NCBI RefSeq assembly: GCF_003334405.1
Contig: NZ_QOWM01000001.1
Length of the DNA: 64,000 nt
Source of the DNA: Escherichia coli
GTDB lineage: Bacteria > Pseudomonadota > Gammaproteobacteria > Enterobacterales > Enterobacteriaceae
Strand: one strand, 5' to 3'
Shown here: piece by piece, positions 1 through 64,000 of the stretch
Layout: each line of letters starts with the position of its first letter
Position numbering within the stretch: the stretch's first letter is position 1
Made by a program: the position numbers and the translations under genes
The notes under the pieces: generated by a model
What the model was told of the DNA's origin: nothing
The model's database searches: none
What the model saw: only the letters and a program-made list of their open reading frames with translations

Positions 1-1
1 T

Positions 2-238
2 CATCTTTTTGGCCCGGAAAATCTGCCTGCTTTAAACCAGAACGATGTGCTGGTGTACGGTCATACCCATCTGCCAGTGGCAGAACAGCGGGGGGAGATT
101 TTCCACTTCAACCCCGGCTCGGTGAGTATTCCGAAAGGCGGTAATCCGGCGAGTTATGGCATGCTGGATAATGACGTACTTAGTGTAATCGCACTCAATG
201 ATCAAAGTATCATTGCGCAGGTCGCGATTAATCCGTAA
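2..238 (+). CDS. yfcE: Phosphodiesterase YfcE, C-terminal part (5' end lies outside the window)
   Basis: Open frame from position 2 to stop at 236-238; translation ...VLVYGHTHLPVAEQRGEIFHFNPGS... matches the calcineurin-like phosphoesterase C-terminus as I recall it. Confidence 0.8.
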   Translation, partial: HLFGPENLPALNQNDVLVYGHTHLPVAEQRGEIFHFNPGSVSIPKGGNPASYGMLDNDVLSVIALNDQSIIAQVAINP

Positions 239-295
239 TTTACCCACAACTCAAAATGCGCCGTAAGAGCGCCAGAAAAAGAAGGTTTCCTGATA

Positions 296-838
296 ATGGA
301 ACAGCGTCGTTTGGCAAGTACTGAATGGGTGGATATTGTCAATGAAGAGAACGAAGTCATTGCACAAGCCAGCCGGGAACAAATGCGGGCACAGTGTCTG
401 CGTCATCGTGCAACTTACATCGTCGTGCATGATGGCATGGGCAAAATTCTGGTCCAGCGTCGTACCGAGACAAAAGACTTTTTACCCGGCATGTTAGATG
501 CGACCGCAGGCGGTGTAGTCCAGGCCGATGAGCAACTGCTGGAATCCGCGCGTCGCGAAGCGGAAGAAGAGTTGGGCATTGCCGGTGTCCCCTTTGCCGA
601 GCACGGGCAGTTCTATTTCGAAGATAAAAATTGCCGTGTCTGGGGCGCATTGTTCAGCTGCGTCTCTCACGGTCCCTTCGCACTACAGGAAGATGAAGTC
701 AGTGAAGTTTGCTGGCTGACGCCGGAAGAAATCACCGCACGCTGCGATGAGTTCACTCCAGACTCGCTGAAAGCGCTAGCGTTGTGGATGAAGCGCAATG
801 CCAAAAATGAAGCCGTAGAGACTGAAACGGCAGAATGA
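296..838 (+). CDS. yfcD: Nudix-family hydrolase
   Basis: 180-aa ORF; Nudix-box-like segment ([24 protein letters not shown]); matches K-12 gene order. Confidence 0.85.
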
Positions 839-840
839 AA

Positions 841-870
841 AAAGAGCCGCAATTGCGGCTCTTAACATTT
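841..870. terminator. Hairpin terminator between convergent yfcD and yfcC
   Basis: agagccgc-aatt-gcggctct stem-loop flanked by an A-run upstream and T-run downstream. Confidence 0.65.
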
Positions 871-2391
871 TTAGTGGTAGCCCATCAACTGAGCGCCGAT
901 CACTACGACGCTGGACATAATAAACAGCAGTCCAAGTAGGGTCGCGCCCACCTTCAGCCAGTTACGGAAGTCCACCCTGCACACACCGAGCGTTGCCATT
1001 AACGACGCTGAGGTTGGGTAAATGATGTGACTGAAGCCATCACCAAACTGGAACGCCAGCACGGTAACCTGACGGTTAACACCGACCAGATCGCCAAGCG
1101 GTGCCAGTAACGGCATGGTTAACGCCGCCTGACCAGAACCGGACGTCACGAAGAAATTAAATACCGCCTGGAAGAGCAACATAAACCAGGCCGCGACCGC
1201 GTTGTCCAGACCGCTAATGGCATTGGCAATGCTGTTGAGGATGGTATTTAACACGCTGGCATCACCCGCTTCACCATTACCGACCAGCAGCAAAATCCCT
1301 TTGGCGAAACCCACCAGCAGGGCAGGGGCGATCATCATTCGCGCCCCTTCGGTAAAGGATGAAGCCATGGTATTAACCGTCATGCCGTTAAGGCGGAAAA
1401 CAACGCCGATGATGCCAATCACCAGACCCATGGTGAAGAACTGGCTGGCAATTTCTGGAATAAACCAGGCATTAACGATCACGCCCCAAATCACCCAGAC
1501 CATTACAGCGGTCAGGACAATCAATACCAGCCAGTCACCAAAGGTAAACGGACGTTGTTCAACATCAGCCTGCTTTTCACGAAAGAAGCGGTCGGACTCA
1601 TGCACGCGTGACAGAAGAGGATTCTTTTTCACTCGTGAGGCGTACACCATGGTAAAGATCAGGCCAATCAGAGTGGCGATAACCCACACCACGATGCGCA
1701 ACCCGGAGCCAGAAAGCACCGGAACGCCGGCAATCCCCTGAGCAACGACCACACAAAACGGGTTCATCCACGAACTGGCAAAACCGATTTGCGTGGCAAT
1801 ATAGGTCACCAGGACGGTGGTAATACTGTCATAGCCCAGCCGGACCATTAGCGGTGCGATGATAATGGCAAAGGCGACGGCCTCTTCTCCCATACCAAAT
1901 ACCGCGCCGCCAAGTGAAAACAGAATAAACAGCGCAGGAATAAAGAGAATTTCATTCCCGCGGGTATGGCGAATAAGCGCCAGGATACCGTTATCAATGG
2001 TTCCTGTACGCATCACAATGCCAAACGCGCCGCCAATCACCAGCATAAACATGATGATGCCAACGGCTGTCCCGTATTTCGATCCTGAGGTTAATCCTTC
2101 AAACGGGAAGTTCATCAGGCCCGGGCGTTCATCGCCCGTCGTGAACAGCTGTACGCGGTGATACTCAGGTTCGCCTGCTTCGTTAGTCAGAATGCGAAAT
2201 GAGTGTGGATCTACGACTTTGCGTGTTTTTGTTTGACCATCAACCTGATACTGCACTTCCTGACTGTCAAACATCCCCACCGGAACTACCCAGGTGGCAA
2301 GGCTGGTTAAAATAGCAACAAAAAAGATAATCACCAACGTATCGGGCATTGCCCATCTTCTTGTTGGTTTGGATTCAGTGATTGCGGACAT
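871..2391 (-). CDS. yfcC: Polytopic membrane transporter, YfcC family
   Basis: ORF 871..2412; highly hydrophobic multi-helix protein; start placed at the internal ATG (MSAITESK...) giving 506 aa. Confidence 0.8.
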   Translation of the reverse strand: MSAITESKPTRRWAMPDTLVIIFFVAILTSLATWVVPVGMFDSQEVQYQVDGQTKTRKVVDPHSFRILTNEAGEPEYHRVQLFTTGDERPGLMNFPFEGLTSGSKYGTAVGIIMFMLVIGGAFGIVMRTGTIDNGILALIRHTRGNEILFIPALFILFSLGGAVFGMGEEAVAFAIIIAPLMVRLGYDSITTVLVTYIATQIGFASSWMNPFCVVVAQGIAGVPVLSGSGLRIVVWVIATLIGLIFTMVYASRVKKNPLLSRVHESDRFFREKQADVEQRPFTFGDWLVLIVLTAVMVWVIWGVIVNAWFIPEIASQFFTMGLVIGIIGVVFRLNGMTVNTMASSFTEGARMMIAPALLVGFAKGILLLVGNGEAGDASVLNTILNSIANAISGLDNAVAAWFMLLFQAVFNFFVTSGSGQAALTMPLLAPLGDLVGVNRQVTVLAFQFGDGFSHIIYPTSASLMATLGVCRVDFRNWLKVGATLLGLLFIMSSVVVIGAQLMGYH

Positions 2392-2580
2392 AGCGCAAAT
2401 ATTCCCTTGCACAAAACAAAGTGGTAAGTATGCAAAGTGGGATGGCGCAATTCATTGATGCAGCGCAGTTAAGCAAGATAATCAGAAAGGATTAATGCAA
2501 ATTAAGAGAATAAAAAACCGGAAATAGTGATTATTTCCGGTTCAGATATCCGCAGCGCAAAGCTGCGGATGATGACGAGA

Positions 2581-4725
2581 TTACTGCTGCTGTGCAGACT
2601 GAATCGCAGTCAGCGCGATGGTGTAGACGATATCGTCAACCAGTGCGCCACGGGACAGGTCGTTAACCGGCTTGCGCATACCCTGCAGCATCGGCCCGAT
2701 GGAGATCAGGTCGGCAGAACGCTGTACCGCTTTGTAGGTGGTGTTACCGGTGTTCAGATCCGGGAAGATGAACACGGTAGCGCGACCTGCAACCGGAGAG
2801 TTCGGCGCTTTGGATTTCGCAACGTCAGCCATTACCGCAGCGTCGTACTGCAGCGGACCGTCGATCATCAGGTCAGGACGTTTTTCCTGCGCCAGACGAG
2901 TTGCTTCGCGAACTTTTTCTACGTCGCTACCTGCACCAGAAGTACCGGTGGAGTAGGAGAGCATAGCAACGCGCGGTTCGATACCGAAGGCCGCAGCGGA
3001 ATCAGCGGACTGAATCGCGATTTCTGCCAGCTGTTCAGCGGTCGGATCCGGGTTGATCGCACAGTCACCGTAAACGTAAACCTGTTCCGGCAGCAGCATG
3101 AAGAACACGGAAGATACCAGGGAGCTGCCCGGTGCAGTTTTGATCAGCTGCAGCGGCGGACGGATGGTGTTTGCGGTAGTGTGAACAGCACCGGAAACCA
3201 GACCATCAACTTCATCCTGTTCCAGCATCAGCGTACCGAGCACCACGTTGTCTTCCAGCTGTTCGCGGGCAACGGTTTCGGTCATGCCTTTGTTCTTACG
3301 CAGTTCGACCAGACGACCAACATAGCTTTCGCGAACCACTTCTGGATCAACGATTTCAATCCCTGCACCCAGTTCTACACCCTGAGACGCTGCAACACGG
3401 TTGATCTCTGCCGGATTACCCAGCAGTACGCAAGTTGCGATACCACGTTCAGCACAGATAGCGGCTGCTTTAACGGTACGCGGTTCGTCACCTTCCGGCA
3501 GTACGATACGTTTGCCCGCTTTGCGCGCAAGTTCAGTCAGCTGATAACGGAACGCAGGCGGAGACAGACGACGGCTGCGCTCAGAAGTGGCAGTCAGAGA
3601 TTCGATCCAGTCAGCGTTGATGTAGTTAGCAACGTATTCCTGAACTTTCTCGATACGTTCGTGATCGTCAACCGGAACTTCCAGGTTGAAGCTCTGCAGG
3701 CTCAGAGAGGTCTGCCAGGTGTTGGTGTTCACCATAAATACCGGCAGGCCGGTAGCGAAAGCACGTTCGCACAGTTTAGAAATGCGCGCGTCCATTTCGT
3801 AACCGCCAGTCAGCAGCAGGGCACCGATTTCTACGCCGTTCATGGCTGCCAGGCAAGCGGCCACCAGCACGTCAGGACGGTCTGCGGAAGTCACCAGCAG
3901 AGAACCGGCACGGAAGTGCTCCAGCATGTGCGGAATGCTGCGTGCGCAGAAAGTGACGGATTTAACGCGGCGAGTATTGATGTCGCCTTCGTTGATGATG
4001 GTCGCATTCAGGTGGCGAGCCATATCGATCGCACGAGTCGCGATCAGGTCAAAGCTCCACGGCACAGCGCCGAGAACCGGCAGCGGGCTGGATTCTTGCA
4101 GCTTCGCCGGATCAACATTGTTTACTTTAGCTTTGGAGGAGTCGTCGAAAATCTCGGACAGATCCGGGCGAGTACGACCCTGTTCATCAACCGGTGCGTT
4201 CAGTTTGTTAACGATAACGCCGGTGATGTTGGTGTTTTTGGCACCGCCGAAGCTGTTGCGGGTCAGTTCGATACGCTCTTTCAGCTGTTCCGGGGTGTCA
4301 GTGCCCTGAGACATAACGAAGACGATTTCCGCATTCAGCGTTTTAGCGATTTCGTAGTTCAGAGACTGGGCAAACTGGTGCTTACGTGTCGGGACCAGAC
4401 CTTCAACCAGAACGACTTCAGCGTCTTTGGTGTTAGCGTGGTAGTTTGCGACGATCTCTTCCATCAGCACATCTTTCTGATTGCTGGAAAGCAGACCTTC
4501 AACGTAGCTCATTTTCAGCGGTTCAGCGGCCGTCGTGGTGGAAGAGTTCGCACGCACGATAGTCGTAGTCTGATCGGGCGCATCGCCACCGGTACGCGGC
4601 TGAGCGATAGGTTTGAAAACGCTCAGACGAACGCCTTTGCGTTCCATTGCACGGATCACGCCAAGGCTGACGCTGGTCAGACCGACGCTGGTTCCGGTAG
4701 GGATCAGCATAATAATACGGGACAC
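2581..4725 (-). CDS. pta: Phosphate acetyltransferase
   Basis: 714-aa ORF, GTG start; N-terminus [22 protein letters not shown] and full length match E. coli Pta. Confidence 0.97.
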
Positions 4726-4799
4726 GGTTTATCCTCTTTCGTTACCGCCGATTTGGCGGGTTACAAAACAGCACCGCCAGCTGAGCTGGCGGTGTGAAA

Positions 4800-6002
4800 T
4801 CAGGCAGTCAGGCGGCTCGCGTCTTGCGCGATAACCAGTTCTTCGTTGGTTGGGATAACCACCGCAGGACGGGTACCTTCTTTGTTGATGAAACCAGATT
4901 TGCCGAAACGTGCAGCCAGGTTGCGTTCATGATCAACTTCAAAGCCCAGCACGCCCAGTTTGCCCAGAGACAGTTCACGAACCATTGCGGCATTTTCACC
5001 GATACCACCAGTGAATACAACAGCGTCCAGACGACCATCCATCAGCGCAGTGTAGGCACCGATGTATTTCGCCAGGCGGTGGCAGTAAACGTCCATTGCG
5101 CGCTTCGCGTCTTCTTTCGTCGCGTAGTTGTCTTCAACATAGCGGCAGTCGCTGGTCACTTCGGTCAGACCCAGCAGGCCAGACTCTTTGGTCAGCAGTT
5201 TGTTGATTGCGTCAACGCTCATGCCCAGGGTGTCGTGCAGGTGGAAGATGATCGCCGGATCGATATCACCAGAACGGGTACCCATGACCAGACCTTCCAG
5301 CGGGGTCAGGCCCATAGAGGTGTCAACGCATTTACCGTTGCGGATAGCAGAAACGGAACCACCGTTGCCCAGGTGGCAGGTGATGATGTTCAGTTCTTCT
5401 ACCGGTTTGTTCAGCATTTTTGCCGCTTCCTGGGTTACATAGAAGTGGCTGGTGCCGTGCGCGCCGTAACGACGGATGCCGTGCTCTTTGTACAGGTTGT
5501 AAGGCAGGGCGTAGAGGTAAGACTCTTCCGGCATAGTCTGGTGGAACGCGGTGTCAAATACAGCAACGTTTTTGTCTTTCAGCTGTGGGAAAGATTTCAG
5601 AGCTTCTTCGATACCGATCAGGTGAGCCGGGTTGTGCAGCGGTGCAAAAGAAGCTGCATCTTTGATACCCTGAATAACAGACTCATCGATCACTACGGAG
5701 CTGGTATACTTTTCGCCGCCGTGTACGATACGGTGACCGATAGCAGTCAGCTGCGCAGACAGTTCTGGTTTTTGTGCCAGAATAGTATTAACGATAAAGT
5801 TGAGCGCTTCGCTGTGAGCGGCGCCTGCACCTAAAGCCGCTTCCTGTTTATTGCCGTCCATTTTCCATTTGATACGTGCTTCGGGCAGGTGGAAACATTC
5901 GGCTAAACCAGAAAGGTACTCTTCACCATTTACTGCATCGATGATGGCAAATTTCAGTGAAGAACTACCGCAGTTCAGAACCAGTACTAACTTACTCGAC
6001 AT
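4800..6002 (-). CDS. ackA: Acetate kinase
   Basis: 400-aa [23 protein letters not shown]... is the acetate kinase signature N-terminus; located upstream of pta on the same strand. Confidence 0.97.
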
Positions 6003-6339
6003 GGAAGTACCTATAATTGATACGTGGCTAAAAAAACGTCAGGGAGCCATAGAGCGTAGCGCATGATGACACCGACATTTATGATTAACATCATGCACTG
6101 CAAATTTTTTTTGCATGATGGAAGAAATATCTTGAGTCTATGCCATTTTGCGTAATTTTCAGCCAATGGCATAATGTATATGAATTTGACGACTCAATGA
6201 ATATGTACTACTTAGGCCTTCAGGCTGCTAAAGGATACCTGATAGTGGGTATGGAAGACAAAATGTTTTGAACGTTGTCCCGCTGAGTTGTGAATTTGCA
6301 CAAATTTTTGAATCTTTATATGTGAAGTTGAGGTGAAGC
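6003..6339. promoter_or_regulatory. Divergent ackA / yfbV promoter region (AT-rich)
   Basis: 337-bp AT-rich non-coding spacer between divergently oriented ackA and yfbV; individual promoter elements not mapped. Confidence 0.4.
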
Positions 6340-6795
6340 ATGTCAACGCCGGATAATCGTTCTGTTAATTTTTTTAGCTTGTTTCGCCGGGGACAGCATT
6401 ACTCAAAGACGTGGCCGCTGGAAAAACGCCTTGCCCCGGTCTTTGTCGAAAATCGCGTTATCAAGATGACGCGTTATGCGATCCGTTTTATGCCGCCGAT
6501 CGCCGTATTTACTCTCTGCTGGCAGATTGCCCTGGGCGGTCAGCTTGGGCCGGCAGTTGCCACTGCCCTGTTCGCCTTAAGTTTACCCATGCAGGGATTG
6601 TGGTGGCTGGGCAAGCGTTCTGTCACGCCATTACCCCCTGCAATCCTTAACTGGTTTTATGAAGTTCGCGGTAAATTGCAGGAGTCTGGACAGGTGTTGG
6701 CACCCGTTGAAGGCAAGCCTGATTACCAGGCATTAGCTGACACGCTTAAGCGCGCCTTCAAACAACTGGATAAAACTTTCCTTGATGATTTGTAA
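6340..6795 (+). CDS. yfbV: Inner-membrane protein, UPF0208 family
   Basis: 151-aa ORF with two hydrophobic helices; position between ackA and yfbU as in K-12. Confidence 0.85.
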
Positions 6796-7371
<576 letters not shown>

Positions 7372-7381
7372 GGAGGCCCGC

Positions 7382-8032
7382 GTGCGGTGCAAAGGTTTTC
7401 TGTTTGATCTTGATGGAACGCTGGTGGATTCCCTGCCTGCGGTAGAACGGGCGTGGAGCAACTGGGCCAGACGTCATGGGTTAGCGCCGGAAGAGGTGCT
7501 GGCTTTCATTCACGGTAAACAGGCGATCACCTCTCTGCGCCATTTTATGGCGGGCAAATCCGAGGCTGATATTGCCGCCGAGTTTACGCGTCTGGAGCAC
7601 ATCGAGGCCACGGAAACCGAAGGTATTACCGCGCTTCCGGGGGCAATCGCCTTACTCAGTCATTTGAATAAAGCAGGTATTCCGTGGGCCATTGTGACTT
7701 CTGGCTCCATGCCGGTAGCGCGAGCGCGCCATAAAATAGCTGGGCTTCCCGCACCAGAGGTGTTTGTAACCGCTGAGCGAGTGAAGCGCGGAAAACCAGA
7801 ACCTGATGCGTATCTGTTAGGCGCGCAGCTGCTGGGGCTTGCGCCGCAGGAGTGTGTGGTGGTGGAAGATGCTCCCGCTGGCGTGCTTTCTGGCCTGGCG
7901 GCGGGTTGTCATGTCATTGCGGTTAACGCTCCGGCAGATACCCCGCGCCTGAATGAGGTCGATTTGGTCCTCCACAGTCTGGAGCAAATTACTGTGACCA
8001 AACAGCCAAATGGCGATGTTATTATTCAGTGA
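7382..8032 (+). CDS. yfbT: HAD-superfamily sugar phosphatase
   Basis: ORF 7364..8032; HAD motif I FDLDGTLVDS near the N-terminus; GTG start at 7382 follows AGGAGG; overlaps the yfbU stop. Confidence 0.8.
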   Translation: MRCKGFLFDLDGTLVDSLPAVERAWSNWARRHGLAPEEVLAFIHGKQAITSLRHFMAGKSEADIAAEFTRLEHIEATETEGITALPGAIALLSHLNKAGIPWAIVTSGSMPVARARHKIAGLPAPEVFVTAERVKRGKPEPDAYLLGAQLLGLAPQECVVVEDAPAGVLSGLAAGCHVIAVNAPADTPRLNEVDLVLHSLEQITVTKQPNGDVIIQ

Positions 8033-8050
8033 AACACCTGATCATGATTT

Positions 8051-8076
8051 AGCCCCGTCTCGTCGGGGCTTTTTTA
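8051..8076 (+). terminator. Rho-independent terminator after yfbT
   Basis: agccccg-tctcgt-cggggct hairpin followed by TTTTTT. Confidence 0.7.
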
Positions 8077-8118
8077 TGGCAGAATCAAGTCATCCCCCTC
8101 AATTAACAAGGATAAGTT

Positions 8119-9951
8119 GTGAACGGTGAATTGATTTGGGTTCTTTCATTACTGGCCGTTGCCATCGTCTTGTTTGCGACGGGCAGAGTGCGTATGGATG
8201 CGGTCGCTTTGTTTGTTATTGTCGCGTTTGCATTAAGCGGAACGCTGACAGTCCCAGAAGTATTTTCCGGCTTTTCTGATCCTAACGTTGTCCTGATTGC
8301 CGCCTTGTTTATTATTGGCGATGGTTTGGTCCGTACCGGTGTTGCCACCGTAATGGGAACATGGCTGGTCAAAGTTGCGGGCAATAGTGAAATCAAAATG
8401 TTGGTTTTGTTGATGCTGACCGTCGCGGGGCTTGGCGCGTTTATGAGTTCAACCGGCGTTGTCGCTATCTTTATTCCCGTGGTGTTAAGCGTTGCCATGC
8501 GTATGCAAACGTCGCCGTCACGTCTGATGATGCCGTTAAGTTTTGCCGGGCTGATTAGCGGCATGATGACGCTGGTGGCGACGCCGCCGAACCTGGTAGT
8601 CAACAGTGAATTGCTGCGTGAAGGCTATCACGGCTTCAGTTTCTTTAGCGTAACACCTATTGGCCTGGTCGTGCTGGTGCTGGGTATTTTGTATATGTTA
8701 GTGATGCGTTTCATGCTGAAAGGGGATACCCAGACCCCGCAGCGCGAAGGCTGGACGCGTCGAACCTTTCGCGATCTTATCCGTGAATATCGACTGACCG
8801 GGCGTGCGCGACGTCTGGCTATTCGCCCCGGATCGCCAATGATTGGTCAACGGCTGGATGATCTCAAATTACGTGAGCGTTATGGCGCTAACGTCATCGG
8901 TGTTGAACGCTGGCGGCGTTTTCGTCGCGTTATCGTGAACGTTAATGGGGTTTCTGAATTTCGCGCGCGTGACGTTTTGCTTATTGATATGTCTGCGGCT
9001 GATGTCGATCTCCGGCAATTTTGTAGTGAGCAATTGCTGGAGCCGATGGTACTGCGCGGCGAGTATTTTTCTGACCAGGCCCTTGATGTGGGCATGGCAG
9101 AGATTTCATTAATTCCTGAGTCAGAACTGATTGGTAAATCGGTGCGCGAAATTGGTTTTCGTACCCGCTACGGACTGAATGTGGTGGGGCTAAAGCGCAA
9201 TGGCGTGGCGCTGGAAGGTTCGCTGGCGGATGAGCCTCTGCTGCTGGGCGATATCATCCTGGTTGTGGGTAACTGGAAACTGATCGGTATGCTGGCCAAA
9301 CAGGGCCGCGACTTCGTAGCGCTGAACTTACCGGAAGAGGTGAGTGAAGCATCACCCGCGCACAGCCAGGCACCCCATGCCATTTTCTGTCTGGTGCTAA
9401 TGGTGGCGTTAATGCTGACAGATGAAATTCCTAATCCTGTTGCCGCTATCATCGCCTGCCTGCTGATGGGGAAATTCCGCTGTATAGATGCTGAAAGCGC
9501 CTATAAATCCATTCACTGGCCGAGCATTATTTTGATCGTTGGGATGATGCCGTTTGCTGTGGCATTACAGAAAACGGGAGGTGTCGCGCTGGCGGTGAAA
9601 GGGCTGATGGACATTGGCGGTGGTTACGGGCCACATATGATGCTGGGGTGTTTGTTTGTCTTGTCGGCGGTTATTGGGCTATTTATCTCTAATACCGCGA
9701 CGGCGGTGTTGATGGCTCCGATTGCGCTGGCTGCTGCCAAAACGATGGGGGTGTCGCCTTATCCATTCGCGATGGTCGTGGCGATGGCAGCATCCGCCGC
9801 CTTTATGACACCGGTTTCTTCACCTGTTAACACACTGGTTTTAGGTCCGGGAAATTACAGCTTCAGTGACTTTGTGAAGTTGGGGGTACCGTTCACCATT
9901 ATCGTGATGGCGGTTTGTGTGGTGATGATCCCGATGCTGTTTCCGTTTTGA
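8119..9951 (+). CDS. yfbS: Anion permease with two internal TrkA-C (RCK_C)-like domains
   Basis: 610-aa ORF, GTG start; hydrophobic N- and C-terminal halves flank a ~200-aa soluble segment with two repeated RCK_C-like motifs. Confidence 0.85.
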
Positions 9952-9955
9952 CAAG

Positions 9956-10000
9956 AGCCTGATGTCGCATCCGGCGCTTATTGCCTGATGCGACGCAGAC
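9956..10000. repeat. REP-like extragenic palindromic element between convergent yfbS and yfbR
   Basis: gcctgatg...cgcatccggcg...gcctgatgcgacgc resembles the E. coli REP consensus (GCCTGATGCGACGC). Confidence 0.5.
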
Positions 10001-10009
10001 TCCGGCTGC

Positions 10010-10609
10010 TTACAGCGGTGAATCCTGGCTAATCTCATCGAGCGAAAGATGGAAGCTGGGAACAAATATTTCCATGAAGTAGTCCATCTCCTGGCTGCGA
10101 CGCGCTTCAAGCGTCGCTTCCAGTCGCGTTTTTGCCAGCAAGAATTCATTATTTCCGGCCGCGAGTTCTTCCAGACATTTCAGATATGCACACAGTGCAT
10201 CTGCCTGTTTCACCAGCGATTTTTCTTCATCGCTATATGCATGCTCGTCAATTAACGGCGCAAAGATATCCCGCAGCTCTTCCGGAACCATATCGACCAG
10301 TTTTTGCTGAGCGATTTTTTCAATAGCCTTGTACTCCTGAGCGATTTGCGAATTGAAGTATTTCACCGGAGTAGGGAGATCGCCGGTGAGCACTTCTGAG
10401 GCATCGTGGTACATCGCCAGTAAAGCGATACGTTCGGCGTTGACATTACCGCCAAATTTTCGATTTTTGATAGCTGCCAGCGCATGGGCGACCATCGCTA
10501 CCTGCAAACTGTGTTCGGACACATTTTCCGTCCGCACGTTGCGCATGAGCGGCCAGCGGTTAATGAGTTTCAGGCGGGAGAGATGGGCAAAAAAATGGCT
10601 CTGTTTCAT
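10010..10609 (-). CDS. yfbR: HD-domain 5'-deoxynucleotidase
   Basis: 199-aa ORF; HD-domain motifs ([12 protein letters not shown]..., YHDASE). Confidence 0.85.
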
Positions 10610-10692
10610 AGTGACCTTACGTATGATGACATCATCAGGTCATTGTGGCGGGATAACGCTGCCGGATGCAATCTCCGGCAGTGAAATTAAGA

Positions 10693-11910
10693 TTACAGCT
10701 GATGATAACCAGAAAGGAAACGCGCGAACTTGCTCAAAGACAGCTCGATATCATCGACACGCGGTAGCGTGACAATGCGGAAGTGATCCGGCCACGGCCA
10801 GTTGAATGCCGTCCCTTGCACCAACAGAACTTTTTCCTGCAACAGGAAATCCAGCACCATTTTCTGATCGTCGTGAATGTTAAAGCGTTTGGCGTCGATT
10901 TTCGGGAACATATACAGCGCACCACGAGGTTTCACGCAGGAAACGCCCGGAATATCGTTGATCAGTTCCCACGCGCGGTTACGCTGCTCATAAAGACGAC
11001 CGCCAGGGGTAATAAATTCACTGATGCTCTGATAACCACCTAGCGCGGTCTGAATGGCGTGTTGCGCAGGAACGTTAGCACACAGGCGCATTGAAGCCAG
11101 CATTTCCAGACCTTCGATGTAGCCTTTGGCGTGTTTTTTCGGCCCGTTCAACACCATCCACCCCTGACGGAAGCCTGCAACGCGGTACGTTTTCGACAGT
11201 CCGTTAAAGGTAATGGTCAGCAGGTCAGGTGCCAGCGGCGCAATTGAGTGATGCTCAGCGTCGTCGTAGAGAATTTTGTCATAAATTTCATCGGCGAAGA
11301 TAATGAGATTATGCTGACGTGCAATCTCCACAATCTCCATTAAAAGCTCTTTGGAATATACCGCGCCGGTTGGGTTATTTGGGTTGATAATAACGATCCC
11401 ACGCGTACGAGGCGTAATTTTAGCGCGAATATCATCGAGGTCCGGGAACCAGTCAGAGGATTCATCGCAAAGATAATGCACCGCTTTACCGCTGGAAAGC
11501 GAAACCGCCGCGGTCCAGAGTGGGTAATCTGGTGCAGGAACCAACATTTCGTCCCCGCTGTTCAGCAATGCCTGCATTGCCTGAACGATAAGCTCCGATA
11601 CACCATTGCCGATGTAAATATCTTCCACGGTAACATCACGCATGCCACGAGCCTGGTAGTGCTGCATGATGGCTTTACGCGCGGAGTAAAGACCTTTGGA
11701 ATCGCAATACCCTTGAGCGGTAGGCAGGTTGCGTATCACGTCAACGAGGATTTCATCTGGCGCGTCAAAACCGAACGGGGCTGGGTTGCCGATGTTCAGT
11801 TTCAGTACCTTGTTACCTTCTTCTTCCAGGCGTTTTGCTTCTTTCAGCACCGGACCACGGATGTCATAACAGACATTCTCTAATTTGCTGGATTTTTCAA
11901 TGGGGGACAT
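10693..11910 (-). CDS. alaA: Glutamate-pyruvate aminotransferase (class I PLP aminotransferase)
   Basis: 405-aa ORF; aminotransferase class I features including the SKTY PLP-lysine region (FNGLSKTYRVAGFRQGW). Confidence 0.9.
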   Translation of the reverse strand: MSPIEKSSKLENVCYDIRGPVLKEAKRLEEEGNKVLKLNIGNPAPFGFDAPDEILVDVIRNLPTAQGYCDSKGLYSARKAIMQHYQARGMRDVTVEDIYIGNGVSELIVQAMQALLNSGDEMLVPAPDYPLWTAAVSLSSGKAVHYLCDESSDWFPDLDDIRAKITPRTRGIVIINPNNPTGAVYSKELLMEIVEIARQHNLIIFADEIYDKILYDDAEHHSIAPLAPDLLTITFNGLSKTYRVAGFRQGWMVLNGPKKHAKGYIEGLEMLASMRLCANVPAQHAIQTALGGYQSISEFITPGGRLYEQRNRAWELINDIPGVSCVKPRGALYMFPKIDAKRFNIHDDQKMVLDFLLQEKVLLVQGTAFNWPWPDHFRIVTLPRVDDIELSLSKFARFLSGYHQL

Positions 11911-12826
11911 GAATCTTGACCTTTTTTGCTGTTATCGCCACTCCCTGCCGTGGAAGTCAGCTTAGAACAATGTACTCCCCCAGGACGGTGTTTTGAAGGT
12001 CTGCAGAATAAGATTTTGCCAGAGGGGAAGGCTCGATTGTGCTGTTAATAACTTAATAATGACAAAATAATGAGGTGTATATGCTTTACATGCAATGTTA
12101 TATAGTGAATTGTTCTGATTCTTAATTGTAAGTCTGGTTTTTTTATCTGTAAGATAATTGTGTGAAAATGCCTCATTTAAGAATTCACTAATGAAACGCG
12201 ATGATGATATTTCCTCATTACGGAGAGTTTAACTGCGTGATGATTTCCGAGGTGTCGCAATGGGGGCAAGGTGTGAAACTATTGTTAAGCGGAATTAATG
12301 AATGAGGATGATGCTAATTAATTATTATTTAATATTCAAAAAGGTTTTGATGTGCTTATTAATAATAGAAGATTACTTTGCCTAACATAACATAACTTTG
12401 CATCAGATAATTCGCAATGACCCTTATAAATAAAAGGTTTTTGGGGTAAAATGCTCGGATAAATGACGGATCCCTGCTCTTGATGCCGCCTCACCATTGC
12501 TGTTGGTACGTGTTCGCGTATGACCAGCGATGCTGCACGAGAGTGGAACAAGGACTCACATTTACATTTATACAAACACGCGCATGTCATAAATAGAAAA
12601 GAGTGAGTAACTTAATAGATATGCGATCCCTGAAGATATATTCTGTGATCTACTTCAGGCATTATAACGGAACAATGTGAGTCGCTTTTTTAGTGCAACT
12701 CATATGCATTTTTACTTTCGTCCGGGTTCCGGATGAAACTGCCAGGGAGGCACATTACAAATGGAATTGCTTGTTTGTGTGTGCACAGCATTAACCAGCT
12801 CAGTATGAGCCGCCAGTAAGTGATAA

Positions 12827-13768
<942 letters not shown>

Positions 13769-13811
13769 TCGACGGACGATAGATAATTCCTGAGACAATA
13801 GTGTAAAAAAC

Positions 13812-13851
13812 GAGCCGCTGGGGGTGTTTTAAACCCCAGCGGCTTTTTTTT
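13812..13851 (+). terminator. Rho-independent terminator after lrhA
   Basis: gagccgctggggt / accccagcggct stem followed by an 8-T run. Confidence 0.8.
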
Positions 13852-14398
13852 AGTAAAAATCCTTCATCGCATAGTGCAGAACGTACAAAACTGTTCATTT
13901 TTCAACCACCAGAGATTCACGTCCCGAACGCACAAATAATCGCCTGAAAAAAATCACCTGCTACAATGATGTTAAAAAATACGTAAATTTGTTGCTGCGT
14001 TTTTGTTATGGAATGACAAAAGCGTGTCACAGATCAAGAAAATACTCTCTTTTGGGGGGAGGAATCGACACAAATTCCTGTCAAAATAGACCCGTATTTT
14101 TTCCATTGCTTCACAACGGACACGATTCAACAACATCTAATTATCCTGGAGTCGTCAAGGATCTGGGGTGAAAGGGCATTAAATGCTAATGGTGTTGATA
14201 TTATGTAAACTAATGTGAAGAAACTTTTGTTAAAGTTGACAAAAGGTTATAGAAAGGAGTAAAAAACCACATCAATTAGCTGTATAAAAGAATTTCTACA
14301 GTGATTGTAAGGTTTTTTTTATTCCTCCCCATGAATCGATGTGGCGTCCATCTGCCGTGAAGAGCAGTGAATCTGGCGCTACTTTTGATGAGTAAGCA
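13852..14398 (+). promoter_or_regulatory. nuo operon promoter / regulatory region
   Basis: ~550-bp AT-rich non-coding region upstream of nuoA, following the lrhA terminator; individual sites not mapped. Confidence 0.5.
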
Positions 14399-14842
14399 AT
14401 GAGTATGTCAACATCCACTGAAGTCATCGCTCATCACTGGGCATTCGCTATCTTTCTTATCGTTGCCATTGGCCTGTGTTGCCTGATGCTGGTAGGCGGT
14501 TGGTTTTTAGGCGGTCGCGCACGCGCGAGGTCGAAAAACGTGCCGTTTGAATCCGGTATCGACTCGGTCGGCTCCGCCCGCTTACGCCTGTCCGCCAAGT
14601 TTTATCTGGTGGCCATGTTCTTCGTTATCTTCGACGTTGAAGCGCTGTATCTGTTCGCATGGTCAACCTCTATCCGCGAAAGCGGCTGGGTAGGCTTTGT
14701 GGAAGCTGCAATTTTTATTTTTGTGTTACTGGCAGGTCTGGTTTATCTGGTGCGTATTGGCGCGCTGGACTGGACGCCCGCGCGTTCACGCCGCGAGCGT
14801 ATGAACCCGGAAACGAACAGTATCGCTAATCGTCAACGCTAA
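14399..14842 (+). CDS. nuoA: NADH:quinone oxidoreductase subunit A
   Basis: 147-aa membrane protein; first gene of a 13-gene colinear nuo cluster. Confidence 0.95.
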
Positions 14843-14857
14843 CCGCGAGGCATTAAG

Positions 14858-15520
14858 ATGGATTATACGCTCACCCGCATAGATCCCAACGGTGAGAACG
14901 ACCGTTACCCCCTGCAAAAGCAGGAGATCGTAACCGACCCTCTGGAGCAAGAAGTTAACAAAAACGTGTTTATGGGCAAGCTCAATGACATGGTTAACTG
15001 GGGTCGTAAAAACTCAATTTGGCCGTATAACTTCGGTCTTTCCTGCTGTTACGTTGAGATGGTGACTTCGTTTACCGCGGTGCATGACGTGGCGCGTTTT
15101 GGCGCAGAAGTATTGCGTGCTTCGCCGCGTCAGGCTGACCTGATGGTGGTTGCAGGAACCTGCTTTACCAAAATGGCACCGGTTATTCAGCGTCTGTATG
15201 ACCAGATGCTGGAACCAAAATGGGTTATCTCAATGGGTGCCTGTGCCAACTCTGGTGGTATGTACGATATTTATTCCGTTGTGCAGGGCGTCGATAAATT
15301 CATCCCGGTTGATGTGTATATCCCGGGCTGCCCGCCGCGTCCTGAAGCGTACATGCAGGCACTGATGCTGTTGCAGGAATCTATCGGCAAAGAACGTCGT
15401 CCGCTCTCCTGGGTGGTTGGCGATCAGGGCGTTTATCGCGCCAATATGCAATCAGAGCGCGAACGCAAGCGCGGTGAACGCATTGCCGTAACTAACCTGC
15501 GTACACCTGACGAGATTTAA
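14858..15520 (+). CDS. nuoB: NADH:quinone oxidoreductase subunit B (N2 Fe-S cluster)
   Basis: 220 aa; CCY...GxCxxxG...C...P.GCPP cysteine motifs. Confidence 0.95.
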
Positions 15521-15613
15521 TTTGCGCCTGTCGGCAAAGGGATTTTTCTTCGCTTATTCCTAAATCTATTTCGCGAAGCTTACTGCGCCGACAGTCACCA
15601 CGGACCATTTGCA

Positions 15614-17416
15614 ATGGTGAACAATATGACCGACTTAACCGCGCAAGAACCCGCCTGGCAGACCCGCGATCATCTTGATGATCCGGTGATTGGCGAACTG
15701 CGCAACCGTTTTGGGCCGGATGCCTTTACTGTTCAGGCGACTCGCACCGGGGTTCCCGTTGTGTGGATCAAGCGTGAACAATTACTGGAAGTTGGCGATT
15801 TCTTAAAGAAACTGCCGAAACCTTACGTCATGCTGTTTGACTTACACGGCATGGACGAACGTCTGCGCACACACCGCGAAGGGTTACCTGCCGCGGATTT
15901 TTCCGTTTTCTACCATCTGATTTCTATCGATCGTAACCGCGACATCATGCTGAAGGTGGCGCTGGCAGAAAACGACCTGCACGTACCGACCTTCACCAAA
16001 CTGTTCCCGAACGCTAACTGGTATGAGCGTGAAACCTGGGATCTGTTTGGCATTACTTTCGACGGTCACCCGAACCTGCGACGCATCATGATGCCGCAAA
16101 CCTGGAAAGGTCACCCGCTGCGTAAAGATTATCCGGCGCGCGCTACCGAATTCTCGCCGTTTGAGCTGACCAAAGCCAAACAGGATCTGGAGATGGAAGC
16201 CCTGACCTTCAAACCGGAAGAGTGGGGGATGAAGCGCGGCACCGAAAACGAGGACTTCATGTTCCTCAACCTCGGTCCGAACCACCCGTCGGCGCACGGG
16301 GCTTTCCGTATCGTTTTGCAACTCGATGGCGAAGAGATTGTCGACTGCGTACCAGACATCGGTTACCACCACCGTGGTGCGGAGAAAATGGGCGAACGCC
16401 AGTCCTGGCACAGCTACATTCCGTATACTGACCGTATCGAATACCTCGGCGGCTGCGTTAACGAAATGCCTTACGTGCTGGCGGTAGAGAAACTGGCCGG
16501 GATCACCGTGCCGGATCGCGTTAACGTCATTCGCGTTATGCTCTCCGAACTGTTCCGCATCAACAGTCACCTGCTGTATATCTCGACCTTTATTCAGGAC
16601 GTCGGCGCAATGACGCCAGTGTTCTTCGCCTTTACCGATCGTCAGAAAATTTACGATCTGGTGGAAGCAATCACTGGTTTCCGTATGCACCCGGCGTGGT
16701 TCCGTATTGGCGGCGTAGCGCACGACCTGCCGCGCGGCTGGGATCGCCTGCTGCGTGAGTTCCTCGACTGGATGCCGAAACGTCTGGCGTCTTACGAGAA
16801 AGCGGCGCTGCAAAACACCATTCTGAAAGGTCGTTCCCAGGGCGTTGCCGCCTATGGCGCGAAAGAGGCGCTGGAGTGGGGCACCACTGGCGCGGGCCTG
16901 CGTGCTACCGGGATCGACTTCGACGTGCGTAAGGCGCGTCCTTATTCTGGCTATGAAAACTTCGACTTTGAAATCCCGGTGGGTGGTGGCGTTTCTGACT
17001 GCTACACCCGCGTAATGCTTAAAGTGGAAGAGCTGCGCCAGAGTCTGCGCATTCTTGAGCAGTGCCTCAACAACATGCCGGAAGGCCCGTTCAAAGCGGA
17101 TCACCCGCTGACCACGCCGCCGCCGAAAGAGCGCACGCTGCAACATATCGAAACCCTGATCACCCACTTCCTGCAAGTGTCGTGGGGTCCGGTGATGCCT
17201 GCCAATGAATCTTTCCAGATGATTGAGGCGACCAAAGGGATCAACAGTTACTACCTGACCAGCGACGGCAGCACCATGAGTTACCGCACCCGTGTTCGTA
17301 CCCCGAGCTTTGCGCATTTGCAGCAAATTCCGGCGGCGATCCGCGGCAGCCTGGTGTCTGACCTGATTGTTTATCTGGGCAGTATCGATTTTGTTATGTC
17401 AGATGTGGACCGCTAA
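15614..17416 (+). CDS. nuoC: NADH:quinone oxidoreductase fused subunit C/D
   Basis: 600-aa ORF (alternative ATG at 15626 would give 596 aa); NuoC-like N-terminus and NuoD (49-kDa)-like C-terminus in one frame. Confidence 0.93.
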
Positions 17417-17418
17417 TT

Positions 17419-17919
17419 ATGCACGAGAATCAACAACCACAAACCGAGGCTTTTGAGCTGAGTGCGGCAGAGCGTGAAGCGATCGAGCACGAGATGCACC
17501 ACTACGAAGACCCGCGTGCGGCGTCCATTGAAGCGCTGAAAATCGTTCAGAAGCAGCGTGGCTGGGTGCCGGATGGTGCGATCCACGCGATCGCCGATGT
17601 GCTGGGTATTCCGGCAAGCGACGTCGAAGGTGTGGCAACGTTCTACAGTCAGATCTTCCGCCAGCCGGTTGGTCGCCATGTGATCCGTTATTGTGACAGC
17701 GTGGTCTGTCATATCAACGGTTATCAGGGTATTCAGGCGGCGCTCGAGAAAAAGCTGAACATCAAACCAGGGCAAACGACATTTGATGGCCGCTTTACGC
17801 TGCTGCCAACTTGCTGCCTGGGGAACTGTGATAAAGGGCCAAACATGATGATCGATGAGGACACTCACGCGCATCTGACCCCGGAAGCGATCCCTGAACT
17901 GCTGGAGCGGTATAAATGA
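17419..17919 (+). CDS. nuoE: NADH:quinone oxidoreductase subunit E (2Fe-2S)
   Basis: 166 aa; thioredoxin-like 2Fe-2S cysteines (CDSVVCH..., [10 protein letters not shown]). Confidence 0.95.
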
Positions 17920-19253
17920 AAAACATTATCCGTACTCCCGAAACGCATCCGCTGACCTGGCGTCTGCGCGATGACAAACAGCCAGTGTGGCTGGACGAAT
18001 ACCGCAGCAAAAACGGTTACGAAGGCGCGCGTAAGGCGCTGACCGGGCTGTCTCCGGACGAAATCGTTAATCAGGTAAAAGACGCTGGTCTGAAAGGGCG
18101 CGGCGGCGCGGGCTTCTCGACTGGCCTGAAATGGAGCCTGATGCCGAAAGACGAATCCATGAACATCCGTTACCTGCTGTGTAATGCCGATGAAATGGAG
18201 CCGGGCACCTATAAAGACCGCCTGTTGATGGAGCAACTGCCGCACCTGCTGGTGGAAGGTATGCTCATCTCCGCGTTTGCGCTGAAAGCTTACCGTGGCT
18301 ACATCTTCCTGCGTGGCGAATATATCGAAGCGGCAGTTAATCTGCGCCGTGCCATTGCCGAAGCCACCGAAGCGGGTCTGCTTGGCAAAAACATTATGGG
18401 AACAGGTTTCGATTTCGAACTGTTCGTCCATACCGGGGCAGGGCGCTACATCTGCGGGGAAGAAACAGCGTTAATCAACTCCCTGGAAGGACGTCGTGCT
18501 AACCCACGCTCGAAGCCACCCTTCCCGGCAACCTCCGGCGCATGGGGTAAACCGACCTGTGTCAACAACGTCGAAACCCTGTGTAACGTTCCGGCGATCC
18601 TCGCTAACGGCGTGGAGTGGTATCAGAACATCTCGAAAAGTAAAGATGCTGGCACCAAGCTGATGGGCTTCTCCGGTCGGGTGAAAAATCCGGGACTGTG
18701 GGAACTGCCGTTCGGCACCACCGCACGCGAGATCCTCGAAGATTACGCCGGTGGTATGCGTGATGGTCTGAAATTTAAAGCCTGGCAGCCAGGCGGCGCG
18801 GGGACTGACTTCCTGACCGAAGCGCACCTTGATCTGCCGATGGAATTCGAAAGTATCGGTAAAGCGGGCAGCCGTCTGGGTACGGCGCTGGCGATGGCGG
18901 TTGACCATGAGATCAACATGGTGTCGCTGGTGCGTAACCTGGAAGAGTTTTTCGCCCGTGAGTCCTGCGGCTGGTGTACGCCGTGCCGCGACGGTCTGCC
19001 GTGGAGCGTGAAAATTCTGCGTGCGCTGGAGCGTGGTGAAGGTCAGCCGGGCGATATCGAAACACTTGAGCAACTGTGTCGATTCTTAGGCCCGGGTAAA
19101 ACTTTCTGTGCCCACGCACCTGGTGCAGTGGAGCCGTTACAGAGCGCCATCAAATATTTCCGCGAAGAATTTGAGGCGGGAATCAAACAGCCGTTCAGCA
19201 ATACCCATTTGATTAATGGGATTCAGCCGAACCTGCTGAAAGAGCGCTGGTAA
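17916..19253 (+). CDS. nuoF: NADH:quinone oxidoreductase subunit F (FMN/NADH site, 4Fe-4S)
   Basis: 445 aa; overlaps the nuoE stop by 4 nt; glycine-rich GRGGAGF motif and C-terminal CGWCTPC cluster motif. Confidence 0.95.
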
Positions 19254-19305
19254 CCGAATTTCGATTAACGCTCAGTCTCTGACTGAGAAAACTGGAAGCA
19301 TGCTA

Positions 19306-22032
19306 ATGGCTACAATTCATGTAGACGGCAAAGAATACGAGGTCAACGGAGCGGACAACCTGCTGGAAGCTTGTCTGTCTCTGGGCCTTGATATTCCTTA
19401 CTTTTGCTGGCATCCGGCGCTGGGAAGTGTCGGTGCTTGCCGCCAGTGTGCGGTGAAGCAATACCAAAACGCGGAAGACACGCGTGGTCGCCTGGTGATG
19501 TCCTGTATGACACCGGCTTCCGATGGCACCTTTATTTCCATTGACGACGAAGAAGCGAAACAGTTCCGTGAAAGCGTGGTCGAGTGGTTGATGACCAACC
19601 ACCCGCACGACTGTCCGGTATGTGAAGAGGGCGGTAACTGCCATCTTCAGGATATGACTGTGATGACCGGACACAGCTTCCGTCGCTACCGTTTCACCAA
19701 ACGTACCCACCGTAATCAGGATTTGGGGCCATTCATCTCTCACGAAATGAACCGCTGCATCGCCTGCTACCGCTGTGTGCGTTACTACAAAGATTACGCT
19801 GACGGTACAGATCTGGGCGTTTACGGTGCGCACGACAACGTCTACTTCGGTCGCCCGGAAGACGGCACGCTGGAAAGCGAATTTTCCGGTAACCTGGTCG
19901 AAATTTGCCCGACCGGCGTATTTACCGACAAAACGCACTCCGAGCGTTACAACCGTAAATGGGATATGCAGTTTGCGCCGAGCATCTGCCAGCAATGTTC
20001 CATCGGCTGTAACATCAGCCCCGGTGAACGTTACGGCGAACTGCGTCGTATCGAAAACCGTTACAACGGTACGGTAAACCACTACTTCCTCTGCGACCGT
20101 GGTCGTTTCGGTTACGGTTACGTCAACCTGAAGGATCGTCCGCGTCAGCCAGTACAGCGTCGTGGCGATGATTTCATTACCCTCAACGCCGAACAGGCAA
20201 TGCAGGGCGCGGCAGATATTCTGCGTCAGTCGAAGAAAGTGATCGGTATTGGTTCTCCGCGTGCCAGCGTGGAAAGCAACTTTGCGCTGCGTGAACTGGT
20301 GGGCGAAGAAAACTTCTACACCGGTATCGCTCACGGTGAGCAGGAACGTCTGCAACTGGCGCTGAAAGTGCTGCGTGAAGGCGGCATTTATACTCCGGCT
20401 CTGCGCGAAATCGAATCTTACGATGCGGTACTGGTGCTGGGCGAAGACGTTACCCAGACCGGCGCGCGCGTCGCGCTGGCAGTGCGTCAGGCTGTGAAAG
20501 GTAAAGCGCGCGAAATGGCGGCAGCACAGAAAGTGGCTGACTGGCAGATTGCGGCAATCCTCAACATCGGTCAACGTGCGAAGCATCCGCTGTTTGTTAC
20601 CAACGTTGATGACACCCGTCTGGATGATATCGCGGCGTGGACTTACCGCGCACCGGTTGAAGATCAGGCGCGTTTAGGTTTTGCCATCGCCCATGCGCTG
20701 GATAACTCTGCACCAGCGGTTGACGGTATCGAACCTGAGCTGCAAAGCAAAATCGACGTCATCGTGCAGGCACTGGCAGGTGCGAAGAAACCGTTGATTA
20801 TCTCCGGGACGAACGCCGGTAGCTTAGAGGTGATTCAGGCGGCGGCTAACGTCGCGAAAGCCCTGAAAGGTCGCGGCGCTGACGTCGGTATCACCATGAT
20901 TGCCCGTTCCGTCAACAGCATGGGGCTGGGCATTATGGGTGGCGGTTCGCTTGAAGAAGCGTTAACCGAACTGGAAACCGGACGCGCCGACGCGGTGGTG
21001 GTGTTGGAAAACGATCTGCATCGTCACGCTTCTGCTATCCGCGTGAATGCTGCGCTGGCTAAAGCACCGCTGGTGATGGTGGTTGATCATCAACGCACAG
21101 CGATTATGGAAAACGCCCATCTGGTACTTTCTGCTGCCAGCTTTGCTGAAAGCGACGGTACGGTGATCAACAACGAAGGCCGCGCCCAACGTTTCTTCCA
21201 GGTTTACGATCCTGCTTATTACGACAGCAAAACTGTCATGCTGGAAAGCTGGCGCTGGTTACACTCGCTGCACAGCACCCTGCTGAGCCGTGAAGTGGAC
21301 TGGACGCAGCTCGACCATGTGATTGACGCTGTTGTGGCGAAAATCCCGGAACTGGCAGGTATCAAAGATGCTGCGCCGGATGCGACATTCCGTATTCGTG
21401 GGCAGAAACTGGCCCGTGAACCGCACCGTTACAGCGGTCGTACCGCCATGCGCGCCAATATCAGCGTTCATGAGCCGCGTCAGCCGCAGGATATTGACAC
21501 CATGTTCACCTTCTCGATGGAAGGTAACAACCAGCCGACTGCGCACCGTTCGCAAGTGCCGTTTGCCTGGGCGCCGGGCTGGAACTCCCCGCAGGCGTGG
21601 AACAAATTCCAGGACGAAGTGGGCGGCAAACTGCGCTTTGGCGATCCGGGCGTGCGTCTGTTTGAAACCAGCGAAAATGGTCTGGATTACTTCACCAGCG
21701 TACCGGCACGCTTCCAGCCGCAGGACGGGAAATGGCGTATCGCGCCGTATTACCACCTGTTTGGCAGCGATGAATTGTCACAGCGTGCTCCGGTCTTCCA
21801 GAGCCGTATGCCGCAGCCGTACATCAAACTCAACCCAGCGGATGCCGCGAAGTTGGGTGTGAACGCAGGTACACGCGTCTCCTTTAGTTACGATGGCAAC
21901 ACGGTCACGCTGCCGGTTGAAATCGCCGAAGGACTGACGGCAGGGCAGGTGGGCTTGCCGATGGGTATGTCCGGCATTGCTCCGGTGCTGGCTGGCGCGC
22001 ATCTTGAGGATCTCAAGGAGGCACAACAATGA
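19306..22032 (+). CDS. nuoG: NADH:quinone oxidoreductase subunit G
   Basis: ORF 19300..22032; start placed at the second ATG (MATIHVDG...) with better-spaced GGAAG, giving 908 aa; N-terminal Fe-S cysteine clusters. Confidence 0.93.
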
Positions 22033-23006
22033 GTTGGATATCACCGGAACTGATTGAGATCCTGCTGACCATCCTCAAAGCGGTGGTGATCCTGCTGGTG
22101 GTTGTCACCTGCGGGGCATTCATGAGCTTTGGCGAACGTCGCCTGCTGGGTCTGTTCCAGAACCGTTACGGACCTAACCGTGTTGGCTGGGGCGGTTCGC
22201 TCCAGCTGGTTGCGGACATGATCAAAATGTTCTTTAAAGAAGACTGGATCCCGAAATTCTCGGATCGCGTCATCTTTACCCTGGCACCGATGATTGCCTT
22301 TACCTCGCTGCTGCTGGCCTTTGCGATTGTGCCAGTCAGTCCGGGTTGGGTGGTTGCCGACCTGAACATCGGGATTTTGTTCTTCCTGATGATGGCAGGT
22401 CTGGCGGTTTACGCGGTGCTGTTTGCGGGCTGGTCAAGTAACAACAAATACTCGTTGCTGGGTGCGATGCGTGCTTCTGCGCAGACCCTGAGCTACGAAG
22501 TGTTCCTCGGGCTTTCCTTGATGGGCGTGGTGGCGCAGGCCGGTTCATTCAACATGACCGACATCGTCAACAGCCAGGCGCATGTGTGGAACGTTATCCC
22601 GCAATTCTTTGGTTTTATTACCTTTGCCATCGCGGGCGTGGCGGTATGTCACCGTCACCCGTTTGACCAGCCGGAAGCCGAGCAGGAACTGGCGGATGGT
22701 TACCACATTGAATATTCCGGTATGAAGTTCGGTCTGTTCTTCGTGGGTGAGTACATCGGGATTGTGACCATCTCTGCATTGATGGTGACGCTGTTCTTCG
22801 GTGGCTGGCAAGGCCCGTTGTTACCGCCATTCATCTGGTTCGCGCTGAAAACCGCGTTCTTTATGATGATGTTCATTTTGATTCGTGCGTCGTTACCGCG
22901 TCCGCGTTATGACCAGGTAATGTCCTTCGGCTGGAAAATCTGCCTGCCGCTGACGCTGATCAACTTGCTGGTAACGGCGGCTGTCATTCTCTGGCAGGCG
23001 CAATAA
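22029..23006 (+). CDS. nuoH: NADH:quinone oxidoreductase subunit H
   Basis: 325-aa polytopic membrane protein; overlaps the nuoG stop by 4 nt. Confidence 0.95.
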
Positions 23007-23020
23007 GGGGCAATAAGACC

Positions 23021-23563
23021 ATGACCTTAAAAGAATTGTTAGTAGGTTTCGGCACCCAGGTTCGTAGTATCTGGATGATCGGCCTGCACGCGTTCGCCAA
23101 ACGCGAAACGCGAATGTACCCGGAAGAGCCGGTCTATCTGCCGCCCCGTTATCGTGGTCGTATCGTTCTGACCCGCGACCCGGACGGCGAAGAGCGTTGC
23201 GTAGCCTGTAACCTCTGCGCGGTAGCCTGCCCGGTCGGCTGTATCTCGCTGCAAAAAGCAGAAACCAAAGACGGTCGCTGGTACCCGGAATTTTTCCGCA
23301 TCAACTTCTCACGCTGCATTTTCTGTGGTCTGTGCGAAGAAGCCTGTCCGACCACGGCGATTCAGTTAACCCCGGATTTCGAAATGGGGGAATACAAGCG
23401 CCAGGATCTGGTTTACGAGAAAGAGGATCTGCTGATCTCCGGTCCGGGCAAATACCCGGAATATAACTTCTACCGGATGGCAGGTATGGCAATCGACGGC
23501 AAAGATAAGGGCGAAGCAGAGAACGAAGCCAAGCCTATCGACGTCAAGAGCCTGTTACCGTAA
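23021..23563 (+). CDS. nuoI: NADH:quinone oxidoreductase subunit I (2x 4Fe-4S ferredoxin)
   Basis: 180 aa; two CxxCxxCxxxCP ferredoxin motifs. Confidence 0.95.
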
Positions 23564-23574
23564 GGAGAGGGGCA

Positions 23575-24129
23575 ATGGAGTTCGCTTTTTATATCTGTGG
23601 CCTGATAGCCATACTTGCGACCTTGCGAGTGATCACCCATACCAATCCGGTACACGCACTGCTGTACCTGATTATTTCGCTGCTGGCGATTTCCGGGGTG
23701 TTCTTCTCACTGGGCGCTTACTTCGCCGGTGCGCTGGAAATTATCGTCTACGCGGGTGCCATTATGGTGCTGTTCGTGTTCGTGGTGATGATGCTCAACC
23801 TGGGCGGTTCAGAAATCGAACAGGAACGCCAGTGGCTGAAACCGCAGGTGTGGATTGGTCCGGCAATTTTGTCGGCCATCATGCTGGTGGTGATTGTTTA
23901 CGCCATCCTCGGTGTTAACGATCAGGGTATCGACGGTACGCCAATCAGTGCTAAAGCAGTGGGTATTACGCTGTTCGGGCCTTACGTACTGGCGGTGGAA
24001 CTGGCTTCTATGCTGCTGCTCGCAGGTCTGGTTGTGGCCTTCCACGTCGGTCGTGAAGAGCGTGCGGGTGAAGTGCTGAGCAATCGTAAAGACGACAGCG
24101 CGAAAAGAAAAACGGAGGAGCACGCATGA
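23575..24129 (+). CDS. nuoJ: NADH:quinone oxidoreductase subunit J
   Basis: 184-aa hydrophobic protein. Confidence 0.93.
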
Positions 24130-24428
24130 TCCCCTTACAACATGGACTGATCCTCGCGGCAATCTTATTCGTTCTTGGCTTAACCGGTCTGGTTATCCGT
24201 CGCAATCTGCTGTTTATGTTGATTGGTCTGGAAATCATGATTAACGCCTCCGCGCTGGCCTTCGTGGTCGCCGGAAGCTACTGGGGCCAGACCGACGGTC
24301 AGGTGATGTACATTCTCGCCATCAGCCTCGCGGCGGCAGAAGCGAGTATCGGCCTTGCGCTGCTGCTGCAACTTCACCGTCGTCGCCAGAACCTGAACAT
24401 CGATTCAGTAAGTGAGATGCGCGGATGA
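24126..24428 (+). CDS. nuoK: NADH:quinone oxidoreductase subunit K
   Basis: 100-aa three-helix membrane protein; 4-nt overlap with nuoJ. Confidence 0.93.
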
Positions 24429-26266
24429 ACATGCTTGCCTTAACCATTATTTTGCCATTGATTGGCTTCGTCCTGCTGGCATTCTCCCGTGGGCGCTGGT
24501 CTGAAAACGTCTCGGCGATCGTCGGCGTAGGCTCTGTGGGCCTGGCGGCGCTGGTAACCGCCTTTATCGGCGTTGATTTCTTCGCTAACGGCGAGCAGAC
24601 ATACAGCCAGCCGCTGTGGACGTGGATGTCGGTAGGCGACTTTAACATCGGTTTTAACCTGGTGCTGGACGGCCTGTCGCTGACCATGCTCTCGGTGGTC
24701 ACTGGTGTGGGTTTCCTTATTCACATGTACGCCTCCTGGTATATGCGCGGTGAAGAGGGCTACTCTCGCTTCTTCGCTTACACCAACCTGTTCATCGCCA
24801 GCATGGTGGTTCTGGTGCTTGCCGACAACCTGCTGCTGATGTACCTCGGCTGGGAAGGCGTGGGCCTGTGCTCCTATCTGCTGATCGGGTTCTATTACAC
24901 CGATCCGAAGAATGGCGCAGCGGCAATGAAAGCGTTCGTCGTGACCCGTGTGGGTGACGTGTTCCTCGCTTTCGCACTGTTCATTCTTTACAACGAACTG
25001 GGCACCCTGAACTTCCGCGAAATGGTGGAACTGGCACCAGCGCACTTTGCTGACGGCAATAACATGCTGATGTGGGCGACGCTGATGCTGCTGGGCGGTG
25101 CGGTCGGTAAATCTGCGCAGTTGCCGTTGCAGACATGGCTTGCCGACGCGATGGCGGGCCCGACGCCTGTCTCCGCGCTGATCCACGCCGCAACCATGGT
25201 AACCGCGGGTGTCTACCTGATCGCCCGTACCCACGGCCTGTTCCTGATGACGCCGGAAGTTCTGCATCTGGTGGGTATTGTCGGGGCGGTTACGCTGCTG
25301 CTGGCCGGTTTTGCCGCGCTGGTACAGACCGACATCAAACGTGTTCTCGCTTACTCTACCATGAGCCAGATTGGCTACATGTTCCTCGCGCTTGGCGTGC
25401 AGGCATGGGATGCGGCGATTTTCCACTTGATGACCCACGCGTTCTTTAAAGCGCTGCTGTTCCTGGCATCCGGTTCCGTCATTCTGGCCTGCCATCACGA
25501 ACAGAACATCTTCAAGATGGGCGGTCTGCGTAAATCTATTCCGCTGGTTTATCTCTGCTTCCTGGTGGGCGGCGCAGCACTGTCGGCACTACCGCTGGTC
25601 ACTGCGGGCTTCTTCAGTAAGGATGAGATCCTCGCGGGTGCGATGGCGAATGGTCATATCAATCTGATGGTGGCAGGTCTGGTCGGTGCGTTTATGACCT
25701 CGCTCTACACCTTCCGTATGATTTTCATCGTCTTCCACGGAAAAGAACAAATTCACGCTCACGCCGTGAAAGGGGTAACTCACAGCCTGCCGCTGATTGT
25801 GCTGCTGATCCTTTCCACCTTCGTTGGCGCACTGATTGTACCGCCGCTGCAGGGCGTGCTTCCGCAAACGACGGAACTGGCGCACGGCAGCATGTTGACC
25901 CTGGAAATTACCTCTGGCGTGGTCGCGGTGGTCGGCATTCTGCTGGCAGCCTGGCTGTGGCTGGGTAAACGTACTCTGGTGACCTCCATCGCCAACAGTG
26001 CGCCGGGCCGTCTGCTGGGCACCTGGTGGTACAACGCCTGGGGATTTGACTGGCTGTATGACAAAGTGTTCGTCAAGCCGTTCCTGGGTATTGCCTGGTT
26101 GCTGAAACGCGATCCGCTGAACTCAATGATGAACATCCCGGCTGTCCTTTCCCGCTTTGCAGGTAAAGGTCTGCTGTTAAGTGAGAACGGCTATCTGCGC
26201 TGGTATGTGGCATCCATGAGCATCGGTGCGGTCGTGGTGCTGGCACTGTTGATGGTACTGCGTTGA
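24425..26266 (+). CDS. nuoL: NADH:quinone oxidoreductase subunit L (antiporter-like)
   Basis: 613-aa polytopic membrane protein; 4-nt overlap with nuoK. Confidence 0.95.
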
Positions 26267-26299
26267 GTTAAGGATTGTGGGATTGCCCCTGGGCATATA

Positions 26300-64000: not shown

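Follow-up and report, generated by a model that had tools for sequence, protein, structure and literature searches.

Adjacent genes that share a transcript raise the question of how their products could be made in unequal amounts, and for ackA and pta the question has some weight: AckA and Pta make and consume acetyl-phosphate, which is a global signal and a donor of acetyl groups to proteins, so the AckA:Pta ratio matters. In the 64,000-nt stretch of Escherichia coli DNA that we analysed (hereafter the window), the ORF list places ackA at 6002..4800 (400 aa) and pta at 4725..2581 (714 aa, with a GTG start), both on the minus strand, and between them lies a spacer of 74 nt at 4726..4799. The ackA-pta region of E. 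coli K-12 MG1655 is 100% identical to that of the window, which is K-12-like. Of 5,426 complete E. coli genomes, 5,424 carry the spacer in a single copy, with no annotated feature beneath it; the E. coli variants that were inspected differ at unpaired sites, namely in the loop of hairpin 2 and at the base that separates the stop codon from the stem. Read as RNA, the spacer runs UUUCA-CACCGCCAGC-UCA-GCUGGCGGUG-CUGUUUUGUAAC-CCGCC-AAAUC-GGCGG-UAACGAAAGAGGAUAAACC, and the features that concern us here are the following.

4800..4802, minus strand: ackA stop codon UGA (ORF end and sequence); hairpin 1 starts 5 nt downstream
4772..4794, minus strand: hairpin 1, with 5' arm CACCGCCAGC at 4794-4785, loop UCA at 4784-4782 and 3' arm GCUGGCGGUG at 4781-4772
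4763..4771, minus strand: U-rich tail CUGUUUUGU, directly 3' of hairpin 1 (sequence)
4745..4759, minus strand: core of hairpin 2, CCGCC / AAAUC / GGCGG, just upstream of the pta Shine-Dalgarno (RNAfold)
4734..4742, minus strand: ACGAAAGAG, predicted in the MFE structure to pair with the U-rich tail (4771-4763) as the lower stem of hairpin 2
4732..4736, minus strand: pta Shine-Dalgarno GAGGA, 6 nt upstream of the GTG (sequence)
4723..4725, minus strand: pta GTG start codon (ORF list and MG1655 RefSeq annotation)

A preliminary description of this DNA had pointed to a GC-rich hairpin followed by a U-rich stretch on the minus strand and to a second short stem, and both hairpins together with the U-run are recovered by RNAfold. 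Hairpin 1 is a perfect stem of 10 bp, eight of them G-C pairs, closed by a 3-nt loop, with an energy on its own of -18.9 kcal/mol; the minimum free energy of the whole spacer is -35.8 kcal/mol as compared to -18.2 +/- 3.2 kcal/mol in 200 dinucleotide shuffles, none of which does as well (z = -5.57). Hairpin 2 has a 5-bp core that is extended by UUUUGU:ACGAAA pairing, and ACGAAAGAG reaches the first two bases of the pta Shine-Dalgarno. An alternative pairing of GGCGG in the 3' arm of hairpin 1 with CCGCC in the 5' arm of hairpin 2 was rejected, since it is, by eye, far weaker than hairpin 1 and is also absent in lineages in which hairpin 2 is GCGCC/GGCGC. The core palindrome CCGCCAGC-N2-8-GCTGGCGG is present in a single copy in the 64-kb window, where 0.00 copies are expected from 100 shuffles. 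We also considered a REP/BIME or other dispersed repeat, which is ruled out by the occurrence of the element at one place per genome in 5,424 E. coli genomes and once in the window. A search of 2400..6600 against Rfam 15 (E <= 10) returned chance-level matches only, the best of those over the spacer scoring 15.5-16.8 bits (E 7.8-7.9), far under the gathering scores.

How good a terminator this would be is a matter of degree. A terminator scan flagged hairpin 1 with its tail as a terminator-like element at 4794..4772, and the tail CUGUUUUGU, with six U in nine nt, passes the scan, which asks for five or more T in 8. Short as it is, the U-run is also broken, with C-U-G preceding UUUU, and by a T score formula of the d'Aubenton-Carafa type the tail scores 1.66, against about 5 for U8. 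Because of this short, interrupted U-run and its low T score, hairpin 1 and its tail are borderline as a terminator. Of the features by which an intrinsic terminator is recognised, three are found here, namely a G+C-rich stem-loop, a U-rich tract directly 3' of it and published in vivo 3' ends within that tract.

Those ends come from a TRS analysis of term-seq and RNAtag-seq data for MG1655, which lists a 3' end on the plus strand at 2414700-2414713 with its peak at 2414705/6 (PMC10687069). Converted by way of the position of pta in the TRS tables (MG1655 2414747-2416891), the peak corresponds to 4767/4766 of the window, which is in the UUUU run, 5-6 nt past hairpin 1. The same source assigns this end to the class 'Alternative primary in TU, ackA', prints the same hairpin with an energy of -20.1 kcal/mol and gives P-values of 1e-39 to 1e-153 in several term-seq and RNAtag-seq datasets (PMC10687069). 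For comparison we used the terminator at the end of the operon.

2505..2543, minus strand: terminal pta terminator (scan: hairpin 2543..2515 and a U6 run)

The published 3' end of this terminator (MG1655 2416961-4, about 2510 of the window) has an Rbar, i.e., L/(L+D), of 0.99-1.0, versus 0.75-0.92 for the end in the spacer (PMC10687069), and from the lower value in the spacer it follows that part of the signal there continues downstream. Full-length primary transcripts mapped by SMRT-Cappable-seq comprise ackA alone (operon b2296, TSS 2413305), ackA-pta (b2296|b2297, TSSs 2413246, 2413333, 2413426 and 2413430) and pta alone (TSS 2414486) (PMC6131387), and all three gene sets match RegulonDB units. 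Both the terminated and the read-through transcripts that characterise a leaky attenuator are thus listed, the ackA-only entry having a TSS of its own at 2413305, so that a shared promoter is not strictly shown. In the passages of two papers where Kakuda 1994 is cited on this point (PMC6085430, PMC5670510), the only transcripts credited to it are ackA-pta and pta-only.

Published maps therefore do not show an exclusively bicistronic transcript; they contain ackA-only and ackA-pta transcripts and a 3' end in the spacer. They agree with the earlier proposal that pta is uncoupled from ackA by a partial terminator or a processing site, in data that do not tell termination from processing; the 3' ends seen by term-seq and by SMRT-Cappable-seq could equally be left by termination or by an endonuclease cut after which exonucleases trim the RNA to a stable stem. 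No 3' end at ackA, at pta or at 24146xx/24147xx figures in the curated Term-seq list of Adams et al. 2021, which carries little weight here because the pta terminator is missing from it as well; among the Rho-dependent (bicyclomycin-sensitive) regions of the same authors there is none at 24146xx-24147xx, the neighbouring entries being 2408961 and 2416989. Full-text literature searches found neither a study dedicated to the ackA-pta intercistronic stem-loop or terminator nor an in vitro termination assay or a mutational measurement of the efficiency of this element. The TRS tables also hold a further RNA 3' end in the yfbV-ackA intergenic region, at about 6132-6140 of the window on the minus strand (MG1655 2413332-2413340, plus strand; Rbar 0.54), which lies within the long leader of the upstream ackA TSSs and near TSS 2413333.

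The preliminary description had also invoked an internal promoter for pta. The published pta-only TSS lends support to such a promoter, and places it inside ackA, not in the spacer.

4986..5020, minus strand: internal pta promoter region, with the published TSS at 4986, a candidate -10 GAAAAT at 4997-4992 and a candidate -35 TTGTAT at 5020-5015, separated by 17 nt

This TSS (MG1655 2414486) is 261 nt upstream of the pta start and 187 nt upstream of the ackA stop codon, and pta-only transcripts therefore cross hairpin 1 too. The assignment of the two hexamers is a reading by eye, the strict promoter scan having made no call; on the minus strand the scan found no sigma-70-like site in or near the spacer, and by eye there is no credible -10/-35 pair inside it. 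The candidate -10 GAAAAT coincides with the codons for Glu-Asn in GGIGEN, a conserved motif of acetate kinase, and its final T (codon AAT) occurs in Escherichia and in only three other loci, nearly all other genera having AAC (L002-L081), so that from the aligned sequences the internal promoter looks lineage-specific. Because the -10 T is almost restricted to Escherichia, we take the spacer structure to be independent of the internal promoter, in which case it must serve transcripts that come from upstream of ackA. An in-frame ATG of ackA (4985-4983, minus strand) begins one base downstream of the TSS at 4986. The pta-only transcript could thus serve as a near-leaderless mRNA that encodes the C-terminal 61 residues of AckA, and its ribosomes would also reach the UGA before hairpin 1.

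What sets the spacer apart is its conservation. A scan with the Pta N-terminus, with one genome taken per species, yielded 80 Enterobacteriaceae loci, from all of which the ackA-pta spacers were extracted; the pta start codon is GTG in 78 of these and ATG in two, and the distance from the ackA stop codon to the stem is 5 nt in 67 of the 80 species and never exceeds 13 nt. Where the spacer is uninterrupted (69 loci), the 8-bp core CCGCCAGC/GCTGGCGG, the TTTT run and AGAGG are all invariant, and the tail reads CTGTTTTGT in 59 of them; the loop of hairpin 1 in these loci comes in 20 sequence variants of 3-6 nt. Of 70 four-fold degenerate sites in the flanking coding DNA, only seven are invariant over all 80 loci. 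Conservation as strong as that of the hairpin suggests that the level of read-through is under selection. When the alignment was widened with Salmonella, Providencia, Hafnia, Serratia, Erwinia, Dickeya and Plesiomonas, all 370 stem cells of hairpin 1 (370/370) were found to pair and three pairs to carry compensatory changes, a result reached by none of 500 shuffles. Compensatory changes in hairpin 1 are seen in Serratia (with the stem CACCGUCAGC/GCUGACGGUG), Dickeya, Providencia and Erwinia, with a U-run after each hairpin, and in distant Enterobacterales the U-run stays with the hairpin although the sequence further downstream is unrelated. Outside the Enterobacteriaceae hairpin 1 is kept, whereas the downstream structure is not conserved. 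Hairpin 1 and its U-run are, in these alignments, conserved as one unit. At the same ackA-pta position, Vibrio cholerae and Glaesserella carry hairpins that are not homologous. The end of the operon offers a contrast: in the 95 nt downstream of pta (L002-L081), the terminal terminator is replaced by several unrelated hairpins across genera, with REP-like elements in some species, so that the terminal terminator has turned over repeatedly and the internal hairpin 1 has remained invariant.

The interrupted spacers are found in 11 of the 80 species, where an element of 120-310 nt sits inside the loop of hairpin 1 and both arms and the U-run are retained. The groups that bear it are the Citrobacter amalonaticus group, Intestinirhabdus, Klebsiella and Raoultella.

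L010, L020, L022, L025, L045, L046, L051, L057, L061, L067 and L071: ERIC-like inserts, just upstream of position 1501 (e.g., L046:1301-1500)

ERIC/IRU elements are imperfect palindromes of about 125 bp that occur in many copies in transcribed intergenic regions, and judging from the insert core and the primer sequence the inserts are presumably ERIC/IRU. The 125-nt insert of Klebsiella oxytoca (L046) matches a median of eight places per E. coli genome at 80-92% identity and folds as a long hairpin, which the arms of hairpin 1 are predicted to close. Close relatives within Citrobacter differ in the element, which is present in L020 and L022 and absent in L021, and the E. coli spacer is without it. 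In Yersinia pestis (L082:1319-1500) the spacer is about 165-180 nt long and holds an ERIC-like long hairpin, without the CACCGCCAGC hairpin 1 and without the U-run; the pta start called in that locus (ATG at 1501) is downstream of the conserved GTG TCC CGT start. A further peculiarity is that the 3' arm GCTGGCGG of hairpin 1 (4774-4781, minus strand) is one mismatch away from the Chi octamer GCTGGTGG. All ERIC-bearing alleles except L025 and L061 have exactly GCTGGTGG as their 3' arm, still paired by way of a G-U wobble. The resemblance to Chi is probably a coincidence.

We consider it probable that hairpin 1 and CUGUUUUGU make up a leaky Rho-independent terminator, or intra-operon attenuator, lying 5 nt past the stop codon of ackA. 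Some of the polymerases that set out from the ackA promoters would release their RNA in the U-run and so give rise to ackA-only mRNA, the 3' end of which would be capped by the 10-bp stem and shielded from 3' exonucleases; the remaining polymerases would read through to make the bicistronic ackA-pta mRNA, and the promoter inside ackA would add pta transcripts, at least in Escherichia. Leaky terminator and internal promoter together would let the AckA:Pta ratio depart from 1:1, and the placing of the one after ackA and the other inside it would explain in simple structural terms how the two genes come to be expressed unequally. In the read-through RNA the spacer would form two adjacent hairpins, the second of which would take up the U-run, directly upstream of the pta ribosome-binding site; within this folding model hairpin 2 is most likely a structural insulator for independent initiation at the pta GTG. 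We infer that the 3' end is made by termination and not by trimming, and also that a ribosome stopping at the ackA UGA would sit over the start of the 5' arm, make termination less frequent and favour read-through. The sRNA SdhX bears on this last point, as it lowers AckA by repressing ackA translation and Pta is reported to be unaffected, which runs contrary to a simple ribosome-dependent read-through unless the internal promoter compensates. The stop codon is 5 nt from the stem in most of the species, and the reported indifference of Pta to SdhX does not support a ribosome-modulated terminator.

Several other accounts of the same structure have to be weighed. The 3' end in the spacer could arise with no stop of the polymerase at all, if the bicistronic RNA were cut in the U/A-rich single-stranded segment between the hairpins and trimmed back to hairpin 1, which would then only protect the ackA fragment, as REP hairpins protect the malE fragment. 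We regard this as unlikely, though by no means negligible: the U-run is weak and interrupted, 3'-end mapping is equally compatible with trimming, the U-rich single-stranded segment is flanked by two stable hairpins and offers GU|UUU to RNase E, which prefers RN|WUU, and other genera have at the same spot ERIC elements, which are reported to modulate how stable the neighbouring cistrons are. A U-run would be superfluous in a pure exonuclease barrier, however, and the invariant UUUU travels with the hairpin in distant Enterobacterales; SMRT-Cappable-seq, which is directed at primary 5'-triphosphate ends, shows ackA-only molecules, though it is silent on the origin of their 3' ends; and the published datasets that we examined hold no 5' end in the spacer. 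The perfect 10-bp inverted repeat and its unusually strong sequence conservation could also bring to mind a palindrome in double-stranded DNA that is bound by a dimeric regulator, or else a relic of a repeat or mobile element. This is scarcely credible for a repeat whose half-site spacing varies from 3 to 7 nt, whose arms are kept across an interruption of 120-310 nt in 11 species and whose compensatory changes preserve complementarity, not sequence; it is single-copy in E. coli genomes and in the window, and an RNA 3' end maps to its tail. The inserts that leave the arms in place and the variable length of the loop point to an RNA stem rather than a double-stranded DNA operator.

Two further possibilities concern what is done with the RNA once it is made. 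Selection may have acted on the pairing of the U-run with ACGAAAGAG, which would partly bury the pta Shine-Dalgarno in the read-through mRNA and leave hairpin 1 an accessory role. The pairing is predicted in nearly all species, with more than 96% of the alignment cells of the lower stem of hairpin 2 able to pair; L049, L079 and L074/77/78 are predicted to pair a different U/C-rich segment with GAGGAUAA, and the Shine-Dalgarno bases come out as mostly paired when 234 nt are folded in silico, a result that is too dependent on this arbitrary context and ignores the ribosomes on ackA. We find such translational control of pta very improbable, given that just two Shine-Dalgarno bases are involved in E. 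coli, that U-runs pair by chance with the A-rich flanks of ribosome-binding sites, that the lower stem is without compensatory changes and that it is hairpin 1, not the downstream structure, that is conserved beyond the Enterobacteriaceae. The changes in the lower stem are one-sided only and are no covariation evidence either for or against it. Compensatory changes are present in two of the five pairs of the hairpin 2 core (C-G to U-A in seven sequences and C-G to G-C in three), and a hairpin is kept at this position in per-species folds. We would give only a small chance to the idea that hairpin 1 is more than a tuned terminator, be it through a sequence-specific partner (ProQ or another RNA-binding protein), through an RNA of about 220 nt that starts at TSS 4986 or as a ribosome-sensing attenuator. 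The partner and the RNA are conceivable because the 8-bp core and the U-run are identical family-wide, in contrast to the repeated replacement of the terminal pta terminator; a ribosome-sensing attenuator, if true, would report ackA translation to pta transcription and help to set acetyl-phosphate levels. The RIL-seq-based tables of sRNA candidates have no ackA.pta node, and in the Hfq CLASH paper ackA figures solely as a target of SdhX.

As a leaky terminator, the ackA-pta element would join a familiar company. Leaky intrinsic terminators inside E. coli operons include the rplL-rpoB attenuator and terminator T1 of rpsU-dnaG, with which it shares a G+C-rich hairpin and U-run in the spacer, an in vivo 3' end at the U-run, partial read-through, unequal mRNA levels within one operon and an added internal promoter; it is unlike them in the unusual invariance of its stem sequence throughout a whole family. 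Like the REP/BIME elements after malE, a stable stem right after the upstream cistron could protect the mRNA of that cistron and raise the upstream:downstream ratio, but REP elements are multi-copy and without a U-run, whereas the ackA-pta hairpin is single-copy and has a conserved U-run that holds the 3' end. ERIC/IRU elements are co-transcribed between genes in Yersinia operons, and the likeness extends to a long RNA hairpin at the ackA-pta junction in 11 of the 80 species and another in the Y. pestis spacer; the difference is that the E. coli spacer has no ERIC and that elsewhere the element is inserted into the loop of a pre-existing hairpin 1. In the manner of sRNAs derived from 3' UTRs (SdhX, CpxQ, MicL), TSS 4986 and hairpin 1 could in principle bound an RNA of about 220 nt that ends in a terminator hairpin, although, unlike those sRNAs, ackA-pta is without a RIL-seq candidate node and without an Rfam match and has only four consecutive U to offer Hfq. 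The kind of element is classical, and for the ackA-pta instance public supplements and RegulonDB units already record the 3' end, the hairpin and the isoforms. Family-wide invariance, covariation and alleles with ERIC in the loop are refinements of a known kind of element, and the finding itself changes little.

Two irregularities in the annotation of the locus may be recorded here. In H12 (NZ_CP170101.1, 2269536-2270045), a derivative of E. coli BL21, the ackA-pta junction is in two pieces with an 'integrase' annotated between the genes, and the split probably reflects an engineered strain. In L082, L084, L086, L088 and L089, pta is called as two ORFs, an N-terminal one with AAA_26/DRTGG and a C-terminal one with PTA_PTB, which may come from frameshifts or sequencing errors; the 250-aa Pta query favoured truncated proteins, and the two-ORF records are therefore a selection effect.

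Follow-up and report, generated by a model that had tools for sequence, protein, structure and literature searches.

The yfbS Locus and Its Surroundings

The DNA considered here (the window) is a stretch of 64,000 nucleotides of Escherichia coli (RefSeq assembly GCF_003334405.1, contig NZ_QOWM01000001.1), and the part of it under study is occupied by yfbS, which is preceded by pta-ackA, yfbV, yfbU and hxpA, and followed by yfbR, alaA, lrhA and nuo. The DNA of the gene is 100% identical to that of yfbS in E. coli K-12 MG1655 and has the same annotated ends in RefSeq, where the MG1655 product is named 'SLC13 family permease' (WP_001012899.1). A single chromosomal copy is present in all of the complete E. 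coli genomes searched (5,426/5,426), in each case with at least 95% identity, and yfbS is a core gene of the species that is already known but unstudied. Among the papers found, those naming yfbS call its product a putative transporter, and a substrate is given in none of them. The reports on its expression come from diverse settings: transcripts are raised about 3.5–4.6-fold in oxygen-limited Dickeya and Pectobacterium, not in E. coli, and are lowered in the intracellular communities of UPEC as well as in the presence of lignocellulose inhibitors. The features of the region are collected in Table 1.

Table 1. Features in and around yfbS; positions are counted from the first letter of the window.
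Feature	Position	Strand	Remarks
Hairpin and T-run of an intrinsic terminator, after hxpA	8051..8076	+	43 nt upstream of the yfbS start
Shine-Dalgarno-like AAGGA	8108..8112	+	6 nt 5' of the yfbS GTG; read from the sequence
yfbS coding sequence	8119..9951	+	610 aa, GTG start, TGA stop; ORF list and K-12 match
First membrane repeat, aa 1-200	8119..8718	+	Corresponds to VcINDY TM2-TM6 including the inward hairpin; AlphaFold2 helices 3-199
First hairpin tip, S110-S111-T112	8446..8454	+	Alignment to VcINDY, which has SNT
TrkA_C (RCK_C) domain 1, aa 232-297	8812..9009	+	Pfam PF02080, E=8.7e-9; beta-rich in both AlphaFold2 models
TrkA_C (RCK_C) domain 2, aa 326-394	9094..9300	+	Pfam PF02080, E=4.8e-11
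Second membrane repeat, aa 416-610	9364..9948	+	Corresponds to VcINDY TM7-TM11 including the outward hairpin; AlphaFold2 helices 415-607
Second hairpin tip, S524-N525-T526	9688..9696	+	Canonical DASS SNT; aligned to VcINDY 'SNTASA'
Sodium:sulfate symporter signature PS01271, aa 558-574	9790..9840	+	Regular-expression match
REP-like inverted repeat	9964..9994	.	Between the convergent yfbS and yfbR; after the yfbS stop codon

The hairpin between hxpA and yfbS was recovered by a terminator scan as seven base pairs, six of them G-C, followed by TTTTTT, and its RNA fold (-19.2 kcal/mol, z=-3.9) is described as strong. No sigma-70 promoter was found between this terminator and the yfbS start codon. 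Overproduction of PspF has been reported to raise yfbS 2.7-fold, and this induction prompted the idea of a sigma-54 promoter. The candidate considered, TGGCAG-N5-AGTCA at 8077–8092, has four mismatches to TGGCAC-N5-TTGCA, including one at the -12 G; it does not appear in a scan allowing three mismatches, which yielded 201 sites in total against 230 expected by chance, and it was rejected at the sequence level. Downstream of the gene, the inverted repeat has 12-nt arms that are 92% complementary and 7 nt apart, and it resembles the REP consensus. An Rfam scan of positions 6000–13000 returned no RNA family. Antisense reading frames overlapping yfbS (for example, 8103–8603, 166 aa), whose sole source is the mechanical ORF list, were set aside.

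Domain Architecture of YfbS

YfbS consists of two hydrophobic halves on either side of a soluble insert, as an earlier sequence-only reading of this DNA had described; the insert, put there at about 200 aa, covers approximately residues 200–415 (about 215 aa), and the halves are assigned to the DASS/SLC13 fold. In Pfam, CitMHS extends over residues 16–544 (8.6e-85) and is split by two TrkA_C domains, each of which spans nearly all of the 71-position PF02080 model. The domain HMM search which that reading had proposed as a check thus bears out its assignment of the insert to the TrkA-C (RCK_C) family. It had also noted that the insert is made of two similar units, and both of the peptides quoted for them occur in the translation; when unit 1 was compared with unit 2 by BLASTP, the alignment (E=4e-7) indicated a likeness beyond chance. 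The hydrophobic halves are likewise related to each other, with 26% identity (E=3e-6). Lysine and arginine together number 33 in the insert versus nine and seven in the membrane halves, a charge bias that fits the cytoplasmic side, and the insert is therefore placed in the cytoplasm.

Searches of YfbS against Pfam gave no match to TrkA_N/KTN, the Rossmann lobe RCK_N, and none to the AAE domain. Just two C-lobes with short linkers lie between the membrane halves in the AlphaFold2 models, and the insert is accordingly not a complete RCK. The NCBIfam DASS model TIGR00785 scores 144.1 bits, below its cut-off of 198.6, the insert dividing the match into two parts, and NCBIfam provides no specific family name for YfbS. 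The architecture itself is already known, since PF02080 has been placed on this protein in the precomputed Pfam annotation of a public protein collection; the layout is common, and it has been described for the algal SAC1/SLT proteins.

Membrane Part and Transport Motifs

The membrane part of YfbS is, according to its predicted structure, of the DASS/SLC13 (VcINDY-type) fold, with two inverted repeats that contain hairpins and broken helices. The full-length AlphaFold2 model has a pLDDT of 92.2 and a pTM of 0.88; the first row of the alignment used for it is the window protein except for A143D. In a Foldseek search, this model matched VcINDY best (2e-13), and then NaS1, NaCT, NaDC3, INDY, Pho90, DiT1/2, LaINDY and ArsB. 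A family profile built from 109 YfbS-type proteins also matches VcINDY (6e-51) and is collinear with it on either side of the cassette formed by the two RCK_C domains, profile positions 5–194 corresponding to VcINDY SEQRES 32–226, and positions 438–605 to 281–448. It follows from this alignment that the cassette stands in place of the short cytoplasmic connection between TM6 and TM7, and that YfbS has no counterpart of VcINDY TM1. Of these two helices of VcINDY, TM6 forms part of the mobile transport domain, and TM7 is part of the scaffold.

At the first hairpin tip, the three positions hold serine in 93 and asparagine in 15 of the 109 family members, serine in 72 and asparagine in 31, and threonine in 92, respectively. 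At the second tip, N525 is kept in 102/109 members, and N158 is invariant (109/109). The sodium:sulfate signature, sought with a regular expression of the PS01271 type, occurs in 61/109 members. Each hairpin-tip asparagine of VcINDY helps to form one Na+ site; YfbS retains the second of these residues and has serine in place of the first.

The structural relatives have a bearing on what YfbS may carry. One reading is that YfbS has organic substrates, namely di- or tricarboxylates such as succinate, malate or compounds resembling citrate, which it moves by symport or exchange, with the cassette tuning its activity, in which case the oxyanion idea developed below would be wrong. It draws on the best solved relatives, which are the succinate carrier VcINDY together with NaCT, NaDC3, INDY, DiT and LaINDY, and on the title of the best Pfam model, 'Citrate transporter'; however, the sulfate carrier NaS1 and the phosphate carrier Pho90 match about equally well.

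Distribution and Gene Neighbourhood

An exhaustive search over 1.84 billion cluster representatives (50% identity) yielded 15,891 hits at E<=1e-3, of which 2,495 reach E<=1e-30. Among the best 150 of the matches, most are 590–640 aa long and have the YfbS layout, while 26 measure 776–813 aa; one of these longer relatives (P0180) contains four TrkA_C domains within the same loop. The architecture is kept in 108 full-length homologues from many phyla at 32–54% identity. The homologues occur in Enterobacterales, Pasteurellaceae and Pseudomonas/Stutzerimonas, in alpha- and betaproteobacteria, and in Verrucomicrobia, Planctomycetes, Actinobacteria, Bacteroidales and Chloroflexi.

For the analysis of neighbourhoods, 1,008 ORFs were called and clustered from 80 homologous loci, two metagenome contigs being too short to inform. 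No recurrent neighbour family was found at the 80 YfbS-type loci beyond synteny within clades, and the neighbours are housekeeping genes such as lpxB, rnhB, mog, rlmF and ilvY, along with histidine kinases. With no conserved partner in 80 loci, the gene neighbourhood was rejected as a clue to the substrate. The name 'di/tricarboxylate transporter' that JGI attaches to YfbS homologues would suit the carboxylate reading, but such names are given automatically, as is the Pfam title, and genes of carboxylate metabolism do not recur nearby. E. coli already has DctA, DcuA/B/C, CitT and TtdT for carboxylates, which we count against it as well.

The RCK_C Cassette and Its Possible Role

When the cassette was modelled in isolation from a 43-sequence alignment, the AlphaFold2 model reached a pLDDT of 90.6 and a pTM of 0.83. 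Foldseek superposed it on KtrC with an rmsd of 2.0 A over 73 columns and on the RCK_C domain of KtrA (4xtt) with a TM(target) of 0.74, and it also matched the RCK C-lobes of MthK, GsuK, KhtT, BusR and PH0236, the rmsd to such lobes, that of KtrA included, being about 2 A; as a tandem, the cassette matched TrkA with a TMq of 0.45 and the AspT soluble domain with one of 0.46. Profile and sequence searches point in the same direction, the family profile matching the solved RCK C-lobes of KtrC (4e-9), PH0236, KtrA, KhtT, GsuK, MthK and BusR, and phmmer with the insert alone recovering KtrC and KtrA through their RCK_C portions (domain 2 against KtrC, 9e-5).

Within the family alignment, the mean frequency of the top residue is 0.38–0.48 in the cassette versus 0.56 in the membrane halves. 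G377, D378, L381 and G384 of domain 2 are near-invariant, and the near-invariant residues of the cassette are structural (a GD..L..G motif); the site of a ligand therefore cannot be read from conservation, and no clear conserved polar binding cluster was found in the cassette by this approach. These features are what would be expected if the tandem were a structural element, acting as a stabiliser of the dimer or scaffold or as a rigid spacer and not as a ligand sensor. No other folded part of the protein is as poorly conserved as the cassette, which has no RCK_N lobe, and relatives with four copies instead of two would fit a modular spacer; moreover, in the passages searched of the paper on the AspT structure, the soluble domain is described in structural terms with a calculated interface, and no ligand is mentioned. 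We nevertheless consider a purely structural role unlikely, if still a serious alternative, as the RCK_C domains of KtrA/KtrC, KhtT and BusR, which the cassette closely resembles, are c-di-AMP sensors, and the two folded domains have been kept across phyla at a mechanically critical link.

The same resemblance raises the question of whether cyclic di-AMP itself gates the cassette, as it does KtrA/KtrC, KhtT and BusR. The best matches of the cassette bind this nucleotide, and the arginine of an 'R..YG' motif that aligns with the RCK_C of KtrA/KtrC is kept, R348 in 75/109 and R252 in 50/109 members; yet this arginine belongs to the general TrkA_C consensus, and the family is common among proteobacteria that make no use of the nucleotide, which makes such gating extremely improbable. 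For YfbS of E. coli, which is not known to have a diadenylate cyclase, c-di-AMP was rejected as the ligand on that ground. Gating of transport by some cytoplasmic ligand through the cassette, which the sequence-only reading had suggested, is plausible by analogy with RCK_C domains elsewhere; the observation behind that suggestion is confirmed, and its interpretation as a permease with an RCK_C cassette is supported by the present analysis.

Substrate: PerO and the Oxyanion Lead

What is new in this work is the lead that relatives of YfbS may be the PerO importers of sulfate and molybdate. Two papers present PerO of R. capsulatus as a member of the DASS family that takes up sulfate, molybdate, tungstate and vanadate with low affinity, and they report that sulfate uptake is likewise supported by the PerO proteins from P. 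stutzeri, S. meliloti, R. sphaeroides, A. tumefaciens and D. shibae (PMC5840216 and PMC4710039, citing Gisin 2010 and Hoffmann 2017 for the R. capsulatus protein). We found a full-length YfbS homologue in P. stutzeri (58.5% identity) and another in Paracoccus (50.8% identity). Cereibacter (Rhodobacter) sphaeroides and S. meliloti, the latter on a pSymA-type megaplasmid, hold a second subfamily with the same Pfam domains (CitMHS and two TrkA_C), the proteins of which share 61% identity with each other and, in full-length alignments, 33% with YfbS (E about 1e-85 to 1e-90). At least two subfamilies with 33% mutual identity thus share the YfbS layout, and YfbS groups with the one from P. stutzeri and Paracoccus. 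Among the best 120 matches to the Paracoccus and Cereibacter homologues, there was no protein named from R. capsulatus, and the name PerO did not occur among the members of the homologue clusters searched. PerO (YP_003577054 in R. capsulatus) may likewise have two central TrkA-C domains. From the co-occurrence in species and this possible layout, we put the chance that YfbS belongs to the PerO type of oxyanion permeases at even or somewhat below.

When sulfate is supplied at ordinary concentrations, cysA mutants of E. coli cannot use it, which means that YfbS does not import sulfate effectively in laboratory conditions. Published work still ascribes part of the entry of molybdate into bacteria to anion importers that are non-specific and have yet to be identified; YfbS may be considered a candidate for this route. 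A more far-reaching proposal would be that YfbS is the PerO-type low-affinity importer of E. coli and provides the 'non-specific anion' route that admits molybdate, and perhaps tungstate, selenate or chromate, in the absence of ModABC and the sulfate ABC system, with the cassette serving as a cytoplasmic brake that closes uptake upon an internal signal of anion or sulfur status; taken as a whole, it is tentative and, in our estimate, doubtful. If the link to PerO is true, it would put a name to an enterobacterial low-affinity route for sulfate-like oxyanions, including unspecific entry of molybdate, and such a route would bear on the supply of molybdoenzymes and on the toxicity of tungstate, chromate and selenate.

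The layout of YfbS has also been studied in algae. SAC1 and SLT1-3 of Chlamydomonas, the latter being SAC1-like Na+/sulfate transporters, are SLC13-like permeases whose central intracellular loop bears TrkA-C domains, and they have the sodium:sulfate signature. The sequence-only reading had called both substrate and ligand apparently uncharacterised, and for YfbS this still holds; it overlooked, however, that proteins of this layout have been studied, namely SAC1/SLT and probably bacterial PerO, which narrows the likely class of substrate more than it implied. The studied proteins with the YfbS layout (SLT, and probably PerO) handle oxyanions of the sulfate type, which also weighs against the carrier of di- and tricarboxylates considered above, and we regard that alternative as unlikely, if less so than a purely structural cassette. 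SAC1 further suggests that YfbS might be mainly a 'transceptor' that senses the availability of anions and moves little substrate, as this algal protein shares the layout, bears a genuine sodium:sulfate signature and is seen as a regulator that senses sulfur. This is very improbable for YfbS, given that the motifs of the transport domain are kept as in working carriers, that no signalling partner recurs beside the gene, and that bacterial PerO is reported to transport.

A Proposed Mechanism

The explanation towards which we lean, with modest preference over its being wrong, is that YfbS is an anion carrier of the DASS-fold elevator type, with an RCK_C brake and with low-affinity tetrahedral oxyanions as its substrates. 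YfbS would be a secondary anion transporter of VcINDY-like elevator fold, built from two inverted repeats of five helices plus a hairpin, and most likely working as a homodimer, as its solved relatives do. In this protein, the TM6–TM7 link, which leads from the moving domain to the static scaffold, has been enlarged into a compact RCK_C tandem. Binding of a ligand on the cytoplasmic side may alter the packing of the two RCK_C lobes and so allow or block the movement of the elevator. As a tether between the mobile and the static portion, the cassette would most likely be a brake or latch. The substrates would most likely be oxyanions of tetrahedral shape, such as sulfate, molybdate and tungstate, handled at low affinity as by PerO. 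The YfbS family offers a tractable model of how an elevator could be controlled by a soluble sensor domain set between its mobile and static portions.

Comparison with Known Systems

YfbS has its fold, inverted repeats, SNT motif at the second hairpin tip and 'PPN'-type broken helices in common with VcINDY, SLC13 (NaS1, NaCT, NaDC1/3) and Pho90 (TC 2.A.47). Unlike YfbS, the members of this group do not contain an RCK_C cassette, and Pho90 has an N-terminal SPX domain. VcINDY, the closest solved relative, carries dicarboxylates; YfbS differs from it in the absence of TM1 and in a first tip that reads SST, not SNT.

The cassette belongs to the same domain family, and has the same fold, as the RCK_C domains of KtrA/KtrC, KhtT, BusR, MthK, GsuK and TrkA. 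In those systems, RCK_C resides in a separate subunit or follows RCK_N and is part of the gating rings of channels, whereas in YfbS two C-lobes are set inside the chain of the carrier itself.

The AAE family, of which E. coli YidE and YbjL are members, provides a parallel in an unrelated carrier. AspT, the structure of which is solved, is a dimeric elevator exchanger in which a soluble domain (S-1/S-2) joins two inverted repeats. Both AspT and YfbS have two inverted membrane repeats linked by a cytoplasmic two-lobed domain, and the cassette superposes on that of AspT as a tandem, but the membrane domains do not superpose (full-length TM 0.19–0.21). AspT/AAE and YfbS belong to different carrier families, which seem to have acquired the cassette either independently or in the very distant past.

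Close to YfbS in layout are the algal SAC1/SLT group and probably PerO. Of the species in which PerO was tested, P. stutzeri, C. sphaeroides and S. meliloti have full-length YfbS homologues with CitMHS and two TrkA_C domains, and YfbS may have its place alongside PerO. SAC1 has two TrkA-C domains, as does YfbS, and its bacterial homologues have been noted in the literature. These algal proteins are eukaryotic, and the SLTs have three or four such domains versus two in YfbS, the four-copy variant being found in bacterial relatives of YfbS as well.

Transcription of yfbS and Its Flanking Regions

The gene yfbS is preceded by a strong intrinsic terminator located after its upstream neighbor hxpA, and the interval from this terminator to the yfbS start yielded no sigma-70-like promoter (window 8051-8118). 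Overproduction of PspF has nevertheless been reported to increase yfbS expression 2.7-fold. Transcription of yfbS could depend on read-through past the hxpA terminator, or on a promoter which is not recognized as such. The short gap separating yfbS from the convergent yfbR contains an imperfect REP-like palindrome, which probably serves as a transcript end or stabilizer common to both genes.

Coordinates of features at yfbS and of second-subfamily genes
Feature	Sequence	Position	Strand	Remarks
Intrinsic terminator, strong	window	within 8051-8118		3' of hxpA; 43 nt upstream of yfbS start
REP-like imperfect palindrome	window	9964-9994		in 58-nt yfbS/yfbR gap; 12-nt arms, 92% complementary
Long antisense ORFs within or overlapping yfbS	window	8103-8603, 9168-9452, 9841-10149	-	mechanical ORF list only
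Second-subfamily gene	homologous locus L084	3992-5794
Second-subfamily gene	homologous locus L085	3986-5818

Variation and Distribution of YfbS-Like Permeases

Residue 143 (codon at window 8545-8547) is Ala, the family consensus, in both the window and K-12 YfbS, and Asp in P0001, the public cluster representative, so that the full-length YfbS structure model is that of an A143D variant. A full-length homologue with 60.5% identity is carried by a 425-kb Pseudomonas aeruginosa plasmid (H27, CP109682.1, 282832-284661), and the gene is therefore occasionally mobile. Several yfbS-bearing records in the plasmid collection (H10, H12, H13, H19 and H24-H26) are 4-5 Mb in size and are evidently misfiled chromosomes, as a result of which counts of plasmid-borne yfbS are too high. 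Another database oddity concerns two 98-aa "winged helix-turn-helix" proteins (P0548 and P0558), which share a 90% cluster with a 608-aa Stutzerimonas permease, possibly through an overlapping ORF call.

A second subfamily has a YfbS-like layout at only 33% identity to YfbS, and resides on large secondary replicons in Cereibacter/Rhodobacter and Sinorhizobium meliloti, including 29 Sinorhizobium plasmid records. These genes are plausibly those of PerO, the low-affinity oxyanion importers of the DASS family. Larger relatives of 776-813 aa comprise the bacterial protein P0180 and 25 others; P0180 possesses four TrkA_C domains in its central loop, compared with two in YfbS. The P0180 form is thus a bacterial variant of the family with a TrkA_C number also reported for the algal SLT transporters, which have three or four such domains in the central loop.

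Follow-up and report, generated by a model that had tools for sequence, protein, structure and literature searches.

Location and content of the lrhA-nuoA spacer

In the 64,000-nucleotide stretch of Escherichia coli DNA analysed here (the window), lrhA ends at position 13768, stop codon included, and the ATG of nuoA stands at 14399. The spacer between them (13769-14398) is therefore exactly 630 bp long, as an earlier note on this DNA had stated. The flanking genes were named from the RefSeq annotation of identical E. coli DNA, in which no feature is recorded between lrhA and nuoA; positions 10971-15971 of the window are base-identical to MG1655. Among the 59 intergenic gaps in the window (919, 630, 337, 289 ...; median 56), the spacer is the second largest, and it is the largest one between genes of the same strand. 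The lrhA-nuoA region is single-copy and core, occurring in 5424 of the 5426 complete genomes of E. coli. Since each genome carries one copy only, a repeat element was excluded. From the end of the terminator T-run to nuoA we measured 547 bp with a G+C content of 0.377 (~38%), compared with 0.497 in lrhA, 0.534 in nuoA and 0.512 over the entire window; the earlier description of about 550 bp of AT-rich DNA following the lrhA terminator is thus accurate. The features located in and at the edge of the spacer are collected in Table 1.

Table 1. Features mapped between lrhA and nuoA (window coordinates; negative positions are counted from the main transcript start)
Feature	Coordinates	Strand	Description
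lrhA intrinsic terminator	13806-13851	+	12-bp G+C-rich stem, 10-nt loop, T8 tail
AT-rich spacer	13852-13968		sequence unconserved; length 116-120 bp in most genera
Distal ArcA-P region (nuoA2)	13970-14012	+	three TGTTA-type direct repeats; -301 to -259
Block B	14012-14047		36-bp, near-invariant; -259 to -224; no factor assigned here
Block C1	14055-14065		GGGGGAGGAAT; conservation 0.97; no factor assigned here
Block C2	14076-14088		TCCTGTCAAAATA; conservation 0.98; no factor assigned here
Block D	14116-14134		ACGGACACGATTCAACAAC; -155 to -137; no factor assigned here
Block E	14174-14191		GGGCATTAAATGCTAATG; conservation 0.8-0.87
Proximal ArcA-P region (nuoA1)	14192-14222	+	three direct repeats; -79 to -49
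Core sigma-70 promoter	14236-14274	+	-35 TTGACA 14236-14241, 18-bp spacer, -10 TAAAAA 14260-14265, TSS 14271 and 14274
5'-terminal hairpin of nuo mRNA	14273-14307	+	starts at +3; 3' foot abuts the second reported 5' end (~14309-14311)
U-run and pyrimidine-rich tract	14311-14340	+	unpaired U-run, then invariant tract UUAUUCCUCCCCAUGAAUCGAUG; conservation ~0.91
Leader stem-loop	14341-14382	+	outer helix 14341-14348/14375-14382, inner helix 14352-14356/14362-14367; U-rich stretch after
RyhB pairing site	14392-14409	+	spans nuoA ribosome-binding region and start codon (ATG 14399)

The first of these features, which begins 37 nt past the lrhA stop codon, has the stem and T-run of an intrinsic (Rho-independent) terminator and has been described before under the name of inverted repeat I1. 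The hairpin folds with -28.9 kcal/mol (z = -5.4 versus shuffled sequences), and both its stem and its T-run are kept across genera. It was missed by a simple terminator scan because of the length of its loop (10 nt). An A-run 5' of the stem makes it terminator-like on the minus strand as well.

Conservation of the spacer among Enterobacteriaceae

The spacer was compared among 80 Enterobacteriaceae species, and motif spacings were counted over 82 sequences. In all 80 species lrhA lies upstream of nuo, and the distance separating lrhA from nuoA is 623-634 bp in most of them (range 606-937). Only the proximal 432 bp of the spacer are conserved. They share 72% identity with E. coli, the corresponding values being 61% for nuoA/B positions with four-fold degeneracy and 30% for the distal spacer. 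A conservation of at least 90% is reached in 218 of these 432 columns. In the distal AT-rich spacer, the median identity to E. coli was 0.30 over 13851-13966 (78 non-Escherichia species) and the ungapped identity 0.33. Large insertions in other genera appear to lie upstream of block A, as judged from one species in which 518 nt separate the lrhA stop from block A. Weak RpoH and RpoF holoenzyme SELEX peaks have been recorded near 13923, within the distal spacer.

The proximal part contains near-invariant blocks separated by near-fixed distances (for instance 36 bp in 82/82 and 22 bp in 81/82 sequences) and reaching -302. A divergent E. coli allele avoids the conserved columns, with 5 of its 38 differences falling there when 14 were expected.

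Promoter and transcript starts

The promoter displays a perfect -35 hexamer (TTGACA, 6/6), an 18-bp spacer, within the 16-18 bp of sigma-70 promoters, and a TAAAAA -10 element (4/6). The mapped starts fall within the 5-9 nt past the -10 element that are expected of this class. The TSS mapping that the earlier note had proposed as a check is available in published sequencing data, which place the dominant start at 14271/14274: 4218 reads at NC_000913.2 2403222 (window 14271) and 1744 at 2403219 (window 14274) (PMC3415461 supplement). The 50-mers printed upstream of the TSS in the same supplement match the window. These two positions are the only starts assigned to nuoA, and one 40-read start at 14417 is assigned to nuoB. 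In genomic SELEX, sigma-70 (RpoD) RNA polymerase alone binds the spacer, and TTGACA-18-TAAAAA is listed for nuoA (PMC3946193). The promoter was absent from our simple consensus scan because its -10 element is devoid of the final T which the scan requires. It lies within a 62-bp block (-50 to +12) with a mean conservation of 0.93.

The sources conflict on the start sites, EcoCyc-based numbering using ~14136 and ~14310 and TSS sequencing giving 14271/14274. The two ArcA sites are numbered from starts 173-174 nt apart, ~14136 and ~14310 (PMC3798270 Table S6), the position of the upstream one being derived by us from the offsets in that table. Two or three real promoters could thus exist, the extra ones at ~14310 (88-nt leader) and ~14136 (~262-nt leader), and part of the upstream conservation would then serve these promoters or a longer leader RNA. 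The paired numbering in Table S6 would be explained in this way, the RyhB study numbers the nuo leader from +1 = 14311 (PMC6497325), block D ends exactly at ~14136, and the nuoA-N operon of P. putida likewise has two promoters (PMC6072106). However, TSS sequencing lists no start at either position, and neither scan nor inspection found a credible -35/-10 pair for them. TACAGT, which could act as the -10 element for 14310, falls within the 3' arm of an RNA hairpin that covaries, and the hexamer as such is unconserved. Position 14310 is also the 3' foot of this hairpin, before a U-run, where a reverse transcriptase stop or an RNase E cut would yield an identical band in primer extension. As to ~14136, the sequence that follows (14136-14170) is unconserved. 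We consider additional promoters a possible but clearly less probable reading; it is the start at 14271/14274, and not the older one at ~14310, that agrees with the pattern of conservation and with the covariation in the RNA.

Regulator sites and conserved blocks upstream of the promoter

The two published ArcA ChIP-seq sites match the window exactly, TGTTAAAAAATACGTAAATTTGTTGCTGCGTTTTTGTTATGGA at 13970-14012 and GTGTTGATATTATGTAAACTAATGTGAAGAA at 14192-14222 (PMC3798270 supplements). We defined an ArcA-P operator by at least two TGTTA-type direct repeats with a centre-to-centre spacing of 11 bp (or 22 bp). Such repeats were found by sequence in both regions, while occupancy and expression change are taken from the literature only, nuo being derepressed 2.7-fold in an arcA mutant (PMC3798270). 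In the distal region, the repeats ATGTTAAAAA and TTGTTGC are near-invariant and lie 21 bp apart, start-to-start, in 82/82 sequences. The proximal region is overlapped by a CpxR-type box, GTAAACTAATGTGAA (14205-14219), which matches GTAAA-N5-GTAAA at 9 of 10 positions and has a conservation of 0.87. Direct binding of CpxR to the nuo promoter is stated, without coordinates, in PMC8831704. Next to the proximal ArcA region, block E contains a Fis-type core with one mismatch at 14174-14188 (consensus pattern scan); in other genera this block reads ATGTTAATG, an ArcA-type repeat.

The remaining regulators gave less clear results. Regulation of nuo by Fis, IHF, NarL, FNR and CpxR is published, and binding of Fis at multiple sites is also cited. 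Scans by consensus pattern retrieved NarL heptamers at 14255-14261 and 14388-14394 (minus strand). In the spacer, nothing better than 3-mismatch matches was detected for FNR, no match within one mismatch for IHF, and weak or no matches for CRP, Fur, PdhR and Cra. Inspection of the spacer by eye gave no convincing sigma-54, sigma-E or sigma-32 promoter. Nor did a RegulonDB-derived supplement contain a nuo entry, and an FNR ChIP paper names nuo in its reference list only. Of the motif scans suggested in the earlier note, those for ArcA, Fis and NarL yielded ArcA-type repeats and Fis-like and NarL-like matches, and those for FNR and IHF gave no FNR site with fewer than 3 mismatches and no IHF site within one.

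Blocks B, C and D (-259 to -137) are among the best conserved and, judged by these scans, match no factor tested here. Block B has a mean conservation of 0.91, with 23 columns at 0.99 or above, and gave weak FNR-like or ArcA-like matches at most. At its 3' end, there is a NarL-like heptamer (14043-14049); most genera have TACTCCT or TACCCCT at this place, and E. coli has TACTCTC. C1 and C2 (-216 to -183) flank a variable core and are 22 bp apart in 81/82 sequences. A hairpin GGAAT...ATTCC within them was considered and rejected, as it is lost in other genera. Block D (conservation 0.95; 13 of its columns reach at least 0.99) stops immediately short of ~14136, the upstream 5' end in the EcoCyc-based numbering. 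Among these blocks there may be some that Bongaerts 1995 or Wackwitz 1999 already described as sites for Fis, IHF or NarL.

These results bear on the scenario that the earlier note had given as contrary to its own reading, namely a lone promoter with a dispensable remainder. Core promoter and leader would then be sufficient, the rest being AT-rich filler, for example H-NS-bound or curved DNA. Recognition of the core promoter in vitro by RNA polymerase alone (PMC3946193) is in agreement with this scenario, the distal 117 bp are truly unconserved, and most regulator consensus scans were unconvincing. Against it, 80 species share near-invariant blocks that reach -302 at fixed distances and are conserved above synonymous sites, ArcA occupies -301 to -259 in vivo (PMC3798270), and upstream Fis sites are reported in published work. 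A dispensable spacer, already largely refuted, is therefore highly improbable. The earlier expectation of multiple promoters or regulator sites is borne out by several regulator sites and by more than one reported transcript start in the spacer.

The nuo mRNA leader

Transcripts starting at 14271 carry a 128-nt leader. Its 5' hairpin was found in both the minimum-energy and the centroid folds. Although weak in E. coli (about -7.8 kcal/mol), it is predicted in most species despite differing stem sequences (mean z = -1.16 over 67 distinct sequences). In a sequence-only alignment, 73% of the cells were paired, versus 22-43% with slid partners, and 8 of the 11 pairs changed on both sides. With its start near the 5' end and its compensating changes, the hairpin has the characteristics of a 5'-terminal stem-loop. 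The tract that follows (14311-14340) folds worse than shuffled sequences, with a mean z of +0.52. The second stem-loop (14341-14382), obtained as an RNAalifold consensus, is paired in 98.8% of the cells and has a mean z of -1.93; two-sided changes were counted in 50 cells, versus 8.7 +/- 5.5 after shuffling and at most 18 in slid controls. A paper on NusG pausing shows a pause 'in nuoA', whose position is not stated in its text.

At the end of the leader, RNAduplex predicts pairing of the MG1655 RyhB core (nt 37-68; central pairing nt 38-57) with 14392-14409 at -23.6 kcal/mol. G86C/C87G abolishes the repression of nuo by RyhB, and compensating mutations in RyhB bring it back (PMC6497325). The site can thus be classed as a target of an Hfq-dependent sRNA on the basis of the duplex predicted here and of the compensating-mutation genetics of PMC6497325.

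A perfect 10-nt inverted repeat connects block C1 (GGGGAGGAAT, 14056-14065) with the leader (ATTCCTCCCC, 14321-14330), both arms being conserved; by chance, a 630-bp sequence would contain about 0.2 repeats of this kind. We rejected long-range RNA pairing or looping of the two arms, because changes in one arm are never compensated in the other (in GGGGAGGAAT, G14061T in Buttiauxella-like genera and A14063C in Salmonella and Citrobacter) and the upstream arm lies 5' of every reported start.

We also considered that the conserved element might be an unannotated gene, coding for a small protein or an independent small RNA. E. coli does contain open frames of 60 aa (13989-14171, + strand) and 54 aa (13972-14136, - strand), as well as a leader ORF of 9 codons that opens at 14331, and there are long conserved runs, of 36 and 62 bp. 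However, the 60-aa and 54-aa frames are broken in nearly all other genera, down to 4-8 codons in most. The leader ORF, whose AUG lies inside the pyrimidine tract, varies between 9 and 41 codons, has a GUG or missing start in 22/82 sequences and is not preceded by a Shine-Dalgarno sequence; a leader peptide or upstream ORF was rejected since neither start codon nor length is conserved. Moreover, the conserved blocks show no variation at any of the three codon positions, and unalignable stretches separate them. No Rfam family matched 14271-14398 at E <= 1 or the conserved spacer, the only matches in the whole spacer being at chance level and located over the terminator; over the entire window, the nuoG RNA alone was retrieved (19256-19298). 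A simple scan found no minus-strand promoter-like site and no terminator inside the conserved part, and the starts listed nearby by TSS sequencing are those of nuoA (14271/14274) and nuoB (14417). Altogether, ORF conservation, Rfam and copy number revealed no hidden gene, sRNA or repeat element in the 630-bp spacer, and we regard an unannotated gene as very unlikely.

A multi-input control region for the nuo operon

The spacer very probably corresponds to the known multi-input region from which the nuoA-N operon (NADH dehydrogenase I) of E. coli K-12 is controlled. The same DNA is the nuoA-N promoter region of Bongaerts 1995 (PMID 7565112), Wackwitz 1999 (PMID 10628873) and Park 2013 (PMC3798270), with nothing different in kind, and the published ArcA site sequences, TSS flanks and promoter hexamers all map exactly onto the window. 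The earlier note had interpreted the spacer as a nuo control region subject to known respiratory regulation, with which the published regulation by ArcA, NarL and FNR agrees; this interpretation is correct and already in the literature. Two refinements concern its ~550 bp: the 117 bp past the terminator are unconserved in sequence, and the last 128 nt are transcribed leader, which would act post-transcriptionally (RyhB pairing, RNA structure), so that not all of this length is promoter DNA.

On this reading the region has five parts. The 37-nt lrhA 3' tail and the strong intrinsic terminator would insulate nuo from lrhA transcription, and are followed by an AT-rich spacer of ~117 bp whose sequence appears unconstrained. 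The third part comprises ~270 bp of regulatory DNA (-302 to -36), with near-invariant protein-binding blocks at fixed distances: two ArcA-P operators, the CpxR-type box overlapping the proximal one and a Fis-like site, to which the literature suggests that further Fis, IHF, NarL and FNR sites should be added. One strong sigma-70 promoter, TTGACA-18-TAAAAA with a start at 14271/14274, and the 128-nt leader complete the arrangement.

Under anaerobiosis, ArcA-P bound at -79 to -49, beside the -35 element, and at about -300 would reduce the recruitment of RNA polymerase, and under envelope stress CpxR would repress through its overlapping box. Fis, IHF and NarL would act from phased upstream blocks, probably via DNA bending, which would account for the conserved spacing of the blocks. 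In the leader, the hairpin at +3 would shield the mRNA 5' end. Downstream of it, the unpaired CU/U-rich tract is followed by the stem-loop and then by a weak Shine-Dalgarno sequence, and under iron limitation RyhB would pair across the ribosome-binding site.

Other ArcA-controlled operons offer a comparison. Like nuo, cyoABCDE, pdhR-aceEF-lpdA and sdhCDAB possess several close ArcA-P direct-repeat operators and are repressed anaerobically (PMC3798270), with one operator near the promoter and one 150-300 bp upstream in all of them. However, derepression in the arcA mutant is mild for nuo (2.7-fold) compared with cyo (65-fold) and sdh (134-fold) (PMC3798270), and the proximal nuo site lies upstream of the -35 element, not over the promoter. 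In P. putida, too, the DNA preceding nuoA-N is long; it contains two promoters, and footprints show four Fis sites at 145-290 bp from nuoA (PMC6072106). The logic is similar in both bacteria, a nucleoid protein adjusting complex I to the growth phase, but P. putida is an unrelated organism in which Fis is shown to repress (PMC6072106), and no sequence homology is expected.

The 5' UTR of ompA carries a 5'-terminal stabilising stem-loop typical of a long-lived mRNA. The nuo hairpin appears to be of this kind, beginning within 2-3 nt of the 5' end and being kept across species by compensating changes; in contrast to ompA-type stabilising stem-loops it is weak in E. coli (about -7.8 kcal/mol), and its stabilising effect is putative.

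What is new here is the cross-genus conservation map, the fixed block spacing, the three blocks without an assigned factor and the covarying leader structure. Blocks B, C1/C2 and D could be bound by a regulator for which no connection with nuo has yet been made, and the leader could control mRNA stability or a Shine-Dalgarno-independent translation of complex I. A joint reading, in which the upstream part is a rigid phased nucleoprotein scaffold and the 128-nt leader an uncurated cis-regulatory RNA, is tentative, and we hold it to be rather unlikely as a whole.

No other respiratory enzyme of E. coli is as large as complex I or costs as much iron. Its 15-kb operon is controlled from a single spacer, in which the signals of oxygen, nitrate, growth phase, envelope stress and iron status are thus brought together. 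Such multi-input control of nuo is textbook material, and the earlier reading needs no revision. The present analysis adds a base-level map reconciling the coordinates used in different papers and points out a few blocks and leader structures that are deeply conserved and have no assigned role. Should the blocks bind a new factor, or the leader be regulatory, the detailed model of nuo control would be refined, not overturned.

Layout of the lrhA-nuoA spacer

Around the lrhA-nuoA spacer, the window shows 0 mismatches over 5001 nt against E. coli K-12 MG1655. Window positions w were converted as NC_000913.3 position = 2419471 - w and, calibrated against published site sequences, as NC_000913.2 position = 2417493 - w. 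As the earlier note had described, the gap measures 630 bp (13769-14398) between lrhA (12830-13768) and the start of nuoA at 14399, both on the plus strand, and the stretch of about 550 bp following the lrhA terminator is AT-rich (547 bp, G+C 37.7% against 51.2% for the window). The spacer is the second largest of 59 intergenic gaps in the window (919, 630, 337 ...; median 56) and is single-copy; it was found in 5424 of 5426 complete E. coli genomes, in which no feature is annotated within it.

The lrhA terminator begins 37 nt past the lrhA stop codon. The A-run on its 5' side is conserved, so that on the minus strand it also forms a hairpin followed by UUUUUU; from its sequence, antisense transcription out of the nuo control region could end there. 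One copy of a 17-nt direct repeat, 82% identical, sits in the 3' tail of lrhA, which is not conserved (13785-13801, AATTCCTGAGACAATAG), and probably arose by chance; the other (14073-14089, AATTCCTGTCAAAATAG) is conserved block C2.

For the largest gap, the alaA-lrhA divergent spacer (11911-12829, 919 bp), SELEX peaks of RpoD, RpoH and RpoE holoenzyme have been reported, and Kim et al. (PMC3415461) put an lrhA start in it at 12459 (11 reads), with a leader of 371 nt.

Comparison across Enterobacteriaceae

A NuoA search yielded 80 Enterobacteriaceae species, all with lrhA directly upstream of the spacer, whose length is 623-634 bp in most of them. The MAFFT alignment of 82 spacers splits sharply into a distal and a proximal part. 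From the terminator to the first conserved block (13852-13968), ungapped identity across genera is at random level, about 0.33; the length is nevertheless 116-120 bp in most species. At least 90% conservation was reached in 218 of the 432 proximal columns, clustered in blocks whose spacing is near-invariant in the 82 sequences, even across unalignable sequence. The one large insertion mapped in another genus lies upstream of block A, the first conserved block. This pattern reads as that of a densely occupied, geometry-sensitive regulatory region, and the control region proper is, by this comparison, the proximal 432 bp.

Features of the lrhA-nuoA spacer (block positions relative to the main start at 14271; identities are medians to E. 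coli over 78 non-Escherichia species)
Feature	Position	Strand	Description
lrhA terminator	13806-13851		12-bp G+C-rich stem, 10-nt loop, eight T; -28.9 kcal/mol, z = -5.4
Distal part	13851-13966		identity 0.30, random level
Proximal part	13967-14398		identity 0.72
Four-fold degenerate sites, nuoA/nuoB			identity 0.61
Conserved blocks, upstream	-302/-293, -259/-224, -216/-206, -195/-183, -155/-137, -88/-80, -67/-54		
Conserved blocks, from core promoter on	-50/+12, +46/+72, +76/+86, +90/+99		
Inter-block distances			21 bp 82/82; 36 bp 82/82; 22 bp 81/82; 39 bp 61/82, others within 2 bp; 66 bp 68/82; 21 bp 81/82; 33 bp 70/82
Distal ArcA region	13970-14012		three repeats, 22-bp step
Proximal ArcA region	14192-14222		three repeats, 11-bp spacing
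5' leader hairpin	14273-14307	+	starts at +3 of transcript from 14271; folding
U-run, then invariant pyrimidine-rich tract	downstream of 5' hairpin		UUAUUCCUCCCCAUGAAUCGAUG
Leader stem-loop	14341-14348 with 14375-14382		encloses 14352-14356 with 14362-14367
RyhB-nuoA duplex	14392-14409		RNAduplex, MG1655 RyhB core

A hidden gene or sRNA in the spacer is very improbable: none of the open frames is conserved, the conservation falls in blocks that take in all codon positions, no extra transcription start is recorded within the spacer, and neither an internal terminator nor a minus-strand promoter-like site was found there.

About a fifth of E. coli genomes (1043 of 5424) carry a divergent spacer allele of 90-95% identity, only 5 of whose 38 differences fall in conserved columns (37% of the spacer). 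They cluster in the terminator, in the distal spacer, in variable stretches and in the first repeat of the proximal ArcA site. One, 14265 A>G, affects the final base of the -10 hexamer and is also found in E. albertii.

Regulators placed on the spacer

Park et al. (PMC3798270) report two ArcA ChIP-seq regions upstream of nuo, and a 2.7-fold derepression of nuo without ArcA; both printed sequences match the spacer. Block -302/-293 and the TTGTTGC located 21 bp downstream are repeats of the distal ArcA site, and block -67/-54 is part of the proximal one. Within the latter region, 14205-14219 matches 9 of 10 positions of the CpxR consensus GTAAA-N5-GTAAA; CpxR repression of nuo through direct binding is stated in PMC8831704. 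Chareyre et al. (PMC6497325) established that RyhB represses nuoA through base pairing that spans its RBS and start codon, with proof from G86C/C87G and compensating RyhB mutations.

Of the motifs that the earlier note had proposed to scan for, ArcA repeats, a candidate Fis-like site and a NarL-like heptamer were seen; consensus scans of the spacer for FNR and IHF, like those for CRP, Fur, PdhR and Cra, were weak or empty. The Fis core match, with one mismatch, lies at 14174-14191, which in other genera reads ATGTTAATG, an ArcA-type repeat. The heptamer, at the 3' end of block B (14012-14047), is TACTCCT or TACCCCT in most genera and TACTCTC in E. coli. Regulation of nuo by NarL and FNR, and multiple upstream Fis sites, are cited in the literature, the Fis sites among others by PMC6497325. 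The bulk of block B, C1/C2 (14055-14065 and 14076-14088) and D (14116-14134) matched no factor consensus tried, and may well be published Fis, IHF or NarL footprints. The literature sources covered assign no role to three strongly conserved blocks or to the leader structures.

The sequence at 14012-14029 is AATGACAAAAGCGTGTCA in E. coli and in E. albertii-like sequences, against ATTAACAAAAGCGTGTC in other genera; in the Escherichia form it contains a perfect palindrome, TGACA-N6-TGTCA.

Promoter and transcription starts

Shimada et al. (PMC3946193) list a TTGACA-18-TAAAAA promoter for this spacer, to which RpoD holoenzyme by itself binds in their genomic SELEX. It maps to 14236-14241 and 14260-14265, and block -50/+12 is the core promoter. 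The supplement of Kim et al. (PMC3415461) assigns only two starts to nuoA, the adjacent 14271 (4218 reads) and 14274 (1744 reads), giving leaders of 128 and 125 nt.

Table S6 of PMC3798270 places ArcA sites relative to two EcoCyc starts 173-174 nt apart, which its offsets put at about 14136 and about 14309-14311, and the RyhB duplex position sets the +1 of PMC6497325 at 14311. Further real promoters at about 14136 and 14310 are less likely than not: promoter scan and inspection gave no recognisable hexamers, and both starts are absent from the TSS-seq table. The older 5' end of about 14310 is the exact 3' foot of the 5' leader hairpin, ahead of the U-run, and we infer that reverse transcriptase stopping at this point, or RNase E cutting there, would give such a band.

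Kim et al. also record a minor start at ~14417 (40 reads, NC_000913.2 position 2403076), just within the nuoA CDS and assigned to nuoB. A NusG-suppressed pause 'in nuoA' is shown in PMC10268239.

Leader RNA

A hairpin at the 5' leader position is predicted in most species, with differing stem sequences. In a sequence-only alignment, 8 of its 11 pairs show both-side changes and 73% of cells pair, against 22-43% with slid partners; for the leader stem-loop (98.8% of cells paired, mean z = -1.93), both-side changes occur in 50 cells against 8.7 +/- 5.5 in shuffles and at most 18 in slid controls, such covariation counts being inflated by related sequences, with the AU/UA variant of two pairs a single Enterobacter-clade event. 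It follows from the covariation of the 5' hairpin that all compared genera transcribe 14273-14307, which supports 14271 as the ancestral nuo start. The pyrimidine-rich tract has a less stable predicted fold than its shuffled versions (mean z = +0.52) and is therefore probably single-stranded. Conservation of a short ORF opening in this CU tract was not found across the compared genera.

A perfect 10-nt inverted repeat joins block C1, 211 bp upstream of the start (14056-14065, GGGGAGGAAT), to the leader (14321-14330, ATTCCTCCCC); both arms are near-invariant in the 80 species and followed by GAATCGA. An RNA helix between them was ruled out since compensating change is absent; a common DNA-binding factor is conceivable.

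An Rfam search of the spacer and whole window gave no match to the nuo leader. The nuoG RNA motif RF01748, a curated cis-regulatory candidate within the nuo operon, was found at 19256-19298 (50.3 bits, E = 1.2e-7), with no other match at gathering score in the 64 kb.

Meaning for nuo control

The refuting scenario of the earlier note, one promoter with the remaining sequence dispensable, conflicts with the literature-placed regulator sites and is ruled out by block conservation at near-fixed distances in the proximal 432 bp. The earlier reading of a large nuo control region with multiple regulator sites was right, and published work had established it before; what is new here is descriptive. 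What the alignment points to is a strikingly rigid architecture of the nuo control region, kept across Enterobacteriaceae.

Follow-up and report, generated by a model that had tools for sequence, protein, structure and literature searches.

The fused nuoC–nuoD gene of an Escherichia coli K-12-type chromosome, its start codon and a candidate structured RNA in the spacer upstream

The window, by which we mean the whole stretch of 64,000 nucleotides that was analysed, carries the nuo operon on its plus strand, with lrhA located upstream of it. The operon and the gene under study were delimited as follows.

14399..29423, plus strand: nuoA-N operon, 13 genes (A, B, CD, E, F, G, H, I, J, K, L, M, N)
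15614..17416, plus strand: nuoC (nuoCD) coding sequence, ATG start, 600 codons and a stop codon; a RefSeq-annotated feature

Genes of the operon were assigned from the match of each nuo open reading frame (ORF) to its own NCBIfam equivalog, and from the RefSeq annotation of the 99.985%-identical segment of E. coli MG1655. nuoCD is flanked by nuoB (14858-15520) and nuoE (17419-17919), and no separate nuoD is present; the 13 nuo ORFs between 14399 and 29423 thus agree with the count of 13 genes, rather than 14, that had been given in the initial annotation. An operon of 13 nuo genes in which nuoC encodes fused NuoC and NuoD is credited in the literature to Braun et al. 1998 (PMC8831704, PMC9696053, PMC11627005). 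Two further elements were recorded within the operon. Between nuoF and nuoG, at 19256-19298 (plus strand), lies a match to the Rfam cis-regulatory family 'nuoG RNA' (RF01748; 50.3 bits against a gathering threshold of 33), which was the sole Rfam match in the 64-kb window. The nuoL–nuoM spacer (26267-26429, plus strand), a 163-nucleotide gap inside the operon, contains at about 26305-26340 an imperfect palindrome, GTAGGTCGGATAAGCCGCCTTCGCGGTGCATCCGAC, which we take to resemble a REP element.

The nuoCD frame was characterized from the ORF listing and its translation. Both gave a continuous frame with no internal stop codon, and its coordinates coincided exactly with the RefSeq feature, so that the single uninterrupted ORF of about 600 residues originally described was confirmed. 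The nearest in-frame stop on the 5' side is at 15518, in the region of the nuoB stop codon. Over its 1803 nucleotides nuoCD showed 100% identity to nuoC of E. coli K-12 MG1655, which is annotated as 'NADH-quinone oxidoreductase subunit C/D', and to the gene in many other strains. Over positions 1-33416 the window was 99.985% identical to the MG1655 segment yfcE...yfbL, differing by four substitutions and a single-base indel, all outside nuoCD; the window therefore represents a K-12-type E. coli chromosome. The only differences from the MG1655 record NZ_CP032667.1 over this interval were at 1507, 4138, 6840, 10854 and 27479. That at about 6840 is a single-base deletion in the gap of about 80 nucleotides between yfbV and yfbU, while the other four are substitutions, the one at 27479 falling within nuoM. 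nuoCD was present as a single copy, always chromosomal, in 5424 of 5426 complete E. coli genomes (at least 95% identity and at least 80% coverage). We conclude, with a probability of about 0.99, that the ORF is the ordinary nuoC (nuoCD) of a K-12-type chromosome and encodes one fused NuoC–NuoD polypeptide.

Domain searches divided the product into two parts joined by a linker. Residues are numbered here from ATG 15614 (600 residues) unless the numbering of the shorter, 596-residue chain is specified.

15761..16147, plus strand: NuoC (30-kDa subunit) domain, residues 50-178; Pfam PF00329 (Complex1_30kDa), 1.7e-42
16142..16258, plus strand: linker, residues ~177-215, the gap between the domain models, about 35-40 residues
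16163-16207, plus strand: linker helix that contacts NuoB in the solved structure, helix 180-194 in 596 numbering (PMC8357420)
16256..17413, plus strand: NuoD (49-kDa subunit) domain, residues 215-600; TIGR01962, 1.4e-177

The NuoC family TIGR01961 spanned residues 49-176 in the NCBIfam search, and Pfam PF00346 (Complex1_49kDa) covered residues 329-600 (2.1e-104). The best NCBIfam families were all NADH-quinone oxidoreductase subunits. Among them, the equivalog NF008728 ('subunit C/D') scored 1217.7 bits against a cut-off of 840, and its alignment was full length (residues 3-600 against profile positions 2-598 of 598). Chains of solved E. coli complex I identical to the product were found in the PDB under 7p61_C and 9taj_C (600 residues) and under 7awt_D and the 7nyr series, which have 596 residues and aligned to residues 5-600.

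The initial annotation had proposed that both halves be aligned with stand-alone NuoC and NuoD proteins, and this comparison was carried out. The N-terminal half matched the stand-alone NuoC chains 8e9g_C (1.2e-25), 8qby_C (4.4e-24) and 2fug_5 (1e-20), all of which stopped near residue 176-178. The C-terminal half matched stand-alone NuoD chain 2fug_4, of which residues 23-409 aligned to residues 213-600 (1.2e-103), and likewise the separate NuoD chains 8qby_D and 8e9g_D. We take 2fug to be the complex I of Thermus, and 8qby and 8e9g to come from other bacteria with separate subunits. The reading of the ORF as the 30-kDa NuoC and 49-kDa NuoD subunits in one frame is thus upheld by the Pfam, NCBIfam and PDB chain matches alike. 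Alignment offsets indicate that stand-alone NuoC chains are longer by about 50 residues at the C-terminus, and stand-alone NuoD chains by about 10-40 residues at the N-terminus; the E. coli linker of about 35-40 residues would replace both of these tails. A large subunit of the [NiFe]-hydrogenase type (HycE/HyfG) was also considered as an identity for the product and was disfavoured by scores of 135 bits to HycE versus 1414 bits to NuoCD chains.

Conservation of the fused frame was then followed within and beyond the species. Four divergent E. coli strains, 96.5-98.5% identical, differed by 26-64 synonymous and only 2-3 non-synonymous codon changes, and the frame remained open in each. Eight loci from other Enterobacterales, reached through members of the 90%-identity protein cluster (Salmonella, Enterobacter, Intestinirhabdus, Rosenbergiella, the BFo2 symbiont, Klebsiella, Atlantibacter and strain CwR94), all had the order nuoA–nuoB–spacer–fused nuoCD–nuoE, with nuoCD of 599-603 residues as called. 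The same cluster also holds 364-residue D-alanine–D-alanine ligase sequences, apparently an artefact of database clustering. A DNA-pattern scan of species-representative genomes yielded 93 loci from Enterobacteriaceae-type genera; in 75 of these, counted at species level, the frame was traceable as far as a stop codon, and in 72 of the 75 the fused ORF was intact (595-599 residues from the MTD start). The remaining three, from Enterobacter sp. EA-1, Kluyvera genomosp. 3 YDC799 and Citrobacter koseri NCTC10786, had one frameshift each, and NuoCD went on in another frame with no clean split into two genes. Because NuoCD continues there without a new start, these frameshifts are probably indel errors of assembly, or possibly strain-level pseudogenes. 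Among 69 Enterobacteriaceae sequences, mean identity to E. coli was 93% for the linker (residues 173-211, 596 numbering), compared with 90% for the NuoC core and 96% for the NuoD domain, making the linker as conserved as both. These sequence comparisons show that nuoCD, linker included, is under purifying selection.

Codon usage is uneven along the gene. All five TTA leucine codons of nuoCD occur at codons 8, 57, 64, 77 and 91 (15635-15886), where they make up 5 of the 11 leucine codons in codons 1-95, while TTA is absent from the 46 leucine codons in codons 96-595 (post hoc Fisher p = 1e-4); all five are retained in the four divergent E. coli strains. GC3 rises from 0.58 over codons 1-95 to 0.65-0.77 further on. 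The TTA cluster could represent a stretch of slow codons where the NuoC domain is least conserved. On the minus strand, a long ORF of 480 residues (15884-17326) lies antisense to nuoCD and in codon register with it, and its run of 504 stop-free codons exceeded that of all 2000 codon-order shuffles. A family search with it gave no match, and synonymous changes in nuoCD break its frame in 4 of 4 divergent E. coli strains; it was therefore rejected as a gene and is regarded as a shadow ORF.

Translation of nuoCD could begin at either of two in-frame ATG codons, at 15614 (MVNNMTDL..., 600 residues) or at 15626 (MTDL..., 596 residues), the second of which defines an alternative feature.

15626..17416, plus strand: nuoCD from the alternative start, in-frame ATG, MTDLTAQ..., 596 residues

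We lean towards ATG 15626 as the true start, rather than the 15614 of RefSeq, a refinement of coordinates only that leaves the fusion unaffected. The sequence GGUGA (15616-15620) sits 5 nucleotides 5' of ATG 15626, and the anti-Shine-Dalgarno duplex with the 16S 3' end computed for this codon was -7.6 kcal/mol, versus -3.2 kcal/mol for ATG 15614. The element 'ATGGTGA' (15614-15620) was invariant in nine genera. In three Erwiniaceae-like loci (Rosenbergiella, the BFo2 symbiont and CwR94), the spacing between the two ATG codons is 2 nucleotides longer; this puts the first one out of frame, as the start of a short ORF of 5 codons whose end, ATGA, falls on the MTD start. Since the first ATG is out of frame in these three, the element at 15614-15620 appears to be conserved as nucleotides and not as codons. 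It is equally consistent with the out-of-frame cases, however, that the upstream ATG is the start in every case, with translational coupling to the second ATG. The first ATG was moreover always in frame in 81 Enterobacteriaceae spacers, though the search pattern fixed that spacing. Databases are divided, with 596 residues used in UniProt numbering and several PDB depositions, and 600 residues in RefSeq and other PDB depositions. The solved structures begin at residue 9 and are hence silent on the choice of start, and no N-terminal sequencing of NuoCD was found in the literature searched. The discrepancy of four codons in annotation (600 versus 596) has already produced two residue numberings in the literature, which mixes both: H224, Y273 and D325 fit the 596 numbering only, while E138, E140 and D143 fit the 600 numbering.

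The following elements lie between nuoB and ATG 15626.

15521-15613, plus strand: nuoB–nuoCD spacer, 93 nucleotides
15528..15594, plus strand: conserved RNA hairpin in the spacer, from folding and comparative covariation
15528-15535 with 15587-15594, plus strand: outer stem of the hairpin, CUGUCGGC with GCCGACAG, imperfect
15548-15553 with 15573-15578, plus strand: inner stem of the hairpin, CUUCGC with GCGAAG, 6 base pairs
15595..15620, plus strand: small hairpin, UCACCA (15595-15600) with UGGUGA (15615-15620)

The spacer differed by 0-1 nucleotides in E. coli strains whose nuoCD has 29-68 differences. Among Enterobacteriaceae, all 81 distinct spacers folded into the same long hairpin, with minimum free energies of -13.9 to -28.4 kcal/mol. 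Sequences of the arms vary widely (those of Mangrovibacter are GCGAAAUGUGGC and GCCACAUUUCG), while the A/U-rich terminal loop is 19 nucleotides here and 18-19 nucleotides across relatives; two lineages have an insertion of about 105-125 nucleotides in this loop. The fold of the single sequence was not significant on its own (z = -1.68), and support for the hairpin comes from comparative analysis. When RNAalifold was applied to an ordinary MAFFT alignment, the outer stem was not recovered, its register being displaced by indels, and realignment with a covariance model was required. After this realignment pairing was possible in 93.1% of cells, versus 87.2% after shuffling and 26-48% after sliding of the pairing partners. 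Changes on both sides were seen in 14 of 24 pairs and in 108 cells, versus 24.9 in shuffles, and none of 500 shuffles reached the observed value, in an alignment that was itself fitted to the structure and so favours it. A search with the covariance model gave a single match in the 64-kb window, and the three Erwiniaceae-like loci gave no match. The small hairpin would pair the Shine-Dalgarno-like GGUGA together with part of ATG 15614. Its 5' arm was conserved in 78-81 of 81 sequences, and it has no covariation support because the sequence is invariant and the pattern used for the search included the 3' arm.

Searches for a catalogued counterpart of the spacer element were negative. No Rfam family matched the spacer at gathering thresholds in a scan of the whole window, and a permissive Rfam scan of 15480-15660 returned chance-level matches (E 6-8). 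A promoter and terminator consensus scan of 13700-17500 gave nothing within the spacer, and no description of a nuoB–nuoC intergenic element was found in the searchable literature. We tentatively suggest that the spacer may be an uncatalogued cis-acting RNA of Enterobacteriaceae, in which both hairpins would determine or control how NuoCD is translated from ATG 15626 and might also form a boundary for mRNA processing or stability; such an element would be analogous to the nuoG RNA motif known from upstream of nuoG. The odds of this proposal are somewhat below even. Our best guess for the role of such an RNA is control of NuoCD translation initiation or, alternatively, a stability or processing boundary in the mRNA. 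A structured spacer could explain how translation of nuoCD is tuned in an operon of 13 genes whose products are required in equal quantities. The start-codon discrepancy and the spacer RNA, both by-products of the analysis, have modest practical value.

An internal start near the junction, such as ATG 16229 (Met206), might also yield a free-standing NuoD in addition to the fused chain. A purine-rich stretch lies 5' of this ATG, with a moderate anti-Shine-Dalgarno duplex of -6.7 kcal/mol, and alignment offsets place the beginning of stand-alone NuoD proteins of other species roughly at Met206. The duplex energy is, however, no better than at many positions that are not starts, the linker is an ordered continuous chain in the structures, and NuoC and NuoD expressed separately give no active complex I in E. 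coli (PMC7050243); we regard an additional free NuoD as very improbable. That the continuous frame reflects an error of sequencing or assembly, in a genome that really has separate nuoC and nuoD genes and a 14-gene operon, has a negligible chance of being correct and is already refuted by population and structural data: its only hints are the three frameshifted assemblies from other species, in none of which is the gene cleanly divided in two at the domain boundary, whereas the same continuous ORF recurs in the 5424 independent complete E. coli genomes and the 72 of 75 loci of other species, solved structures show one chain of 596-600 residues that is continuous from 9 to 596, and purifying selection acts on the linker. 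No evidence speaks against the fusion itself.

In assembled E. coli complex I, NuoCD is a single chain, a conclusion drawn from solved structures with an identical sequence. Residues 9-596 were built as one continuous chain with an ordered linker, which comprises 35 residues and includes the helix 180-194 (596 numbering) touching NuoB (PMC8357420). NuoCD belongs to the connecting (Q) module of this respiratory complex. There the NuoD part contributes H224, Y273 and D325 to the quinone-binding site; these are the quinone-site residues named for it in PMC11627005, and all three are present in the NuoD domain here (596 numbering). The NuoC part is free of cofactors and has a role in assembly and stability, and the linker between the two parts includes the helix packed on NuoB. 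A genetic split into nuoC and nuoD left 4% NADH oxidase activity and no assembled complex, and deletion of the NuoC part or splitting of nuoCD together gave a range of 1-4% activity, again with no assembly (PMC7050243). Complementation in that study was incomplete, and its authors do not fully exclude polar effects of the engineered split. The fusion may have originated when the nuoC stop codon and the intergenic spacer were lost in an ancestor of 'clade E' complex I, and may now be retained because assembly depends on the fused chain. The fusion is already known and textbook material: it is annotated in every RefSeq genome, is seen in cryo-EM and has been genetically tested. As a finding it matters very little; its value is as a correct landmark for the K-12 nuo region.

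Among known systems, NuoCD of E. coli K-12 (nuoC, b2286; WP_000247879.1; PDB 7p61_C, 7awt_D, 7nyr) is the same protein, identical over 600 residues and 1803 nucleotides, the sole variation being the N-terminus annotated by each source (600 or 596 residues). The initial annotation had called the fusion a known enterobacterial feature. Known it is, from the literature, RefSeq and structures, but 'enterobacterial' is too narrow, as the fusion marks clade E and occurs elsewhere too. Clade E complex I combines fused NuoCD with a long NuoG, of about 894 residues on average in the clade (Spero et al. 2015, PMC4453560), and the NuoG N7 cluster-binding motif is given as CXXCXXXC-(X)27-C (PMC4453560). 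Here NuoCD is fused and NuoG has 908-910 residues, so that in these two features the locus agrees with clade E. Fused NuoCD has also been reported in Bacteroides fragilis (PMC7050243), and a preprint reports D fused to C, or to B and C, in 1374 species, with triple B/C/D fusions occurring in Thermodesulfobacteriota (bioRxiv 10.1101/2025.03.13.643058). Against the NuoB/C/D triple-fusion profile NF009808, the product aligned to positions 220-791 and scored 710.9 bits, below the cut-off of 1156; unlike in those triple fusions, NuoB is here a separate gene (14858-15520). The solved fused chain 'NuoC/D 2' (7q5y_B) has the same domains in the same order (6.3e-101).

HycE, the large subunit of E. coli formate hydrogenlyase (PDB 7z0s_E, 2.5e-38), has the same fusion of a NuoC-like and a NuoD-like part, although its match is far weaker, at the 135 bits versus 1414 bits given above. 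This paralogous fusion binds a [NiFe] site, whereas NuoCD binds quinone, and HycE tolerates being split, whereas NuoCD does not (PMC7050243). Finally, Nqo5 (NuoC) and Nqo4 (NuoD) of Thermus thermophilus (PDB 2fug, chains 5 and 4) have the same two folds and roles, residues 46-155 of Nqo5 corresponding to residues 71-178 of NuoCD (1e-20) and those of Nqo4 to the C-terminal half as aligned above. In T. thermophilus, however, these are two genes and two polypeptides, unlike the single chain of E. coli.
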